Source of the DNA: an uncultured Pseudomonadales bacterium
Lineage (GTDB): Bacteria > Patescibacteriota > Microgenomatia > UBA1400 > PJMF01
NCBI GenBank assembly: GCA_964620965.1
Contig: CAZUHV010000002.1
Location: 48,863-112,862 of the forward strand
Direction of reading: 5' to 3'
Length of the DNA: 64,000 nucleotides
In this document: positions 1 through 64,000 of the stretch, in pieces
How the letters are laid out: the number at the start of each line of letters is the position of its first letter
Position numbering within the stretch: position 1 is the stretch's first letter
Notes under the pieces: generated by a model
Database searches by the model: none
Told to the model about the DNA's origin: nothing
The model's input: only the letters and a program-made list of their open reading frames with translations
Made by a program: the position numbers and the translations under genes

Positions 1-31
1 GGTTTGTACCTATAGTTTTGTCCAAAACAAT

Positions 32-430
32 ATGCAACTTTCTCGCGCATCAGTTCTGGGAGAAAACGACTCTATGGAAATTGACGACCTAGATTTTGAT
101 GATGCTGATTTAGAAAACTCACTAGAAGAGCTAGATTTATTTCTAGACTCAGAGCTAGAAGAAGATTTGGGTGACAATCTAGATACTGAAGAGCTAGATA
201 CTGAAGAACTGGAACTTGATCCAGAAATAGAATCAGAAATTACTGAGGTTGAAACAGACTTTGAGGTTTCAACAGCTCCTCAAACAACAAAAAAAGTGAC
301 TAAAATTCAGAAACTATTTTTTCTTGTACCAGTAGAAATAGAATCAGAAGAAACCGTTACCGACTCTGGAATAACTGTTGAAAAAAAACAAACTCTACTA
401 GGCAAACTTCTCGATTTATTTAGCTTTTGA
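32..430 (+). CDS. hypothetical highly acidic protein (D/E/L-rich, DLD/ELE repeats)
   Basis: 132-aa ORF. Extreme Asp/Glu content with repeated DLD/EELD/LEE motifs. No recognisable domain. Starts 31 nt from the window edge. Confidence 0.4.
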   Translation: MQLSRASVLGENDSMEIDDLDFDDADLENSLEELDLFLDSELEEDLGDNLDTEELDTEELELDPEIESEITEVETDFEVSTAPQTTKKVTKIQKLFFLVPVEIESEETVTDSGITVEKKQTLLGKLLDLFSF

Positions 431-1038
431 TGTATACTGGTCTTATGACTGAAAAATCACTTTCTCAAAAAATAGTTGGAAGACTAACCGCGTGGTATCT
501 TGAAGCAATAACAGGCTTTCTGTGGTGGTTTGTTGGAATGATACCCTCACACACCATACGAAAATGTTTCTATAAACTGTTTGGAATGCAACTAGGAAGC
601 GGTTCTACAATTCATATGATGGCAAGAATTTATGATCCTCGCAATATTGAAATTGGTACCGATACTCTCATTGGGGAACGAGCCACACTGGATGGAAGAA
701 AACAACTTCCAAATTCAACTGGAGGACTTACAATTGGAAATCACGTAGATATTGCCAGTGAAGTAATGATTTGGACAAGCCAACATGACGTTCATAGCCC
801 AACATTTTCTGCAATAGAAGAAAAAGTTACTATAGAAGACTATGTTTTTATTGGACCAAGATCTATCATCCTTCCAGGCATTACAGTTGGAAAAGGAGCA
901 ATTATTGCAGCTGGATCTGTTGTTACAAAAAATGTTGAACCTTTTACGATTGTTGCCGGTGTACCTGCAAAACAAATATCAGAACGAAAAGATACAAATC
1001 CTAGCTATAAATTAGGAAGAGCTCGATTATTTCAATAA
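427..1038 (+). CDS. hexapeptide-repeat (left-handed beta-helix) sugar O-acetyltransferase
   Basis: Repeated [LIV]-G-x-x-x-x hexapeptides (IGERATLDG, IGNHVDIASE, IGPRSIILPGITVGKGAIIAAGSVV) typical of the LbH acetyltransferase family (WcaF/NeuD-like). Start overlaps the previous stop (ATGA). Confidence 0.7.
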   Translation: MMYTGLMTEKSLSQKIVGRLTAWYLEAITGFLWWFVGMIPSHTIRKCFYKLFGMQLGSGSTIHMMARIYDPRNIEIGTDTLIGERATLDGRKQLPNSTGGLTIGNHVDIASEVMIWTSQHDVHSPTFSAIEEKVTIEDYVFIGPRSIILPGITVGKGAIIAAGSVVTKNVEPFTIVAGVPAKQISERKDTNPSYKLGRARLFQ

Positions 1039-1056
1039 TTGAGTAAATAACTCGCT

Positions 1057-2028
1057 ATGTTACTGTCAGTAATTATTGTTTCTTATAACACCAAAGACCT
1101 AACCCTAGAAACAATCCATTCTGTTATTGAAACAACCAAAGGTTCAAAACTTCTGAAGAATAATTTAGAAATTATTGTTGTTGATAATGCTTCTAAAGAT
1201 GATTCTGTTGCAGCACTTAAAAAACTAAAAAGAAAAATTGGCACTCCACTTTCAATTATTGAAAGTAACTCTAACTTAGGATTTGGAAAAGCAAATAATC
1301 TTGGACTTGAACAAGCAAAAGGAGAGTATTACCTTTTTCTGAACTCTGACACAATTGTGCAAGAACTTGCATTAGATAATATGGTTCAGAGATTTTTAGA
1401 TGATGAAAAAGCTGTGGATGAAAACCTAGAGAGACTTGGAATACTTACTCCTATTCTCCTTAATATTGACTCAACATATCAACCACAAGGAGGATCATTT
1501 CCTTCACTGAGCTCGTTATTTTTTCATATGACAATGCTTGATGACCTTCCAATTATTGGTAAATATTTTCCGTCTACACAACAAACAGGCAAAGCAAGCC
1601 GTTTGAATTTAAATCTATTAGAACACTATACCCAACTCGTTCCCCTTGATTGGGTTGCTGGAACAGCAATGATGATTTCAAAAAAAGGTATTGAGTCATT
1701 TGGAGGATTTGATCCAAATATCTTTATGTATGCAGAAGACATTGAGATCTGCATGAGAGCAAAAAACCATCACTACACAGTTGCATTAGACCCAACTGCA
1801 AGAATTATTCATATACAAAATGCGAGCTCAACTTCAGAAAATGCAGTACGAGGAGAATACAAAGGCTACCTCTATATATTTTCAAAACATTTTTCAAATC
1901 TACAAACTACTATTGCTAAAATGCTTTTGCAGTATGGAGCCCTAATCAGAATATTTGTGTTCAGTATGCTTGCTCCAAATAAAGAAAAAGTAGCTATTTA
2001 TAAAAACGTTTTAAAAGACCTTTCTTAG
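1057..2028 (+). CDS. glycosyltransferase family 2
   Basis: N-terminal LSVIIVSYNTKD...VVDNASKDDS plus a DxD-like NSD motif, typical of the GT2 (GT-A) fold. Confidence 0.75.
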   Translation: MLLSVIIVSYNTKDLTLETIHSVIETTKGSKLLKNNLEIIVVDNASKDDSVAALKKLKRKIGTPLSIIESNSNLGFGKANNLGLEQAKGEYYLFLNSDTIVQELALDNMVQRFLDDEKAVDENLERLGILTPILLNIDSTYQPQGGSFPSLSSLFFHMTMLDDLPIIGKYFPSTQQTGKASRLNLNLLEHYTQLVPLDWVAGTAMMISKKGIESFGGFDPNIFMYAEDIEICMRAKNHHYTVALDPTARIIHIQNASSTSENAVRGEYKGYLYIFSKHFSNLQTTIAKMLLQYGALIRIFVFSMLAPNKEKVAIYKNVLKDLS

Positions 2029-2071
2029 AGCAAACTTGATAAAAATAGGGTATACTTAGAATTAGTTTCTA

Positions 2072-3781
2072 ATGGGAAAAAAAATAAAATCTATCAACTG
2101 GCTTACTTTCTTAGAACAACACATGCTCATCATATTGAGCTCATTTTTGTTAGCTTTTATTCCACTATACCCAAAGCTTCCATTATTTGACCTTATTGAA
2201 GGATACATCGTAAGAGTACGACTAGAAGATTTTTTAATTGTATTTGCTATGGGTATTTACTTTTTGCAGGTACTTAAAAAGAAAATCAGTATCGAAACAC
2301 CTTTAACAAAAATTATATTTGCATATTCCATAATTGGCTTTTTATCTGTAATTTCTGGAATTTTTATTACTCATACCATTCCAACAACACAAGTTCATTT
2401 ACTTAAAAGCTTTTTACATTTCTTAAGATACATAGAATACTTTTCTCTATTTTTTTTACTGTATGCTGCAATTAAATCAAAAAGAGACGTACAAATCGCT
2501 TCTGCTGTAATTGTTGTCACAATGTTATTGGTTGGAATATATGGATTAGGACAAAAATATCTGTACTGGCCAGTGTATTCAACGATGAATAGAGAGTTTA
2601 GTAAAGGAATTGTGCTCTATCTTACAGAACATGCAAGGGTTCAATCAACCTTTGCCGGACACTATGACATGGCAGCGTATTTAGTCATCGTTTTACCTCT
2701 GGTTTTAGCATTTTTATTTCAAAAAAATCTCAAAAGAATCACCAGAGTTTTTTTGTGGAGTTCATATGTTCTTGGGCTTTTAATGATGATGCTGAGTGCT
2801 TCAAGAACTTCGTTGGCAGGATTGGTATTTGGATTGTTCCTGACAATCTTGATCTCTGCTTTGCTAAAACAAACTAATTCGGAAAAAATTGGGTTCTTTT
2901 TTAAACAATCAATTGTAAATGGACTCATTTTTACGGTACTGTTTACATTTTTTGGAAGTAACATGGCAGAACGTTTACTCCAAGTTGTCGAAAAATATCC
3001 ACAGGTAGAAACAATAAAAACTGGAATTGAAAACACAAAAATAGCGCTCCTTAATGGAATTCAAATTAATAACTATCTTTCTTTTGAGGTTGAAAAACCA
3101 GAGAATGGCATCTCCACAGATCAAGCAGCAGTCTTGGTTTCTTCGGATACACGACCAACTCCTGTCAAACCAAGTGATGTATATGTTGACGTGCCAGATC
3201 AAGTAAAAGTTGCAACCATTTCTGCAACAGGAGAAAAAACCTTTGTTGTGATAGAAGTGCCAAGAACGTATTCAGATAATGCACTCAAACACGGACTTTC
3301 GATGGCCATTAGACTAGACACACTTTGGCCACAAGCACTAGCTGGATTTTATAAAAATCCTCTTTTAGGCACAGGATACGCAACACTAACTAAGTCCCAA
3401 GTTGATGAATTTACAGAAGCCGACTCAACAGATAATAACTTCTTAAGAACACTCGGTGAAACTGGCTTATTAGGCGTGATTACCTTCTATGGTTCTATTG
3501 TTATTGCACTTTTGGCAAGTAAAAAAATACTCACAAGTAAACTTGAAGAAGATCGATTCAAAAAACTATTTGCCATTGGATACATTGGAGCAACTGTAGG
3601 ATTACTTATCAATGCAACTTTTATAGATGTATTTGCTGCTTCAAAGGTTGCATACACATATTGGGCTGTCACAGGAATACTTTTAGCTTATGCAAATATT
3701 AAAACTACACCCGCTGTAAAAACTGAAAAAATGGCTAACAAAAGAAAACGTAAAAAAGGTACTCAATTTAAAAACACATGA
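2072..3781 (+). CDS. O-antigen ligase/polymerase-like (Wzy_C family) polytopic membrane protein with a C-terminal extension
   Basis: More than 10 predicted TM helices. SASRTSLAG motif and an extracytoplasmic loop typical of the Wzy/WaaL family. Extra TM segments at the C-terminus. Confidence 0.55.
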   Translation: MGKKIKSINWLTFLEQHMLIILSSFLLAFIPLYPKLPLFDLIEGYIVRVRLEDFLIVFAMGIYFLQVLKKKISIETPLTKIIFAYSIIGFLSVISGIFITHTIPTTQVHLLKSFLHFLRYIEYFSLFFLLYAAIKSKRDVQIASAVIVVTMLLVGIYGLGQKYLYWPVYSTMNREFSKGIVLYLTEHARVQSTFAGHYDMAAYLVIVLPLVLAFLFQKNLKRITRVFLWSSYVLGLLMMMLSASRTSLAGLVFGLFLTILISALLKQTNSEKIGFFFKQSIVNGLIFTVLFTFFGSNMAERLLQVVEKYPQVETIKTGIENTKIALLNGIQINNYLSFEVEKPENGISTDQAAVLVSSDTRPTPVKPSDVYVDVPDQVKVATISATGEKTFVVIEVPRTYSDNALKHGLSMAIRLDTLWPQALAGFYKNPLLGTGYATLTKSQVDEFTEADSTDNNFLRTLGETGLLGVITFYGSIVIALLASKKILTSKLEEDRFKKLFAIGYIGATVGLLINATFIDVFAASKVAYTYWAVTGILLAYANIKTTPAVKTEKMANKRKRKKGTQFKNT

Positions 3782-5217
3782 AAAATATTTTAAAAAAATA
3801 TCCACTCCTTATTGTTTTAGCAGTTTTTGCATTCACACTCAGACTCTATAAAGTAAATACCCCGTTACTTGACTGGCACAGCTGGAGACAAGCCGATACT
3901 GCTTCTGTCACAAGAGAGTACACAAAAAAAGCACTTAATCCTTTGACCCCAACATATCATGATTTATCTAATATCCCTTCAGGAATGGATAACCCAAATG
4001 GCTATAGAATGGTGGAATTTCCTTTTTATAACATATTGGTTGCTGCAATACTCAAAGCTATTCCAGCACTCCCATTGGTACCAACAAGTAGAATTGTTTC
4101 AGCTCTTTTTTCTATTGGAACGCTTTTTTGTTTGTTTTTTCTTGCTAGAAGTTACTATGGTAAAAAAGTTGGGTACCTTACTGCGTTCTTTTTCGCAGTA
4201 TTGCCATATTCAGTGTATTATTCTAGGGTAATTTTGCCAGAGCCTATTATGGTTTTTTTCTCAACACTTTCTATTACTGCGTTTAGATTCTATATTAAAA
4301 AACCATCTGCTAAAACTTATTGGACTTCACTCATCTCACTCATGCTTGCGCTACTGCTCAAGCCATTTGTTGCATTTTTAATTCCTGTATATGCAGTTAT
4401 CTTATTCGAAGAAAGGAAATTAAAAGCTGTTCTCACAGATATAAGACTGTATGCATATGCAGTATTGGCAGTTATTCCTTTTATGCTTTGGAGATACTGG
4501 ATAGCAAAGTTCCCAGAGGGAATTCCTGCTTCTGACTGGCTTTTAAATGGAAACGGAATTCGCTTCAGACCAGCTTGGTTTAGGTGGTTGGGGTATGAAA
4601 GAATTACAAAACTAATTCTTGGATATGTTGGCGTCATTTTTCTACCAATTAGCGTTATAAATCAACTAAAGAATAAAAAACTACTCATACCTGCATGGTG
4701 GCTTGGTATTGGTGTTTACTTTGCAGTAATTGCAACTGGAAACGTTCAACATGACTACTATCAAGCAATTACAACCCCAATTATTGCACTCACACTTGGA
4801 CATGCAGTGCTTGTGTTGGATAACTTTATTACAAAGAAAACGAATGCGCTTGTTTCTATTGCAGTTGTTGGAACTCTGATTATTGCTATGCTTACTTTGT
4901 CGTATAACCAAGTAAAAGGCTATTATAATATTAACCATTCAGAATATGAAAAGGCTGGAAAAGCAGCAGATGAATTGCTACCAAAAGATGCAAAAGTAAT
5001 TGCTCCACAATATGGAGGAGACACAGCATATCTCTATCAAATTAACAGAAGTGGATGGCCACTTGGATACGATATAGATAAAAAAATTGAAATGGGAGCA
5101 ACATACTATGTTTCAACATCATATGATGAAGAAGCAAAAGAACTAGAAGAGAAATACATGATAGTAGAAAAAACAAATGACTTTATCATCATTGATCTAA
5201 CTAAAACTAGAGAATAA
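3778..5217 (+). CDS. GT-C fold glycosyltransferase, ArnT/PMT-like (GT39/GT83 family)
   Basis: N-terminal YKVNTPLLDWHSWRQADTASVTREY motif typical of PMT_2/ArnT-type undecaprenyl/dolichyl-phosphate sugar transferases. About 11 TM helices followed by a C-terminal soluble domain. Confidence 0.6.
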   Translation: MKNILKKYPLLIVLAVFAFTLRLYKVNTPLLDWHSWRQADTASVTREYTKKALNPLTPTYHDLSNIPSGMDNPNGYRMVEFPFYNILVAAILKAIPALPLVPTSRIVSALFSIGTLFCLFFLARSYYGKKVGYLTAFFFAVLPYSVYYSRVILPEPIMVFFSTLSITAFRFYIKKPSAKTYWTSLISLMLALLLKPFVAFLIPVYAVILFEERKLKAVLTDIRLYAYAVLAVIPFMLWRYWIAKFPEGIPASDWLLNGNGIRFRPAWFRWLGYERITKLILGYVGVIFLPISVINQLKNKKLLIPAWWLGIGVYFAVIATGNVQHDYYQAITTPIIALTLGHAVLVLDNFITKKTNALVSIAVVGTLIIAMLTLSYNQVKGYYNINHSEYEKAGKAADELLPKDAKVIAPQYGGDTAYLYQINRSGWPLGYDIDKKIEMGATYYVSTSYDEEAKELEEKYMIVEKTNDFIIIDLTKTRE

Positions 5218-5222
5218 CTTGT

Positions 5223-6416
5223 ATGAAAATTTTAATGCTTACCCCATATTTACCATATCCGTTACTTTCTGGTGGACAGATAAGAACATACAACTTGCTT
5301 AAAAAATTAGCAAATAAACATGAAGTCACTCTTTTTTCATTGATAAAAAGCGAAGAAGAAAAAGAATATATTCCAGAATTAAAAAAATACTGCTCAAAAG
5401 TACGAGTTTTTAAGCGTTCCGAAAAGCCATTTACTCTAAAAAATATTTTCAAAACAGCTTTTTCATCTTATCCATTCTTGGTTATTAGAAACCACGCTCC
5501 ACAAATCATTAGTGCTGTAGAAACAGAACTTCAGTCGGAAAAATATGACTTAATTCATGCCGAGACCTTTTACATGATGCCTCATATTCCAAAAACAAAC
5601 ATTCCAACTATTCTTGTTGAGCAAACAATTGAGTATTTGGGTTATGAAAGTTATGCTAAAAAAACTCCATTTTTCCTCAGACCTATACTGAACATAGATA
5701 TTGAAAAAATTAGAAGGTGGGAAAAATTTTACTGGAACGCCTGCGATACACTCATTGTTATGAGCGAGGAAGACAAAAAATACATCGGAAAAGAAATTGG
5801 TGATTCAAAAAAAATTGAAGTTGTTGCAAATGGGGTAGATACTAGCTGGTTTGAAGAAATTAAGAAAAAAGTAACAAAAGTTCCAACTATACTCTCTGTA
5901 GGCACTTTTAAGTGGCTCCCAAATGTTGAAGCAGTAAAATTCTTAGTTACGAAAGTGTGGCCACTTGTGAAAAAAGAGTTACCAAATGTGCAACTAAAAA
6001 TTGTTGGAAATGCACCAACCGAAGATGTCTATAAATACGAAAAAGATGATTCTACAATTACTGTTATCGGCAGAATTCCAGATATCAGAGATGCATTTGC
6101 AACATCAGATGTTTTAATGGCCCCAGTATTTAGCGGCAAAGGGACAAGATACAAAGTTTTAGAAGCTATGGCTTCTGGAACACCAATTGTTGCTACAACA
6201 ACTGCTGTGGAAGGTTTGGAAGTCGAAAATGGAGTTCATGTCATGACTAGCAATACCCCAGAAGGAATGGCAAAACTTGCTGTTGAGCTTCTGAACGACC
6301 AAGAAAAAAGAAAAAAAATGGCAATAAATGGCAAAAAATTTGTTAAAGAAAATTATGACTGGTCACTTATTTCGCACAAACTTGATATGATCTACCAAAG
6401 AATTGGAAGTAAATAA
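5223..6416 (+). CDS. glycosyltransferase family 4 (GT-B)
   Basis: MKILMLTPYLPYP...SGGQ N-terminus. C-terminal EAMASGTPIV...E motif of GT4/GT1 retaining glycosyltransferases. Confidence 0.75.
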   Translation: MKILMLTPYLPYPLLSGGQIRTYNLLKKLANKHEVTLFSLIKSEEEKEYIPELKKYCSKVRVFKRSEKPFTLKNIFKTAFSSYPFLVIRNHAPQIISAVETELQSEKYDLIHAETFYMMPHIPKTNIPTILVEQTIEYLGYESYAKKTPFFLRPILNIDIEKIRRWEKFYWNACDTLIVMSEEDKKYIGKEIGDSKKIEVVANGVDTSWFEEIKKKVTKVPTILSVGTFKWLPNVEAVKFLVTKVWPLVKKELPNVQLKIVGNAPTEDVYKYEKDDSTITVIGRIPDIRDAFATSDVLMAPVFSGKGTRYKVLEAMASGTPIVATTTAVEGLEVENGVHVMTSNTPEGMAKLAVELLNDQEKRKKMAINGKKFVKENYDWSLISHKLDMIYQRIGSK

Positions 6417-6430
6417 AAGGTACCTAAACT

Positions 6431-7312
6431 ATGGCAAAAACAAAGCACCCCGATTTAGAAATTATTATTGTTAACTATAACAGTCAATTCTGGCTCAAGA
6501 AAACACTCTCTACATTAAAAGAGTTCTACTTAGACAAAACAAAGAAGTTTGTTGTTACAACTGTGGTTGATAATGCCTCAGAGGATGACTCTCTTAAAAT
6601 GATTGGAAGGGAGTTTCGTTGGGTTAACGTTATAAAACTGAAAGAAAATTTTGGCTTTGCTGTGGCAAATAACGCAGCACTTAGAGAAACAAAAGCAAAG
6701 TATGTTATGTTACTTAATTCTGATGTTGAGTTTACAGAAAAATCAAACCTTGATATTTTACTTCGGTTTTTAGATGATAAACCAAAAGTTGGTGTTATTA
6801 CTCCTAGAATTGAGTTTACTAACGGAGAAATAGACCCTGCGTGTCATAGGGGAGAACCAACAATTTGGGCCTCATTTACATACATGAGTGGACTAGAAAA
6901 TCTCTTGCCAACTAGTAAATGGTTTGCTGGGTATCATCAAACATATAAAAATTTCAGAAATATTCATACTATCGATGCATGTTCTGGTGCTGCAATGATA
7001 GTTCGAGGAGAACTTTTGGAAGACGTTGGACTTTTAGATGAACGCTTTTTTATGTATGCAGAAGATCTTGATTGGTGTAAAAGATTTCGAGAAGCTGGTA
7101 ATTTAGTTGTATATAACCCAGAAGTAATAGTCATCCACCACAAATATAAATCTGGCATTAAAAATACCTCTCAATCAATAGCAAGAAAAACTCGTAAGCA
7201 TTTTTACGACACCATGCTACAATACTATGACAAACACTACTTGGAAAGTTATCCAAGATTTGTTAGAAACATTATTAAGTACATTTTAGTAATAAAAAAA
7301 GGAGCACTATGA
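6431..7312 (+). CDS. glycosyltransferase family 2
   Basis: EIIIVNYNS...VVDNASEDDS and an NSD motif. GT2 fold. Confidence 0.75.
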   Translation: MAKTKHPDLEIIIVNYNSQFWLKKTLSTLKEFYLDKTKKFVVTTVVDNASEDDSLKMIGREFRWVNVIKLKENFGFAVANNAALRETKAKYVMLLNSDVEFTEKSNLDILLRFLDDKPKVGVITPRIEFTNGEIDPACHRGEPTIWASFTYMSGLENLLPTSKWFAGYHQTYKNFRNIHTIDACSGAAMIVRGELLEDVGLLDERFFMYAEDLDWCKRFREAGNLVVYNPEVIVIHHKYKSGIKNTSQSIARKTRKHFYDTMLQYYDKHYLESYPRFVRNIIKYILVIKKGAL

Positions 7313-7791
7313 ACTACCTTACTGAATTTAAAATTCAGCAACTTCGTACAAAAAATTTAACTGCTGCAGTTGAAACAGTAGCTATAACAATGGGAGCTGT
7401 AATGATCAACATGTTGGTCCCACAACTCTTACTTAAATATGTCTACACTGATCCAACAGCATTTGGTTTAGAAGCACCTGCAGTTTTCACATACCTTCCT
7501 TTAGTAACATATGCAGTTGCGCTTGGTTACTTCTTCTATGCAATGGTTGGAAACTTTGTTAGATGTAGAAAAGCAAACGCTTTAGAACAAGAATTTATTC
7601 TTACTGGCGGTTCTTGTGGTGACGGTTGTTGTGGAGATGGCTGTTGTTCTACTGAATCTCAAGATGAAGAAATCAGCGAAGATGAGTTAAAAGAACTCGA
7701 AAGAATCGTTGACGAAGCATTAAAACCATCAAAAAAATCAACAAAAGCTACTGCTAAAAAAACAGCAAAGAAGAAGACAGCTAAGAAATAA
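7309..7791 (+). CDS. small membrane protein with a Cys-rich GDGCC repeat and a lysine-rich C-terminal tail
   Basis: 160-aa ORF. ATGA overlap with the upstream GT2 gene, i.e. translational coupling. Two hydrophobic helices, then GGSCGDGCCGDGCC, an acidic segment and KKSTKATAKKTAKKKTAKK. A hairpin plus T-run terminator follows. Confidence 0.5.
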   Translation: MNYLTEFKIQQLRTKNLTAAVETVAITMGAVMINMLVPQLLLKYVYTDPTAFGLEAPAVFTYLPLVTYAVALGYFFYAMVGNFVRCRKANALEQEFILTGGSCGDGCCGDGCCSTESQDEEISEDELKELERIVDEALKPSKKSTKATAKKTAKKKTAKK

Positions 7792-7814
7792 TTTTGTAAA
7801 ATTTAGCATAAAAG

Positions 7815-7852
7815 TAAAAAACCGCCAGTTTTTAAAGCTGACGGTTTTTTTT
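7815..7852. terminator. bidirectional intrinsic terminator between convergent genes
   Basis: A-run, then CCGCCAG...CTGACGG hairpin (1 mismatch), then T8. It sits between the + gene ending at 7791 and the - gene ending at 7949. Confidence 0.55.
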
Positions 7853-7948
7853 GCTCATTTTACAATTTGTTGTGGATTTGGGCAGGCATTCTGCGTAAGC
7901 CACAACTCATATTTTAACAATTAAACGATTTAATTTTGATTCATTTTT

Positions 7949-10900
7949 TTATTGGCAACTACTCGGATAGACATAAATGTTATTCGAGTGTGCATAGTAG
8001 GGCGTATTCAGCGCCGTTACCCATATTTCGTACTGAAGACTACAATCCAAACCAGTCACTGTGTACGTTTCAGTATTTGCAGGCAAGTACACAAAGAAAG
8101 TATCGGCAGATGTAGTGGCTTTGTAGCCGAGCCGATACTCTAGTTCAATGTTTGAATTATCATTCCACACTACCGAAATAGAGGTTGTCGTTGAGGAAGT
8201 CTTATGAAGATCTGTTGGGGCATTAGGGGTTGGACCTTCAACTGGATCACAGGCGTTTGTGTTTGCACTTATAAAGTTGCTTTCCGAGTAATACAGATTG
8301 CCGTTATCCCAGTTTATCACGCGCACTACAAAATTGTATTGTGTTTCGCACTCTAAACCAGAAACTGTGTAGCTCTCAGTATTCGCAGCAACTGTGGGAT
8401 TAAACCATTCCCCACCATCTGCTTGATACCAGACTTCAAAATTATCCTCAATCGTGGAGTTATCGTCCCACGCGACGGTAATTGAGTTTTGGCCTACAGT
8501 TGTTACATGAAGGCCTGAGGGAGCGTTGGGAGTTGGGCCTTCTTGAGGAGGCGGCGAGCCACCAGGTTTTACTACCAAAGGGAGATATATTGCACCATCC
8601 CAAACAGGTTCAACATAACAACTTGGTGTAGAAACCGCAACCAAGTTTGGTGTAGCAGAGTCACCCCAGTTGTTGAAGGCCTTCACCAAGTAATGATAGT
8701 CTGTTCCACAAGGAAGGTCATTGAAAGTCCATGACGTTGTATAGCGGCTATTGATAGTCGCAACCAACGCATAGAAATCATCATCCACATGTTCGTAGAT
8801 ATGATACCCTTGCGTAGAACTATCTGTGCTTTGTTCCCACTCCACAGTGATTGACTGGTTGTCATTTTCCTCTGCCGACATGACAAATTGGCCTAAGGCC
8901 AAGTTGCCATTGTTATTTGAATACCCCCATGCGCTTTGTGGCATTTCGGGGGAGCCATCACAGTATTCGTTGTCGAACACTGCGAATGAGGAAATAACAG
9001 AATCGCCTTCGCCAACACTGATTGAAACACCGTTATTCAAGGCGTCATTTCTAAAGGTTGTCATGCTTGTTGAAAAACATTTATCTCCACCCTGATAGTT
9101 AGCGTGTTCCCAAACCTTAATTGACCAACCTGCCTTAATCCGCAAACTGGAAATTTGATCATTCCAGTTTGTTCCACACCAATTTGTTAAATCAGCGGCA
9201 GATGTTGGACCATGTCCACCGCAATTGGAAAACTGCACGCCTTCGTCTTGGTAGACAATGTAGTCATGAGTCTCAATAAGGGGATCTTGGCAAAGATCAA
9301 AGTTAAACACTTCTAGACCAACAATCTGATACGGCCAGCCAGCCGCATTTAGATTAGGCACGCTGCGATTAAAGCAGAATGCCTGATTGACGCTTTGCCG
9401 TTTGTCAATTCGGTACAAAACTACTGAGCTACCCGTTTTCAAACTCAGACTACCAGCATAGAAATACTGGTGGTCGTGAAAACCAGTGTAGTAGCTTGGA
9501 CCAGAGCCTTGATATCCAGTCCCGCTAAAGAATTGAACGTTAGGTGGTTGGGTTGGATTGGGTGGATCAGTAGGACAGACATCCCTGTTATACACGAAAA
9601 CTGACTGAATTTTCGTCTGCCAGTCATTGTGATCTTGTAGGTTAGGAACATTTGAGTTCCAACATTCACTCATACCCTGCATGTTGTCATCACGATAAGT
9701 GATAACCGACCAACCATTGGGGATCTGCATACTATAGCCTTCAGCATTTGGCTCGTTGTCGAGCCCTACATCAAAGGTATATAGCATCGCACCTTCATAG
9801 TTAGGGTATTGGAAGAGCTTAACAGCTCCACCACTACCAGTTTGAGGACCAGGAGGAAGAGGTTGTGTATCTGGAGAAGGCGGCGTATCAGGTGAATTTG
9901 TCGGGCAACTCCCAGCAATTATTTTTACACTCCCAACAAAATTAGCAATGCTAAAATGTGTCCCTGGGTAGAAATCTTTGTTCATATCCCACAGGTCACC
10001 AGAATAACAGGCAGACATTGTTGGAGGTGATTGTGGATTGTAAATAATCACACTATAACCTGGTTGTATGTCCAACGAATACGGGGTAAAATTACCAATA
10101 TTAATTTCTTGGCCGACTTGATTAGTCAACCAAATATTACCATTGCAATGTGTTTGGTCAAACAGACGCAAAAGCTCACTACTATGGTTGACTGATGAGT
10201 TATCTATACAATTCGAGTACGATGAAGGGTCAATGGTTCTGTAAATCCATGATTTGTAATTTGGGACATTTTGAAAACCCATTGTTTCCACATATCCACA
10301 GAAAGGAGTGCTTCCTGTAGAAATAATGGCTCCTAAAATGGTTTGACCATTTTTCACATATACAAGTGGACCACCACTGTCACCCGGACAAGTTGACCTC
10401 CCACTAATAACGGCTGCAACAAATTTATCTTGATTTTCGCTTTGAGTTAAATTATTGAAACTTATCTCAAGCAAATCATTTGATGTCTGAATCAGACCGA
10501 TATTGCCGTAACCCATTGCAACAAATTGTTCATGATTATCAATGTAAGTTGAAATATCGTCTGGCGTGCCAATTTGTATTGGTGGTCTTGAAGAAGGTCT
10601 AGATAACTTCCATAAAGCTAAATCAGTTTCCCCGGGGTTTAAATCTCCACCACTAAATGTAATTGGTTCACCATTTAGTTGAATTCTTTCAACATTTCCA
10701 TTCCAAATATGATCTCCACCAATTATGGCTGTATATACGGCATCACTACCATATGTGTAAAAGGCACCACCTGAAGTTGATCTCCAACAATGATGTGCTG
10801 TTAAAATCCAATCAGGATGAATTAAAACTCCGCCACAGAATTTATCATTTGTATAAGATTCATTTGTAGCAGTTAATTCAACCATCCAAGGATACTTACC

Positions 10901-11044
10901 GTTAGCATTTGTGCCATTATGAATTGCGCTAATCTTTTGTGTTGGATTTAAAACCAACATCAAAAATATCGAACAAAAAACTAGAAATACATGTTTAGTT
11001 TTCACTTTATTAACCTTTGTTGACAGTAAGCAATTTACTGTCAA
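7949..11044 (-). CDS. secreted trypsin-like (S1) serine protease with beta/gamma-crystallin-like repeats and three C-terminal fibronectin type III domains
   Basis: N-terminal signal peptide (KVNKVKTKH + VFLVFCSIFLMLVL). Catalytic His in LTAHHC and Ser in GDSGGPL. A Pro-rich linker, then Greek-key-like YxxxNYxG repeats, then three ~90-aa FN3-like repeats (PTPNAPSGLHVTTVGQNSITVAWDDNS... and PTPNAPTDLHKTSSTTTSISVVWNDNS...). Apparent TTG start at 11042-11044. Confidence 0.8.
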   Translation of the reverse strand: MTVNCLLSTKVNKVKTKHVFLVFCSIFLMLVLNPTQKISAIHNGTNANGKYPWMVELTATNESYTNDKFCGGVLIHPDWILTAHHCWRSTSGGAFYTYGSDAVYTAIIGGDHIWNGNVERIQLNGEPITFSGGDLNPGETDLALWKLSRPSSRPPIQIGTPDDISTYIDNHEQFVAMGYGNIGLIQTSNDLLEISFNNLTQSENQDKFVAAVISGRSTCPGDSGGPLVYVKNGQTILGAIISTGSTPFCGYVETMGFQNVPNYKSWIYRTIDPSSYSNCIDNSSVNHSSELLRLFDQTHCNGNIWLTNQVGQEINIGNFTPYSLDIQPGYSVIIYNPQSPPTMSACYSGDLWDMNKDFYPGTHFSIANFVGSVKIIAGSCPTNSPDTPPSPDTQPLPPGPQTGSGGAVKLFQYPNYEGAMLYTFDVGLDNEPNAEGYSMQIPNGWSVITYRDDNMQGMSECWNSNVPNLQDHNDWQTKIQSVFVYNRDVCPTDPPNPTQPPNVQFFSGTGYQGSGPSYYTGFHDHQYFYAGSLSLKTGSSVVLYRIDKRQSVNQAFCFNRSVPNLNAAGWPYQIVGLEVFNFDLCQDPLIETHDYIVYQDEGVQFSNCGGHGPTSAADLTNWCGTNWNDQISSLRIKAGWSIKVWEHANYQGGDKCFSTSMTTFRNDALNNGVSISVGEGDSVISSFAVFDNEYCDGSPEMPQSAWGYSNNNGNLALGQFVMSAEENDNQSITVEWEQSTDSSTQGYHIYEHVDDDFYALVATINSRYTTSWTFNDLPCGTDYHYLVKAFNNWGDSATPNLVAVSTPSCYVEPVWDGAIYLPLVVKPGGSPPPQEGPTPNAPSGLHVTTVGQNSITVAWDDNSTIEDNFEVWYQADGGEWFNPTVAANTESYTVSGLECETQYNFVVRVINWDNGNLYYSESNFISANTNACDPVEGPTPNAPTDLHKTSSTTTSISVVWNDNSNIELEYRLGYKATTSADTFFVYLPANTETYTVTGLDCSLQYEIWVTALNTPYYAHSNNIYVYPSSCQ

Positions 11045-11174
11045 CGATAAAAAAATCGTTTAATTGTTAATGAGCAATCTTTGTTTTTAAGACAAAGACC
11101 TATATTATAATAAATTTTGATATTTTAGTCAAGAAAATTGGTTAAAATACAAAAAATAATGATACAATATTTGT

Positions 11175-11786
11175 ATGGCAAAAAAATCAAAAATTAAAAA
11201 ACAACATATTAAAGTTATAATGTTACTCACTATTGTAGTAACTGTTTTAGCGATTTATTTTGGTCCTCTTTCTAAACCAAAAAAAGAGGTTTCGCAAAAA
11301 AATAGTTTTCAAAATTCAAACGCTGCACAAACATACAGTGGTACATATTTTTCTCTTAAGACTCCAGATAATTAGTATTTTGGTTCAGACATAAACGATG
11401 ACTATGAATGGATTAGAATATCTAGACAACCAGAAAAAAACAATGACAATATTGATGTGTCTAACATAGAAATTGTAGCAAGAAAAATACAAAATAATGA
11501 AACAATTAGCTCAAGAATTTCAGAATTGAACAGGGCAAAAAAAGAATATGAAGTAAATAAATCAGGGTCACTTGAAGATATTGAAAAAATTGAATTCAAA
11601 GGTCCAGAAGCCGTCAGTTATGTAATTCATATTAATATACCAAACGAAGAAATATCTGAAACAAGATCAGTTTCTGTCATTAAAAATGATATCATTTATT
11701 TATTGCGTTTAATATCATACGGAGAAAGTTTAGATCAATTATCAGAAGTTATAACTGAAAATTCTCTAATTTTCGACAATGTATGA
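11175..11786 (+). pseudogene. member of the MAKKS-anchored paralog family, interrupted by a single in-frame TAG (11373-11375)
   Basis: The six-frame ORFs 11175-11375 and 11457-11786 are in the same frame and separated only by one TAG. The N-terminus MAKKSKIKKQHIKVIMLLTIVVTVLAIYF matches the intact paralogs at 13164 and 13955. The C-terminal part (IIYLLRLISYGESLDQLSEVI) aligns with the paralog C-terminus (IVYEIEWILTAKNMNNLENII). Confidence 0.5.
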
Positions 11787-11806
11787 GACTCATTCCAGTT
11801 TACTAA

Positions 11807-12004
11807 ATGATAAAAAAAAATTTATTAGTAATTATTTTTATTGCAATATTAGTTAGTACTTTAGCAATTTTTGTTAAACCAAAATCAGTTAAAAATGAAG
11901 TTTTGACTGATCAATCTATTATTTCAGTTAATAAAGAAAAGACATTTGCAGAATTATCAATGGAAAAAGTTACTCAGAATGAAGACCGATATTATATAAT
12001 ATAA
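11807..12004 (+). pseudogene. 5' gene fragment (65 codons) of the paralog at 13955-14647
   Basis: An 85-bp stretch (11819-11903) is identical to 13985-14069, and similarity continues for about 190 bp. The ORF stops early and has no family -10 box upstream. Confidence 0.45.
11819..11903. repeat. 85-bp perfect direct repeat (copy 1) of 13985-14069
   Basis: Base-by-base comparison of the N-terminal coding sequence (aatttattagtaattatttttattgcaatattagttagtactttagcaatttttgttaaaccaaaatcagttaaaaatgaagttt). Confidence 0.8.
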
Positions 12005-12055
12005 AGACAATCATATCAAGTGAATAAGTGAATAAATGTTTTTAGTAAAGCTAAA

Positions 12056-12556
12056 TTATTTTTTTTTAGAAAGATAACTTTTTGTAAAGATAAAAGTAGC
12101 AATAAATAATATGATAGTATGTAGAACTACAACAGTAAAATTATAATCTGAAAAACTATACTTGGTTAAAAAATGAAAAGTATTCAAATTCTTAGGAGTT
12201 GACGTGAAATAAGACAAAATAGAAATAAATAAAGCAGCAGTGAACAATTTGTAAAAATTTTGTTCTATGAATTTTAATTTTAAAAGAATATTAAAAAATC
12301 CAAAAACTAATACCAACTGAAGAAGTACAACAAGATAAATATTTAAAGTGTCTGAATAGTAATAATAGCCATAATCATATAAAAAAACCGGTTGAGTAAG
12401 ACTATAATGAAAAATAAACATTGTAAACACTCTGAATAATAGTTCATTAATTATTGAGAAAATAAATGTACTAACTAAAATTGATAAAGTATTATTTTTT
12501 TCCATATATTTATCATTGTACCAAAAATTATCATTCAAATATAGAAGATTATTCAT
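12056..12556 (-). CDS. polytopic membrane protein (4-5 TM), island paralog 1
   Basis: 166-aa ORF, strongly hydrophobic and AT-rich. Paralogous to 12628-13113, with the same length class, TM pattern and C-terminal ...FIFTKSY / ...FYFFMNKK. Confidence 0.5.
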   Translation of the reverse strand: MNNLLYLNDNFWYNDKYMEKNNTLSILVSTFIFSIINELLFRVFTMFIFHYSLTQPVFLYDYGYYYYSDTLNIYLVVLLQLVLVFGFFNILLKLKFIEQNFYKLFTAALFISILSYFTSTPKNLNTFHFLTKYSFSDYNFTVVVLHTIILFIATFIFTKSYLSKKK

Positions 12557-12627
12557 TCAATAGCAACTTTTAACCATTCGATAAAAAGATATTTAAATCA
12601 ATTGCAACCTAAAAGATAACGGTAATA

Positions 12628-13113
12628 TTATTTATCATTCTTTTTATTCATAAAAAAATAAAAAGCGAAAAATATTATTAAGACATGAACAACTATTACA
12701 AAGTATGTGATAAAAAATGGTGCAAAGCCAAAAAACAATGTCTCAAAAAAATTTATTTTATAATACGGAGTTGCTGTACCATAAGAAATTATTGAAAGAA
12801 TTGTTGATGCAATGAATATTTGATAGATTTCCCCTTTTTGTTTTATGATTTTTACCAAAATTAAAAAAACAATTATGAAAAATACAAATTGAATAAATAT
12901 AAAGATTGAAAATGGAACATTCGCAAGATTAAAATATAAACGACCATAAAGGCTCTGTGAATAAAAACCAATATCAGGAATTAATGATTCGTAATAATTG
13001 GCAGCATAATAATTCGCAACAACGCGTAAATAATATTCATTCAATAATGATATAAAAAAAGCAATTAGTGCTAAAAAAAATTTTTTAACAAAAGTAAAAT
13101 CATTAGTTTTCAT
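12628..13113 (-). CDS. polytopic membrane protein (4-5 TM), island paralog 2
   Basis: 161-aa ORF. Paralog of 12056-12556. Divergent from the + strand family member at 13164. Confidence 0.5.
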   Translation of the reverse strand: MKTNDFTFVKKFFLALIAFFISLLNEYYLRVVANYYAANYYESLIPDIGFYSQSLYGRLYFNLANVPFSIFIFIQFVFFIIVFLILVKIIKQKGEIYQIFIASTILSIISYGTATPYYKINFFETLFFGFAPFFITYFVIVVHVLIIFFAFYFFMNKKNDK

Positions 13114-13163
13114 ACATGAATAATTATATCAATATCTAACTGAATGAATGTTATAATTTTTAT

Positions 13164-13904
13164 ATGGCAAAGAAATCAATAATTAAAAAACAACATATAA
13201 ATATTATTGTTGTCTTAGCAGTAATACTCACAGGTATAACAATATTTGGAAAGCAATACTTCTCAAAACTGCAATACAATACAAGATTCCATACTTGTAT
13301 TAATCAAGATGGCTCTACTTTTGAAACCACTGAACCATGTGAAAACTATTTACAAAAGGAAGAAACTTCAAATACTACCGTTAGCTTAGATCCTGATAAA
13401 CCAGATTTAGTTACCTTTCAAGCAGGATATTTTGCTGTAAAATATCCAAATAATTGGAATTATGTTGGTCATGATGGTGGTTTAGGAAATTTATTTGAAT
13501 ATCTACAAATAACTGATGTACAAGTCGAAGAAATGTATGATGGAAATCCAAATCTTCCGGCAATAATTTCCATTCAAGCAAATAAAAAAGGATTTTTCGG
13601 TGATTTTATTGGGAATGCTCATTATACGGGAAAATCTCTTGATGAATATATCAAAGATACTCTAAAAGAATTGGGGAACAATTACAAATCAAGAAGAGTT
13701 GATGGAACATCAGGCTGGTTAGTTGAAGAACCATCAGCTGATTGTTGTAAAATAAATATGTATCAATTAGTAATACATAATGACATATTCTATAATATTT
13801 CTTTAAATGTAAATGCATCAAATATGAAGGAGCTAGACGAAAAATCAAAAAAATATAGAAATGATTTTGATACAGTTCTTGATAACTTTAAATTTAATGA
13901 CTAG
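13164..13904 (+). CDS. signal-anchored (type II) surface protein, MAKKS family, with a variable C-terminal domain containing a CC pair
   Basis: MAKKSIIKKQHI + one TM helix, then a 200-aa hydrophilic domain. TATAAT sits 6 nt upstream of the ATG. Confidence 0.6.
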   Translation: MAKKSIIKKQHINIIVVLAVILTGITIFGKQYFSKLQYNTRFHTCINQDGSTFETTEPCENYLQKEETSNTTVSLDPDKPDLVTFQAGYFAVKYPNNWNYVGHDGGLGNLFEYLQITDVQVEEMYDGNPNLPAIISIQANKKGFFGDFIGNAHYTGKSLDEYIKDTLKELGNNYKSRRVDGTSGWLVEEPSADCCKINMYQLVIHNDIFYNISLNVNASNMKELDEKSKKYRNDFDTVLDNFKFND

Positions 13905-13954
13905 AGGTTAAGCATTTAATGAATTTATGACTTATTCTTGGTTACAATAGCTAT

Positions 13955-14647
13955 ATGGCAAAAAAATCAATAATGAAAAAACAAAATTTATTAGTAATTA
14001 TTTTTATTGCAATATTAGTTAGTACTTTAGCAATTTTTGTTAAACCAAAATCAGTTAAAAATGAAGTTTCGGTTGATCACACTACTGTTTCAGTTGATAA
14101 AGGAAAGACTTATGCAGAATTATCAATGGAAAAAGTTTCTCAGAATAAAGACGGAACTAGTACATATAATGGAGATTATTTTTCAACAACTTATCCAGAA
14201 AATTGGTATAAATGGTTTTTTGGTAGGGGAGTAAGTCTTGAAAACTTCCAAGTAAATTCGTTTTCTGAGGATAAAGTAGATGATATCTATGCAGAAGGTT
14301 CTTTCATAACTATAAATGTTGAAACTAAGGATTATAGACCCGTTTCAACATTAGAGGGGAAAATTGATTCTATAGAAGAATTAAAGAAGAATGCAGGTGA
14401 AAATACTAATGTAACATATAAAGTTGGACAATTTAAGTCAACACAAGCGGTTTACTCAGAAATTAAATCAAGTTCACATGGTTCAAAAAATCCAAGTTAT
14501 ATTAACACAATTTGGTTAATTAAAAGTGATATTGTCTATGAAATTGAATGGATATTAACTGCAAAAAACATGAACAATCTAGAAAATATAATATCTAGAG
14601 ATAAACTTGTTCATAATCAAATTGTTAATTCATTTGAATTTAAGTAG
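13955..14647 (+). CDS. signal-anchored (type II) surface protein, MAKKS family, with a divergent C-terminal domain
   Basis: MAKKSIMKKQNLLVIIFIAILVSTLAIFV TM anchor. TACAAT sits 6 nt upstream of the ATG. The C-terminal domain is unrelated in sequence to that of 13164. Confidence 0.6.
   Translation: MAKKSIMKKQNLLVIIFIAILVSTLAIFVKPKSVKNEVSVDHTTVSVDKGKTYAELSMEKVSQNKDGTSTYNGDYFSTTYPENWYKWFFGRGVSLENFQVNSFSEDKVDDIYAEGSFITINVETKDYRPVSTLEGKIDSIEELKKNAGENTNVTYKVGQFKSTQAVYSEIKSSSHGSKNPSYINTIWLIKSDIVYEIEWILTAKNMNNLENIISRDKLVHNQIVNSFEFK
13985..14069. repeat. 85-bp perfect direct repeat (copy 2) of 11819-11903
   Basis: See copy 1 at 11819-11903. Confidence 0.8.
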
Positions 14648-14687
14648 AGAGTCGAACATCAATTCCAATTTTGCTATAATCAGAAGT

Positions 14688-15041
14688 ATGAATATTTTGG
14701 ATTCAATTACATTTTTTTATCATCTTTATGGAGTACTTGTTTTGCTTTTTCTCTTCATATTTTTTGTTGTTTTAACATTTGTAGGGCTCAAGACAAAAAG
14801 AAGAGTAATATTTTTCCCTTCATTATTGATCGTAGTTATTTCCTTACTAATTATGTTTTTTGGTAGAAAATGTTGGTCGAGTGGGTGGGGTGGATTGTCA
14901 GGAATTGGTGATCAATGTACATGTAATGGCTTAGTTGTTAAATTTTATGTACCAAGCCCATTGTTATCGTATCAGTACACATGTTTTGGTATTGTTGAGG
15001 AGCCCGCTGAAATTTTTTCCTCAAGTAAATTTTACAGATAA
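14688..15041 (+). CDS. small two-TM membrane protein with a Cys-containing C-terminal tail
   Basis: ORF from the ATG at 14688 (MNILDS...). Extended -10 TGcTATAAT at 14672-14680, 7 nt upstream. Two hydrophobic helices, then CWSSGWGGLSGIGDQCTCNG...YTCFG. Confidence 0.35.
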   Translation: MNILDSITFFYHLYGVLVLLFLFIFFVVLTFVGLKTKRRVIFFPSLLIVVISLLIMFFGRKCWSSGWGGLSGIGDQCTCNGLVVKFYVPSPLLSYQYTCFGIVEEPAEIFSSSKFYR

Positions 15042-15076
15042 ACAAAGTATTACTTTATCTATAGTATAATGCATAT

Positions 15077-16174
15077 ATGAGAATCGGAATTGATGCTCGG
15101 TTATCAGGCGCTCAACACGCAGGAATCGGCAGATATACACAAAACTTAATTTTAGAATTGCTTAAAAAAAACAAAACCACAACGTATGTTTTGTTTTTCT
15201 ACACTCAAGAACAAGCAGAAGCAGTTTTGGGAACAGAAATTTCAAATAAAAAAGTTGAAATTGTTATTACACCCGTTCGTCATTACACAGTGACAGAACA
15301 ACTCAAGCTTCCAAAACTTTTCAAAGCACAAAAATTAGACTTACTGCATGTACCTCACTTTAATATTCCCATTTTTTATAAAGGTAAATTAATCATTACA
15401 ATTCACGACCTTTTATGGCACGAATACAAGGGTGGTTCTGTTACTACATTAAACCCGGTTATGTATTTCTTAAAATACTTGTTCTATAGATTAGTAACTA
15501 GAATTGCAGTTTACAAAGCAGAAAAAATTATTGTGCCTGCAGAAACTATTAAAAATACTGTTACTAAATTCTATCCAAAAACAGAAGAAAAAATTACAGT
15601 GACAAAAGAAGGTGCATATATTGTTGATCCCAAAAAACTTAAAAACTTACCTCAACTTAAAAACACACTTTTGTATGTTGGCTCACTCTATCCACATAAA
15701 AACTTAAAACTTATTTTGCAAGCATTACCATCACTCCCAAAATATAAACTTTTGATTGCCGGTTCAAGAAACGTCTTTCAAGATAAAGTGAGAGAGTATG
15801 TAAAATATAAACAAATTGAAGAACAAGTAGAATTTCTTGGATATGTCCCAGATGAAGACCTTGCAAAACTTTACCAACAAGTCACTGCACTTGTACAGCC
15901 ATCATTTTCCGAAGGATTTGGCCTAACTGGAGTAGAAGCAATGTCCTTTGGAACTTCTGTACTAGCTTCAGATATTCCTATTTTTAAAGAAATTTACCAA
16001 GATGTAGCCTTTTATTTCAGCCCTCATTCTATTGCATCTTTTATTCAAGCAGTTCATGCCCTTGAACAAAAATCAGATGCACAAAATAAAGAAGGGTTGC
16101 AACTTGCGAAAAACTATTCTTGGGAAAAAATGGCAGAGCAAACAATAGAGTTATATAAAGAAATTTTAAAATAA
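15077..16174 (+). CDS. glycosyltransferase family 4
   Basis: C-terminal EGFGLTGVEAMSFGTSVLASDIPIFKE motif, the GT4 signature. Confidence 0.75.
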   Translation: MRIGIDARLSGAQHAGIGRYTQNLILELLKKNKTTTYVLFFYTQEQAEAVLGTEISNKKVEIVITPVRHYTVTEQLKLPKLFKAQKLDLLHVPHFNIPIFYKGKLIITIHDLLWHEYKGGSVTTLNPVMYFLKYLFYRLVTRIAVYKAEKIIVPAETIKNTVTKFYPKTEEKITVTKEGAYIVDPKKLKNLPQLKNTLLYVGSLYPHKNLKLILQALPSLPKYKLLIAGSRNVFQDKVREYVKYKQIEEQVEFLGYVPDEDLAKLYQQVTALVQPSFSEGFGLTGVEAMSFGTSVLASDIPIFKEIYQDVAFYFSPHSIASFIQAVHALEQKSDAQNKEGLQLAKNYSWEKMAEQTIELYKEILK

Positions 16175-16178
16175 TTTC

Positions 16179-17396
16179 ATGCAACAAAAAAAACCAAAAA
16201 TTGCATTGGTATACGATAGAGTGAACACTCCGTTTGGAGGAGCTGAGATTGTTCTTACCGCCATTCATGAAATTTTTCCAGAGGCTCCAATTTATACTTC
16301 AGTTCATGATAAAAATAAAGCAAAGTGGGCAAAAAAAATCATAATAGTTCCATCTTTTCTGCAAAAAATACCATTTTTTAAAGATAAACACCAACTGCTT
16401 CTACCTTTCATGCCACTTGCTTTTGAATCACTAGATCTATCAGAGTATAACCTTGTTATTTCAATCACGAGCGCAGAGGCAAAAGGAATTCTTACAAAAC
16501 CAAATCAAAAACACATTTGCTATATGCTAACCCCCACAAGATATCTGTATTCTCATGAACAAGAGTATCTTGAAAGCAAAAGCTATCTAAAATTTCCAAT
16601 AATAAAACAACTTGCACAACTTATTTTTAAGTATGTGAAGGAATGGGATAAAACTGCTTGTTACCGTCCAGATACCATTATCCCTATTTCAAATCTCGTT
16701 TCAGATAGAATCAAAAAGTTCTACGATATAAAACCAGAAAAAGTTATATATCCACCTGTTCAAGTTAACTTAACCGAAGCTGAAATTTCAGATATACCAA
16801 CCCTAGAGAATACTCAAAAATTTTACTTAAGTGTCTCTAGGCTTGTAGACTATAAAAAAGTTGATCTGAGCATTCAGGCATGCATAAAAACACAAAAACC
16901 ACTTGTAGTGGTTGGAACAGGAGAATCTCAACAAAAACTGCACTCAATTGCTGGAACCCATGCATGTTTTATGCAAAAAAATGAAACTATCGAAGAGTTT
17001 TTACAACGAGGAACAATAGAAAACAAAAAAATACTATTCACCGGCAAATTAGCACAAAAGGATGTTTACAAACTTTTTAAAAATTGTGAAGCCCTACTCA
17101 TGCCGGGAGAAGAAGATTTTGGAATTACAGCACTTGAAGCAGGAATTTTTGGTAAACCTGTGATAGTATTTTATACAAGTGGTGTTTCTGAATTATTAAA
17201 AGATAGTTTGCACGCCATCCATATTAAAAAAGAAACTGTATCAGAAATGGTATATGCTCTTAGCAAACTCGATCAACTCAAGTTTAATGCAAAAGAACTG
17301 CGCTCTAATGCATTACAATACAGAGTAGACCTGTTTCAAAAAGAGTTTAAAAAAAGAATCGAACAAGAACTGAAAGGACAGTATGTCATATCTTGA
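16179..17396 (+). CDS. glycosyltransferase family 4
   Basis: C-terminal EEDFGITALEAGIFGKPVIV motif and GT-B architecture. Confidence 0.7.
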   Translation: MQQKKPKIALVYDRVNTPFGGAEIVLTAIHEIFPEAPIYTSVHDKNKAKWAKKIIIVPSFLQKIPFFKDKHQLLLPFMPLAFESLDLSEYNLVISITSAEAKGILTKPNQKHICYMLTPTRYLYSHEQEYLESKSYLKFPIIKQLAQLIFKYVKEWDKTACYRPDTIIPISNLVSDRIKKFYDIKPEKVIYPPVQVNLTEAEISDIPTLENTQKFYLSVSRLVDYKKVDLSIQACIKTQKPLVVVGTGESQQKLHSIAGTHACFMQKNETIEEFLQRGTIENKKILFTGKLAQKDVYKLFKNCEALLMPGEEDFGITALEAGIFGKPVIVFYTSGVSELLKDSLHAIHIKKETVSEMVYALSKLDQLKFNAKELRSNALQYRVDLFQKEFKKRIEQELKGQYVIS

Positions 17397-18486
17397 TCAC
17401 ACATTTGCAGTTATCTTAGCTGGAGGAGGTGGAACTAGACTCTGGCCAAAATCCAGAAACAAAACTCCAAAACAATTCCTCAAACTCATTGGAACAGAAA
17501 CAATGATGCAGATTGCAGCAAGCAGAATTACTAAACTCATTCCTTGGGAGCGAGTTATTGTTGTTACAAATGAACTATATAAAGATGAAGTTCATAATCA
17601 ACTTCCAGAAGTGCCTTTGCTAAATATCATCGCTGAACCTCAAAAAAAGGATACTGCATTAGCAATGCTTGTGGGAGCATTATACGCAAAATCATTAGAT
17701 CCAGATGCAGTTTGTGTAAACATGGCATCCGATCATATCCTTACCGATGAGCAAGAGTTTTCTAGAGTTATGAAACATGCAGCACAAACTGCGGCAGAAA
17801 ACGATTACCTCGTTACTGTTGGTATTTTTCCTACAAGACCAGCAACAGGGTTTGGATACATAAAAATTGGTGAAGATCTAAAAAAACTTGGTAACGGATT
17901 ATCCCTTTTTAAGGTTGAGAGCTTTACTGAAAAACCAAACGAGGCAACAGCAAGAGCATTTATTTCTACAGGAAAATATTTCTGGAACGCAAACATGTAT
18001 GTTTGGTCAAGTGCTGTACTACAAAGGGCATTTCAGACTCACATGCATTCTATGTATGAACAAACCAGTAAACTTGATGACCTAAAAGGTAAAGCTTTCC
18101 ATGAGGCTTTGCCAAAAATTTACGAAGCATCAGAATCAATTTCAGTTGACTATGCAATTTCAGAAAAAGCAACTAATCTTGTACTTATTCCTGGAGATTT
18201 TGGATGGGATGATGTTGGTGACTGGAAAGTTGTGTATGATCTTGAGAAAAAGGATCTTGCTGGAAATGTCGTTATCGGAGATGACCCTACAAGAAAAGTT
18301 CTGGCCATTTCTTCTCAAAATAACCTGATTCATGCAGATGGCAAACTAGTTGCAATGGTTGGCGTTAATGACATGATTGTCATTGACACCGGTGAAATTT
18401 TGATGATAATACCAAAGTCTCAAAGCCAAGATGTTAAAAAACTTGTCGAAAGACTCAAAGAAGAAAATCAGAAAGAATACTTGTAA
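17383..18486 (+). CDS. manC: mannose-1-phosphate guanylyltransferase (GDP-mannose pyrophosphorylase)
   Basis: FAVILAGGGGTRLWPKSRNKTPKQF nucleotidyltransferase P-loop. Length and ManC/CpsB-like architecture. Overlaps the upstream gene by 14 nt. Confidence 0.75.
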   Translation: MSYLDHTFAVILAGGGGTRLWPKSRNKTPKQFLKLIGTETMMQIAASRITKLIPWERVIVVTNELYKDEVHNQLPEVPLLNIIAEPQKKDTALAMLVGALYAKSLDPDAVCVNMASDHILTDEQEFSRVMKHAAQTAAENDYLVTVGIFPTRPATGFGYIKIGEDLKKLGNGLSLFKVESFTEKPNEATARAFISTGKYFWNANMYVWSSAVLQRAFQTHMHSMYEQTSKLDDLKGKAFHEALPKIYEASESISVDYAISEKATNLVLIPGDFGWDDVGDWKVVYDLEKKDLAGNVVIGDDPTRKVLAISSQNNLIHADGKLVAMVGVNDMIVIDTGEILMIIPKSQSQDVKKLVERLKEENQKEYL

Positions 18487-18487
18487 T

Positions 18488-19108
18488 ATGAACTATGCCC
18501 AACAAAAACGGATTCTTGATATAACAATAGCGCTTATGCTTATGATTGTCTTTTTGCCTATCTGGATAGTAGTCCCACTTATGATTTGGCTTGACTCTGG
18601 AACACCAATACTTTTTAAACATAAAAGAGTTGGTATTAATGGTAAAGAATTCTATCTGTATAAATTTAGGTCTATGATTCCAAATGCAGATGACATTTTA
18701 CACAAGCACAATAAAGAGTTGCTTAAAAAATTCAAACAAGGCGACTGGAAGCTTGAAAATGATCCAAGAATTACAAAACTAGGAAAAGCCCTTAGATCAC
18801 TTACTATTGATGAGTTTCCTCAACTCTACAATGTGATTCGAGGTGAAATGAGTATGGTTGGCCCAAGAGCGTATGTAAAAAAAGAGCTCGATGAGCAAAC
18901 ACAAAAATATCCAAAAACAAAAGAATATAGAGATCTTATTCTTTCAGTAAAACCAGGAATTACTGGACCTTGGCAAACTTCCGGAAGAAATGAGGTCCCA
19001 TTTGATGTCAGAGCCAAAATGGATGCTGAATATGCTCAATCTAATTCTATCTGGACCGATATAAAGATACTATTCAAAACACCTCAAGCAATGATTTCAA
19101 AGTGGTAA
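18488..19108 (+). CDS. polyprenyl-phosphate sugar-1-phosphate transferase (WbaP/WcaJ-type bacterial sugar transferase domain)
   Basis: From the ATG at 18488 (MNYAQQKRILDITIALMLMIVFLPIW...). One TM helix plus a conserved catalytic domain (KFRSM, PQLYNVIRGEMSMVGPR). Confidence 0.75.
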   Translation: MNYAQQKRILDITIALMLMIVFLPIWIVVPLMIWLDSGTPILFKHKRVGINGKEFYLYKFRSMIPNADDILHKHNKELLKKFKQGDWKLENDPRITKLGKALRSLTIDEFPQLYNVIRGEMSMVGPRAYVKKELDEQTQKYPKTKEYRDLILSVKPGITGPWQTSGRNEVPFDVRAKMDAEYAQSNSIWTDIKILFKTPQAMISKW

Positions 19109-19140
19109 CAACACCTACCTTTTTGGTATACTAACTAAAT

Positions 19141-21138
19141 ATGCTAGAAAAAGAGAACTTAGTTGATTCGTTTGAATATGGAATGGATGAAACCTCGCCA
19201 GAAAGTGTCGAAGATTCCTCTGTAAATATTTCACCTGAAAAAACAAACAAATTTAAGCAATTCATCTCTGGATTAAAACAAAAACCAGCCTTAGTTGTTG
19301 TTTTAGGTATCTTTTTACTACTCACACTTTTTACTACTATTGCAGGCGTTTATACCTATTCTGTAGTAAAAGAACTGCAAGCTCAGGCTCTTCCTCTAAA
19401 AGACAAAGTCCGTACAACATATGATCTGTTCAAAGCACAAAACCTACCAGAAGCTGAAAAAACACTCAATGAAATTGATACAGAATTCCAGGCTGTAAAG
19501 CAAACATATAGTAAATTAGGTTTTTACTCATATATTCCAATTGCAAAAAATTACTATGCAGACGGCCTACATGGACTAAACGCTGCACAAGCTGGTCTTT
19601 CTGCAGGTAAACGTTCGATAGCAGCAATTACGCCATATGCAGATGTTCTTGGGTTTTCTGGAGTTGAGTTTACTGGAGGAACAACTGAAGATCGACTTAA
19701 AGTTATACTAGAAACACTCGATAAAGTAGCACCAATCCTTGATGAAATCAGTGTAGATCTTGAAACAGTTAAAACTGAACTCGCCGCAATCAACCCACAA
19801 AGATACCCAGAGACAGTTAAAGATATACCAATTAGACAATATGTTGTAACAGCTCAAGAACTAAGCGCAGGAGCAGCAAATGCACTTGTTGAATACAGAC
19901 CTGTTATTGAAAAATTACCTAGAGTTGCAGGGGCTGGGGGTGAAACCCAAAAATACTTAATTCTCTTCCAAAATGATAATGAACTACGCCCAACAGGAGG
20001 ATTCCTTACTGCTTACGCGGTTATCAACATTACAGATGGTAAAGTTGAAGCTAGACAATCCGATGATATCTATGAATTAGATAAAAAGTTCACCAAAAAG
20101 ATTGCTATTCCAGAAGAATTGGGAAGATATTTAACAACAGAAAAATACTGGAACTTAAGAGACATGAATATTTCACCAGACTTTAAAGTTTCTATGGATA
20201 CATTCTATGAAAACTACCAAACCGTTCCTGGAGAACCAGAAGAAATTACTGGTATTATTGCCGTTGATACCCACTTCCTTACCAACCTCATGAATGTTCT
20301 TGGACCTGTTGAAGTACCAGGATATGGTACCTTTAGTGCACAAAACGATCCTCGTTGTGACTGTCCACAAATTATCTATGTCCTTTCTGAAATTATCACA
20401 AGACCAACTCCATACTTAAGAGAAGATAGAAAAGGTATCTTAGGCCCACTTATGAGAGCACTGCTTACAAAAGCATATGCTGCAGAAAAACAAACCTGGC
20501 CAGAACTTTTCAAAACTGGGTTTGAGAGCATCCAAAATAAACACGCTCAGTTCTATTTCTTTGACGAAGAAACTCAAAAGGCTGCCGAATTAGCTGCTGT
20601 TGCTGGAAGAATGAACCCACCTGAAAATGGAGAAGACTTCTTGGGAATCATCAATGCAAACTTAGCTGGAGCAAAATCAAATCTGTTTGTTACGTATGAG
20701 GTAAAGCAAGTTATAGCAGAAGCTCCTGTTGATGGCATGTTGACTAAAACAGTCGAAATTACCTATAAAAACACTCACAAAGCAGATAACTGTAACCTTG
20801 AAGCAGGCTTGCTCTGTTTGAACTCAACTTTAAAAGACTGGACGAGAATCTATGTGCCACAAGGATCTAAACTTGTCGAAGCACAAGGTTTCCTTGAAGA
20901 GGCAAAAGTGTATGATGAAAACGGATTCACTGTAATTGATGGATTCTTTACACTCGAACCTCTTGGATCTGCAAAACTTTCGTTTACCTACAAAGTGCCT
21001 TATGAAAATACTGCAGACTATAAAGTAAATATCTGGAAACAAGGTGGAATTGAGTCTTTCCAAAGTCTTATGGATGTTACTGGAGGCCAAGAAATCATTG
21101 AAGTCAAAAAAGATACTGCTTACGAAACGTTCTTCTAG
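19141..21138 (+). CDS. large membrane-anchored extracytoplasmic protein of unknown function (possibly DUF4012-like), last gene of the glycan locus
   Basis: 665 aa. An acidic N-terminus, one TM helix (ALVVVLGIFLLLTLFTTIAGVY), then a long hydrophilic domain. The family assignment is a guess from memory and not verified. Confidence 0.5.
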   Translation: MLEKENLVDSFEYGMDETSPESVEDSSVNISPEKTNKFKQFISGLKQKPALVVVLGIFLLLTLFTTIAGVYTYSVVKELQAQALPLKDKVRTTYDLFKAQNLPEAEKTLNEIDTEFQAVKQTYSKLGFYSYIPIAKNYYADGLHGLNAAQAGLSAGKRSIAAITPYADVLGFSGVEFTGGTTEDRLKVILETLDKVAPILDEISVDLETVKTELAAINPQRYPETVKDIPIRQYVVTAQELSAGAANALVEYRPVIEKLPRVAGAGGETQKYLILFQNDNELRPTGGFLTAYAVINITDGKVEARQSDDIYELDKKFTKKIAIPEELGRYLTTEKYWNLRDMNISPDFKVSMDTFYENYQTVPGEPEEITGIIAVDTHFLTNLMNVLGPVEVPGYGTFSAQNDPRCDCPQIIYVLSEIITRPTPYLREDRKGILGPLMRALLTKAYAAEKQTWPELFKTGFESIQNKHAQFYFFDEETQKAAELAAVAGRMNPPENGEDFLGIINANLAGAKSNLFVTYEVKQVIAEAPVDGMLTKTVEITYKNTHKADNCNLEAGLLCLNSTLKDWTRIYVPQGSKLVEAQGFLEEAKVYDENGFTVIDGFFTLEPLGSAKLSFTYKVPYENTADYKVNIWKQGGIESFQSLMDVTGGQEIIEVKKDTAYETFF

Positions 21139-21149
21139 ACTAAGTTGAT

Positions 21150-21548
21150 TTATCTAGTTGGATTAGCATTAATTTTTTCTTGAATTGCTAAACCTTCTTC
21201 TTGAGTCACACTAGTGTATGAACAAACAGTTCGTAAACCTCTGCCAGTAGTGCTATAAAAAACATACACAAACTGAGAGTCTGGTAAATCATGTTTTTCT
21301 ATTTTCATTTCATTACCTCTTCTTGTTTCTCTTGGAGCAGGGGGGAACACTATATGAAAACCACCATCACATGGAAAGAAAGCAGGATAGATTCCTTTAC
21401 GAATCATTTTTTCTAAACCACCAGGAGCACTCAACCGTCTCATGTACTCAGTTACAGGAGTTCTGTCTATTTTAGTAGCACCCTGCAAAAAAACAGACAA
21501 CTCTGTTGGAGTAAAAACTCTTGCTTTTGACTCTGTTGTAGTTTTCAT
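21150..21548 (-). CDS. small cytoplasmic protein of unknown function, tandem paralog 2
   Basis: 132 aa. Shares MKT(T/H)T...TEL, ...VFP(P/A)(A/V)P and a basic C-terminus with the adjacent gene. Confidence 0.5.
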   Translation of the reverse strand: MKTTTESKARVFTPTELSVFLQGATKIDRTPVTEYMRRLSAPGGLEKMIRKGIYPAFFPCDGGFHIVFPPAPRETRRGNEMKIEKHDLPDSQFVYVFYSTTGRGLRTVCSYTSVTQEEGLAIQEKINANPTR

Positions 21549-21558
21549 TACAACCTCC

Positions 21559-21972
21559 TTATTTTTGATATCTGCTGTTATGCTTTCTAACCGCAGCCTG
21601 TTTACCTGTTTGTAATAAACGAGTTTTCACTTTTTTTCTTAAATCATCAGCTCTCTCTTTGTCTAAAACAATAGAAACACAATGGTATAACTGGCCATCA
21701 ACTAATAATAAATATTCGCCATTCTTGTGTACAATTTTTCCGTTTTCACCAAAAGGAACTGCTGGGAACACAGCTCTAAAATTTTTACCTTCAGAAATAA
21801 TAACTGGAGCTACATCACGATCGACCATTTGATACACTCTTGCCCAGTTTCTAATCCAGTCTTCATAATCTTCTGGCTGGTTGTCATCAACAGTAAGAAT
21901 TTCTGCCGTTTCCAATATAAGTTCAGTTTGTGCACCTGTTTCTACTTGTGCTGTTCCTGTATGAGTTTTCAT
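21559..21972 (-). CDS. small cytoplasmic protein of unknown function, tandem paralog 1
   Basis: 137 aa. Paralogous to 21150-21548 (GKNFRAVFPAVP vs GGFHIVFPPAP). Confidence 0.5.
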   Translation of the reverse strand: MKTHTGTAQVETGAQTELILETAEILTVDDNQPEDYEDWIRNWARVYQMVDRDVAPVIISEGKNFRAVFPAVPFGENGKIVHKNGEYLLLVDGQLYHCVSIVLDKERADDLRKKVKTRLLQTGKQAAVRKHNSRYQK

Positions 21973-22080
21973 AAATCTAATCCTTTTTTTTGAACTATAT
22001 ATATACCTTTATAGCACATAATAATACAAAGAGTGTAGTTCGTCTATACTATTCATCAAAAACAATTTATAGTTACAGTT

Positions 22081-22626
22081 GTGAAAGACAACTCCTTTAC
22101 TACAACTGCAATTGTTTTGAAAAGAACCAATGTTGGTGAAACAGATAGAATTATTAACCTTCTGACACAAGAATATGGTAAGTTCACAGTGGTTGCAAAA
22201 GGGGTTAGAAAAATGAAATCTACCAAGAGAGCTTTTCTTGAACCAGGCAATATCATCAAAGCTTTCTGCATTAGAACAAAATCATTACCACTGCTAACAC
22301 AAGCTTCACTCATACAAGATTGCTCAGAAATGCAGCAAAACCTTGCAGCGTTTAGATCCCTCAATCAACTGCTTGAAATTTTTGAAAAGCTTTTTGTAGA
22401 AATTGAACTTGAACCAGAAATCTTTAATGCAATTTTGCTTTTACGAAAACAAGTTGTTGCCGGAAAAGCTCCTGCTAAATTCGTAAGAGACACCTTGAGT
22501 GAAATTATCGTACAAATGGGATTCCAGCACCCAGAAGAATCAAAATATAAAACAATTTCTGATTATGTCGCAGCACTTTCTGATAGCAAGATGAGAAGCT
22601 ATGAATTCCTACAAGTGAAAGTATGA
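22081..22626 (+). CDS. recO: DNA repair protein RecO (short form)
   Basis: AIVLKRTNVGETDRIINLLTQEYGKFTVVAKGVRK matches the RecO N-terminal OB-fold signature. GTG start. Confidence 0.65.
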   Translation: MKDNSFTTTAIVLKRTNVGETDRIINLLTQEYGKFTVVAKGVRKMKSTKRAFLEPGNIIKAFCIRTKSLPLLTQASLIQDCSEMQQNLAAFRSLNQLLEIFEKLFVEIELEPEIFNAILLLRKQVVAGKAPAKFVRDTLSEIIVQMGFQHPEESKYKTISDYVAALSDSKMRSYEFLQVKV

Positions 22627-23957
22627 AACAAAAATTAATTCTTTTTATACTGGCATATTTTAGATTTTTTGCAAAATTGCAATTGAAAAAAATTAACCCA
22701 ATAGTCATTGGAGTTACTGGAAGCGCTGGAAAAACAAGTACAAGAGATGCAATCTATGCTGTTTTGAAACCAGAATTTAAAGTAAAAGTAAGTTATAAAG
22801 CTAACTCAGAAAGTGGAATTCCTTTAAATATTCTTGGACTTACTCCAGTTAATTTTTCTCTGTTTGAATGGCTCAAATTAATAATTCTTTGCCCAATAAA
22901 ACTACTTACCAACTGGAAAAAATATGACATTTATCTTGTAGAAATGGGAATTGATAGCCCAAATAAACCAAAAAATATGGAGTATCTCTTAACCATTCTA
23001 AAACCAAACATTAGCATTATTTTAAATGCTGCTCCAATGCACTCAGAACCTTTTGATTACTTGGTAAATACTACAGACCCACAGAAGCGTGCAAAACAAA
23101 TTACCAAACTCATTGCTCAAGAAAAAGGTAGGATCGTTACAGACATTGATTCAAATCAAACTGCTATTGTGAATATAGATCAACAAGAACTTATAGAGTT
23201 ATTGCCAAATGTTTCAGCACAACTGTTGAGTTTTGGAAAAAGTGCAGATGCCGATATTGCAATCAAAAAATATGAAATAGATTCGTTAGGAACTCAGTTT
23301 TATTTTAATGTAGAGGAAAAAAAAGTAGTATTAGAGTTTAAAAATCAACTCTTGCCAGAACATTTTGGACATACTTTCGCTGCGGCAATCGCAGTAGGGT
23401 TTTCACTAAAAATACCTTTAGAAAAAATTAAAAATAACTTGGAAAATAATTTTAAACTACCTGCCGGCAGATCTAGTTTAATTGCAGGAATAAACAACAG
23501 TTTACTCATAGACAGCACGTATAATGCAAGCACAAAACCAATGTTAGATATGTTAGAACTGCTTAAAAAAATTCCAGGAAACAGAAAATTTGCACTTTTA
23601 GGAGATATGAGAGAAATGGGACAGGTTGCTCAAATTGAACATGAAACAGTTGCAAAAAAAGCTACAGAGGTCTGTGACCAAATTTTTCTAGTGGGACCAC
23701 AAATGAAAGAATTTGCGCTCCCAAAAATTCAAGAAACAAAAATACCTGTACAATGGTTTGAAACTGCCTATCAGGCTGGAAATTATATAAAAACAATTCT
23801 CAAAAAAGATGATGTGGTGTTATTTAAGGCGTCCCAAAATACACTGTTTTTGGAAACTGCAGTAGAACTGCTTATGGCACATCCCGATCAAGCAAAGATA
23901 CTGCTAGCTAGAAGAGGAGCTTTTTGGGATAAAAAACGAGCAGAGTATAAAAAATAA
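22623..23957 (+). CDS. murF: UDP-N-acetylmuramoyl-tripeptide--D-alanyl-D-alanine ligase
   Basis: Mur ligase P-loop IGVTGSAGKTSTRD. C-terminal DSTYNASTKPMLDMLELL...LGDMREMG is typical of MurF. Confidence 0.7.
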   Translation: MKQKLILFILAYFRFFAKLQLKKINPIVIGVTGSAGKTSTRDAIYAVLKPEFKVKVSYKANSESGIPLNILGLTPVNFSLFEWLKLIILCPIKLLTNWKKYDIYLVEMGIDSPNKPKNMEYLLTILKPNISIILNAAPMHSEPFDYLVNTTDPQKRAKQITKLIAQEKGRIVTDIDSNQTAIVNIDQQELIELLPNVSAQLLSFGKSADADIAIKKYEIDSLGTQFYFNVEEKKVVLEFKNQLLPEHFGHTFAAAIAVGFSLKIPLEKIKNNLENNFKLPAGRSSLIAGINNSLLIDSTYNASTKPMLDMLELLKKIPGNRKFALLGDMREMGQVAQIEHETVAKKATEVCDQIFLVGPQMKEFALPKIQETKIPVQWFETAYQAGNYIKTILKKDDVVLFKASQNTLFLETAVELLMAHPDQAKILLARRGAFWDKKRAEYKK

Positions 23958-23979
23958 CTCACTGTGCTATAATCAACCT

Positions 23980-24150
23980 ACAATTGAAGATTGTTTGAGT
24001 CCTTTGGCAAGGCAACCGTTTTAAACAAAAATGGTACAACAAACAAAATAAAGTGCGATTGCAAACATCTATTACAGGTAAAAAGCAACGAACTAGGGTG
24101 GAACCGCCCGGTAGGGTCCCTAACACAGTATGTGTTTGGGGCTTTTTTTA
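23980..24150 (+). promoter_or_regulatory. T-box riboswitch leader (glycine-specific by context) upstream of glyQS
   Basis: Extended -10 TGcTATAAT at 23964-23972. Conserved T-box sequence AACTAGGGTGGAACCGCC at 24091-24108. Terminator hairpin CCCTAACAC/GTGTTTGGG plus T7 at 24118-24149. GGC-A triplets in the stem-I region. Confidence 0.65.
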
Positions 24151-24317
24151 TTTCGGGTCCAACTTTTTTGAAAAAAAAGTTGTAGACACGAAATATGCAC
24201 AGCGCAGACTCTCCTTTTTTCAGAAAAAAGGAGTAAGTACATAAGATGCAACGCTATTGATGCAACACTATCCCAAACTCATACAAAACTTGGTAATATG
24301 TACATATAAAGGAAAAT

Positions 24318-25733
24318 ATGTCAGAACACACACAACCAACATTAGATGAAATTGTTAGCCTTTGTAAAAGAAGGGGGTTTGTCTATCCAACTTCCGCTAT
24401 TTATGGTGGGCTCGCCAATTCTTATGATTATGGTCCATTAGGAAGTCAACTACTTAAAAACATCAAGGATGCATGGTGGAAAGAATTTATAAATAAACGA
24501 ACTGATATGGTTGGCTTAGATTCTCAAATACTTTTACATCCAGAAACTTGGGTTGCATCTGGCCATGTTGGATCTTTTTCTGACCCACTCGTAGATGATC
24601 TTGTTACAAAAAAAAGATATAGAGCAGATCATCTCATTGAAGACTGGATTAAAAAACAAAAAAACGCTGGCTCTACAGAGTTTGATAATTTTGTGATTGA
24701 AGATCTTTCTATTTCTGAAATGGCTGAATTTATTAAAAGTCATAACATCACTAGCCCAGATGGTAATCCAATTAGTGAACCAAAAGCATTTAATCTTTTA
24801 TTTGAAACTGCAATTGGAACTGTTGCAGGCGACAAGGCAAAGGTATATCTTCGTGGTGAAACAGCACAAGGAATTTTCACTAACTTCAAGCAAATTCTTG
24901 ATACGAGTAGAGTGCAACTTCCATTTGGAGTTGGGCAAATGGGTAAGAGTTTTAGAAACGAAATTACAACGGGTCAGTTTATTTTCAGAACCCTTGAATT
25001 TGAACAAGCAGAGATTGAATACTTCTTCAATCCAAACCAAACCAACTGGGAAGAACTTATGCAGTCATGGAAAGACGCAATGGGGCATTTTGTCACTAAA
25101 ACTCTTGGAGTACGAGAAGAAAATGTCCGCTGGAGACGTCATTCAGATAGCGAAAGAAGCTTTTATAGTAAAGATACCTATGATCTAGATTATAATTTTT
25201 CATTTGGTTGGAAAGAACTTTGGGGAATTGCATATAGGACCGATTATGACCTAAAACAACACGTCAAACATTCTGGTGAAAAGCTTGAATATAGAGATCC
25301 ACATACAAATGAAGTCTTTACTCCACATGTTATCGAACCAGCACTTGGTATTGCTAGAGCCTTTTTAATGGTTATGACAGATGCATATTGGTTTGATGCA
25401 GAAAAAAATAGAACTGTTTTAAAACTAAAATCAAACTTAGCTCCATATAAAGTTGCAGTCTTTCCACTACTTAAAAATAAACCAGAACTTGTTACAAAAG
25501 CTCAATCTGTTTTCAGCCAACTTTCAGAAAAGTTTGAGACACTCTGGGATGATCGTGGCAATATTGGAAAACGCTATTTGTATCAAGATGAAATTGGAAC
25601 TCCATTTTGTGTAACCGTTGATTTTGAAACATTAGAAAATGATACTGTTACACTACGAGATAGAGATACAGCCGAGCAAATCAGAGTTTCAATCCAAGAT
25701 CTTGAAAGCCATATCTCATCCATGCTAGAGTAA
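24318..25733 (+). CDS. glyQS: glycine--tRNA ligase (alpha2 dimeric GlyQS type)
   Basis: FVYPTSAIYGGLANSYDYGPLGSQLLKNIKDAWW class II motif and the full-length GlyRS architecture. Confidence 0.9.
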   Translation: MSEHTQPTLDEIVSLCKRRGFVYPTSAIYGGLANSYDYGPLGSQLLKNIKDAWWKEFINKRTDMVGLDSQILLHPETWVASGHVGSFSDPLVDDLVTKKRYRADHLIEDWIKKQKNAGSTEFDNFVIEDLSISEMAEFIKSHNITSPDGNPISEPKAFNLLFETAIGTVAGDKAKVYLRGETAQGIFTNFKQILDTSRVQLPFGVGQMGKSFRNEITTGQFIFRTLEFEQAEIEYFFNPNQTNWEELMQSWKDAMGHFVTKTLGVREENVRWRRHSDSERSFYSKDTYDLDYNFSFGWKELWGIAYRTDYDLKQHVKHSGEKLEYRDPHTNEVFTPHVIEPALGIARAFLMVMTDAYWFDAEKNRTVLKLKSNLAPYKVAVFPLLKNKPELVTKAQSVFSQLSEKFETLWDDRGNIGKRYLYQDEIGTPFCVTVDFETLENDTVTLRDRDTAEQIRVSIQDLESHISSMLE

Positions 25734-25770
25734 TACAGCGTCCAAAAGTAGAAAGTATCGATAAGGATAT

Positions 25771-26565
25771 ATGAATAAAAAATTAGTACCAATTATCGGT
25801 GTAATCCTTCTTGTTCTTGTTGGAGGAATCTTCTTCCTAACAAGAGGAGAAAAAAGCTCTACACCACAAGAAGACACTTCACTTAAAAAAAGAAAAATCT
25901 CCGAACCAGTTAACGTCATTGATTTTGCAGAGAGGCCATATATTTTGGTCACTCCAAACACAGATGGCAGAAACCTAACAATCTCTGTTGATGCACTTAA
26001 AAAAGATGCAACAGAAGTTGAGTATGAACTTGAATATAAGTCTGGTTCATTACAACAAGGCGTTTTTGGTTCACTCAGTTTGTCTTCAATGCCAGCTTCA
26101 ACAAAACAGTTGATGGGTAGCTGTAGTGCTGGTGGTTCTTGTACCTATCATGAGGATGTTACAGGAGGAACTTTGGTCACCAGATTTATTGCAAGTGAAA
26201 ACTATGCATTAAAAACAGAGTGGAGATATATCGAAAATACAGAACAAGAAGATGAAATGGGATCTACAGATGCTAAATTCCAAATAACGTCCTCAAGCTT
26301 AAAAGGGGTAAAAATCGCTGTTATTGGAGATGCTTCTGGATTACCAGAAAAAGTAAAGGGTGATGTCGTTTCTGCACCTTATTACTTATCAACAGTCCCA
26401 GAAGTTTCTGGTAAAGCTGAACTCACAATGAGAGCTAATGAAGAAGGCGATCTCAAAGTCATGGGTTGGGACGGTTCAAAATGGCATGAATTCTCAGGAA
26501 CTGTAGATGGAAAATCTATCACAGCAGAAGTTGATCTTATGCAAGCATATATAGTTGTAAAATAA
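25771..26565 (+). CDS. membrane-anchored hypothetical protein
   Basis: N-terminal TM helix (LVPIIGVILLVLVGGIFFL) followed by a Ser/Thr/Gly-rich ectodomain. No recognisable domain. Confidence 0.5.
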   Translation: MNKKLVPIIGVILLVLVGGIFFLTRGEKSSTPQEDTSLKKRKISEPVNVIDFAERPYILVTPNTDGRNLTISVDALKKDATEVEYELEYKSGSLQQGVFGSLSLSSMPASTKQLMGSCSAGGSCTYHEDVTGGTLVTRFIASENYALKTEWRYIENTEQEDEMGSTDAKFQITSSSLKGVKIAVIGDASGLPEKVKGDVVSAPYYLSTVPEVSGKAELTMRANEEGDLKVMGWDGSKWHEFSGTVDGKSITAEVDLMQAYIVVK

Positions 26566-26590
26566 TTTTAATTGATAAGAAAGTGAAAAA

Positions 26591-26625
26591 GCCAATAAGC
26601 TATTAAAAAACTTATTGGCTTTTTT
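26591..26625 (+). terminator. intrinsic terminator
   Basis: GCCAATAAG / CTTATTGGC 9-bp stem followed by T6. Confidence 0.6.
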
Positions 26626-26652
26626 AATAAAATTTGGTAAAATACACTAACT

Positions 26653-26862
26653 ATGGAACCAGATCCCTTACCTGAACCGAATACTTCGCTTCATTTAGAA
26701 GATACACAAATCACCAAAAAAGACATTGAAACTATTTTGGGAGTCTCTAAGAAAAGAACTAAAAGAAAATTATTATACTTGTTTTCTAAGCACGTAATTA
26801 TTGCTGTTGCAACTATAACAACCTTTATTTATTTTAGTTTTCACTATTTTGGATTGATATAA
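26653..26862 (+). CDS. small tail-anchored hypothetical protein
   Basis: 69-aa ORF with a C-terminal hydrophobic helix. Weak. Confidence 0.3.
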   Translation: MEPDPLPEPNTSLHLEDTQITKKDIETILGVSKKRTKRKLLYLFSKHVIIAVATITTFIYFSFHYFGLI

Positions 26863-26871
26863 AAAATCTAA

Positions 26872-27753
26872 CTAAAACTCTTCAGAGATAAACTTTTGCA
26901 ATTCTGATCTTAATTCTGGATTGTCTTTAGCAACTATTAAGTTTGCTTTCAGCCAGTTTAAAACATTCCCACCGTCTAGATATCTACCTTGAGGGGTATA
27001 TATAACAACAGAATCATTTTGAGCCAGCTGAGTTGCTGTATCTGTAATATAGTACTCGCCACTTTGTGGGTTTGGCTCTTGGTTTTTAAGCAACTCAAAA
27101 ATTTTTGGAGTGAAAATATATTTACTTATATTTATCAAATTTGATGGAGCAGTTCCTGGAGCAGGCTTTTCTATTAAATTCGTTAAAAAAGTATATCCAT
27201 TTTCTTGTTTTGTTTCTGCAACTCCGTAACGATATAATTCTTCTTCTGGTTTTGTAATACAAGTTGCAAGGCCTTGAGCGCCTGATTTTTCGAATAACTC
27301 AATCATTTCTTTTGCTTCAATAACATGAGGATTATAAATAAAGTCATCTCCCATAAATACTAAAAATGCCTCTTCGTCTTTTAAATACTTTTCTGCAATT
27401 TCCACTGGAACGGCAGTACCATACTTATCTGCAATTGTTTGAGTAATAAATCTAAACTTAATTTTTTCTGGTAAACCTAAATGAGCTTGGCTATACTTAT
27501 CACCTTTACCAAGTTTTTCCATGTGTTGCTTTAAAGACCTAGATTCTGAATAGTAATGCTGAACCAACTGATTTTCATTTTCTTTAACAACAAAAATAAT
27601 TTCTTCAATCCCTGCATCAATACAATCTTGAACCACATAATCAATCATTGGCCGGTTTAAAATTGGCAACATTTCTTTTTGAATAGTTTTAGAAACTGGT
27701 AAGAAACGAGTTCCAAAACCTGCTGCTGTAATAAGTGCTTTTCTGATTTTCAT
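26872..27753 (-). CDS. galU: UTP--glucose-1-phosphate uridylyltransferase
   Basis: From the ATG at 27753 (MKIRKALITAAGFGTRFLPVSKTIQKEMLPI...). Classic GalU N-terminus. Confidence 0.8.
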   Translation of the reverse strand: MKIRKALITAAGFGTRFLPVSKTIQKEMLPILNRPMIDYVVQDCIDAGIEEIIFVVKENENQLVQHYYSESRSLKQHMEKLGKGDKYSQAHLGLPEKIKFRFITQTIADKYGTAVPVEIAEKYLKDEEAFLVFMGDDFIYNPHVIEAKEMIELFEKSGAQGLATCITKPEEELYRYGVAETKQENGYTFLTNLIEKPAPGTAPSNLINISKYIFTPKIFELLKNQEPNPQSGEYYITDTATQLAQNDSVVIYTPQGRYLDGGNVLNWLKANLIVAKDNPELRSELQKFISEEF

Positions 27754-27915
27754 ATAAAGCTTTCTAAAGTAACAATATTTTGATTCTAAACTAAATTTAA
27801 TAAAAGACAAAATAAAGATTTCCAAATCAAAACTATAAGTCTAAAAAACCATATATTTTCGGGTATTTTGGGCGTTTGCAGTTAACCAGACATAAGTTAT
27901 ACTTCTTCTTGATAG

Positions 27916-27968
27916 TGGTAAAAAATGGTAAATAGGCCTGTAAAAACAAATGTATATTGGTAAATATT
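27916..27968 (+). promoter_or_regulatory. putative MraZ operator: three TGGTA(AATA) repeats upstream of and overlapping the mraZ start
   Basis: TGGTA at 27916 and 27926 (10-bp phasing), TGGTAAATA again at 27958. MraZ autoregulates at TGGGN-like direct repeats in other bacteria. Confidence 0.3.
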
Positions 27969-28375
27969 ACTACACATTAGAAGAAAAAGGCAGAATCTCT
28001 TTACCAAAAGAATTTAGACAAAAGAACAACTCTTGGGTTGTTACAAGAGGGTTAGATGGAGGACTTTTCTTATTTGAAGAATCCGATTTCCAAACTCAAC
28101 TTGAGTCACTTTTGTCTCGCACATTCACAAAGAAAAAAAATCGTGACTTTGTAAGGTTGCTCACTAATGAAGCAAAAGTAGTCACTCCAGACAAAAATGG
28201 TCGAGTACAACTGCCCGAGTACTTGATTTCTTTTGCAAAACTAGACAAATCAGTCGTTTTGGTCGGTTCCCTTGAAAAAGTTGAAATTTGGGATAGAGAT
28301 ACCTATCACAGTTACATAGATTCAATCGAATCAAAAGCAGAAGAAATTGCAGAAACACTGGAGGAAAATGAATAA
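27950..28375 (+). CDS. mraZ: transcriptional regulator MraZ
   Basis: MYIGKYYYTLEEKGRISLPKEFR, tandem MraZ domains, first gene of the dcw cluster. Confidence 0.85.
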   Translation: MYIGKYYYTLEEKGRISLPKEFRQKNNSWVVTRGLDGGLFLFEESDFQTQLESLLSRTFTKKKNRDFVRLLTNEAKVVTPDKNGRVQLPEYLISFAKLDKSVVLVGSLEKVEIWDRDTYHSYIDSIESKAEEIAETLEENE

Positions 28376-29267
28376 ACATATTACTGTCATGCTCGAAGAT
28401 GCAGTTGCTGCTTTAGGTATAAAACCAGGTAAATGGTATATAGATGGCACTTTTGGAAGAGGTGGACACACTGCAAAAATCTTAGCAGCAGGTGGCAAAG
28501 TAGTTGCCTTTGATTTTGATCAAGATGCAATTACCTTTGGTAAAGAAAAATTCGCTGCAGAAATTGAAACTGGAAATCTGATTCTAATCAGAGAAAATTT
28601 TTCTCATCTAGCAGAAACCATAGTAACCTTACAAAAAACAAACCAAATTTCAGCAATTGATGGGATTCTTTTTGATTTTGGAACAAGCACTCAACAACTT
28701 ACCTCTCAAGAAAGAGGCTTTAGTTTTGAAGGAGATGGTCCACTAGATATGAGAATGGATCAACGACTTGGAGTTCAAGCTCAAGATTTGCTTGTAGTGA
28801 TTCCAGAAAATCAACTCACCGAACTATTTAAAGTTATGGGAGGTGAAATTGATGCAAAACGAATCTCAAAAGCAATCAAAAGCTCCAAAACACCAATTAC
28901 TACAACAAAACAACTTGCTGATTTGATTCTTAAAGTAAAGGGAAGAAGAAGTAGCAAAATTCATCCTGCAACAAAAGTGTTTCAAGCTTTACGAATTGCA
29001 GTTAATACTGAGCTCGACAATATCTCAGATATGCTTCCTCAAGCTTTAAACATTCTTAAAGATAACGGAAAAATCGTCACGATTGCTTTTCATGAAGGAG
29101 AAGACAGACTGGTAAAACATACCTTTAAATCTTGGGAAACCAGAAACTTAGGATACAACGAAACGAAAAAACCACTCACTCCTTCCGAAACCGAACTTAG
29201 TAACAATCAACGCGCAAGAAGCGCAAAAATGAGGGTCTTTGTTAAAGGAACAAATGAACAACACTAA
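28368..29267 (+). CDS. rsmH: 16S rRNA (cytosine1402-N4)-methyltransferase RsmH (MraW)
   Basis: VMLEDAVAALGIKPGKWYIDGTFGRGGHT SAM-binding motif. GGAGG SD upstream of the ATG at 28368, overlapping the mraZ stop. Confidence 0.85.
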   Translation: MNKHITVMLEDAVAALGIKPGKWYIDGTFGRGGHTAKILAAGGKVVAFDFDQDAITFGKEKFAAEIETGNLILIRENFSHLAETIVTLQKTNQISAIDGILFDFGTSTQQLTSQERGFSFEGDGPLDMRMDQRLGVQAQDLLVVIPENQLTELFKVMGGEIDAKRISKAIKSSKTPITTTKQLADLILKVKGRRSSKIHPATKVFQALRIAVNTELDNISDMLPQALNILKDNGKIVTIAFHEGEDRLVKHTFKSWETRNLGYNETKKPLTPSETELSNNQRARSAKMRVFVKGTNEQH

Positions 29268-29541
29268 AATAAATATTTACTACTCAATCTTACTCCTTGT
29301 TTTAGGTTTAAAAGTTGTAGCAACAATTTTTAGTAATGGACTCAGTGTCCATCATGGAAAAAAAATTGCTCAACTCCAAGTTCAAAAAAGTAATCTATTG
29401 CAACAAGAGATGAAACTGAATAGCGAACTTTCATCAAGATCTTCATTGGCTCAAATCACCGATACATATGATATTTCTGGATATGTTGCAATCTCAAACC
29501 CAGTAATCTTGAATAGCATAACCACAGTTGCTTCGAATTAA
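29254..29541 (+). CDS. ftsL: FtsL-like cell division protein (by position; single TM plus coiled coil)
   Basis: Small bitopic protein between rsmH and ftsI: IYYSILLLVLGLKVVATIF TM helix, then a heptad-like segment. Confidence 0.5.
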   Translation: MNNTKINIYYSILLLVLGLKVVATIFSNGLSVHHGKKIAQLQVQKSNLLQQEMKLNSELSSRSSLAQITDTYDISGYVAISNPVILNSITTVASN

Positions 29542-29592
29542 CTTTTTAAGATTTGCTAGTCTTAAAATCGTAGTTGTTGTATAGTAGCAAAA

Positions 29593-31395
29593 ATGATAAG
29601 TCCCAGAAAAAAAACTGTTCCTCAAACAACTCCAATCCTTTTTAGAGGGAAAATTAGTTTACTTGTTATCTATATTTTTTTAATAGTAATTACAGGAAGG
29701 CTTTTTTACTGGCAGGTACTCAAAAACAGTGACCTTTCTAAAAAAGCTGAAGATCAATATACAAGATCGGTGACCTTAACAGGAAATAGAGGCTCAATCT
29801 ATACTTCAGATGGGTATACTCTTGTTTCAAATGAACAAGTCTATACACTTTTTGCACAACCACACACACTCACACAAAACCCAAAAGATATTACAGAAAA
29901 AATACTTCCAATTCTTCTTTCTGAACTAGAAGAATATACTGATGCTTCTCAAGCAGCTGAAAAAGAAACAATTAAAGCAAATTTTCAAAATCAATTAGAA
30001 GATAAACTAAGCAAGGATTCAAAATGGGTATCCTTAAAAGCAAACTTGTCTGAAAATTCTAAAAAAATGATTGAAGAATTTAATATCTTAGGTCTTGGGT
30101 TTGATACCCATTTAAGAAGATATTATCCAGAAGCATCAATGGCAGCTCATGTTACTGGTTTTGTTGGTAAAGACGAAGATGGTTTAGATATTGGTTATTT
30201 TGGTGTTGAAGGTGCTTTAGAAAATGAACTTAAAGCAAGATCAACTAAAAATACTATTTTAACAGATGCGCTTGGATTACAACTTTCTGGAAAAAATTCT
30301 GTAAAAGAACAACTCATAGATGGAAGAAGCATAACTCTTACAATTAGAAGAGATATTCAAAATATTATAGAATCTGAGCTCAAAAAAGCCGTTGAAGTGT
30401 ATGGAGCAAAATCCGGTGAGATCATTGTTATGGAACCACAAACCGGCAAAATTCTTGGACTAGCAGCATACCCAAACTATCAACAATCAGCGTTTTATAA
30501 ATTTGATTCAGTATTTCATAAAAATCCTACTCTGAGTAACTTATATGAGCCTGGCTCAACATTTAAATCCATTACTGTTGCTGCTGGTATTGAAGAAGGA
30601 GTAATTACCCCAGAAACACAATGTGATAGGTGTGATGGCCCAAGAAGGTTTGGTAAATATACAATTAGAACCTGGAATAACGAGTACACTCCAAATATTA
30701 CGATGGAGGAAGGGCTTGCCAAATCAGATAATACTGCAATGATCTTTATTGCAGAAAAAATTGGAATAGATACATTCCAAGAGTACCTACATAAATTTAA
30801 AGTTGGGGATGAAATCCATATAGATCTGCAAGAAGACCATAACACTCCTTTCCCAGATAATTGGGGAGACGTAAAATTGGCAACAACCTCATTTGGGCAA
30901 GGAGTTGTCACAAATAGTATGCAAGTTTTGCGCGCAGTAAACACAATTGCAAATGGTGGCATTATGATGCGCCCAATGATTGTTGAATCTGTAAAAAATA
31001 CAACTACAGGAGAAGAAATTATTCACCAACCAACACAAGAGGGTAGAGTCATCTCTAGCGAAACTGCCCAAACTGTTACAAAAATGCTAGTTACAGCTGC
31101 ACAACATGGAGAAGCACAATGGATTGCTTCAGCAAAATACCCAGTTGCAGGTAAAACAGGCACTTCACAAGTAGTAACCGAAAATGGGTATGATCCAGAA
31201 AAAACTATCGCAAGTTTTATTGGATATGCCCCTCCAGAAAATCCAAAATTTATCATGATTACTAAGCTAGAAGAGCCAACTTCTTCCCCATGGGCTGCCG
31301 AAACAGCGGCTCCATTGTGGCATAAGATTGCAAATAAATTGTATCTACTATTTAATATAGCCCCAATCAGTGAACAACCTGATAGCCCTGAGTAA
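29593..31395 (+). CDS. ftsI: penicillin-binding protein 2B/FtsI-type transpeptidase
   Basis: SxxK (STFK), SxN (SDN) and KTG (AGKTGTSQ) motifs. N-terminal TM anchor and dimerisation domain. Confidence 0.85.
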   Translation: MISPRKKTVPQTTPILFRGKISLLVIYIFLIVITGRLFYWQVLKNSDLSKKAEDQYTRSVTLTGNRGSIYTSDGYTLVSNEQVYTLFAQPHTLTQNPKDITEKILPILLSELEEYTDASQAAEKETIKANFQNQLEDKLSKDSKWVSLKANLSENSKKMIEEFNILGLGFDTHLRRYYPEASMAAHVTGFVGKDEDGLDIGYFGVEGALENELKARSTKNTILTDALGLQLSGKNSVKEQLIDGRSITLTIRRDIQNIIESELKKAVEVYGAKSGEIIVMEPQTGKILGLAAYPNYQQSAFYKFDSVFHKNPTLSNLYEPGSTFKSITVAAGIEEGVITPETQCDRCDGPRRFGKYTIRTWNNEYTPNITMEEGLAKSDNTAMIFIAEKIGIDTFQEYLHKFKVGDEIHIDLQEDHNTPFPDNWGDVKLATTSFGQGVVTNSMQVLRAVNTIANGGIMMRPMIVESVKNTTTGEEIIHQPTQEGRVISSETAQTVTKMLVTAAQHGEAQWIASAKYPVAGKTGTSQVVTENGYDPEKTIASFIGYAPPENPKFIMITKLEEPTSSPWAAETAAPLWHKIANKLYLLFNIAPISEQPDSPE

Positions 31396-31446
31396 AAATT
31401 TGAAAATAGACTTTAACTTACCAAACAAGTATATATAATAGGATAT

Positions 31447-32679
31447 ATGTATAAACAAATACTCTACAAATTAAAACGCCCCTATCATTTTATAAAAACA
31501 GGAATTCTTGATGGTTTAAAGTCTGAACTGCAAACTGGTTTTCCTTCAAAACAGCTTAAAATTATCACCATTACTGGCACAGATGGAAAAACTACCTCAA
31601 CAACATTGCTGTATCATGTTTTAAAAACTGCAAAAAAAAAGGTTGGACTTCTTTCAACTGTTGCGGCATATTTGGGAACAAAAGCTGTTGATACTGGTTT
31701 TCATGTGACTTCTCCACAGCCTTCTGATCTACAAAAATTTATGAAAGAAATGGTAGATTCTGGCTATGAGTACTTAGTCCTTGAGGTCACTTCTCATGGA
31801 AGTTACCAATATAGGGATTGGGGTGTGAGACCAATTCTTTCTGGAGTTACCAATATTGCAAATGAACACCTCGACTATCATCTTAACTATGCAGAATATT
31901 TAGACGCAAAGGCAAATATTCTTAAAAAAGCACCAACAGCAGTTGTAAATGCTGATGACTATTCATATCAATTTTTAAGAAAAAAACTTTCTACAACCAA
32001 CCTAGTTACCTACTCAAAAGAAAGTGAACTCCCTAAAAAAGTGCAAAAAAGCATTGAAACTCGATTCCCAGAAAACTATAACCAAATGAATGCAAAGCTT
32101 GTATATGCTCTGAGCAAACTACTTCACATTGAAGATGCTGATTTTATAGAAGCAATTAATACATTTAAGGGAGTTCCAGGAAGGATGCAGGTTGTCCCAA
32201 ATAAAAAGAGACTCAACATTGTTGTTGATTTCGCTCATACTCCACAGGGCTTGAGGTCTGTTTTAAGATCACTGCGTGAACAAATTGATAAAAAGCAAAG
32301 CTCTGGAAAACTCATTGCCGTATTTGGATGTGCTGGACAAAGAGACACTAGAAAAAGGCCAGAAATGGGAGAAATAGCAAGTAAAATAGCAGATATAGCT
32401 GTCTTTACTGCAGAAGACCCAAGAGATGAAAATATCTGGTCTATTATTAGACAAATGAAAGAGGGCCTTACGGAAAACCATGATAAAGTAGTTTCAATAG
32501 CAGAACGAGGTGAAGCAATTGAATATGCTATTACCGAACTTGCAAAACCAGGTGATACTGTTGTAGTTCTTGGAAAAGGTCACGAAAAAAGCATGTGTTA
32601 TTTTGGGGTAGAATACCCATGGAATGACGTTGAAGCTATCGAAAAAATCTTAGATGGAAAACATCCAAGAGTAAAATAG
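31447..32679 (+). CDS. murE: Mur ligase, probably UDP-MurNAc-L-Ala-D-Glu--diamino acid ligase MurE with a shortened N-terminal domain
   Basis: ITGTDGKTTST P-loop, DFAHTPQ (compare MurE DYAHTPDAL) and GKGHE motif. Position after ftsI. Only 410 aa. Confidence 0.6.
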   Translation: MYKQILYKLKRPYHFIKTGILDGLKSELQTGFPSKQLKIITITGTDGKTTSTTLLYHVLKTAKKKVGLLSTVAAYLGTKAVDTGFHVTSPQPSDLQKFMKEMVDSGYEYLVLEVTSHGSYQYRDWGVRPILSGVTNIANEHLDYHLNYAEYLDAKANILKKAPTAVVNADDYSYQFLRKKLSTTNLVTYSKESELPKKVQKSIETRFPENYNQMNAKLVYALSKLLHIEDADFIEAINTFKGVPGRMQVVPNKKRLNIVVDFAHTPQGLRSVLRSLREQIDKKQSSGKLIAVFGCAGQRDTRKRPEMGEIASKIADIAVFTAEDPRDENIWSIIRQMKEGLTENHDKVVSIAERGEAIEYAITELAKPGDTVVVLGKGHEKSMCYFGVEYPWNDVEAIEKILDGKHPRVK

Positions 32680-32690
32680 AAAGTTACTAC

Positions 32691-33674
32691 ATGAAACAAA
32701 TTAAGGTTGTAACAATGGGCGGAGGAACTGGAACATTTCCAGTTGTGAGCGCACTTAAAAGACTCGATGTTGACATCACAGCAATTGTCTCTGTATCAGA
32801 TTCTGGAGGATCTACCGGCAGAATTAGAGATGAATTTGGGTTTCAGCCAGTTGGAGACTTGCGCCAGTCACTCGCAGCTCTAGCTGATGAAAAAGGACAA
32901 CAATGGATTCAAAAACTACTTTTATATCGTTTTTCTAAGGGAAACGGACTCAAAGGCCATAATTTGGGGAACCTTATCTTAACAGCTCTGCAAGATATGA
33001 CGGGAAACACCACCCAGTCGTTAGAAATTGCGGAGCATATTTTTAACCTAGATGGATCTGTGATCCCTATTACTTCTAGTTTTGTTGATTTAAAAATTCA
33101 CTATGTTGATGGTACAACCAAGATTGGAGAACACATTCTTGACGAAGAATCGCAGACTTCAAAGAAAATTGAAAAAGTGTCCCTAGAACCAAACTGTGTT
33201 ACAAATAGCTCTGCTAGAGAGGCTTTATTGAACGCAGACCTCATTATTATTGGACCAGGAGACTTATATGCAAGTATTCTTTCTACTTTAGTTTTAGATG
33301 ATACCCAAGATATTTTTTCACAAATTAAAGGAAAAATTGTATATATGTCCAATCTAATGACTCGAGAAACTCAAACACATGGTATGACAGCAAGTGAACA
33401 CTTACAAAAAATTGAAGATGCAATTGGAAAACCAGTAAACTCTATTGTTATAAATAATCAAGAAATCCCCTCTGAAGTGCTCAAAAAGTATGCAGAACAT
33501 AACGAGTTCCCTGTTATTGATGACTTACATGAAGACAAACGTGTCATTAGAACAGAATTGCTATTGAATGAACTTATTGAAAAAAAAGAATACGATACTG
33601 CACACAGATCTTTGCTCCGTCATGATTCAAAAAAACTAGAAGAAACTTTTAAGAAAATAATACAAAATATATAA
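32691..33674 (+). CDS. YvcK/CofD-like gluconeogenesis factor family protein (UPF0052)
   Basis: VVTMGGGTGTFPVVSALKRLDVDITAIVSVSDSGGSTGRIRDEFG signature. Confidence 0.75.
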   Translation: MKQIKVVTMGGGTGTFPVVSALKRLDVDITAIVSVSDSGGSTGRIRDEFGFQPVGDLRQSLAALADEKGQQWIQKLLLYRFSKGNGLKGHNLGNLILTALQDMTGNTTQSLEIAEHIFNLDGSVIPITSSFVDLKIHYVDGTTKIGEHILDEESQTSKKIEKVSLEPNCVTNSSAREALLNADLIIIGPGDLYASILSTLVLDDTQDIFSQIKGKIVYMSNLMTRETQTHGMTASEHLQKIEDAIGKPVNSIVINNQEIPSEVLKKYAEHNEFPVIDDLHEDKRVIRTELLLNELIEKKEYDTAHRSLLRHDSKKLEETFKKIIQNI

Positions 33675-33676
33675 CT

Positions 33677-35089
33677 ATGGCAATTCTTGAATATCAACAT
33701 TTTTATTTAGTAGGCATTAAGGGAGTTGCAATGACAAGCATGGCACAACTTCTTGTTGATGCTCAAAAAACGATTTCTGGCTGTGACCTAGAAGAAGACT
33801 TTGTCACCCAACCTATATTGGATAAACTTGAAATTACAATTGACTCTGGATTTGACCATGAAATACCTGAAAACATTGAGTGTGTCATCTATACTGCGGC
33901 ACATACTGGTAAATTCAACCCAATTGTCACTCAAGCAAACCAGAAAAACATCCCGACTTTTTCTCATGCAGAAGCGCAAGCAGACCTATTTAATCAGAAA
34001 AAAGGTATCGCAGTTTGTGGAGTAGGGGGAAAATCTACAGTCAGTGCAATGATTTCCTGGATTTTTGAAAAAACAAATAACAATACTTCGTTTGCAGTTG
34101 GCGTTGGAAATATTCCTGGATTAAATAAAACAGCACAATGGAATACAGATTCTGAATATTTTATCGCTGAAGCAGACGAATATGTAACTGATCCAAGTGC
34201 TCCAAAAAGAGGAGAAGCTATTACCCCAAGATTTTCTTATCTAAAACCACATATTACTGTTTGTACAAATCTTAAATTTGACCACCCTGATGTTTATGAA
34301 GATTTTGAACATACAAAAGAAGTCTTTTTTAGCTTCTTTAATCAGATTAGTTCAAATGGAACTCTAGTGATGAATGTTGCAGATATGGTTCATAACCCTT
34401 CAACTTCTGCTCAAACTGTTCTCACTTTTGGTACAGATAGCGCAGATTTTTCTTATGATTTTAATCCAAAAGAGCAAAAAGCTGGAATAACAATTGCAAC
34501 TATTACCCATGCAGAAAAACAATATACTTTAGAACTTAAAATACCTGGTGAATATAATGTGCAAAATGCACTTGCGGCAATAGCGGCTTGTTCTTGTGCA
34601 AATATACCAGTCGCAGATTCTGTTTCAGCTCTTAAAACTTTTGCTTCAACCCAAAGAAGATTTGAAAGCTGTGGGACTAAAAATGGAGTAATCTACTATG
34701 ATGATTATGCCCATCACCCAAACGAAATTCAGTCTGCAATAGCTGCACTTAACACCTGGTATACAGATAATAAGAAAATTATTGTTTTTCAACCTCATAC
34801 TTATTCAAGAACAAAACAACTGTTACATGAGTTCGTACACGCATTTAAAAATGCAGATGCAGTATACCTATTAGACATTTTTGCTTCGGCAAGAGAATCC
34901 TTTGATCCTTCTATTTCAAGCGACACTTTATTAGAGGGTATTAAAAAAAATTATCCAAATATTACAATTGAAAACTTACATACAGTTGATTCACTTGCAA
35001 GGTTTTTACAAGAACGCGTTTCCGCCGGAACTGTTGTTTTAACTCTTGGGGCTGGAGATATATATAAAGTACACAATAAAATTAAGTAA
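33677..35089 (+). CDS. murC: UDP-N-acetylmuramate--L-alanine ligase
   Basis: N-terminal FYLVGIKGVAMTSMAQLL (MurC Rossmann domain), GVGGKSTVSAM P-loop. Confidence 0.8.
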   Translation: MAILEYQHFYLVGIKGVAMTSMAQLLVDAQKTISGCDLEEDFVTQPILDKLEITIDSGFDHEIPENIECVIYTAAHTGKFNPIVTQANQKNIPTFSHAEAQADLFNQKKGIAVCGVGGKSTVSAMISWIFEKTNNNTSFAVGVGNIPGLNKTAQWNTDSEYFIAEADEYVTDPSAPKRGEAITPRFSYLKPHITVCTNLKFDHPDVYEDFEHTKEVFFSFFNQISSNGTLVMNVADMVHNPSTSAQTVLTFGTDSADFSYDFNPKEQKAGITIATITHAEKQYTLELKIPGEYNVQNALAAIAACSCANIPVADSVSALKTFASTQRRFESCGTKNGVIYYDDYAHHPNEIQSAIAALNTWYTDNKKIIVFQPHTYSRTKQLLHEFVHAFKNADAVYLLDIFASARESFDPSISSDTLLEGIKKNYPNITIENLHTVDSLARFLQERVSAGTVVLTLGAGDIYKVHNKIK

Positions 35090-35090
35090 T

Positions 35091-36179
35091 ATGCTACACC
35101 TACTCACTCAATTAAAATCTCAATTTCCTCACTTAGAATTCAAAGAAAATTATAGTTTGGCAAAACACACTACCGTAAAAATTGGTGGCCCAGCAGATTT
35201 ATATTGCGAAACAAAAACAAGCGAAAATTTTGTAGCACTTGTTTCTTATATGCGAAAAAATAATCTTCCACTCACACTACTGGGTTGGGGAGCAAATACC
35301 CTCATTTCTGACGCTGGGATCAGAGGTTTAGTTGTAAAAAACACATCACAAGCAATGAGCATTCTTGATTCACAAGGACACAATGAACACACTTTTGATG
35401 AAGCCGAACAGGAACAAATTGCTGCTCGCTGGCAGTCTGATTCAAAAAAAGGTACTTTTACTTATGAATTTAGCGATCTTGACTATGATGAATCAAAATC
35501 AGAGAGAGTTCTTGTGGAACTAGATTCTGGTGTTTCTTTGCCATACGCAATTAACATTCTGATTCAACAAGGAATCACTGGCTTACAGTGGTATTCAAGA
35601 ATTCCTGCAACTGTTGGAGGAGCAATCTACAACAATATTCATGGTGGAACACATTTTATCTCTGAAGTTATCAAATCCGTAACAGTTATTGATGAATTTG
35701 GTACAAAAAAAGTGCTTGATAAAATGGAACTCCAAGCTGGATATGATGTATCTAGATTCCATAAGACAAACGAAACAATTGTTTCAGCAGTGTTTTCACT
35801 GTACAGGGGGGATGCAGAAAAAGCAGCATATGTCGCACGAGAATGGGCGGTAAGAAAATCAATTCAACCTCAAAAATCTCTGGGATGTGTCTTCCAAAAT
35901 ATTAGCAATGAAGTGAAAGATAAATTAGGCTATCCAACAACAAGTGTTGGATACATTGTTGAGCACGTTCTACATAAAAAAGGTTTCCAAATTGGAGATG
36001 CAAAAATTTCCGAAAAACATGCAGCATTTATAGAAAACGTAGGCCTTGCAACAGCTCAAGATTATTTGAATGTAATTAAAACAGTAATATCAGAAACAAA
36101 AGAAAAAACTGGAGTGACTCTTAAACCAGAAATCTTTTTTCTAGGATTTGAGCCTTCAGAACTTGAGGGAATAATATAG
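35091..36179 (+). CDS. murB: UDP-N-acetylenolpyruvoylglucosamine reductase
   Basis: From the ATG at 35091. KHTTVKIGGPADLYCE...LLGWGANTLISDAGIRGLVV FAD-binding MurB signature. Confidence 0.75.
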   Translation: MLHLLTQLKSQFPHLEFKENYSLAKHTTVKIGGPADLYCETKTSENFVALVSYMRKNNLPLTLLGWGANTLISDAGIRGLVVKNTSQAMSILDSQGHNEHTFDEAEQEQIAARWQSDSKKGTFTYEFSDLDYDESKSERVLVELDSGVSLPYAINILIQQGITGLQWYSRIPATVGGAIYNNIHGGTHFISEVIKSVTVIDEFGTKKVLDKMELQAGYDVSRFHKTNETIVSAVFSLYRGDAEKAAYVAREWAVRKSIQPQKSLGCVFQNISNEVKDKLGYPTTSVGYIVEHVLHKKGFQIGDAKISEKHAAFIENVGLATAQDYLNVIKTVISETKEKTGVTLKPEIFFLGFEPSELEGII

Positions 36180-36264
36180 TATTGAGTTCAAAACTCGTTC
36201 TTTATCTGATACAATTTGAGTATTACTTACATAAAAGAATATAAATGTACTTAGAAAGTAGGTT

Positions 36265-37584
36265 TTGATGTCAGAGTTTCACGTCACTGGTGGGGTACCA
36301 CTGCATGGTTCAGTCAGAATTGGTGGTGCAAAAAATGCGTCATATAAACTTATGATCGCGTCCTTATTAGCAGATACTGAATCAAGAATTCTAAACTTTT
36401 CAAGAATTAGCGACGTTGAACTAGTAGCAAAAATCATAGACTATCTTGGGGGCAAAACTACAAGAGCAGGAGAAAGAGCAATTTTTATCGATCCTGCTGG
36501 CCTTAACAGTTTTGAAATTGACAAAGAACACGGAGAACAAGGAAGATTCTCAACTATGTTTATTCCTCCATTACTTGCAAAATTTGGAGAAGCAAGAGTC
36601 CCAGCACCAGGTGGAGATAAAATTGGAAAACGTCCACTTGATAGACACTTTGACGGTTTACGAGCCTTAGGTGCAGAGGTTACATTCGAAAATGGTATGT
36701 ATGTAGCTAAAGCAAAAAAACTTGTTGGAGCAACATACAAATTTGATAAAAATTCACACACTGGCACCGAAACGATGATCATGGCTGCAGTTAAAGCAGA
36801 AGGCACAACAATTCTTGAAAATGCTGCTTTAGAACCAGAAATTGATGATCTTATTGAGTACTTAAATGAGATGGGAGCTAGAATTAGAAGAAGATCATAC
36901 AGAATTATAGAAATAGAAGGTGTAACATCTCTTAAAGGCGCAATTCATAGACTCATTCCAGATAGAAACGAAGCCGTAAGTTATGCATGTGCAGCAATAG
37001 CAACAAAGGGAGACGTTATCATTGAAAATGCACGCCATGAACACCTCACCGCTTTCCTTAAAAAACTCGATGAAATCGGAGCTGGATACGAAGTTGGAAA
37101 CTATGGCATTAGATTCTATTATAAAGGGCCTTTAAGAGCTGCTGATATAACTACAGAAATAGAGCCTGGATTCATGACAGACTGGCAACCTCTCATGGCA
37201 ACTGTTCTTACACAATGCGAAGGCACAAGTGTGCTTCATGAAACAATTATGGCTAATAGATTTCAATATGTTGACGAACTTAACAAAATGGGAGCAAACA
37301 TAGAGAAATTTAACCCAGAGATTTCACATCCAGAAGAAGTGTATAATTTTGATCTTAAAGATGATGAACCAAAAAACATGCATGCAATTAAAATTACTGG
37401 TCCATCAAAGTTAAAAGCAGGAGAATTTGAAGTTAAAGATCTTCGACATGGGGCTACATTGATCCTTGCTGCAATGACTGCAGAGGGAACTTCTATTATT
37501 CGAGGCATTGAACATGTTGATCGTGGCTATGAGTCTCTTGACGAGCGCCTCAAATCAATGGGTGCAAAGATTATCAGAAAGTAA
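36265..37584 (+). CDS. murA: UDP-N-acetylglucosamine 1-carboxyvinyltransferase
   Basis: FHVTGGVPLHGSVRIGGAKNASYKLMIASLLAD, EPSP-synthase fold. 439 aa. Confidence 0.85.
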   Translation: MMSEFHVTGGVPLHGSVRIGGAKNASYKLMIASLLADTESRILNFSRISDVELVAKIIDYLGGKTTRAGERAIFIDPAGLNSFEIDKEHGEQGRFSTMFIPPLLAKFGEARVPAPGGDKIGKRPLDRHFDGLRALGAEVTFENGMYVAKAKKLVGATYKFDKNSHTGTETMIMAAVKAEGTTILENAALEPEIDDLIEYLNEMGARIRRRSYRIIEIEGVTSLKGAIHRLIPDRNEAVSYACAAIATKGDVIIENARHEHLTAFLKKLDEIGAGYEVGNYGIRFYYKGPLRAADITTEIEPGFMTDWQPLMATVLTQCEGTSVLHETIMANRFQYVDELNKMGANIEKFNPEISHPEEVYNFDLKDDEPKNMHAIKITGPSKLKAGEFEVKDLRHGATLILAAMTAEGTSIIRGIEHVDRGYESLDERLKSMGAKIIRK

Positions 37585-37599
37585 TAAGATTATAGTACT

Positions 37600-38643
37600 A
37601 TGAATTCTTTATCTGTTTTGCTGAGCATATTAATTTTGTCTTTTATCACAACTAGCGTTACTGTTGTACCATTTATTGATTTGTTATATAAACTTAAGTT
37701 TCAAAGAGCAAAACAAGATACACGAGATGCTTTTGGGAAACTAACTCCAATATTTAATAAATTTCATGAACAAAAAGCAGGAGTGCCTGTTGGTGGAGGA
37801 CTATTAGTCATTGGTATAGTTTCAATTTTGTTTGCACTTTTAATGCCACTTGTAAAAAAATTTGGTGTTGATATCACAAGCAACTATAAAGATATTCAAA
37901 GCGAAGTTAATATTTTGTTTTTTACCTTTTTATCTTTTGGAGTTTTAGGACTTTACGATGACATCAAAAAATTCTTTAAGTTTCAGACTTCCGGTTTTTT
38001 TGGTTTAAGAATGAAGCATAAGTTATTGTTTCAAATCATATTAGCAACAATTATTGCCTGGATGCTCTACTATAATCTTGGCATTTCTATCTTACACATT
38101 CCATTTATTGGAACATTTCATCTTGGTATTTTATATGTTCCATTTGCAACTTTCACAATTGTTGCATTTGCAAATGCTGTGAATATCACAGATGGTTTAG
38201 ACGGTTTGGCATCTGGGGCACTCATGATTTCGCTCTTTGGCCTTTGGTTTTTGTCATCTAAAATTTTAGATGTACCACTGGCTATTTTTCTAGCTCTTTT
38301 AATCGGCTCACTCATTTCATTTTTATACTTCAATGTTTTCCCAGCCCGTATATTCATGGGAGATGTTGGCTCACTTGCCTTTGGGGCAACACTCGCCGTC
38401 ATCGGCTTACTACTTGGTAAAACGATTGCACTCATTGTGATTGGGTTTATCTTTGTTTTTGAAATAACTACTTCACTAATACAACTAGTTTCTAAAAAAT
38501 TCTTTAAGAAAAAAATCTTTCCTGCAGCGCCATTTCATCTTTCTTTGCAAAGATATGGATGGGAAGAACCAAAAATTGTTCAAAGGGCGTGGCTAGTTCA
38601 AATTATGCTCACACTCTTTGGAGTCTGGTTAGCTGTCTTGTAA
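37600..38643 (+). CDS. mraY: phospho-N-acetylmuramoyl-pentapeptide transferase
   Basis: ANAVNITDGLDGLASG and DVGSLAFGA motifs. 10 TM. Confidence 0.85.
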   Translation: MNSLSVLLSILILSFITTSVTVVPFIDLLYKLKFQRAKQDTRDAFGKLTPIFNKFHEQKAGVPVGGGLLVIGIVSILFALLMPLVKKFGVDITSNYKDIQSEVNILFFTFLSFGVLGLYDDIKKFFKFQTSGFFGLRMKHKLLFQIILATIIAWMLYYNLGISILHIPFIGTFHLGILYVPFATFTIVAFANAVNITDGLDGLASGALMISLFGLWFLSSKILDVPLAIFLALLIGSLISFLYFNVFPARIFMGDVGSLAFGATLAVIGLLLGKTIALIVIGFIFVFEITTSLIQLVSKKFFKKKIFPAAPFHLSLQRYGWEEPKIVQRAWLVQIMLTLFGVWLAVL

Positions 38644-38647
38644 TTGT

Positions 38648-39709
38648 ATGACTCGTCACCAAATCATTGTTTTACTTACAACAATTTTACTTACAGTCAT
38701 TGGTATTATTTTTGTATTTGAAAGTTCTATAGCGGAAAGCTTTAGAACTTTTGGCAACCAATACCATTATCTTGTGCAACACTTAATTGGGATCGGTTTT
38801 GGCACTGTTGCCTTCCTCATTGGACTATTTATTCCAACTAAATCTTGGATAAAATTTTCTCCTTTTTTGTATGCTTTTGGAATATTCCTCTTAATTCTAG
38901 TTTTTATACCAGGAATAGGTCTTTCACTAAACGGAGCTAAAAGGTGGATCTCGATTGCTGGCTTTGGATTTCAACCAGTAGAGTTTCTCAAGTTTGCACT
39001 AATCGCATTTTACTCTAGTTGGATGACCAAACACCAAAGATTTCTACCTTTTTTATTTTTAAGTGTTATTCCAACAATACTCATGATTTTACAACCAGAT
39101 CTTGGTTCACTCTTGCTATTACTTGCAATTTCCTGTGCCATGTATTTCGTTGCTGGAGGAGATATAAAGAAGCTTCTTGGATTAGCAGCAATAGGAATTC
39201 CATTAGTTATTATCGCGATTGTATCTTCTCCATATAGACTCAAACGTCTCACTACTTTTCTGAATCCAGATTCTGATCCATTAGGAGCAAGTTTTCATAT
39301 ACGACAAATTACTCTGGCGTTAGGAAGGGGAGGACTCACTGGACAAGGAGTTGGGGAATCTCAGCAAAAATATTCATATATTCCAGAAACAAGCACTGAC
39401 TCTATCTTTGCTATCATAGCCGAAGAAATCGGTTTCTTGGGATCATTAGGTATTATTTTTCTTTATGCACTATTCTTTTACCACTCTCACCAACTAATAT
39501 CTAAATCAGATCAATCAGAAGAAAGTAAACTACTTGGTTTTGGAATTATTATTTGGATTGGCTTACAAGTTATACTTAATTTGAGTGCGGTTGTTGGACT
39601 TATACCACTTAAAGGTATGCCACTCCCATTCATTTCATTCGGAAGATCGTCTTTAGTTATGATACTATTTGCTACAGGCATACTTATTAGAATTGGAAAA
39701 CAAAAATGA
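38648..39709 (+). CDS. ftsW: SEDS-family peptidoglycan glycosyltransferase FtsW
   Basis: LQPDLGS, SDSIFAIIAEEIGFLG motifs. Lies between mraY and murG. Confidence 0.8.
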   Translation: MTRHQIIVLLTTILLTVIGIIFVFESSIAESFRTFGNQYHYLVQHLIGIGFGTVAFLIGLFIPTKSWIKFSPFLYAFGIFLLILVFIPGIGLSLNGAKRWISIAGFGFQPVEFLKFALIAFYSSWMTKHQRFLPFLFLSVIPTILMILQPDLGSLLLLLAISCAMYFVAGGDIKKLLGLAAIGIPLVIIAIVSSPYRLKRLTTFLNPDSDPLGASFHIRQITLALGRGGLTGQGVGESQQKYSYIPETSTDSIFAIIAEEIGFLGSLGIIFLYALFFYHSHQLISKSDQSEESKLLGFGIIIWIGLQVILNLSAVVGLIPLKGMPLPFISFGRSSLVMILFATGILIRIGKQK

Positions 39710-40827
39710 AACTGCTACTATCCGGAGGACACCTTACACCTGCATTAGCCTTTATAGAATATATTCAATCTACATATCCTCAGGATTCAATTACTTTTTT
39801 GGGTAGGCTGTATAGTAAAAAAAATACAAAACAAATTTCTCAGGAAAAAGCTGAAACAGAAAAACTTGGAGTAAAATTTATACCATATAACTCTGTAAAA
39901 CTTTCTCAAAATACAGCTTTTGCCAAAATACAATCAATCCCGCTGTTATTTATAAAAACTTTACAAACCACTTTTATCCTTATTAAAGAAAAGCCAGACG
40001 TATTTGTCAGTTTTGGAGGTTATCTTGCCGTTCCAATTGCCCTAGCATGTTGGATTATGCGAATCCCAGTAGTCACACATGAGCAAACTAGATCTGCGGG
40101 AGTTGCAAATCTCATTATTTCCAAATTTGCAAATAAAATCGCAATTTCATATCCAGAAAGTCTGGAGTTTTTTCCAAAATCAAGAACAACTCTTACTGGA
40201 AATTTAATTAGACAATCAGTTTTAAAAAATTCTAAAAAAATGCCAACATGGATAAAAAAGAAACCAGTAAAACCAATACTATATATTACTGGAGGAAGTC
40301 AAGGTTCAGAGATAATTAACCAAACAATTTCACAAATCTTAAAGCCGCTGCTAAAAAATTGGTTTGTAATCCACCAATGCGGGAAGCCATCTGGAAAAAT
40401 GAATTACTTAAATGAACTTTCTCATATAAAAAACAAACTCTCTCAAGCAAACCAAGAAAACTATAAAATTAGAGAATGGATTACTCAAGAAGAATTGTCC
40501 TGGATTTACTCTAATGCAAAAGGAGTTATCTCTAGAGCAGGAGCAAACACTACTGAGGAAATTGCATTAAACCAGATTCCAGCAGTTTTAATTCCGCTAC
40601 CTTTTTCTCACAACGATGAACAACTAAAAAACGCTCAAGCTCTTAGTAATAATAAGCAAGCTATTCTTCTTGAACAAAAAAATTTGAACCCAGAAGTTTT
40701 ATTAGAAGCAACTGAACTGATTAAAAAATTTCATAGAAAATTTTCAAGAAACTTGCAAATGTTCTCAAAAACAGAACATTCTGAAGAAAAACTCTATAAG
40801 TTGGTGCAATCAGTTGTAAAAAATTGA
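39706..40827 (+). CDS. murG: UDP-GlcNAc:lipid I N-acetylglucosaminyltransferase
   Basis: MKLLLSGGHLTPALA...ITGGSQGSEIIN GT28 motifs. Confidence 0.8.
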   Translation: MKLLLSGGHLTPALAFIEYIQSTYPQDSITFLGRLYSKKNTKQISQEKAETEKLGVKFIPYNSVKLSQNTAFAKIQSIPLLFIKTLQTTFILIKEKPDVFVSFGGYLAVPIALACWIMRIPVVTHEQTRSAGVANLIISKFANKIAISYPESLEFFPKSRTTLTGNLIRQSVLKNSKKMPTWIKKKPVKPILYITGGSQGSEIINQTISQILKPLLKNWFVIHQCGKPSGKMNYLNELSHIKNKLSQANQENYKIREWITQEELSWIYSNAKGVISRAGANTTEEIALNQIPAVLIPLPFSHNDEQLKNAQALSNNKQAILLEQKNLNPEVLLEATELIKKFHRKFSRNLQMFSKTEHSEEKLYKLVQSVVKN

Positions 40828-41510
40828 TGAAACAAAATATAGTTCTCATACCAATCTTACTTATTTTTATAGTTTTATTTTTACTTTTCAATAGAATTAC
40901 TAAAATTGAATGTTATCTTGAAGGTAGTAACTGTCCCGATGAATTACTCCAAGACCTCAAACAACTAGATGGAACCTCATTTTTTTTCGCAAATATTGAA
41001 AAAAAATACTCTGAAAATCAAACTATTGATTCTATTTATATTCTTGAGTCAACAAAAAAGAAATTTTTAAGCACACTTGTTTTGAATTTTAAGCAAGAAA
41101 AAATTGAGTATGAACTTATTATTGATAACACCAGTTATTATTTAGGAAATTCTGGGAAAATAATCCCAAAAAAAGATCAAAACATAAAAACTATAATACA
41201 ATGGGCTATGGAAGAACAAATCTTAGAAAATTCTCTCGTTAATCCAAATGTACATACTAAAGCATTGGAAATTGCTCATACAATAGAGCAACTAAAAATA
41301 GAAAAGGCTACATTGTACTGGAATTCAAACTCCGAAATTATTTTAGAAATTCCAGATAAACCAAAATTTATTTTTGATTCAGAAACAATACAGACGCAAA
41401 TCAAAAAAGTTGATACAATTGTACATGCAAAAGAATTAGAAGAAATTGAAGCACCAATTCTAGAGATTGATATGCGATTTGATTTACCTGTACTTCGCAC
41501 AGCTCAATAA
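40824..41510 (+). CDS. ftsQ: FtsQ/DivIB-like bitopic division protein (by position)
   Basis: N-terminal TM helix plus an extracytoplasmic domain, immediately upstream of ftsA. Sequence is divergent. Confidence 0.45.
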   Translation: MMKQNIVLIPILLIFIVLFLLFNRITKIECYLEGSNCPDELLQDLKQLDGTSFFFANIEKKYSENQTIDSIYILESTKKKFLSTLVLNFKQEKIEYELIIDNTSYYLGNSGKIIPKKDQNIKTIIQWAMEEQILENSLVNPNVHTKALEIAHTIEQLKIEKATLYWNSNSEIILEIPDKPKFIFDSETIQTQIKKVDTIVHAKELEEIEAPILEIDMRFDLPVLRTAQ

Positions 41511-41535
41511 ATTTGTTATTCTATATACACAAACT

Positions 41536-42843
41536 ATGACAAGAAATAGAATTATTACAGCAATTGATGTTGGCACAGACAAATGTGTTACCTTAATTGC
41601 TTCTATTGAGGAAGATACTAGCCTTCGAGTTATGGGGGTTTCTGCAGTTCATTCTAGAGGAATGAAACGTAGTCAAATAATTGATCTAGAAAAAGTTCTT
41701 GAAACAATCACTGAAAGTCTTGATGCAGCAGAACGTATGGCAGGCATTGAAGTTAAAAATGCATTCGTTTCAATCTCTGGCACTCATGTCTCATCACAAA
41801 ACTCAAAAGGAGTTGTTGCAGTAGCATCTCCAAATAAAGAAATAAATCCAGATGACGTTGAACGAGTTATTGATGCAGCAAAAGCAATTTCCCTTTCTTC
41901 TGAAAGAGAAATCATTCATGTTGTTCCTAAAGACTTCAAAGTTGACTCCCAAGAAGGTATTAAAGATCCTGTTGGCATGACTGGAGTTAGACTAGAATCC
42001 GAAGCTCACATAATTACTGGACTTAGTACTGCTCTTAAAAACATGGAAAAATGTATCCTTGATTTAGGTGTTCAAGTTGATGGGTTTATTTTTTCTGGAT
42101 TGGCATCTTCGTCAGTTGTGCTATCAGAAACAGAAAAGGAACTTGGCGTTGCAGTCGTTGATATTGGAGCTGGTTCAACTTCTTTGTGTGTATATGTTGA
42201 TGGATCCCTAGAATACTCAGCCTCTTTGCCTGTTGGTGCAAGACACATTACTCAAGATATTGCACTTGGCTGTAAAGTCAGCCTAGATAGTGCCGAAAAA
42301 ATTAAAATTGCACTTTCAAAAGAGGCTTTTAAACCACTTACACCAATTTCTGGAGAATCTAAACAAGATTTCACAAAGCGTAAAGCAAAAGCAGACCAGC
42401 TAAAATTATCTGACTTTGATTCTTCAATTACCTCAGATGAAAGTTTTTCTAAACAAGAAATTGTACAAAGAATTATGCTTCCAAGAATGCAAGAAATATT
42501 TGCTCTAGTAGGGGAAAGATTAAAATCTGAAAATCTGCTTCCTCTCATTCCTGCTGGTGTGGTTATAACTGGAGGAGGGGCTCAAACTACAAAAATTGCA
42601 GAAATTGCAAAAAGAGAGCTCAATCTCTCTGCAAGAGTCGGAAACCCTATAGAATTAAAAGGACTTACAAATGATATTACAAAACCAGAATTTGCTACAA
42701 GTATTGGCTTGCTGTATCTTGGTAAAAAAGAGGGAGGCACCGTACAAACAAGTAGCTTTGATCTTGGATCATTCTTTAAAGGTTTTTCATTGGGTTCTAT
42801 ACCAAGTAAATTAGGGAAATTATTCAAATCTTTAATGCCTTAA
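41536..42843 (+). CDS. ftsA: cell division protein FtsA
   Basis: From the ATG at 41536. RIITAIDVGTDKCVTLIA, VVDIGAGSTSLCVY actin-like ATPase motifs. Confidence 0.85.
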   Translation: MTRNRIITAIDVGTDKCVTLIASIEEDTSLRVMGVSAVHSRGMKRSQIIDLEKVLETITESLDAAERMAGIEVKNAFVSISGTHVSSQNSKGVVAVASPNKEINPDDVERVIDAAKAISLSSEREIIHVVPKDFKVDSQEGIKDPVGMTGVRLESEAHIITGLSTALKNMEKCILDLGVQVDGFIFSGLASSSVVLSETEKELGVAVVDIGAGSTSLCVYVDGSLEYSASLPVGARHITQDIALGCKVSLDSAEKIKIALSKEAFKPLTPISGESKQDFTKRKAKADQLKLSDFDSSITSDESFSKQEIVQRIMLPRMQEIFALVGERLKSENLLPLIPAGVVITGGGAQTTKIAEIAKRELNLSARVGNPIELKGLTNDITKPEFATSIGLLYLGKKEGGTVQTSSFDLGSFFKGFSLGSIPSKLGKLFKSLMP

Positions 42844-42981
42844 ATTTGCCCTTGCTGATTAGAGCAATTTAATGATACACTTTGTTCCAAAAGCATTGCA
42901 TATGCACGTTTTAGACTTGCTGTGTAAAATAAAAAACACACAAACAATGTCAAAAGTAATAGTTTAATCTGAAATACAAAT

Positions 42982-44340
42982 ATGGCACTTGTCAAACCTA
43001 ACAACACAACTTTCGCGAAAATTAAAGTTATTGGAGCTGGTGGAGGAGGTGGAAACGCTGTTAATTCCATGATTGAATCAAATCAAATTAATGGTGTTGA
43101 GTTCATTGCTGTAAATACAGATGCCCAAGCGTTACTTACCTCAAAAGCAGATACTAAGCTTCAAATTGGGAGTAACTTTACAAAAGGATTAGGCTCCGGT
43201 GCAGATCCAGAGGTTGGAAGAACCGCTGCAGAAGAATCCTATGACAAACTTAAGGAATTACTTTTTGATACCGACATGGTTTTCATTACTGCGGGTATGG
43301 GAGGGGGAACTGGAACTGGTGCTTCTCCTGTAATTGCCGAAATAGCAAGAGAAGCAGGAGCTTTAACCGTCGCTGTTGTTACAAAACCTTTTGCATTTGA
43401 GGGTAAGAAAAGAATGCTTACCGCAGAAGAAGGGATTTCAAACCTCAAAGATGCAGTTGATACTTTGATTGTTATTCCTAACCAAAGACTCATGGATGTT
43501 GTTGATAAAAAATTAAGTTTTCTTGACGCTTTTAAGTTAGCAGATAATGTATTAGGACAAGGTGTACAAGGCATTTCAGACTTGATCACTGTTCCAGGTT
43601 TGATTAACGTTGACTTTGCAGACGTTAAAACAATTATGTCTGAATCAGGCACGGCACTGATGGGTATTGGTGAAGCTTCTGGAGAAAACCGCGCTGTTAC
43701 AGCCGCAAGAACTGCAATTTCTTCTCCACTCTTGGAAGTATCTATAGATGGAGCAAAGGGTATTCTTTATAACGTTATTGCAGGACCAGATGTTTCCATG
43801 AGTGAAATTTCTGACGCTTCTACAATCATCGCAAATGCTGCTGATCCAGATGCAAACATTATTTTTGGTGCAACAATAGATGAAAACATGGGTAATAAAA
43901 TCAAGATTAGTGTTATTGCAACTGGTTTTGATAATAATGGCTTGTCAATTCCAAATAATAAACCACTTTTTGGAGCATATGGTAGAGATTCAAGAGCAAG
44001 AATCCAACAACAAGAGCAAACTCCTCCAGAACCACAAACTCCAAAGTTTGACAGAGCTCCATCTGGTTTTACCCAACCCCTCACAACTCAACAAATGACT
44101 GCAACTAAAAATGACCCCGTACAACCATTTGTAAAATCTCAAGCATTTGGTGACTCTGTACGAAGTGGCTTTAAAGCAATTAACCCTCTGAAAACTGATC
44201 CATCTGATGACACTGAAGAAACAGCACAAGAAAACTTTGATGAAGAAGAACCACCACAAGAAAATAAGAAAAAGTCATTACTTGGTGCTTTTGAAGATGA
44301 ATTTGAAATTCCTGCCTTTTTAAGACGTAAAAAGCAATAA
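42982..44340 (+). CDS. ftsZ: cell division protein FtsZ
   Basis: [17 protein letters not shown] and [16 protein letters not shown] tubulin signature. An acidic/Pro-rich linker and C-terminal EIPAFLRRK peptide. Confidence 0.9.
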
Positions 44341-44352
44341 AAAGGAATATTC

Positions 44353-44787
44353 ATGAAAACCGTTGCAGCAGCTTCAGAAACTGAAGTGTCTTATTTAAGA
44401 TTTACCGAAGGATTTGACCCAAAGAAAAGATATAAAACTGAAGTTAGACAAGCAATTATTGCAAGAAAACGGCCTGCAAAACGCGTACTGGAATCTTGCA
44501 TACAAGTTGCCCAAAAAATTCCTGGAGCAAAACTGAGATTTACAAAAAATGATAATCCTTATTTTATAATCACACTTGCACAAGCAGATGGAACTGTAGT
44601 TGATGCATCAATAATGCCATTTTTAAAACCAGTAACAGATGAGAGTGGGGAACCTAAAAAAAAGCGTAATCGAATAGTACAACACTTGCAAGTATGCTTG
44701 CGTTGGCCATTTGGAGATACTAATACAGCTCAACAAACACTTTACTTTGATAACGTAAATCAATGTATTAACTATCTTTCTCAGTAA
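44353..44787 (+). CDS. hypothetical protein downstream of ftsZ
   Basis: 144-aa ORF, basic, no recognisable domain. Not SepF-like. Confidence 0.45.
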   Translation: MKTVAAASETEVSYLRFTEGFDPKKRYKTEVRQAIIARKRPAKRVLESCIQVAQKIPGAKLRFTKNDNPYFIITLAQADGTVVDASIMPFLKPVTDESGEPKKKRNRIVQHLQVCLRWPFGDTNTAQQTLYFDNVNQCINYLSQ

Positions 44788-44821
44788 AAAAATAAACTCC
44801 CATATACTATATACTAATCCT

Positions 44822-45730
44822 ATGAATCAATACTTTGACTATTTTAATAATTATGAAAAGCTAGTTGCTGAAGCTGCTCATTATATACGCATTATTCTAG
44901 AAAAAAATAAATTAGAAACCCCCCAGTTTGCTATCACACTTGGCTCTGGACTAGGTGAGCTTGCTCACCAAATCGAAAACCCTATCACAATTTCATATTC
45001 AGATATTCCAAACTTTCCAACAACTACTGTACCTGGACACGAGGGAGTACTGATCATAGGAAACTTAGCTGGAGTTCCAGTCATTGGATTAAAAGGTCGA
45101 AAACATTTCTATGAAGTTGCTCATGAACCTTTTAACTGTGGTGTTCTAAAAGCAACATTTGCTGTGCAAGTTATGGCAGATTTAGGAATTAAAAATTATT
45201 TCGTAACAAATGCAGCTGGGGGATTAAATCAAAATTATAAAGTTGGTGACGTAATGATACTAAAATCCCACATTAATTTTATTCCAAACGTTCTCTTAGG
45301 CCCAACCCGAAATTTTAGGAGAGTTGATACACAATCTAGTGTTTGGCAATTTCAACCAATGAATGAGGCATATAATCTTGAATATAGAAAAATTTTAAAA
45401 GAAGCTGGATCGGAATTTGCTGAATCGATTCATGAGGGAATCTATCTTGCCGTTACTGGGCCAACTTATGAAACAGAGGGGGAATGTCTAGCTTTTAGAG
45501 ATGGTCTTGGAGCCGATGCAGTTGGAATGTCAACAAGTCCAGAAGTGATTGTAGCAAGAAATAGAGGGATGAATGTAGTCGGTTTTTCCTGCATTACAAA
45601 TACAATTACAAAAGATGGAGTCAATGCAACCAACCATGAAGAAGTTAAAGAAATTCTAGACTCAGAAAAAGTCAAAAGACGTTTAACAAACATTGTGGTA
45701 AAATTTTTTAAGGAAATAAAAAAACAATAG
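44822..45730 (+). CDS. purine nucleoside phosphorylase (PNP/MTAP family I)
   Basis: ITLGSGLGELA...VPGHEGVLIIGNLAGVPVIGLKGRKHFYE and AVGMSTSPEVIVAR motifs of trimeric PNP/MTAP. Confidence 0.75.
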   Translation: MNQYFDYFNNYEKLVAEAAHYIRIILEKNKLETPQFAITLGSGLGELAHQIENPITISYSDIPNFPTTTVPGHEGVLIIGNLAGVPVIGLKGRKHFYEVAHEPFNCGVLKATFAVQVMADLGIKNYFVTNAAGGLNQNYKVGDVMILKSHINFIPNVLLGPTRNFRRVDTQSSVWQFQPMNEAYNLEYRKILKEAGSEFAESIHEGIYLAVTGPTYETEGECLAFRDGLGADAVGMSTSPEVIVARNRGMNVVGFSCITNTITKDGVNATNHEEVKEILDSEKVKRRLTNIVVKFFKEIKKQ

Positions 45731-45731
45731 C

Positions 45732-45802
45732 GTGGGCATGGTTCAGTGGTAGAACGCTTGCTTCCCAAGCAAGAGACGAGAGTTCGATTCTCTTTGCCCG
45801 CT
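45732..45802 (+). tRNA. tRNA-Gly (anticodon CCC)
   Basis: Manual fold. Acceptor GTGGGCA/TGCCCGC (one G-U), D arm GTTC-AGTGGTA-GAAC, anticodon arm CTTGC-TTCCCAA-GCAAG, T arm GAGAG-TTCGATT-CTCTT, discriminator T. No encoded CCA. Confidence 0.8.
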
Positions 45803-45817
45803 CATTTTTAAATAAAC

Positions 45818-46486
45818 CTATTTTTCAAAAAATTTGAAAAACATTTTTATACATTTTTTAAGAATATTTTTACTTTTTTGATGTTTATAAATAAAATAAA
45901 CAATTGTACCTATAAGCAATAAGTAACCAAGATTCTCTATAATTGGATAACCTTCTCTGAATTTTTCAAGGTAGTTTAAACTTAAAACTCCTGCATAAAT
46001 ATAAACTAAGTTCTTTATAAGTGTGCCAGTAAAGGTTGACCAAATATAAGTTTTCAAATTTAGCTTTATAATTCCACAAAAAATTGATATTGGTGCATTT
46101 GGAAACAAGGGAACTGCCCTTAGTATAAAAAGTAAAATATCATCTCTTCTTGTATTGTTAAAATGCTTACCTATACCTTCTGTATCTTTATGAGATATCT
46201 TCAATATCTTTCCAAATTTGTTAATGAAAAAATCTTCTACTTTATCGCTGAATATATAAAGTACTAGACTAGCTAACGTTTTTACTGTGGATGCCAAAGC
46301 TGCAATAAACACAGCATAGAAAAAACCCTGCCCGCTTACCTGAATCATTGTCCCCGCTGAGGTCATTACTAGGGGAGATGGAATTGGAGCAACAATTTCT
46401 TCTAAGAAAGATCCTACTATAACAAAAAGAGGTAAAGGGATCAAACCTGATAGATTTTCAATCCATTGAATAAGTGACTCAATCAT
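45818..46486 (-). CDS. DedA/VTT (SNARE-associated, TVP38) family membrane protein
   Basis: FLEEIVAPIPSPLVM...G conserved DedA motif. 4-5 TM. Confidence 0.7.
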   Translation of the reverse strand: MIESLIQWIENLSGLIPLPLFVIVGSFLEEIVAPIPSPLVMTSAGTMIQVSGQGFFYAVFIAALASTVKTLASLVLYIFSDKVEDFFINKFGKILKISHKDTEGIGKHFNNTRRDDILLFILRAVPLFPNAPISIFCGIIKLNLKTYIWSTFTGTLIKNLVYIYAGVLSLNYLEKFREGYPIIENLGYLLLIGTIVYFIYKHQKSKNILKKCIKMFFKFFEK

Positions 46487-46579
46487 TCACCTATTATATT
46501 ATTTAAAAAATAGCTAAGAAACAAGCAAAAAATAACACATATAGAAGGTAATATAAAAGCTATGATATAATACTTTTTG

Positions 46580-46870
46580 TAAAAATCTAAAGAAAGCCGT
46601 TAACAGTTCTGCCAACTTGGACATCACAGAACGAGGCGAGAGAAGAACATTTATTTTTTGCAGAGATGCAAATTAAATTAGTAGATCTTTCCGGGTAAGC
46701 CCGTAAAAGCTGGAAATAAGAAGTTTGGTTATCAGGAATTGGTTTTACCCTGTTCACTCCAAACAAAAGAGGTGGTACCGCCACAATCTAAATAAAATTA
46801 GAAGGCCCTCTTGTGATTAGTGAAAACGTGCATTCGCGCAAAAAAACACTAATTACAAGAGGGCTTTTTG
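46580..46870 (+). promoter_or_regulatory. T-box riboswitch leader upstream of ileS
   Basis: Extended -10 TGATATAAT at about 46563-46571. Stem-I AGAGA/GA motif (aggcgagagaag). T-box sequence AAAGAGGTGGTACCGCC at 46765-46782. 18-bp terminator hairpin GCCCTCTTGTgATTAGTG / CACTAATTACAAGAGGGC plus T5 at about 46805-46868. Confidence 0.65.
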
Positions 46871-46914
46871 TGTTAAAAAGCAAACATAATATACGAAAAC
46901 CAACAAAGGATCTT

Positions 46915-49761
46915 ATGCCAAAACTAAAACAATTACCAGTTCGCCCAAGTTTTCCTGAACTAGAAGAATCAGTTCTTGAATACTGGCAAAAAAATAAATC
47001 GTTCGAAAAATCAGTTGAAATGAGAGATGCTTCAAAAGCATATGTTTTTTATGATGGACCTCCATTTGCAACTGGGCTTCCACACTATGGTCATTTACTT
47101 GGTTCAACAAGCAAAGACGTCGTTCCAAGATATTGGACAATGAAGGGATATAGAGTTGAGCGTGTTTGGGGTTGGGACTGTCATGGACTTCCAATCGAAA
47201 ACATGATCGAAAAACAACTTGATATAAAAGGTGGTAAAAAAGGAATTGAAGATCTTGGAATAGACAAATTTAATCAGGCTTGTCACCGTGAAGTTATGCG
47301 TCTTGATGGAGAATGGGAAAAAATCATCGCCCGTTTAGGTCGTTGGGTTGACTTCAAAAATAATTATAAAACAATGGATACTACCTATATGGAATCTGTA
47401 TGGTGGGGATTTAAACAACTCTTCGACAAAAATTTAGTGTATGAAGGTAGAAAAATTGTCATGTACTGTCCAAGATGTTCAACTCCACTTTCAAACTTTG
47501 AGATTGCAATGGATAACTCATATGAAGACGTTGAAGATTTTTCAGTGTATGTAAAATTCAAACTCGTCCCAGAAGCAAGAACTTCAAAAAATGAGAATGA
47601 ATACTTTGTGGCATGGACAACAACACCTTGGACGCTTCCTGGAAATGTTGGCTTAGCAGTTAACACTGAAGAAACATATGTCCAAGTTGAGCATGAGACA
47701 GAACTACTTTGGGTTGCAAAATCCCTTGTTGAAAAAGTATTTGCAAATAAAAAATACAAAGTTGTTAAAACCGTACAAGGTTCACAACTAGTTGGAAAAC
47801 ATTACGAACCACTCTTCCCATACGTGAATCCTCAAACAGAAGGTGCACAAAATAAGCCAAATGCTTGGTCAGTCCTAGCCGCTGATTTTGTGAGTATGGA
47901 AGATGGTACCGGAATTGTCCACACTGCTGCAATTTTTGGTGAAGACGACTATGCATTAGCATTAAAAGAAAATCTTCCACTTGTACCAACTCTGAACGAC
48001 GAAGGAAAATTTCTACCATTTGTTGAGCTCGTTGCTGGAAAATTTTACAAATCAGCTGAAAAAATAATCAATGCAGATTTAGCTGAGCGAAATCTATTAT
48101 TCAAAGAAGAAAAAATCACCCACTCATACCCATTTTGTTACAGATGTGCAACACCTCTATACTATAACGCTGTTCCTGCTTGGTTTATCAATGTTCAAAA
48201 AATAAAAGATCAACTTATTGAACAAAACGAAAACATCAACTGGTACCCAGAACACTTAAAATATGGTCGTTTTGGAAAAGGATTAGAAACAGCCCCAGAT
48301 TGGAATATCTCAAGATCAAGATATTGGGGTACTCCTATGCCAGTTTGGATCAGTGCAGATAAAACACAACTTCGTGTGGTTGGATCTATAGAAGAACTTC
48401 AAAAATGGTCTGTTGACCCTAAACAAACTGAAAATCTAACCAACATTCACAGAGAGTTTTTAGACAACATAGAAGTTTGGGTTAATGATGAAAAAACAGT
48501 AAAAGGAACCAGGATTCCAGAAGTATTTGACTGCTGGGTTGAGTCTGGTTCTATGCCATTCGCTTCAGTTCATTATCCTTTTGAAAATAAAGAAAAATTC
48601 GAAAGCACTTATCCAGCACAATTTGTTAGTGAATACATTGCTCAAACAAGAGCATGGTTCTACACAATGCATGTTATGTCTGTAGGAGTTTTTGGAAAAA
48701 ATGCTGTAGAAAACACCCTTACAACTGGAACAATTCTTGCCGAAGACGGCACAAAAATGAGTAAATCAAAAAAGAACTATCCAGATCCATTATTGCTTAT
48801 TAATGAATATGGAGTTGATAGTTTAAGACTGTACTTAATGAGCTCAACAGTGATGAAATCGGAAAATCTTAACTTTAGTGAGAAAGAAGTTTCCGAAATT
48901 CGCAAAAAAGTATTCCTGATTTGGTGGAACATGTTTGCGTTCTATAAGATGTATGCTCCAGAAAATCATACAGTTGATTTGAACAAACAACCTCATTCTG
49001 AGGATGTAATGGATAAATGGATACTCAGCAAACTAAATACGCTTGTAAAAGAAACTACTTTTAACATGGATAACTATGATCTTGTCCGCGCAAGTAGGGG
49101 ATTGATGAGTTTTGTAGATGAGTTATCTACTTGGTATTTAAGAAGAAGTAGAGAAAGACTCAGAGAAGACCAAAATTCTGTAGACGTCTTTGGGTATGTT
49201 TTAGCAAGATTAGCACAGCTTTTTGCACCATTTACTCCATTTTTCAGTGAACTTATGTGGCACAACTTAATTTCAGCAGATGAAAGCGTTCATCACTCAG
49301 ATTGGCCAGACTTTGATGAAGCGTTCATAAATGTTTCATTAGAAGAACAAATGGATGCAATCAAAAAAGTTGTTGAAAAAACGCATGCGCTACGAAGCGA
49401 AGCCGGAATTAAAGTCAGACAACCTCTAGCAAAAGTCACCTGTTTTGTAACAATAAAAACACCTGAAAAAAATGTATTAGATGTTCTTGCAGACGAAGTT
49501 AATGTAAAAGAAATAGATTGGAAACACTCAACAGAAAACTTGAGAGTGTTGCTTGATACAGAAGTTTCTGAAGAACTCAAAGAAGAAGGCGAAGCCAGAG
49601 AATTAATGCGTAATATTCAAAAACTAAGAAAAAAAGCTGGCTTACAAGTTGGGGATACTGCAGTTGTTGAAGCTTCAGATTGGCCAGAGAACTGGAAAAA
49701 AGAAATTGAGAAAAAGACAAATACAACTCTCAAAAAGGGGAATGAACTTAAATTAGTTTGA
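46915..49761 (+). CDS. ileS: isoleucine--tRNA ligase
   Basis: From the ATG at 46915, downstream of the T-box terminator. HIGH-class motif PHYGHLLG and KMSKS. Editing (CP1) domain present. 949 aa. Confidence 0.9.
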   Translation: MPKLKQLPVRPSFPELEESVLEYWQKNKSFEKSVEMRDASKAYVFYDGPPFATGLPHYGHLLGSTSKDVVPRYWTMKGYRVERVWGWDCHGLPIENMIEKQLDIKGGKKGIEDLGIDKFNQACHREVMRLDGEWEKIIARLGRWVDFKNNYKTMDTTYMESVWWGFKQLFDKNLVYEGRKIVMYCPRCSTPLSNFEIAMDNSYEDVEDFSVYVKFKLVPEARTSKNENEYFVAWTTTPWTLPGNVGLAVNTEETYVQVEHETELLWVAKSLVEKVFANKKYKVVKTVQGSQLVGKHYEPLFPYVNPQTEGAQNKPNAWSVLAADFVSMEDGTGIVHTAAIFGEDDYALALKENLPLVPTLNDEGKFLPFVELVAGKFYKSAEKIINADLAERNLLFKEEKITHSYPFCYRCATPLYYNAVPAWFINVQKIKDQLIEQNENINWYPEHLKYGRFGKGLETAPDWNISRSRYWGTPMPVWISADKTQLRVVGSIEELQKWSVDPKQTENLTNIHREFLDNIEVWVNDEKTVKGTRIPEVFDCWVESGSMPFASVHYPFENKEKFESTYPAQFVSEYIAQTRAWFYTMHVMSVGVFGKNAVENTLTTGTILAEDGTKMSKSKKNYPDPLLLINEYGVDSLRLYLMSSTVMKSENLNFSEKEVSEIRKKVFLIWWNMFAFYKMYAPENHTVDLNKQPHSEDVMDKWILSKLNTLVKETTFNMDNYDLVRASRGLMSFVDELSTWYLRRSRERLREDQNSVDVFGYVLARLAQLFAPFTPFFSELMWHNLISADESVHHSDWPDFDEAFINVSLEEQMDAIKKVVEKTHALRSEAGIKVRQPLAKVTCFVTIKTPEKNVLDVLADEVNVKEIDWKHSTENLRVLLDTEVSEELKEEGEARELMRNIQKLRKKAGLQVGDTAVVEASDWPENWKKEIEKKTNTTLKKGNELKLV

Positions 49762-49793
49762 GATAAAAATAGTTTATTTATAGAATTTAGAGC

Positions 49794-50294
49794 TTAGGGT
49801 CGCCAAGTATTACCATTAAACCTGAGCTCTAAATCACCAAATTGTGCACTAAATAACACGTATGAAACTCCAGCCTCTTCAAACATTTCTAATGCAATTT
49901 TAATTGCTTCCGGCCACTGGCCATGTGATTGTGCGATAGCTTCTTCATGGACAACTACCTTTAGTATCCCTGAATTAATGATTGCTTGAGCACAAGTTTC
50001 ACAAGCTGCACAAGGAGAGTACATCGTAGCTCCTAGTGTTGTTTCTCCGAATCTTGCTGCCGATAAAATTGCAGAATCTTCTGCATGAATGACATATTTA
50101 TATTTTGCAGGTCTTTGTAATCGCATTTCTGTTTCCTGAACCCCTAATGGAAAATTGTTAGCACCTCTTGCAATAATTCTTCCTGACGGATTTACAATAA
50201 CTGCGCCATTTTGAGTGCTTAGATCTCTACTTTTTAATGCTTCTAAGTATGCTAATCTTAAAAACTCTTTTGTTTGTGAGGGGTTTGATTTCAT
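49794..50294 (-). CDS. CMP/dCMP deaminase zinc-binding family protein (dCMP deaminase-like)
   Basis: HAE...PCAACETC zinc-ligand motifs. 166 aa. Confidence 0.65.
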   Translation of the reverse strand: MKSNPSQTKEFLRLAYLEALKSRDLSTQNGAVIVNPSGRIIARGANNFPLGVQETEMRLQRPAKYKYVIHAEDSAILSAARFGETTLGATMYSPCAACETCAQAIINSGILKVVVHEEAIAQSHGQWPEAIKIALEMFEEAGVSYVLFSAQFGDLELRFNGNTWRP

Positions 50295-50367
50295 ATGATC
50301 GGTTTTAACACAAAAAAAACAGAATTGTCAATTCCTTTCAATGATTCAGTTCCTGTATACTAATTAA

Positions 50368-51576
50368 GTGAAAAATAAATCTGTTTGGTTATTTATCTCT
50401 ATTGCGTTCATGATTTCTTTTGCCGATGGAATCATGTCATATATCAGCCCAATTTTTATTGAATCAAAAGTTCATAGTACTTTATTCATGGGCATTATTT
50501 TTTCGTTTTCGTCAGTCATAGGCATTTTATGTGACGTAGTTTTTCCAAAAGTTTTTTCAAATCAACCTCATTACTTTTTCTTAAAAGCAACGTTGCTTTC
50601 TGCAATTATGTTCCCTTTAGTCTATCTTTTATTTCCAAACCATATTCTGACTTTCTTACTCGCAATGTCAGTATGGGGCATATATTATGAACTCAATATT
50701 TTTTCTTCATTTCAGTTTGTTAAATCATATGTTGGAATTGATGAACACACAAAAACTTGGGGGAAAATTGTTGCATTCCAAACTTCTGCTTATGCACTTG
50801 CGCCAATATTTGCCACCCATTTGTTAACACTAGGCTATAAACAAAGTTTTCTTTTTGTTTGTGTATTGCTCTTACTAACTATTGTTCCTATTTTAAAATT
50901 TAAGCAAAAATTTGTAATACACAGTAATAAAGACAGTCAAGAAAAACCAAGAAACATCTCTTGGAAGAAAGAACTAGAAATTTGGAAATTACTTTTTCCT
51001 AAAGTTTGGCAGCTAATACTCTTACAAACGGCAATTACCATTATTGATGCAGGATTTTGGACTATCGGTACCTTATTTACTCTGCATTTAAGTAAAACTC
51101 ATGCACTTGGAAATCTACTCATTCCTGCATATATGGCTCCGGCAATACTTGTTGGATTCTATCTTGGTAGATCTAACCAAAAATCAGGTAAGAAAAAAAC
51201 TGCATTAATTAGTAGTTTGCTATCTGGAATTCTGTTAACTACATACTTCTTTTTAAACTCTGTTACAGGAATCATTGTAGTAACCGCTGGAGTCTCAATA
51301 TTACTTGGGGTTGCAGTACCTGAAATAAAAGCAACATTTGAAGACTATGTGAGCAGACTTAAAAATGAAGATAATGAGATGATCGGACTTCAAAGTGCTT
51401 CTACAAGTTTAGCGTATGTAATTGCGCCAATTGTTGCAACATTCCTTGCAGAAATTGTTGGTTATCAAAATGCTTTTGCATTTTTAGGACTTTTCCTAAC
51501 AATTCTTACTACTTTCCTCATTTTTGTAACTCCTAAAAAAATTAAGATGCCACAAAAAGAGTTGGCAAAGATCTAA
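50368..51576 (+). CDS. MFS transporter
   Basis: 12 predicted TM helices in a 6+6 arrangement with a central loop. Confidence 0.55.
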   Translation: MKNKSVWLFISIAFMISFADGIMSYISPIFIESKVHSTLFMGIIFSFSSVIGILCDVVFPKVFSNQPHYFFLKATLLSAIMFPLVYLLFPNHILTFLLAMSVWGIYYELNIFSSFQFVKSYVGIDEHTKTWGKIVAFQTSAYALAPIFATHLLTLGYKQSFLFVCVLLLLTIVPILKFKQKFVIHSNKDSQEKPRNISWKKELEIWKLLFPKVWQLILLQTAITIIDAGFWTIGTLFTLHLSKTHALGNLLIPAYMAPAILVGFYLGRSNQKSGKKKTALISSLLSGILLTTYFFLNSVTGIIVVTAGVSILLGVAVPEIKATFEDYVSRLKNEDNEMIGLQSASTSLAYVIAPIVATFLAEIVGYQNAFAFLGLFLTILTTFLIFVTPKKIKMPQKELAKI

Positions 51577-51596
51577 ACTCCTGTATACTGAAAAAT

Positions 51597-52661
51597 ATGA
51601 GACAATGGGTCATTCCAATTATCATTTTGGTTCTAGGTTTGTTAAGTATTCTCACACTTTCTAGCATTGCTCCAGCACTAGCTCCAAAACAACTTATTTT
51701 TTTTATGATTGGCTTTGGAATCTTTTTTTTTGTTACCAAAATTTCCTTCAAACAGATCTCCAATTTAAGCAAAGTGGCCTATCTTTTTCTAAATGCACTA
51801 TTATTACTAACTTTAGTAATAGGAGACATCACAAAGGGAAGTTCCAGATGGATTGATATAGGTGGTATATTTGCAATTCAAGGATCTCAGCTTGCCATTC
51901 CAATTGTTACCATATACCTTACTACTCAATTCAACAAAAAACCTCTTACAAAACTTACTAATCTTTTTACATTCTTAGTTCTCACTGCTATTCCAGGAAT
52001 TTTAATTTTGATAGAACCAGATTTAGGAACAACAGTTGTCTATTTACTTTCCATATCTATAATCCTTTTTATTTCAGAGACTAAAAAATTACACATGATT
52101 CCACTTCTTGCTGGAGGTCTTGTCACAATTGTTATTGCTTGGTTATTTATTCTGCATCCATATCAAAAAGCACGTATTACTTCTTTTATTTCTCCTGATG
52201 ATACTCAAGGAGCTGGATATAATGCAAGACAATCACTTATTGCGGTTGGATCAGGACAAATTACAGGAAGGGGACTTGGACAAGGGATTCAATCTCATTT
52301 ACGATTTCTTCCAGAAAGACAAACTGACTTTGTATTTGCGTCTTTTGCTGAAGAATTTGGTTTTATTGGCTCAATTTTAGTGGTGAGCCTCTACACAGTT
52401 CTTGTTACTGTAACACTCAGAACTGCCCAAAAAGCAAATTCTCTTCAAGAACAGTTGTTTTGCTACGTAACTGCTCTCATGACCACTCTCCAGACTGGAG
52501 TTAATATTGGTATGAACATTGGGCTTCTTCCAATAACTGGAATTACATTGCCATTTATGTCTTATGGAGGAAGTTCCATTCTAACCCTGCTTGGTATGTT
52601 TGGAATAGTTCAAAATATTCGTCTGAACCAAAAACCAAAAGTGACCCTCCACTTGGAATAA
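51597..52661 (+). CDS. rodA: SEDS-family protein RodA/FtsW paralog
   Basis: EPDLGTT, QTDFVFASFAEEFGFIGS, PITGITLPFMSYGGSS motifs. Second SEDS gene, outside the dcw cluster. Confidence 0.7.
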   Translation: MRQWVIPIIILVLGLLSILTLSSIAPALAPKQLIFFMIGFGIFFFVTKISFKQISNLSKVAYLFLNALLLLTLVIGDITKGSSRWIDIGGIFAIQGSQLAIPIVTIYLTTQFNKKPLTKLTNLFTFLVLTAIPGILILIEPDLGTTVVYLLSISIILFISETKKLHMIPLLAGGLVTIVIAWLFILHPYQKARITSFISPDDTQGAGYNARQSLIAVGSGQITGRGLGQGIQSHLRFLPERQTDFVFASFAEEFGFIGSILVVSLYTVLVTVTLRTAQKANSLQEQLFCYVTALMTTLQTGVNIGMNIGLLPITGITLPFMSYGGSSILTLLGMFGIVQNIRLNQKPKVTLHLE

Positions 52662-52764
52662 ATTCATGATATAATAACCGTTCAGTCTGTGTTGTTGCTA
52701 TGCAATCTCGTTGGACATGCTACAACACCAAACAAAACAAGATAAAAAAACAGTAAGGAAATAT

Positions 52765-53082
52765 ATGTCATACGCAGTTATTCAAATCGCAGGCAAACAA
52801 TTCAAGGTCAGTGAAGGTGACACAATCACTACAGACAGAATTGCAGATAAAGAAGTCGGCGATACAATTAAAGTAAACGACGTTCTTTTAGTCGCTGATG
52901 AAAAAGAAAGCACCGTTGGAACCCCAACAGTTGCTGGCGCGGAAGTAACATTAGAAGTTGTTGAACACGCTAAAGGTAAAAAAATTCAAGTTGTTAAATA
53001 TAAATCAAAATCAAAATACAGAAAAATTCAAGGTCACAGACAACTCGAAACCTACCTAAAGGTAATAAAAATAAAAGCTTAA
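52765..53082 (+). CDS. rplU: 50S ribosomal protein L21
   Basis: From the ATG at 52765 (SD aaggaa). MSYAVIQIAGKQFKVSEGD... Confidence 0.85.
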   Translation: MSYAVIQIAGKQFKVSEGDTITTDRIADKEVGDTIKVNDVLLVADEKESTVGTPTVAGAEVTLEVVEHAKGKKIQVVKYKSKSKYRKIQGHRQLETYLKVIKIKA

Positions 53083-53093
53083 ACCTGACAAAA

Positions 53094-53124
53094 GAAGGGT
53101 GCGAAAAGCACCCTCTTTAATTTA
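53094..53124 (+). terminator. hairpin (AGGGTGC-gaaaa-GCACCCT) plus U-rich tract after rplU: terminator or attenuator
   Basis: 7-bp GC-rich stem with a GAAAA loop, then CTTTAATTT. Confidence 0.4.
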
Positions 53125-53134
53125 TACTACAATT

Positions 53135-54304
53135 ATGCAAAATTATTTTTTCCAACTTGGAAACACACCAGAACTTTCTATCACAGAGCTCAACGCAGTT
53201 GTAGGCTCTGAGTTTGTAGAACAGGTAAGTGATCAAGTTGCTTTGGTCAAACTAAGATCAGAGGAGAGAGCAAAAGAACTTGTGGATCTGTTAGGTGGAA
53301 CTGTAAAAGTAATTAAGGAAGTTGAAAAACTTGAAACTTCAGATATTCAAGCACAAAAAGAAAAAGTCATCGAGTATCTCATCCAAATTGCCGATGGGAA
53401 CAAAATTCATTTTGGATTTGGCGAATTAGGCAGAGATCATTTAGAAAAAATTGAAGGATTTGACCTTAAAGCAAGTTTACAAAAAGAAGGTATAAACTCT
53501 AGATATGTTGATGGTTCAAGATATGGACTTTCAGCAGCCGTACTCTTACACAAAAAAAGAGTAAAAGAAATATTCCTTATTTCTACAAAAGATGGCGTCT
53601 ATCTTGGAGAAACAATCGCTGTTCAAGATATTGATGACTGGACAAATAAAGACAGAAATAAACCATATTTTGACAGAAAAAAAGGTATGTTACCTCCAAA
53701 AGTTGCACTCATTATGGTCAACATTGCTCTTGGAGACAATCCTGTTCAAGAAAACAGAAATAATATACTTTTAGATCCATTTTGTGGAACTGGAACAGTT
53801 ATTATTGAAGGACTCTTAACAAACCTCGATGTTATTGGGAGCGATCTTGACGAAGAAGCAGTGTCTGGAACTAAGAGAAATCTTGAGTGGCTTGCACAAG
53901 ATTATCCATTTACTCATGAATATACTGTTTTTCAATCCGATGCAACAAGAATTCCTCCTCAAAAAGAAAAAATTCAGTATATCGTAACTGAACCATTCTT
54001 AGGCAAGCCTAAACCAAATCCAGCAAAACTTCCATATATTTTTAAAGGTTTAGAAAAAATGTATCTTGGGGCTTTCAAACATTGGACGACTTTACTTGAC
54101 GAAAACGCAAGTATCGTAATAGTTTTTCCAACAGTCACTATAGAGGATGCAAAAGGTAAAAAAATTACATACTCACTCGATAATCTCATTGACAAATTAA
54201 CAACTTTTGGGTACACTACATTGTCTAAACCTGTTTTATACAGTCGTCCACAGGCAGTAGTCCAAAGACAAATATACAGATTTAGGTTCAATAAACAAAA
54301 ATAA
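53135..54304 (+). CDS. putative RNA (guanine-N2) methyltransferase with an N-terminal THUMP-like domain
   Basis: From the ATG at 53135. LLDPFCGTGTVIIEG is motif I of Trm11/RlmL-type N2-G MTases. Variant motif IV TEPFLG. Lies between rplU and rpmA. Confidence 0.5.
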   Translation: MQNYFFQLGNTPELSITELNAVVGSEFVEQVSDQVALVKLRSEERAKELVDLLGGTVKVIKEVEKLETSDIQAQKEKVIEYLIQIADGNKIHFGFGELGRDHLEKIEGFDLKASLQKEGINSRYVDGSRYGLSAAVLLHKKRVKEIFLISTKDGVYLGETIAVQDIDDWTNKDRNKPYFDRKKGMLPPKVALIMVNIALGDNPVQENRNNILLDPFCGTGTVIIEGLLTNLDVIGSDLDEEAVSGTKRNLEWLAQDYPFTHEYTVFQSDATRIPPQKEKIQYIVTEPFLGKPKPNPAKLPYIFKGLEKMYLGAFKHWTTLLDENASIVIVFPTVTIEDAKGKKITYSLDNLIDKLTTFGYTTLSKPVLYSRPQAVVQRQIYRFRFNKQK

Positions 54305-54316
54305 GGAAATAGTAAC

Positions 54317-54574
54317 ATGTCACACGTTAAAGCAGGTGGTAAAGTCGCTCAACATAAACAAGGTAAACGTCATGGAAAAAGACTTGGTGTTAAAAAATAT
54401 GCAGGCGAAAAAGTCATCACAGGAAATATAATAATCAAACAAAGAGGTGCTAAATACAAACCTGGTAAAGGTGTTGGTATTGGAAGCGATCACACAATCT
54501 TTGCAATGATGGACGGAGTTGTTCAATTCTCAAAAAGATTTGGCAGAACTGTTGCAAACGTTATCAAACAATAA
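54317..54574 (+). CDS. rpmA: 50S ribosomal protein L27
   Basis: [31 protein letters not shown]... Confidence 0.9.
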
Positions 54575-54600
54575 AGTATCTCATTTTAGAATTTAGAAAA

Positions 54601-54624
54601 GCCTCCAGGTACGGAGGCTTTTTT
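54601..54624 (+). terminator. intrinsic terminator after rpmA
   Basis: GCCTCC-aggtac-GGAGGC followed by T6. Confidence 0.65.
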
Positions 54625-54713
54625 AGTTGAAACTTCGTAAATACATCAAAATACTACTTATATAAAATTTAAGTACTCATTTTTCACACAAATACTGGTA
54701 TACTTTTCATAAT

Positions 54714-55556
54714 ATGAAAAACCAAACAGTTCAAAACCTTGATATCAATATTCTACAAGCAAACCCTTTTCAACCTCGTGAAAAAATCAACAATGAAGAG
54801 CTAGAAGATTTAGTTAAATCAATTAAGATTCATGGCGTTTTAGAACCTTTGGTTATTGCACATACTCCTGCTGGCTATCAAATCATTGCTGGAGAAAGAA
54901 GATGGAGAGCCTCAAAGCTTGCAGGACTTACCGAAGTCCCTGCAATCATAAAAGAAACAACCCCAAAAGGGATGTTAGAAATGGCAATCATTGAAAACCT
55001 GCAAAGAGTCAATCTTTCTCCTATCGAAAGAGCTCAAGCATTTTTTAGATTGCAACAAGAATTCTCTTTGGGAGTCAGTGAAGTTGCAGAAAGAGTTGGA
55101 AAATCAATTTCTTTCATTAGTAACTCTTTAAAGTTACTACAATTGCCAGACGCAATAAAAGATGGACTTCTAGGAAAACAAATCTCTGAAGGCCATGCAA
55201 GGGCTATTTCTGGCATTCAAGATATCAAAACAATGATAGAAGTTTATAAACAAATCCTCAAGGAAAATGCATCTGTAAGAAGAGCAGAAGAGCTTGCAAG
55301 AATCGCAAAAACTAAAACAGGACAAACAAGAGTATTTAAACCAAAAACTGTAGTGTATCAAGTAGACGATGATCAGGTTAAAAGTTGGGAAGAAAAAGTC
55401 AAAAATTATCTTGGAGCAAGATCAAAATTAAAACTAAAAAGAACAAACCAATCAACTCAAGTCAGCTTTATTCTCAAAGGTGATCCTGAAGAAACCCAAG
55501 AAGGTTTAGAAAAAATCATGGACTTCATCAAAGGAATCAAAGAAGGTTCAAAATAA
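54714..55556 (+). CDS. parB: ParB/Spo0J-family partition or nucleoid-associated protein
   Basis: VIAGERRWRASKLAGLTEVPAIIKE ParB box and HTH. No parA adjacent. Confidence 0.8.
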   Translation: MKNQTVQNLDINILQANPFQPREKINNEELEDLVKSIKIHGVLEPLVIAHTPAGYQIIAGERRWRASKLAGLTEVPAIIKETTPKGMLEMAIIENLQRVNLSPIERAQAFFRLQQEFSLGVSEVAERVGKSISFISNSLKLLQLPDAIKDGLLGKQISEGHARAISGIQDIKTMIEVYKQILKENASVRRAEELARIAKTKTGQTRVFKPKTVVYQVDDDQVKSWEEKVKNYLGARSKLKLKRTNQSTQVSFILKGDPEETQEGLEKIMDFIKGIKEGSK

Positions 55557-55568
55557 AAATAAGTAATT

Positions 55569-56150
55569 CTAGTATTCTGCTGATTCAATCCAGCCGAACT
55601 CACTTGTAGGCCAGTATCTTAAAAATGCTTTACCAACAATATCCTCTTTGCCAATTGGACCCCAAACACGTGAGTCACTAGAGTACTCTCTGTTATCACC
55701 GCTCACAAAATACTCATTAGGACCCATTGTGACTGTTCTACCTTCAATAAATTTTCCTGGAAGAGTTTTAAAATCACTTGGAATGTATGTTTCAGCCAGT
55801 GCTTCTCCGTTTACGTAATATGCATTATCGTGTAAGGCAATTGTATCTCCAGGAACAGCTAGGATTCTCTTTATAAAATCACAACCTGTCCCAGTAGGGC
55901 AACTTGCTTCTTCTGGAGCATGAAACACAACAATGTCGCCACGTTGTGGCTCACCAGTTCTATACACAATTTTATTCGTTAATAGATAATCACCAGAGTT
56001 GAATGTAGGATACATAGATCTTCCATTCACTTGGTGTGGTTGCATGAAAAATAGATAGACAATCAAAAAAAATGAAGCACCAATAGTGAGCGTTTCCGCC
56101 AAATCTAAAAATAAACTACTAAATGATTTCAAGATATTTTTCATACTCAA
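55569..56150 (-). CDS. lepB: signal peptidase I
   Basis: GRSMYPTF (Ser box), GDNREYSSDSRVWGP. S26 family. Confidence 0.85.
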   Translation of the reverse strand: MSMKNILKSFSSLFLDLAETLTIGASFFLIVYLFFMQPHQVNGRSMYPTFNSGDYLLTNKIVYRTGEPQRGDIVVFHAPEEASCPTGTGCDFIKRILAVPGDTIALHDNAYYVNGEALAETYIPSDFKTLPGKFIEGRTVTMGPNEYFVSGDNREYSSDSRVWGPIGKEDIVGKAFLRYWPTSEFGWIESAEY

Positions 56151-56204
56151 GATTATGCTATTTCATAACTGGAGTTTCAAGCCCTAAACGTGCATAATAT
56201 AAGC

Positions 56205-57431
56205 ATGGGATACACCAAACATACGATTTCTGGTTTTAGTTGGCAGACAGTGCTTAAAGTCCTCACTATGGCTACAATACTGATTAAAACCTTTTTTCTT
56301 GCCAGAATCCTTACCCCTACCGACTTTGGACTTTTTGCGTTAATTGCGATTGCACTTGGCATTGCAGAAGCCACAACTGAAACAGGGGTTAACCTAACAA
56401 TCATTCAATCAAAACGATCTATCAAATACTTTATTGATACTGCTTGGGTAATTGCAATTATTCGAGGTTTCATCATTGGAATTATCATGGTGTTAATGGG
56501 TCTTATTATGAGTAAATTCTATAAAGAAGAATCATTAACCATTCTTGTTGCTATTGCAGCACTTGTTCCAATAGTAAAAGGATTTATCAATCCAAGTATT
56601 ATTTTGTTTCATAAAAACTTGGAATTTTTCAAAGATAGCGCGTTCAAATTTACAATTATCTTATTTGATGCAACTGTCGCCGTCATACTCGCACTCTTAT
56701 TTAAATCAGTCTCAGCATTGATTTTTGCTCTCATCTTAGGTGGTCTTTTTGAAGTACTGCTGAGTTTCTTGATATTCTCAGACAAACCAGTTTTTAACTA
56801 TATTCCAAGTAGAGCTAAGTTAATTTTTGCAAATGCTAAAGGCTTGACTATTTCAGCAGCACTTTCATATATCAACGAAAATATTGATGATTTTTTATTA
56901 GGAAAAATTATTGGAACCTTTTCTTTAGGGCTGTATCATAATGCATATAGTCTTGGTCACAAAACAAACTATGATTTTGCCAAGTCAGTAAATCATAGTA
57001 TTTTGCCTGTGTTCACAAAAATATCAGACGAAAAAAACAGGCTGAAAAAGGCATTTGTTAAATCACTTGTTGTGACTGCGCTCATTACTATTGGAGCTTC
57101 TATCCCACTGTTTATTGCTCCAAATCTCATTGTCTCGATTATTTTAGGCGAACAATGGCTCAGTATTGTTCCAAACCTGTACTTTTTTGTAATTGCAGGA
57201 ATTTTACAAAGTATTTCTATTATTTTTTATACTCTGTTTTATGTAAAGAAAAGATACTCAACTGTGAATTTTCACTTGCTTGTAACAATTGTAACTTTGG
57301 TTACATTGCTTTTATTATTACCTGCAAAATATGGTCTACAAGGTGCAGGAGTTGCCCTAGTTACTAGCAGATTGGTGAGCTTACCATTCCTGTTTTATCA
57401 AGCAATTATGTTATTTAAAAAATCTGAATAA
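56205..57431 (+). CDS. Wzx-like oligosaccharide flippase (polysaccharide biosynthesis protein, MOP superfamily)
   Basis: 12-14 TM helices and an N-terminal LIKTFFLARILTPTDFGLFALIAIALG typical of PST-family flippases. In-frame GTG at 56190 possible, ATG at 56205. Confidence 0.6.
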   Translation: MGYTKHTISGFSWQTVLKVLTMATILIKTFFLARILTPTDFGLFALIAIALGIAEATTETGVNLTIIQSKRSIKYFIDTAWVIAIIRGFIIGIIMVLMGLIMSKFYKEESLTILVAIAALVPIVKGFINPSIILFHKNLEFFKDSAFKFTIILFDATVAVILALLFKSVSALIFALILGGLFEVLLSFLIFSDKPVFNYIPSRAKLIFANAKGLTISAALSYINENIDDFLLGKIIGTFSLGLYHNAYSLGHKTNYDFAKSVNHSILPVFTKISDEKNRLKKAFVKSLVVTALITIGASIPLFIAPNLIVSIILGEQWLSIVPNLYFFVIAGILQSISIIFYTLFYVKKRYSTVNFHLLVTIVTLVTLLLLLPAKYGLQGAGVALVTSRLVSLPFLFYQAIMLFKKSE

Positions 57432-58174
57432 TGCCAATCAAAAATACAACTACCATAATTCTAACAAATCGTAATGACCAACGATTTCTTAATGCTTTGC
57501 AATCTGCGCAAATTACAGCATCCTGCATAGTTATAGACAATAATAGCCAAAATGAATGGGAAAAGTTAAGAAAAGAATTTAATTTTAAACTCATAAAGTA
57601 TCCTGAAAAAATAGCTGATTTTTCCAAAATAAAAAATACTGCTCTGGAAGAAGTAAAAACAGAATGGGTATTATTTTTAGATAGCGATGAGGTACTCTCT
57701 AAAAATGCTGAAGAATGTATTGAAAATGTAGTACAACAAAATCTTTTTGATGCAGTTAGCATAAAAAGGGTAGATTATTTTTTAGGTAAACCATTGTTAT
57801 ATGGAGAGGCTGGCTCAATGCCACTGATTCGATTATTTAAAACTAGCAAAGGAAAATTCAGAAGAAATATTCATGAAGTTGTTGAAACACAAGGTAAAAT
57901 TGGAGAAGCTGATTTTCAAATTTTACATTTTTCACATGAGTCAATCAAAAGTTTCCTAGAAAAAATAACTCTTTATTCACAAATTGAATCAAAAAATAAA
58001 AAAATATCAAAAAATGAAACAATTTTTCAAATGATTTTTTTTCCAATCGGAAAATTTATTTTAAATTATTTTTTGAAATTTGGATTTTTAGATGGATTTA
58101 GAGGACTAATATACGCAATAATTATGAGCTTGCACTCGTTTTTTGTTCGAATTTTTTATTATGAAAACCTTTAG
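57431..58174 (+). CDS. glycosyltransferase family 2
   Basis: TTIILTNRND...IVIDNNS, DSDE motif. C-terminal amphipathic/hydrophobic segment. Confidence 0.65.
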   Translation: MPIKNTTTIILTNRNDQRFLNALQSAQITASCIVIDNNSQNEWEKLRKEFNFKLIKYPEKIADFSKIKNTALEEVKTEWVLFLDSDEVLSKNAEECIENVVQQNLFDAVSIKRVDYFLGKPLLYGEAGSMPLIRLFKTSKGKFRRNIHEVVETQGKIGEADFQILHFSHESIKSFLEKITLYSQIESKNKKISKNETIFQMIFFPIGKFILNYFLKFGFLDGFRGLIYAIIMSLHSFFVRIFYYENL

Positions 58175-59360
58175 AAAAATAGCACTTTGGATTTTTGTTG
58201 CACTTTTAAGTCTAGGACAACTTCAAAGAATTGAGTTAGCAAACACCCCAACTGCAATTTATTTTCACGATGTTTTTATTATTTTTTGGATTTTTCACAT
58301 TTTTTTCACAAATCCTATAGCATTTGGCGAATATATTTTAGAATATTTTAAAAATAATAAAAAAATACAAATATTTATTTATATTACCGCTTTTTCTCTA
58401 ATTATTAATTTATTGCAAAATTTTGACAATATTTTAATTTTATATATCTGCAGATTAATAACATATGTACTATTTGGATTTTCACTAGCATTCTTAATTA
58501 AAGAAAAAAATATAGATTTGGAATATTTTAAATTTCAGATATTTTCTGTCGGATTATTCAGTTTATTTTTAGGTTTCTTACAATTCATCTTTATTAAAGA
58601 CACCAGATTTTTGGCGATTTTGGGATGGGATGATCACTATGCAAGATTAATTGGCCCATACTTTGATCCGGGATTTACCGGAATTATTTTTTTAATAACA
58701 CTTCTAGTTGGTTTAAGTAGTGAATATTTAAAAAATAAAAAATTACAACTATTTTTAATATTATTTTTTATTTGGGGAATAATATTAACATTCTCTCGAG
58801 CTAGTTACTTAGCAACTATTACAAGTTTTGCAACTTTTTTTCTTGTGAAAATAAAAAATCTCAAAAACCCAATTCTGTTTAAAAAAATTGGTGTTGGGAC
58901 ATTAGTATTTTTTCTTATGATACTACTTGCACCAAAACCATGGGGAGAAGGAGTGAATCTCTTAAGGACTTCAACTATTACTGCCAGAATTTCTGCAGTT
59001 ACACAACAAATACAAGAACTCAGCTTCAAAACAGTAGTTATTGGAAACGGGTTATTTTCTGAAAAAAATAGCCTTACTTACTCTATAAAGAATAATTCTG
59101 AAGTCAATATTCCAAGTCATTCAAGAGTCCCAGATAATATTTTCCTTAATATTTTTCTTTCAACCGGAATAGTTGGATTAATAATCTTTATTATTTTATT
59201 AAATGATTGGGGAAAAGCATTTCTTAAAAGAAATATTTATTTATTTGCAATTTTTGTTGGACTTTTAATACATACACAATTTAGCAACTCAGTCTTGCAA
59301 CCATTTGTTCTGCTACTATTTTTATCGGCACTATCTGTTCTACAAAAACCTACAAACTAA
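58143..59360 (+). CDS. O-antigen ligase/polymerase-like (Wzy) membrane protein
   Basis: About 11 TM helices. FSRASYLATI motif and a periplasmic loop. Confidence 0.5.
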   Translation: MFEFFIMKTFRKIALWIFVALLSLGQLQRIELANTPTAIYFHDVFIIFWIFHIFFTNPIAFGEYILEYFKNNKKIQIFIYITAFSLIINLLQNFDNILILYICRLITYVLFGFSLAFLIKEKNIDLEYFKFQIFSVGLFSLFLGFLQFIFIKDTRFLAILGWDDHYARLIGPYFDPGFTGIIFLITLLVGLSSEYLKNKKLQLFLILFFIWGIILTFSRASYLATITSFATFFLVKIKNLKNPILFKKIGVGTLVFFLMILLAPKPWGEGVNLLRTSTITARISAVTQQIQELSFKTVVIGNGLFSEKNSLTYSIKNNSEVNIPSHSRVPDNIFLNIFLSTGIVGLIIFIILLNDWGKAFLKRNIYLFAIFVGLLIHTQFSNSVLQPFVLLLFLSALSVLQKPTN

Positions 59361-60135
59361 AAGAGTAGGTAAGCTCAACTTTATTTTGATTTCCAGCTTT
59401 ATCTATAGCTTTAATCTCAATTTTATTTTCACCTTCTTCTAAATGATAGGTGTAACTAAATGTCCCGTCTTCCTTTGGAAAAACAACTCTTTCATTGATA
59501 TAGATTTTTGTGCCAACTTCATCTTTATCCGTATTACCTTTTATAGTAACAGACTGATTGGTTCTAGTTTCAAAGCTTGCACCATCTTCTGGTTCAATAT
59601 TTTCTATAGTTGGTGGTTTTGAATCAAAAAGAGTAGTGTAATCCTTTGTTGATGCCGACTCATTTTCTGCTTCATCAACACTATATGCATTTATTTTATT
59701 TTCACCTTGTTCTAAAGTTATTGGAACTTCAAATGAACCATCTTCACTTATCGTAACTTTATCTTGTTTGGAACCATTAATCACAAAGATAACAAAGCTC
59801 TCTGGCTCTCCATATCCGGATATTTTTAATTCAGCACTATTTGTTGCAGTCACTGGAGCAGATAAAATTGGAATTTGAGGCGGAATATCGTCAGTTTCTT
59901 GAAATGGAGTAGAGGAATCCAAAAAATTAGTCACAAAGTTAATAAAATTAGGAATTACAACAAAAATAAAAGTGAAAAAAATAACTACTGCCACACCAAT
60001 CATAACTACTGATTGTGAAAGTACCTTCTTTTTTTCTTTTCTAACTCTTCTTGAAGAAACTGGAGAATAACTCATAGTGGATCTCTCATTTTGTCTTCTA
60101 CTTTGAATTCTGCTTAATCTAGACATAACTGCCAA
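59350..60135 (-). CDS. bitopic membrane protein with a long basic N-terminal tail and two tandem Ig-like repeats
   Basis: RRQNERS...RRVRKEKKK cytoplasmic tail, one TM helix, then two ~70-aa repeats (DKVTISEDGSFEVPITLEQGENKINAYSVDEAEN / ERVVFPKEDGTFSYTYHLEEGENKIEIKAIDKAGN). Confidence 0.5.
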   Translation of the reverse strand: MAVMSRLSRIQSRRQNERSTMSYSPVSSRRVRKEKKKVLSQSVVMIGVAVVIFFTFIFVVIPNFINFVTNFLDSSTPFQETDDIPPQIPILSAPVTATNSAELKISGYGEPESFVIFVINGSKQDKVTISEDGSFEVPITLEQGENKINAYSVDEAENESASTKDYTTLFDSKPPTIENIEPEDGASFETRTNQSVTIKGNTDKDEVGTKIYINERVVFPKEDGTFSYTYHLEEGENKIEIKAIDKAGNQNKVELTYSFSL

Positions 60136-60190
60136 TAAGTATACAGTACTAACACTTTTGAGTGCAAGTTAGATACTTGAGAGTAAACTG

Positions 60191-60263
60191 AGCCGAAGGT
60201 GGGATTCGAACCCACGACCTATGGTTTACGATACCAGTGCTCTACCAGCTGAGCTACTTCGGC
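60191..60263 (-). tRNA. tRNA-Thr (anticodon CGU)
   Basis: Manual fold of the reverse complement: GCCGAAG acceptor, D arm GCTC-AGCTGGTA-GAGC, anticodon loop ATCGTAA (27:43 C·U mismatch), T arm GTGGG-TTCGAAT-CCCAC, discriminator U. Confidence 0.75.
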
Positions 60264-60740
60264 AACAAACAAAATAATATTCTATAAATGCAAAACAGTA
60301 TAGTGATTTTAACACAGAAGATAAAAAAATTGGGGCCCTTGCTCTTTCGAGTAGGTACCCCTTAATCCAGGAACTTTACGAAACCCGTCAGAGTTTTTTA
60401 TTCAACAATGACGAGGTAGGTGTGCCACTCTTGACACACCGAACACCATACGATCAATACGTAAATGGTCATCGGTTCACCTTTGATTGCTGCTTGGATT
60501 TATGCCCAAAGGCGGCATAGACAGCAATTCTAATATCACAAAAACATATGAACTTAGAATTGCTGCCTACTGTATCAACAAAGTGAAAAAATAATTGTAA
60601 AGTGCCTGAACTATTTTATAGTTCAATATAGAATTGGAGCCAAGCATTTTGGCAACTTTCTATACCAAATTATATTAGATTATATCATAATGTTAATTAT
60701 CTGTCAATATTATGGGATTAAAAATTTTAATGACTTATAC

Positions 60741-60769
60741 TTGACTTTTTGATAAAAATATCCTATAAT
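60741..60769 (+). promoter_or_regulatory. near-consensus sigma70 promoter (TTGACT-N17-TATAAT)
   Basis: Exact TTGACT at 60741-60746, 17-nt spacer, TATAAT at 60764-60769. A GGAGA SD sits 8 nt before the GTG at 60844. Confidence 0.65.
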
Positions 60770-60843
60770 ATATATTGTGAATATCAATTTTTTGATATTC
60801 GCATTTGCACCTTCAAATGTAACATACTGCAGGAGACAATGTC

Positions 60844-61359
60844 GTGAAACTGTTGACATCAGAAAAGTACTTTTTGTACTCCGTAGTTGTTTCTATCTTT
60901 GCGATAGTCATCAACTACACCCAAGGTTGGGATTTTACTCAACTTTGGTTCAAGTCTCCATTTACCACTGGTCTTGCATCAGTGGTTGGGTTTGTAATTC
61001 CAGCAGGAATTGCACTCAAAACTGTCAAAAAAGACAGTAAGGCAGGTAACTCAACTAAGATGCATCTTTTTAAGATGTCCATCTTTGAGGAACATATCTT
61101 TAGACTTGCGGCCGTTGTCGCAATTCAGATACTGCTTTCCTTAGAGTTACAGGCAGTAGAAATAGGAGTTGGAATCGCATTAATTGGACTGATTCAAACA
61201 GTATTGTTTATGGCAATACATCACAGAATCAGCATCATGCATGTGATTTATCCACTTTGCGTATGGCTTCCACTGGCTTGGTATGGAGGGTTGATTGCGG
61301 CTGTAATCAGCCACATATCAGCAAATCTCTTACCAAGACTATTGGTGGAAGGAGACTAA
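60844..61359 (+). CDS. CPBP family intramembrane glutamic endopeptidase (CAAX protease / Abi)
   Basis: Motif 1 EEHIFR, motif 2 FMAIHH, motif 3 HISANLL in TM helices. GTG start. Confidence 0.65.
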   Translation: MKLLTSEKYFLYSVVVSIFAIVINYTQGWDFTQLWFKSPFTTGLASVVGFVIPAGIALKTVKKDSKAGNSTKMHLFKMSIFEEHIFRLAAVVAIQILLSLELQAVEIGVGIALIGLIQTVLFMAIHHRISIMHVIYPLCVWLPLAWYGGLIAAVISHISANLLPRLLVEGD

Positions 61360-61375
61360 TTGGAAGGTTAATATA

Positions 61376-61404
61376 GCCCAGTCGGAAACGACTGGGCTTT
61401 TTTT
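61376..61404 (+). terminator. intrinsic terminator
   Basis: GCCCAGTCG-gaaa-CGACTGGGC 9-bp stem followed by T7. Confidence 0.7.
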
Positions 61405-61466
61405 GTTCCAAAAAAAACGCATCTCTGCGCCTTAATAAAAAATTAAATCCAAAATAAAACTTCTTG

Positions 61467-61539
61467 CGAGCCCGAACGGAATCGAACCGTCGATCTTCTC
61501 CGTGACAGGGAGACATGTTAACCGCTACACCACGGGCCC
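61467..61539 (-). tRNA. tRNA-Asp (anticodon GUC)
   Basis: Manual fold of the reverse complement: GGGCCCG acceptor, anticodon arm TCTCC-CTGTCAC-GGAGA, T arm GACGG-TTCGATT-CCGTT, discriminator G. Confidence 0.75.
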
Positions 61540-61655
61540 AACAATTAAATAAATCTTTTTTCAAAGAACAAAGGGAATTATACCCTAATAGACCTAGTTT
61601 TGCCAATAGTTATGTAGTATAGTACATACTAAGTAATTAAAGGAGACAGATACAT

Positions 61656-62243
61656 ATGAATATTTTCCTAATTTTAGTCGTTGTTGGCGTTGCAATTGCT
61701 GCCTATGTTATTGGTATTTACAACACACTACAAAGACTTAAAACCCAAATCAAGGCAAGCATTCAAGAAATTGGAAATCAATTAAAACGTCAGGCTTCCT
61801 TAATTCCTAACCTCGAGGCATCAGTCAAAGGAATGATGAAGCAAGAAAAAGGTATTTTCAAAATGCTTACCGATGCAAGAAAATCTATTGCAACTGCTCA
61901 AGAAACTCAAAAAGCAACAGATATCGAAGCCGCAATTGAACAAATCCAATCAATTGTTCCTCAGATTTCAATTGCTGTTGAAGATAATCCAGAACTCAAA
62001 AGCGATGCAACTGTTACAAAACTAATGAATGAACTCACAGATACTGCAGACAAACTCATGTATGCAAGACGAGCAGTTATTGATCTTTCACAAAACTTTA
62101 ATGAAAAACTAGTCACCTTCCCATCCAATATTGTTGCTGGAATCTTTGGATTTAAGGAAGAAAAAGGAATTGTAACTGCAATGACTGGTTCTCATGTCGA
62201 AGTTTCTGATGCAGACACAAAGGATGTTACAGTAGATCTCTAA
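61656..62243 (+). CDS. lemA: LemA family protein
   Basis: N-terminal TM helix plus NTLQRL...QASLIPNLEASVKG...LTDARKSI, conserved LemA motifs. Confidence 0.8.
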   Translation: MNIFLILVVVGVAIAAYVIGIYNTLQRLKTQIKASIQEIGNQLKRQASLIPNLEASVKGMMKQEKGIFKMLTDARKSIATAQETQKATDIEAAIEQIQSIVPQISIAVEDNPELKSDATVTKLMNELTDTADKLMYARRAVIDLSQNFNEKLVTFPSNIVAGIFGFKEEKGIVTAMTGSHVEVSDADTKDVTVDL

Positions 62244-62245
62244 AC

Positions 62246-63139
62246 ATGACACATTACGAGCTTGTTTCAAGCAATAAACAGAAATCTGGCATTGTTGTTG
62301 CATTGTTTATAGCATTTATTGCTTTTGCGACCTATGTTATGGCAATTGGGTTTGACTATCCCCTCAGTATTGTCGGAGTAGCATTTATTTTTTCAGGAAT
62401 CGCATCATTTGGATCATATTGGTATTCAGACAAAATTATTTTAGGAATTTCTGGAGCAAAAGAAGCAAACAGAACAGAATACTTTGATTTTTACACAATT
62501 GCAGAAAATTTAGCTGCATCTAAAAGGCTTCCAAAACCAAAGCTTTATGTCATCGAAGACTCCGCACCAAATGCATTCGCAACTGGAAGAGACCCAGAAC
62601 ATGCAGTCATTTGTTGTACAACGGGTATCTTACAAAAACTCAATAGGGCTGAACTAGAAGGCGTAATCGCACACGAACTTTCTCATATTGATAACTATGA
62701 CATCCGTTTAATGAGCATCGTAACAATCTTGGTTGGATTTGTGGCACTCCTTTCCGACTTTATTTTAAGAAGTACATTCTTGGGTGGTAAAAAAAATGAG
62801 AGAGAAAGCAGCCAATTACAGACAATTTTATTAATTGCTGGCATTATAATGGCAATACTTTCACCTATTATTGCTAAACTAATTCAATTAGCCATTTCTA
62901 GAAAAAGAGAATTCTTAGCAGACTCAAGTGCTGTTGCGATGACTAAAAACCCAGAAGGGCTAGCCCGTGCACTGGAAAAAATTTCTATGGATAGAGAACC
63001 ACTCGAAGCTGCAAATAATGCTACAGCTCATCTATATATTGCAAATCCACTCAAAAACACAAAGGGTCACCTTTTTTCTGGGCTTTTTATGACTCATCCA
63101 CCTGTAGAAGAACGTATCAAAGCCCTTCGAAGTTTATAA
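62246..63139 (+). CDS. htpX: M48-family zinc metalloprotease HtpX
   Basis: HELSHIDNYD (HExxH) plus 4 TM. Adjacent to lemA, a common pairing. Confidence 0.85.
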   Translation: MTHYELVSSNKQKSGIVVALFIAFIAFATYVMAIGFDYPLSIVGVAFIFSGIASFGSYWYSDKIILGISGAKEANRTEYFDFYTIAENLAASKRLPKPKLYVIEDSAPNAFATGRDPEHAVICCTTGILQKLNRAELEGVIAHELSHIDNYDIRLMSIVTILVGFVALLSDFILRSTFLGGKKNERESSQLQTILLIAGIIMAILSPIIAKLIQLAISRKREFLADSSAVAMTKNPEGLARALEKISMDREPLEAANNATAHLYIANPLKNTKGHLFSGLFMTHPPVEERIKALRSL

Positions 63140-63274
63140 TTTGCTTTTCAACTATAAAATCTGTGATATACTAACAACTGTATGATTCATACAAATACTT
63201 TTGCACAAGCACAAAATCAACAACAAAACATGTTGTAATTTTCGTGGCAAGTGATAAGTATAAAAATCTAGATT

Positions 63275-63298
63275 GCGAGCCACAAGCTCGCTTTTTTT
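63275..63298 (+). terminator. intrinsic terminator after htpX
   Basis: GCGAGC-cacaa-GCTCGC followed by T7. Confidence 0.6.
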
Positions 63299-63485
63299 AT
63301 TATTTTGGACCCGATCTTTTTCATCAAAAAAAGTCGAAGGTACAAAAAATGCAAGGCTCAGGCCCTCTCTTTTTGCAAAGCAAAAAGGAGCTGGCATGAA
63401 AGATGCAACTTGAATGAAATTCAAGTTGCAAAAAAGCCAAAAACTAAAAACCAAAAAAGGTATAAATTAGGTACAATATACACAC

Positions 63486-63797
63486 ATGAAAAATAAACAA
63501 ACTATAACAAAAGCACAAATTAAACACATCGCAAACTTGGCAAACATTCCTGTTTCCAATAGTGAACAAGAAAACCTTAAAAATGCTTTTGAAGAAACTC
63601 TAGAGACTATTTCCGAACTGCAATCAGTTGATGTCACCAATGTTGAGCCAACTCATCAGGTAACCGGTCTCACAAATGTGCTTCGGGAAGATACTGTCGA
63701 TGAAGACCACATGTTCACTCAAGAAGAAGCTTTGGCAAATGCTCCACAAACACATAATGGCTATATAGTAGTACCTAGAATTATCGAAGAAAAATAA
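63486..63797 (+). CDS. gatC: Asp-tRNA(Asn)/Glu-tRNA(Gln) amidotransferase subunit C
   Basis: ITKAQIKHIANLANIPVSNSEQENL...VDVTNVEPT GatC signature. About 100 aa. Confidence 0.75.
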   Translation: MKNKQTITKAQIKHIANLANIPVSNSEQENLKNAFEETLETISELQSVDVTNVEPTHQVTGLTNVLREDTVDEDHMFTQEEALANAPQTHNGYIVVPRIIEEK

Positions 63798-64000
63798 AAT
63801 GAAAAATACACTCACACTCAAACAGGCAATTGATAAGCTCAAAGCAAAGGAGCTAACCCACGAAGAACTATATAAAGATCTTGATGCAGTTGTTGCCGTT
63901 GAAAATAAAAAACTAAATGTTTACTTAACTCTAGACAAAGAAGCAGAAAAAAAATCTGGACACCTCCTAGATACTCCTCTTGCTGGCGTTCCTATTGCAG
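63797..64000 (+). CDS. gatA: Asp-tRNA(Asn)/Glu-tRNA(Gln) amidotransferase subunit A (5' partial; continues beyond the window)
   Basis: MKNTLTLKQAIDKLKAKELT...LDTPLAGVPIA amidase N-terminus. ATGA overlap with the gatC stop. Confidence 0.7.

Follow-up and report, generated by a model that had tools for sequence, protein, structure and literature searches.

A tandem gene pair back-to-back with recO in a Patescibacteria genome belongs to a very small orphan family with a conserved divergent spacer

The DNA analysed here is a stretch of 64 kb, hereafter the window, in which two small genes lie in tandem on the minus strand between a glycan locus and recO. Gene A (21559..21972, minus strand) is the promoter-proximal one; it encodes a protein of 137 aa with a pI of 6.9 and appears to be a strongly diverged paralogue of gene B (21150..21548, minus strand; 132 aa, pI 9.4), which is the canonical member of the family described below. 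Both ORFs lie exactly where the preliminary description of the locus, made from the letters of the DNA, had placed them. The TAA stop codon of A is followed by a spacer of 10 bp, GGAGGTTGTA (21549..21558, minus strand), which carries a GGAGG ribosome-binding site for B and leads into its ATG. This spacer was identical in all four strains compared. The position of the Shine-Dalgarno sequence of B directly after the stop codon of A implies co-transcription and coupled translation, and judging from this arrangement A and B make up a tightly coupled two-gene operon.

On one side, the pair is preceded by genes encoding two GT4 proteins, an NTP_transferase/ManC protein, the initiating transferase Bac_transf and a DUF4012 protein. 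The DUF4012 gene ends at 21138 and converges with B, leaving 11 bp between the two stop codons. On the other side, recO (22081..22626, plus strand; 181 aa) is transcribed divergently from A at a distance of 108 bp; its product matches RecO_N (E=3.4e-19) and contains this domain only. It is followed by a gene of the Mur-ligase family and by a class-II aminoacyl-tRNA synthetase gene with HGTP_anticodon and tRNA-synt_2b domains, whose homologue in locus L024 includes a GlyRS-type insert domain. The placement of the pair between a glycan locus and recO, its convergence with the upstream gene and its isolation on the minus strand had all been claimed before and held up: apart from those nested in a longer plus-strand ORF, no ORF of at least 100 aa other than A and B lies on the minus strand between 13164 and 26565. 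The GC content across the pair (34-38%) corresponds to the native base composition. An Rfam scan of the 64-kb window retrieved three tRNAs only, with no match at the A/B locus.

Both proteins had been described as lacking a signal peptide and a transmembrane helix, in agreement with their low maximal Kyte-Doolittle hydropathy over 19 residues (1.1 for A and 0.8 for B). They have in common a central motif at a nearly equal position, KNFRAVFPAVP at residues 63-73 of A and GGFHIVFPPAP at residues 62-72 of B, from which a shared FxxVFPxxP motif can be extracted (residues 65-73 in A and 64-72 in B). Two further resemblances put forward for the pair stood in part. Both proteins start with MKT.T, but the spacing of the proposed '(V/A)xTxxEL' element differs between them, and the basic C-terminus that had been attributed to both is clear in A but not in B.

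We recovered near-identical orthologues of A and B on six independent metagenome contigs, all with the gene order DUF4012 / B / A / recO; the protein P0001, for instance, is an orthologue of A (96% identical) in the same context. Substitution rates were estimated with strains 93-97% identical to the window. In comparisons with L001 and L002, dN/dS ranged from 0.14 to 0.41 for A (dN 0.016-0.025) and from 0.17 to 0.23 for B (dN 0.037-0.040), against 0.00-0.13 for recO and the DUF4012, Mur ligase and Bac_transf genes (dN up to 0.011). In the comparison with L005, dividing the dN and dS values gave ratios of about 0.49 for A and 0.27 for B. The syntenic orthologues, the dN/dS values below 0.5 and the Shine-Dalgarno sequences indicate that A and B are genuine genes, and these ratios point to purifying selection on both proteins, with a constraint clearly weaker than that on their neighbours. 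This weaker constraint, together with their orphan status, could be taken to mean that A, B or both are decaying or spurious ORFs devoid of function. We consider this very improbable, given that the ORFs are intact in all strains under dN/dS below one half, that the Shine-Dalgarno sequence is conserved, that a confident fold is predicted for B, and that length and motifs are conserved throughout the family.

A search with the DUF4012 protein as query led to five MAG loci, all Patescibacteria-like, the nearest relative (76% identity) being that of "Patescibacteria group bacterium BroJett025" (L008). In BroJett025, one minus-strand gene of 160 aa lies between the DUF4012 gene and recO. B was 32% identical to the product of this single-copy gene over its full length (E=7e-20), and A exhibited no BLAST similarity to it. 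Word-indexed homologue searches with A and with B only returned near-identical sequences. A profile combining B and its BroJett025 homologue recovered three further clusters, and an exhaustive HMMER search with a six-sequence profile retrieved 13 proteins at E<=1e-3 among 1.84 billion representatives, B itself scoring at E=7e-55. One of these proteins, P0016 (1,636 aa, with HYR-like repeats), was rejected as a spurious low-complexity match to "T.CSF.V"; the genuine family, hereafter X, comprises 12 cluster representatives in the 1.84 billion proteins searched. Scans of metagenome contigs with the family alignment and with A gave no matches. Family X is extremely small and confined to one Patescibacteria clade.

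Members of the family are 132-175 aa long (150-175 aa for the single-copy genes) and basic (pI 9.4-10.0), A being neutral. The family alignment (A4) yielded the signature P-x(4-9)-H-[IV]-[VI]-F-P-P ... [ST]-R-R ... Y-[VI]-x-H-[ST] ... G-[PS]-[KR]-[TS]-x-C-[SR]-[YF], followed by a C-terminal helix; in consensus form it reads P...G..H[IV]VFPPSP..SRR ... Y[VI]xH[ST]...GPKT.CSY, the helix that follows being amphipathic. B carries HIVFPP...RR...YVFYS...RG..T.CSY, and agrees with all blocks apart from a Tyr in place of the second His; it does not have the C-terminal extension of about 30 aa found in the single-copy members. A retains only a degenerate version (FRAVFPAVP, YHC), in which the His is replaced by Arg and the SRR block is lost, so that its link to the family is detectable by profile only; it has kept the long C-terminal helix and a basic tail. 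Other signature residues vary as well: besides the Tyr of B, the Cys is a Ser in P0006 and the aligned His is absent from P0014. These non-invariant His and Cys positions argue against a catalytic centre, and a 2H-phosphoesterase or another His/Cys active site was rejected on this ground and on that of the wrong motif spacing. Within the clade, X proteins are 22-72% identical, typically about 30%, as compared with 74-89% for the first 119 residues of RecO and 74-80% identity to the window for DUF4012. X is weakly constrained relative to its neighbours.

The paralogy of A and B asserted in the preliminary description proved to be supported at the profile level and not by pairwise similarity. 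BLASTP of A against B gave zero alignments, and the Smith-Waterman score of the two proteins (z=4.7) was reached by 3 of 2000 shuffles. With hhalign, A matched the six-sequence profile at P=0.009 and the 15-member B family with a probability of 77% (P=2e-5), over 107 columns in a single register; in the latter alignment, the C-terminal helix of A pairs with the family C-terminal extension that is absent from B. A family HMM built without A retrieved A at E=1.3e-5 as the unique non-family match, with the next noise at E>=1. In a local set of 1,223 ORFs of at least 50 aa from the window and the related loci, this HMM scored, besides the known members, only orthologues of A and the upstream ORF of locus L028 (see below). 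In the confident AlphaFold2 model of B (pLDDT 80.5, pTM 0.72), three N-terminal helices precede five strands and a C-terminal helix. The model of A is of low confidence (pLDDT 48, from an alignment of two near-identical sequences) and shows five strands followed by a C-terminal helix at residue numbers nearly the same as in B.

Alternatively, A could be an unrelated orphan or a de novo ORF lying between B and its promoter. The silence of BLASTP and the P value of only 0.009 with the smaller profile would fit such an origin, as would the fact that the exhaustive search of 1.84 billion representatives did not recover A, whose family score of 21 bits is insignificant database-wide. We nevertheless think that there is little chance of this being the case, since the larger profile gives a single-register alignment at far stronger significance, since A is the sole match of the HMM in the local ORF set, since the motif falls at the same residue number with an agreeing order of predicted secondary-structure elements, and since a comparable diverged upstream copy exists in L028. 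Our conclusion from these profile comparisons is that A arose by duplication of a family gene and has strongly degenerated.

All family members with readable context are divergent from recO, across a spacer of 102-108 bp. A tandem pair is not the usual state: of ten distinct genomic contexts examined, nine had a single gene. The initial description of a tandem pair holds for the window; elsewhere one gene of 150-175 aa is the rule and the duplication is lineage-specific. Single genes lie between DUF4012 and recO in L008, L013-L020, L022, L024 and L026, and in L027 a single copy divergent from recO has a short ORF on its other side. The gene converges with the DUF4012 gene, frequently with an overlap of 4 bp, in all contexts but two (L027 and L028); the outer neighbour in L028 is a non-DUF4012 gene. 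In L022, a different gene follows recO. The co-travelling unit is the gene with its conserved spacer and recO, and not the gene with the glycan locus. This recO linkage could correspond to inherited synteny within one clade and not to a functional tie.

L011 and L012, two outgroup MAGs, have recO directly after the DUF4012 gene, 2-12 bp away, and no X gene; the outgroup RecO proteins are about 44-56% identical and 178-181 aa long. In two further relatives, DUF4012 is followed by a different gene on the plus strand. The term "inserted" used for the pair is borne out by the two outgroups with nothing between the two genes: because DUF4012 directly precedes recO there, the gene and its promoter look like a cassette that was inserted. 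The simplest history would be one insertion of gene plus spacer, which cut recO off from the glycan operon and supplied it with a new upstream region.

A second tandem arrangement was found in L028, where a gene of 147 aa stands ahead of P0015, the most divergent member of the family. Its product matches the family profile (hhalign probability 94%, P=1e-7) and has, as in A, an Arg for the signature His ("LLRVVFP"), the canonical copy being downstream. In the window, the ancestral promoter-proximal position is held by A and not by B. A and the L028 upstream copy exhibited no specific similarity to each other (hhalign P=0.45), and the two duplications were for this reason treated as independent or unresolvable. 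The RecO of L028 is 82-84% identical to those of L008, L022 and L027, versus 76% to that of the window. Judging from these sequence comparisons, a tandem duplication with later decay of the upstream copy probably occurred twice.

The divergent control region between A and recO (21973..22080, 108 bp) is conserved across the clade. Its mean pairwise identity is 67%, versus 39% at the 4-fold degenerate sites of recO, which are saturated; in an alignment of nine loci that includes short coding flanks, the mean column identity is 75%. Between the window and L008, the spacer is 74% identical, a value equal to that of the flanking coding DNA. Within it, an 11-mer, GTATAGACGAA (22039..22049, minus strand; about -32 to -42 of the recO start), is invariant in the nine-locus alignment and is a candidate operator. 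It occurs as one exact copy in the 64-kb window, exactly once in each of the 19 loci whose sequence covers the spacer, and nowhere in the loci without X.

A consensus scan pointed to a candidate sigma-70-type promoter for A and B (22018..22046, minus strand), consisting of TAGACG, 17 nt and TATTAT, the key -10 positions being invariant in the alignment. GTATAGACGAA contains the candidate -35 of this promoter and spans two back-to-back -35 regions. A TATAGT box in the leader of A (21994..21999, minus strand), part of the conserved GGTATATATATAGT, is a candidate alternative -10 or operator half-site. Another TATAGT box, which precedes the recO GTG by 7 nt (22068..22073, plus strand), is a candidate -10 of a leaderless recO transcript; ACTATA is invariant in the nine loci. 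The proximity of this box to the GTG, together with a recO ORF that allows no earlier start codon, suggests that the recO transcript is probably leaderless. The A-leader box and the recO-side box form an inverted repeat, AACTATATAT / ATTTATAGTT, whose halves are 62-66 nt apart in the window, L008 and L022. The number of sites returned by the promoter consensus scan was not above the shuffle expectation, so the promoter assignments were drawn from cross-genome conservation only. Judged by this conservation, the spacer is under selection, as a non-coding element much more constrained than the protein that it precedes. The conservation may reflect merely the presence of two promoters and a leader.

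We propose that a single ancestral gene X, a member of an undescribed basic alpha/beta family with weak sequence constraint, would have entered, together with a promoter cassette of about 107 bp, at the junction of recO with the DUF4012 gene of a surface-glycan operon, and would have remained back-to-back with recO since then. A lineage-specific tandem duplication would then have produced the two-gene A/B operon, followed by asymmetric divergence: B would have kept the signature and lost the C-terminal helix extension, and A would have kept the extension and lost the signature His/Arg and the net positive charge. These complementary losses suggest that A and B could form a hetero-oligomer descended from a homo-oligomer, as we infer. 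The structural and evolutionary part of this account appears to us likely. When the regulatory role discussed below is added to the duplicated operon and the insertion, we still lean towards the account as a whole, with a much narrower preference.

The pair had initially been left without family assignment, and no search placed it in a well-known housekeeping family or in any other. Taken as single sequences, A and B matched nothing in Pfam, PHROGs, NCBIfam, PADLOC or the PDB sequences. When A, B and all 15 members were run against Pfam, NCBIfam, PHROGs and PADLOC, we obtained scattered single matches at E>0.005, and isolated N- and C-terminal halves were negative as well, the N-terminal ones giving no Pfam or NCBIfam HTH at E<=10. 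PDB sequence searches with single sequences and with the profile gave no match. With Foldseek, the best E value was 0.5 against PDB and 0.036 (TM 0.2) against BFVD. The novelty of X is limited to its protein family and fold, which match nothing known, and no new mechanism is claimed.

Several resemblances to known systems were considered. The hairpin motif G-x-[FY]-x-[IV]-x-F-P-x-x-P resembles the N-terminal "GGY.V.FPDLPG" of HicB, and the HicB-like/UPF0150 antitoxins are similar to A and B in size and two-gene arrangement. This candidate was rejected: A, B and 13 further members had no Pfam match at E<=1, whether to UPF0150, PF15919, PF05534 or another model, there was no fold match to solved HicB/UPF0150 structures, and no HicA gene is adjacent, the neighbours being the DUF4012 gene and recO and the partner a paralogue. 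Type II toxin-antitoxin operons, like A and B, consist of two small adjacent genes, here with a 10-bp gap and a coupled Shine-Dalgarno sequence; unlike them, A and B are mutual paralogues derived from an ancestral single gene and carry no toxin or antitoxin domains. A type II pair was also rejected, given negative results with Pfam, PADLOC and NCBIfam and the single gene in nine of ten contexts. No relatives turned up by tblastn in 50,697 phage records or 72,556 plasmid records, nor in a scan of IMG/VR; a phage, plasmid or other mobile origin was rejected from these results and from the native base composition.

More generally, X could be a conflict-type module, that is, a defence, immunity or toxin-antitoxin-like protein with A and B as a two-component pair. 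The small size of the proteins and the tight operon would suit such a role, as would a conservation far below that of the neighbours, the repeated tandem duplication and a divergence of B that is locally raised among near-identical strains. However, the predominance of single genes means that there is no obligate pair, and the fixed chromosomal position fits vertical inheritance and not a variable island. The 15 members have no PHROG or TA-domain match; PADLOC-DB 2.0 gave zero matches for A and B and, among the 15 members, two isolated ones to unrelated models (E 0.009-0.016). Relatives are absent from the phage, plasmid and IMG/VR contigs searched, and dN/dS is well below 1. We thus regard a conflict role as unlikely.

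Our preferred functional reading, which we put forward tentatively, is that X may be a non-enzymatic nucleic-acid-binding protein acting at its own divergent promoter and controlling both itself and recO. The variable signature residues led us to think of a binder rather than an enzyme, and the high pI, taken with the conserved basic/aromatic blocks (KKxRxP, SRR, LRGPKT, YVFHS), points to nucleic-acid binding. GTATAGACGAA and the inverted boxes would be a plausible candidate target. Divergent winged-helix regulators are likewise small, basic and back-to-back with their neighbour, from which a conserved spacer of some 100 bp with an invariant element and an inverted repeat separates them. The element order of the first half of the B model (H-b-H-H-b-b) fits a winged helix; as no winged-helix structure was retrieved, we regard this order as a lead only. 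Against a regulator, no nucleic-acid-binding family or fold, HTH included, was detected in our searches, the HTH families of Pfam and NCBIfam giving no sequence match in family X. Moreover, a highly conserved operator would predict better-kept DNA-reading residues than an overall identity of 22-40% suggests.

X could also be a very divergent member of a known superfamily that the searches missed, such as a winged-helix regulator, an eL38/SRP9-like protein or a PH-like alpha/beta protein, which would overlap with the regulator idea; the small alpha/beta RNA-binding domains of the eL38 / SRP9 type are among the known systems nearest to X. We find such a membership unlikely.

A role of X as an accessory of the RecO pathway was weighed for the same locus: the protein would bind ssDNA, SSB or RecO and aid or modulate the short RecO of 181 aa, A and B being a subfunctionalised version. 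In its favour are the invariable pairing with recO, despite the differing outer flanks of L028 and L022, and the basic character of a protein whose beta strands and loops carry conserved aromatic and basic residues in the B model. However, X is missing in the outgroups whose RecO is equally short, evolves several-fold faster than RecO, and has no sequence or fold similarity to RecR, RecF or SSB, nor any resemblance to other known mediators. An accessory role is therefore improbable in our opinion. We would give an equally low credence to the most far-reaching version, in which X, a young gene that brought its own promoter cassette and parted recO from the upstream glycan operon, would now be a dedicated, clade-specific regulator or partner of RecO repair in these CPR bacteria of reduced genome, with a fold absent from solved structures; recurrent duplication, in the window and in L028, would at present be converting a homo-oligomer into an A/B hetero-oligomer.

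The repair and regulatory repertoires of CPR bacteria are minimal and poorly understood. Should X really control or assist recO, the recombination-repair machinery of CPR bacteria would have a component specific to this clade, and a true link to recO regulation or repair would raise the importance of what is otherwise a very narrow orphan family whose genomic signature is of interest. The locus also offers a clean natural example of a taxonomically restricted gene that would have inserted with its promoter and rewired the transcription of its neighbour, of a very weakly constrained protein adjoining a strongly constrained non-coding element, and of duplications that recur and lead to asymmetric degeneration.

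CPR genomes commonly contain orphan families. DUF4012 itself has been discussed as an envelope-associated family of CPR and Gram-positive bacteria (PMC6744442). Like the lineage-restricted hypothetical families of CPR (PMC6744442), X is small, unannotated, present in one CPR clade and located among conserved genes; it differs from them in being far narrower, with its 12 representatives, and in occupying one chromosomal position with a conserved promoter cassette next to recO.

In the two outgroup MAGs (L011 and L012), recO directly follows the DUF4012 gene on the same strand (7935-7948 in L011; 7935-7938 in L012). Judging from gene order, recO is uncoupled from the glycan operon in the window's clade through insertion of X, the family of the tandem paralogues A and B, together with its spacer.

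The recO gene of the window (22081-22626, + strand) encodes a short protein of 181 aa in which RecO_N was the sole domain detected. Its GTG start is preceded by a conserved TATAGT box ending 7 nt upstream (22068-22083 for box and start, + strand), a layout kept in nine loci. In the window, the interval between box and start leaves no space for a Shine-Dalgarno sequence, and the recO ORF contains no start codon upstream of the GTG; from these features taken together, the recO transcript appears to be leaderless. At the other end of the gene, the recO stop overlaps by 4 bp the start of a Mur-ligase-family gene (22623-23957, + strand), which suggests that the two are translationally coupled. In the BroJett025-like lineage, what follows recO is not the Mur-ligase gene but one for a giant, 2,374-aa Kelch-repeat protein (L019 161-7285; L020 3-3344).

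On the far side of X, we found that in many single-copy loci X and the DUF4012 gene, which run towards each other, share 4 bp at their stops (L013 2036-2039, L015 2532-2535, L026 1821-1824). This leaves no space for a terminator between them, so that the convergent transcripts would have to overlap in those loci. In L028, which carries the second tandem X pair, the far-side neighbour is not DUF4012 and instead is an unannotated protein of 239 aa (1389-2108), indicating that X and recO stay together as a unit where their surroundings have been rearranged.

The window and the close strains (L001, L002 and L005) diverge sharply at the 3' end of B and in the 11 bp that separate it from the stop of the DUF4012 gene (21130-21167), whereas they are 93-97% identical elsewhere. 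The last six codons of B are wholly different (NANPTR versus ATKLAQ), as is the gap, and dS is higher for B (0.18-0.22) than for the flanks (0.03-0.13). The pattern looks like a patch of local replacement or recombination.

Upstream of the glycosyltransferase cluster, three consecutive ORFs of 246, 230 and 144 aa (13164-15041, + strand) had no Pfam match and were poorly conserved relative to BroJett025 (L008; 48-55% nucleotide identity, many gaps). Rfam and ARAGORN matches in the 64-kb window were limited to three tRNA genes, Gly-CCC (45732-45803), Thr-CGT (60190-60263) and Asp-GTC (61466-61539).

Several related MAG records (L009, L011 and L012) are titled "Pseudomonadales bacterium". These titles look like taxonomic mislabels, since one isolate name contains "PATE" and their DUF4012 proteins are 49-58% identical to that of the window, whose own nearest relative comes from a Patescibacteria MAG.

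Follow-up and report, generated by a model that had tools for sequence, protein, structure and literature searches.

We believe that the hairpin-dense segment described here is best read as the gene of a translationally locked messenger, a transcript that probably serves as the mRNA for a 24-residue hydrophobic peptide, whose translation would be off by default, and which would make up a type I-toxin-like module. We put this reading at about even odds (probability roughly 0.52), with about two thirds of that share going to the peptide being an actual toxin. The segment lies in a window of 64,000 nucleotides, by which we mean the whole stretch of DNA that was analysed, and an earlier note had proposed it, from the sequence of the window, as an ORF-free structured ncRNA of unknown class. 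One half of that proposal holds, as the segment is a genuine structured unit that no catalogue contains; the other half, that it is ORF-free and non-coding, is probably wrong, given the conserved 24-codon ORF within it.

An apparent minus-strand gene in a tRNA-bounded island

The segment is flanked by tRNA-Thr(CGT) (60190-60263, minus strand) and by a plus-strand gene for a protein of 171 aa (60844-61359). Its GC content had been described as visibly higher than that of the flanks, and a modest rise is indeed seen, the value over 60200-60600 being 0.39-0.42, compared with 0.22-0.34 directly to either side and ~0.35 window-wide. Relatives share the layout of the locus, in which tRNA-Asp, tRNA-Gly(CCC) and tRNA-Thr(CGT) stand upstream of lemA-htpX-gatCAB and the inserts between the tRNAs vary, and all homologues of the element sit in the variable island bounded by tRNA-Asp and tRNA-Thr. 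A tRNA 3'-end direct repeat, the mark of an integrated element, was sought at the locus and none was convincing. The divergent 171-aa neighbour in the window is without a Pfam family and finds no homologue except itself among 5.8 billion proteins; being an orphan, it is of no use as a guide to further loci. It carries EExxxR, FxxxH and HxxxN motifs, recognised by eye, and we take it to be CPBP-like. In L091, the JGI locus that represents a second lineage with the element, the divergent neighbour is, unlike this orphan, an HNH-like gene of 164 aa; farther along that island, past the HNH-like gene, lies an AbiEii/DUF6922 toxin-antitoxin pair.

On the minus strand the unit is preceded by a sigma-70-type promoter (Table 1), the counterparts of which match the consensus at 11/12 positions both in L171, a third allele of the window lineage (TTGACT-16-TATAAT), and in L091 (TTGACA-17-TACAAT). 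At its other end is an intrinsic terminator; the run of seven T residues that had been noticed after the 60332-60361 hairpin on the minus strand is confirmed, as U7 at 60329-60323. Window and L091 share homology from the promoter, ~45 nt ahead of the predicted transcript start, as far as the U-run of the terminator. Promoter and terminator thus delimit the inter-lineage homology, and the conserved entity is therefore a self-contained unit of ~350 nt. The extent first proposed for the element, 60270-60640, captures a real unit and falls short at the promoter end, which lies ~65 nt farther out. The promoter suggested there, TTGGCT-N17-TATAAA at 60616-60644, finds no support: it falls within the leader hairpin, which is conserved, and in L091 the -10 element has decayed to TTAAAA. 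In several helices there are G-U pairs, which on the plus strand would become A·C mismatches, and it is these pairs, together with the promoter and the terminator, that place the RNA on the minus strand. Judged from these sequence features, the segment appears to be the core of an independent minus-strand gene that is probably transcribed.

Table 1. Features of the element in the window (minus-strand features run from higher to lower coordinates) and of its ORF in homologous loci
Feature	Coordinates	Strand	Remarks
Sigma-70-type promoter, TTGACA-17-TGnTATAAT	60679..60707	-	12/12 consensus match, extended -10
Putative whole transcript, ~350 nt	60322..60672	-	start near 60672; both ends predicted
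Leader hairpin P0	60622..60669	-	12-bp outer stem and 5-bp inner stem GCCAA/UUGGC; predicted independently in 4/4 sequences
Closing helix P1, 5' strand	60597..60613	-	pairs with 60363-60379; two double-sided pair changes in L091
Anti-SD strand, UUCACUUUGUUGAU	60574..60587	-	pairs with SD strand 60476-60487; stem encloses long hairpin
Long near-perfect hairpin, 17+5 bp	60517..60570	-	nested between anti-SD and SD; three double-sided pair changes
Small hairpin	60489..60516	-	window lineage only; absent in L091
Shine-Dalgarno sequence, AAGGUGA	60477..60483	-	4 nt before AUG; inside 3' strand of anti-SD helix
Small ORF, 24 codons + UAA, encodes MTIYVLIVWCSVCQEWHTYLVIVE	60472→60398	-	ATG, SD; conserved in every allele and in L091
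Helix B	60441-60473	-	overlaps ORF
Helix C	60419-60440	-	overlaps ORF; 4 double-sided pair changes
Helix D	60383-60417	-	overlaps ORF, stop codon in loop; 1 double-sided pair change
Closing helix P1, 3' strand	60363..60379	-	pairs with 60597-60613
Intrinsic terminator	60323..60361	-	hairpin 60332-60361, then U7 60323-60329; equivalent hairpin and U7 in L091
ORF allele in L001 and L171	L171: 4791→4717		peptide MTIYVYIVWCPVCEKFHTYLVIVE
ORF in L091	3924→3850		peptide MYIIEVYLYYCIECHMWHLIYVIY

The position of the unit, adjoining tRNA genes and with its terminator just upstream of tRNA-Thr, as well as its suitable size, might recall a divergent tmRNA, RNase P, SRP or 6S RNA, or else a leader or attenuator for the downstream tRNA-Thr, and yet we find any such reading scarcely credible. 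Rfam 15, run over the whole window at gathering thresholds, returned three tRNAs only, and over 60200-60800 even a threshold of E ≤ 10 gave only noise; ARAGORN found the 3 tRNAs and no tmRNA in the window. The element is also missing at ~170 syntenic loci of related species, which is not expected of a housekeeping RNA. On these grounds RNase P, SRP and 6S RNA were rejected, and the earlier decision not to assign the segment by eye to any of these classes, or to tmRNA, is borne out by the Rfam search. The loose resemblance to a tmRNA 5' end that had been remarked on the plus strand finds no support, as neither ARAGORN nor Rfam detects a tmRNA and the RNA is on the opposite strand. SRP-like and RNase P-like motifs that we spotted by eye were discarded as well, for they fall in a segment missing from L091 or are plain helices. 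A riboswitch, T-box or attenuator leader was likewise set aside: what follows the terminator differs between lineages, being tRNA-Thr in the window and, in its place in L091, a convergent gene for a protein of 130 aa, and no cis-regulatory family of Rfam is matched.

A conserved fold with compensatory changes

The minus strand of 60320-60612 folds with a predicted energy of -111.4 kcal/mol (z = -9.3, with 0/200 shuffles equally stable), against z = -7.2 for the plus strand, and the whole ~350-nt transcript reaches an MFE of -127 kcal/mol (z = -8.7). Independent MFE folds of four distinct sequences arrive at one common architecture, with z between -8.7 and -9.6, and the four hairpins picked out in the earlier note are all present and correctly placed. 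The leader hairpin P0 is the best-conserved part of the unit, at 82% identity for the window versus L091, compared with 45% over the ORF region; in its inner stem one pair passes from C-G in the window to U-G in L171 and U-A in L091, and its three G-U pairs favour an RNA on the minus strand. The closing helix P1, of 16-19 bp, ties the stretch that immediately follows the leader hairpin to the one that immediately precedes the terminator, and the ORF lies inside it. The long hairpin, which counts 25 bp in L091, might offer a site for RNase III.

In the four-sequence alignment 97.6% of the cells pair in standard fashion, and 11 double-sided pair changes are counted against 3.4±1.5 in shuffles (0/500 with as many) and 0-2 with slid partners. 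The counts refer to four different sequences, drawn from two lineages and aligned by fitting them to the structure, with P0 outside the model. Taken at the level of sequence, the compensatory changes and the G-U pairs indicate selection on the RNA. The earlier note had asked for a covariation analysis and named absence or lack of conservation in close relatives as a ground for refutation; the structured unit comes through that comparison, since the second lineage retains it and shows compensatory changes.

The same evidence bears on whether the segment is a functionless decaying gene remnant or a MITE-like miniature mobile element. The terminal inverted complementarity provided by P1, the insertion hot spot between tRNAs and the narrow distribution could all be taken that way. 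We nonetheless judge this very unlikely, as the element occurs in a single copy per locus, with no further copy in the window or in about 1.86 Mb of related loci, keeps its promoter and terminator across lineages, and shows the compensatory changes and G-U pairs just described, while the flanking frames are rich in stops and reveal no longer protein remnant.

A small ORF and its Shine-Dalgarno sequence

Within this fold lies the ORF that distinguishes our reading from the earlier one. The statement that no ORF exceeds 25 codons does not hold, since the segment overlaps with longer ones, of 26, 32 and 35 codons, and the conserved 24-codon ORF with its SD sequence had been overlooked. In the short-ORF listing of the four sequences, with translations confirmed, all three versions of the ORF open with ATG, run for 24 codons to a stop and encode a peptide with the motif CxxCxx[W/F]H. 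The length of the ORF, its start and the motif are kept although the inter-lineage nucleotide identity in this part is 45%, and the indels between alleles (+1, +1, +12 and +2 nt) are all upstream of the ATG. The two ORF alleles differ at 5/24 residues and by three synonymous changes, and several of these differences are also compensatory in helix C. The SD stands 4-6 nt ahead of the start codon in the window lineage (AAGGUGA) and 6 nt ahead of it in L091 (AAGGAGG); the core AGGUGA can pair without interruption with the canonical 3' end of 16S rRNA. No other conserved ORF was found in any other frame or on either strand of the four sequences. The 26-codon ORF (60647->60567) was rejected because its ATG becomes ACG in L091, and the antisense ORFs because their length and start vary and they are without an SD.

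The peptides are very hydrophobic, with GRAVY values of 1.05-1.20, and none of the three could be assigned to a family in Pfam or NCBIfam. For the CPVC allele there is a weak likeness to the WCxxC strand of DsbE-type thioredoxin folds that, at E = 0.05, is not significant; a thioredoxin-gene remnant was excluded on this account and because the surrounding frames are full of stops.

How much weight the ORF can bear depends on how readily it might arise by chance. Dinucleotide shuffling produces an SD, an ATG and an ORF of at least 24 codons somewhere on the sense strand in 5.7% of trials with the window RNA and in 3.5% with that of L091; we consider it much less likely that chance would place two such ORFs at corresponding sites, equally long and with the same motif. 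By a crude count, SD use is sparse in this genome, at ~8/49 large ORFs.

These figures, and the fold itself, could also be explained if the transcript were a non-coding, lineage-restricted structured RNA, such as an RNP scaffold, a regulator or a ribozyme-like RNA, the ORF and the apparent SD being by-products of selected helices. The strong conserved fold is compensatory even within the ORF, where changes in helix C alter amino acids; the helices of the ORF thus covary at the cost of amino-acid identity, and the conservation might therefore be due to RNA structure on its own, with the ORF perhaps just tolerated. Moreover, the non-coding leader is the most conserved part and ~79% of the transcript is non-coding, a chance SD and ORF occur in some 4-6% of single-sequence shuffles, and few genes of this genome use an SD. 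We regard this reading as doubtful, if deserving of serious weight: it has to contend with an ATG, an SD spacing, an ORF length, a stop and Cys, Cys, aromatic and His residues that are all kept at 45% nucleotide identity, with indels that spare the ORF, and with the lack of any match among Rfam families, and a strand of AAGGAGG or AGGUGA 4-6 nt ahead of a conserved ATG is hard to account for in the absence of translation. A combination of the two is conceivable and, in our estimate, unlikely, namely a dual-function RNA in which a new lineage-specific, multi-helix functional RNA (an RNP scaffold, a defence-related or a ribozyme-like RNA), with no described relative, would also carry a translated micro-ORF.

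Predicted sequestration of the Shine-Dalgarno sequence

The reading of the element as a locked mRNA draws on the predicted pairing of the SD with an upstream anti-SD tract. The anti-SD is CACUUUG in the window and CUUCCUU in L091, where it pairs with AAGGAGG, and the SD/anti-SD helix shows two double-sided pair changes in a hand comparison of the folds. By partition function, the mean probability that the SD is unpaired is 0.02-0.08 in the full-length RNA for all four sequences; it stays at 0.02-0.14 in a nascent RNA that reaches 15 nt beyond the AUG and at 0.02-0.23 once the 3' end is truncated, and it climbs to 0.26-0.70 only when the 5' part is removed.

Overall, these predictions suggest the following sequence of events. 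The anti-SD tract would be made ~100 nt ahead of the SD and would pair with it; because it is transcribed first, the SD would already be buried on emergence, and the ORF would be kept untranslated both during and after transcription. Translation would then require that the 5' part be removed or displaced, for example by cleavage within the long hairpin. Since only 5' truncation frees the SD in the models, opening would be expected by 5' processing or strand displacement and not by 3' trimming. An RNA antagonist, if the module has one, would probably be aimed at the conserved leader.

A possible type I-toxin-like module

Type I toxin mRNAs are defined as transcripts of 150-400 nt that encode a peptide of 20-60 aa (PMC8594479), and they are described by an SD/anti-SD pairing, a 5' stem-loop, a 5'-3' long-distance interaction and a terminator (PMC8594479; for aapA1, PMC5416894). 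The present unit has the size and the peptide, with ~350 nt and 24 hydrophobic codons in both lineages, and every one of these fold descriptors is found in the predictions for the four sequences, with covariation. It is this conjunction of 5' stem-loop, long-distance helix, SD/anti-SD pairing, hydrophobic ORF and terminator that leads us to read the unit as a type I-toxin-like module; the very narrow distribution agrees with that, as does the island, which in L091 also houses a toxin-antitoxin pair.

Searches for the partners and relatives that such a module might have were largely negative. None of the described toxin and antitoxin families (Hok, Ldr, Ibs, TisB, Fst, TxpA and others) was matched in Pfam or NCBIfam, nor any antitoxin RNA in Rfam at E ≤ 10, and a comparison of the window with its homologues gave no strong conserved antisense promoter. 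The sole promoter-like antisense site shared in position is weak, with TCAACA-17-TAAAGT (8/12) on the plus strand at 60575..60603 of the window and ATGATA-16-TATAAT (10/12) in L091. Speculatively, it could yield an RNA of ~70 nt complementary to the leader, and the leader might then be the best-conserved part because such an antisense RNA would pair there. Two properties of the peptide speak against a type I toxin: it is without the charged tail common among such toxins, and the CxxC..H motif is atypical of them.

The outcome of the antitoxin search and the CxxC..H motif would suit another kind of product, a small non-toxic membrane, redox or metal-binding micropeptide, WCxxC-like, that has no antitoxin and is governed by a folded 5' UTR acting as a thermosensor, ligand sensor or processing switch. 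The evidence for coding and for SD sequestration is the same under both interpretations. We nevertheless think a non-toxic micropeptide improbable, in that there is no conserved partner gene, the neighbour being a CPBP-like orphan in the window and HNH-like in L091, and that the very narrow distribution and the island setting better suit an addiction or defence element than a housekeeping one.

Regardless of the identity of the peptide, the element is uncatalogued, yet its design matches a known kind of system. The closest parallels to the proposed type I-like module are tisB/IstR-1, zorO/OrzO, dinQ/AgrB and shoB/OhsC, which are activated by 5' processing and in which the antagonist RNA binds the 5' UTR. 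The likeness extends to a ~350-nt transcript, a peptide of 20-30 hydrophobic residues and an inert primary transcript with a paired SD, and here too only 5' truncation frees the SD, in silico. In contrast to these systems, the present element has a CxxC..H motif, no match in sequence or family, and a host among the Patescibacteria. It resembles hok/Sok and aapA1/IsoA1 in having a 5' stem-loop, a terminator and an SD that is sequestered, as well as a 5'-3' helix closing around the ORF and hairpins both within the coding region and around it (PMC5416894; PMC8594479). It differs from hok and aapA1 in that their lock is released by 3' trimming, whereas here the SD is predicted to stay paired after 3' truncation, and from both hok/Sok and aapA1/IsoA1 in that no cis-antisense gene with a good promoter was found here.

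Comparisons can also be drawn with RNAs outside the toxin field. Like the large orphan structured RNAs GOLLD, ROOL, raiA and HEARO, which often lie close to tRNAs, the element described here is poor in ORFs, strongly folded, tRNA-adjacent in a variable region and patchily distributed, but it is smaller, with a core of ~250 nt, has a conserved SD and ORF, and matches none of the Rfam families. S. aureus RNAIII/hld, SgrS/SgrT and SR1/SR1P are long multi-hairpin RNAs with 5'-3' pairing and an ORF of ~25 codons; they resemble the present RNA in fold and micro-ORF and share no homology with it.

A full-text search of the literature returned no paper that mentions type I toxin-antitoxin systems together with Patescibacteria, and the locus would therefore be the first of its kind for this phylum, if our reading is true. 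Genomes of the candidate phyla radiation (CPR), to which the host belongs, are tiny, and the small RNAs and micro-proteins of CPR bacteria are almost unstudied. A confirmed module would mean that RNA-locked small-toxin systems exist in episymbionts, in tRNA-flanked variable islands beside toxin-antitoxin and defence genes. It would also sound a note of caution for genome scans, in which a hairpin-dense and seemingly ORF-free intergenic segment may be a folded mRNA, with a peptide below gene-caller thresholds.

Distribution and allelic variation

The distribution of the element was surveyed with two covariance models, R1, for which the window was combined with a Logan contig nearly identical to it, and the broader R2. 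R1 found no match in the loci of 80 GTDB species and matched L091 with E = 2.8e-10; further matches were to L173 and L174, which are identical copies, and to L171. The LemA protein of L091 is 86% identical to that of the window, and at loci where this identity is 84%, 83% or below the element is absent. Over about 1.8 Mb of syntenic Patescibacteria loci R1 and R2 matched only these four, leaving ~170 other loci without the element, a count that covers the syntenic position in each genome. Searches of all loci by nhmmer, with a single sequence and with a profile, gave nothing beyond the two lineages; there was no blastn match in phage and plasmid collections, no match in IMG/VR to an exact or degenerate pattern, and none in JGI metagenomes to an exact 20-mer. 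The element is thus confined to two closely related Patescibacteria lineages, and its practical reach is limited for that reason.

Within the window lineage, the window and L001-L004 share 99.8% identity outside a stretch of ~110 nt, in which 17 mismatches and 4 indels fall. A dedicated mechanism for such a hypervariable patch, DGR-like or guide-like as in bridge RNAs or omega RNAs, was considered and rejected in the light of L171, whose identity with the window is 94.7% across 8.4 kb. This third allele is a mosaic of the two others: its small hairpin and ORF follow L001, and the surroundings of its SD follow the window. Throughout the 8.4 kb compared, blocks with 0% divergence occur beside blocks at 5-17%. 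The patch is accounted for by ordinary recombination among diverged alleles, which leaves no need for a dedicated diversification mechanism. In our reading, the alleles of the small hairpin differ by what appears to be an inserted base pair.

Strain mosaicism and insertion at the lemA-proximal tRNA cluster

Between positions 55679 and 64000 the divergence of the window from L171, a third allele of the same lineage, is strongly mosaic, with blocks at 0 mismatches per 100 nt (59300-60200, for example) alternating with blocks carrying 5-17 mismatches per 100 nt. This pattern between two strains indicates that homologous recombination is frequent in this population.

Upstream of lemA, relatives carry a cluster of tRNA-Asp, tRNA-Gly(CCC) and tRNA-Thr(CGT) (loci L012-L090; window 60190-61539), and inserts of 0.1-5 kb that differ in gene content lie between these tRNAs. 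The cluster is thus a hot spot for insertions. The window's own tRNA-Gly(CCC) gene is placed away from it. In L091, a locus of the second lineage with the RNA gene, and in its identical copies L173 and L174, four other genes occupy the island around the RNA gene (Table), and the window holds none of them.

Beside the RNA gene in the window lies the gene for a 171-aa membrane protein, with a GC content of 40-43%. The protein had no homologue except itself among 5.8 billion proteins, and a Pfam search returned no match; by eye, it contains all three motifs of CPBP (Abi/CAAX-protease) proteins, EExxxR, FxxxH and HxxxN. In its CPVC allele, carried by L171 and by L001, a contig otherwise near-identical to the window, the 24-residue peptide weakly resembles the beta-strand and WCxxC active-site region of the DsbE-type thioredoxin fold, a match that is not significant (NCBIfam E = 0.05).

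Table. Positions of features in the window and in related loci
Feature	Locus	Coordinates	Strand	Remarks
AbiEii-like gene	L091	3381-5797 (island)		paired with DUF6922 gene
DUF6922 gene	L091	3381-5797 (island)		paired with AbiEii-like gene
130-aa protein	L091	3381-5797 (island)		nucleotidyltransferase-like GS..DxD motif, by eye
164-aa protein	L091	3381-5797 (island)		HNH-like
24-residue peptide, CPVC allele	L001	181-255	-	
24-residue peptide, CPVC allele	L171	4717-4791	-	
1031-aa ORF	window	7949-11044	-	repeated C-terminal domains, by eye
tRNA-Gly(CCC)	window	45732-45803	+	
171-aa membrane protein gene	window	60844-61359	+	adjoins RNA gene
htpX-gatC intergenic region	window	63140-63485		

The htpX-gatC intergenic region

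The 346 nt between htpX and gatC are likewise rich in hairpins, among them a perfect 12-bp hairpin. Their fold has z = -4.9 for the minus strand; for the plus strand, where GCGAGCC-ACA-AGCUCGC followed by U7 looks like the htpX terminator, z is -5.7. R2, the broader covariance model of the RNA gene, yields a full-length match in this region at a non-significant E = 1.9. A minus-strand ORF of 100 codons overlaps it, and a 133-aa gene is called at the matching position in L173.

Translation starts and an ORF in a GC-richer stretch

By a crude count that takes the first ATG as the start, only about 8 of the window's 49 large ORFs are preceded by an SD-like motif. Many carry in its place a TATAAT-like box no more than about 20 nt from the ATG, suggesting that leaderless or short-leader mRNAs are frequent in this genome.

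Inspection by eye suggests that the 1031-aa ORF encodes a secreted, trypsin-like serine protease. It may have been acquired horizontally; positions 8001-10000, where it sits, are the sole stretch of the window at 44-45% GC, against about 35% elsewhere.
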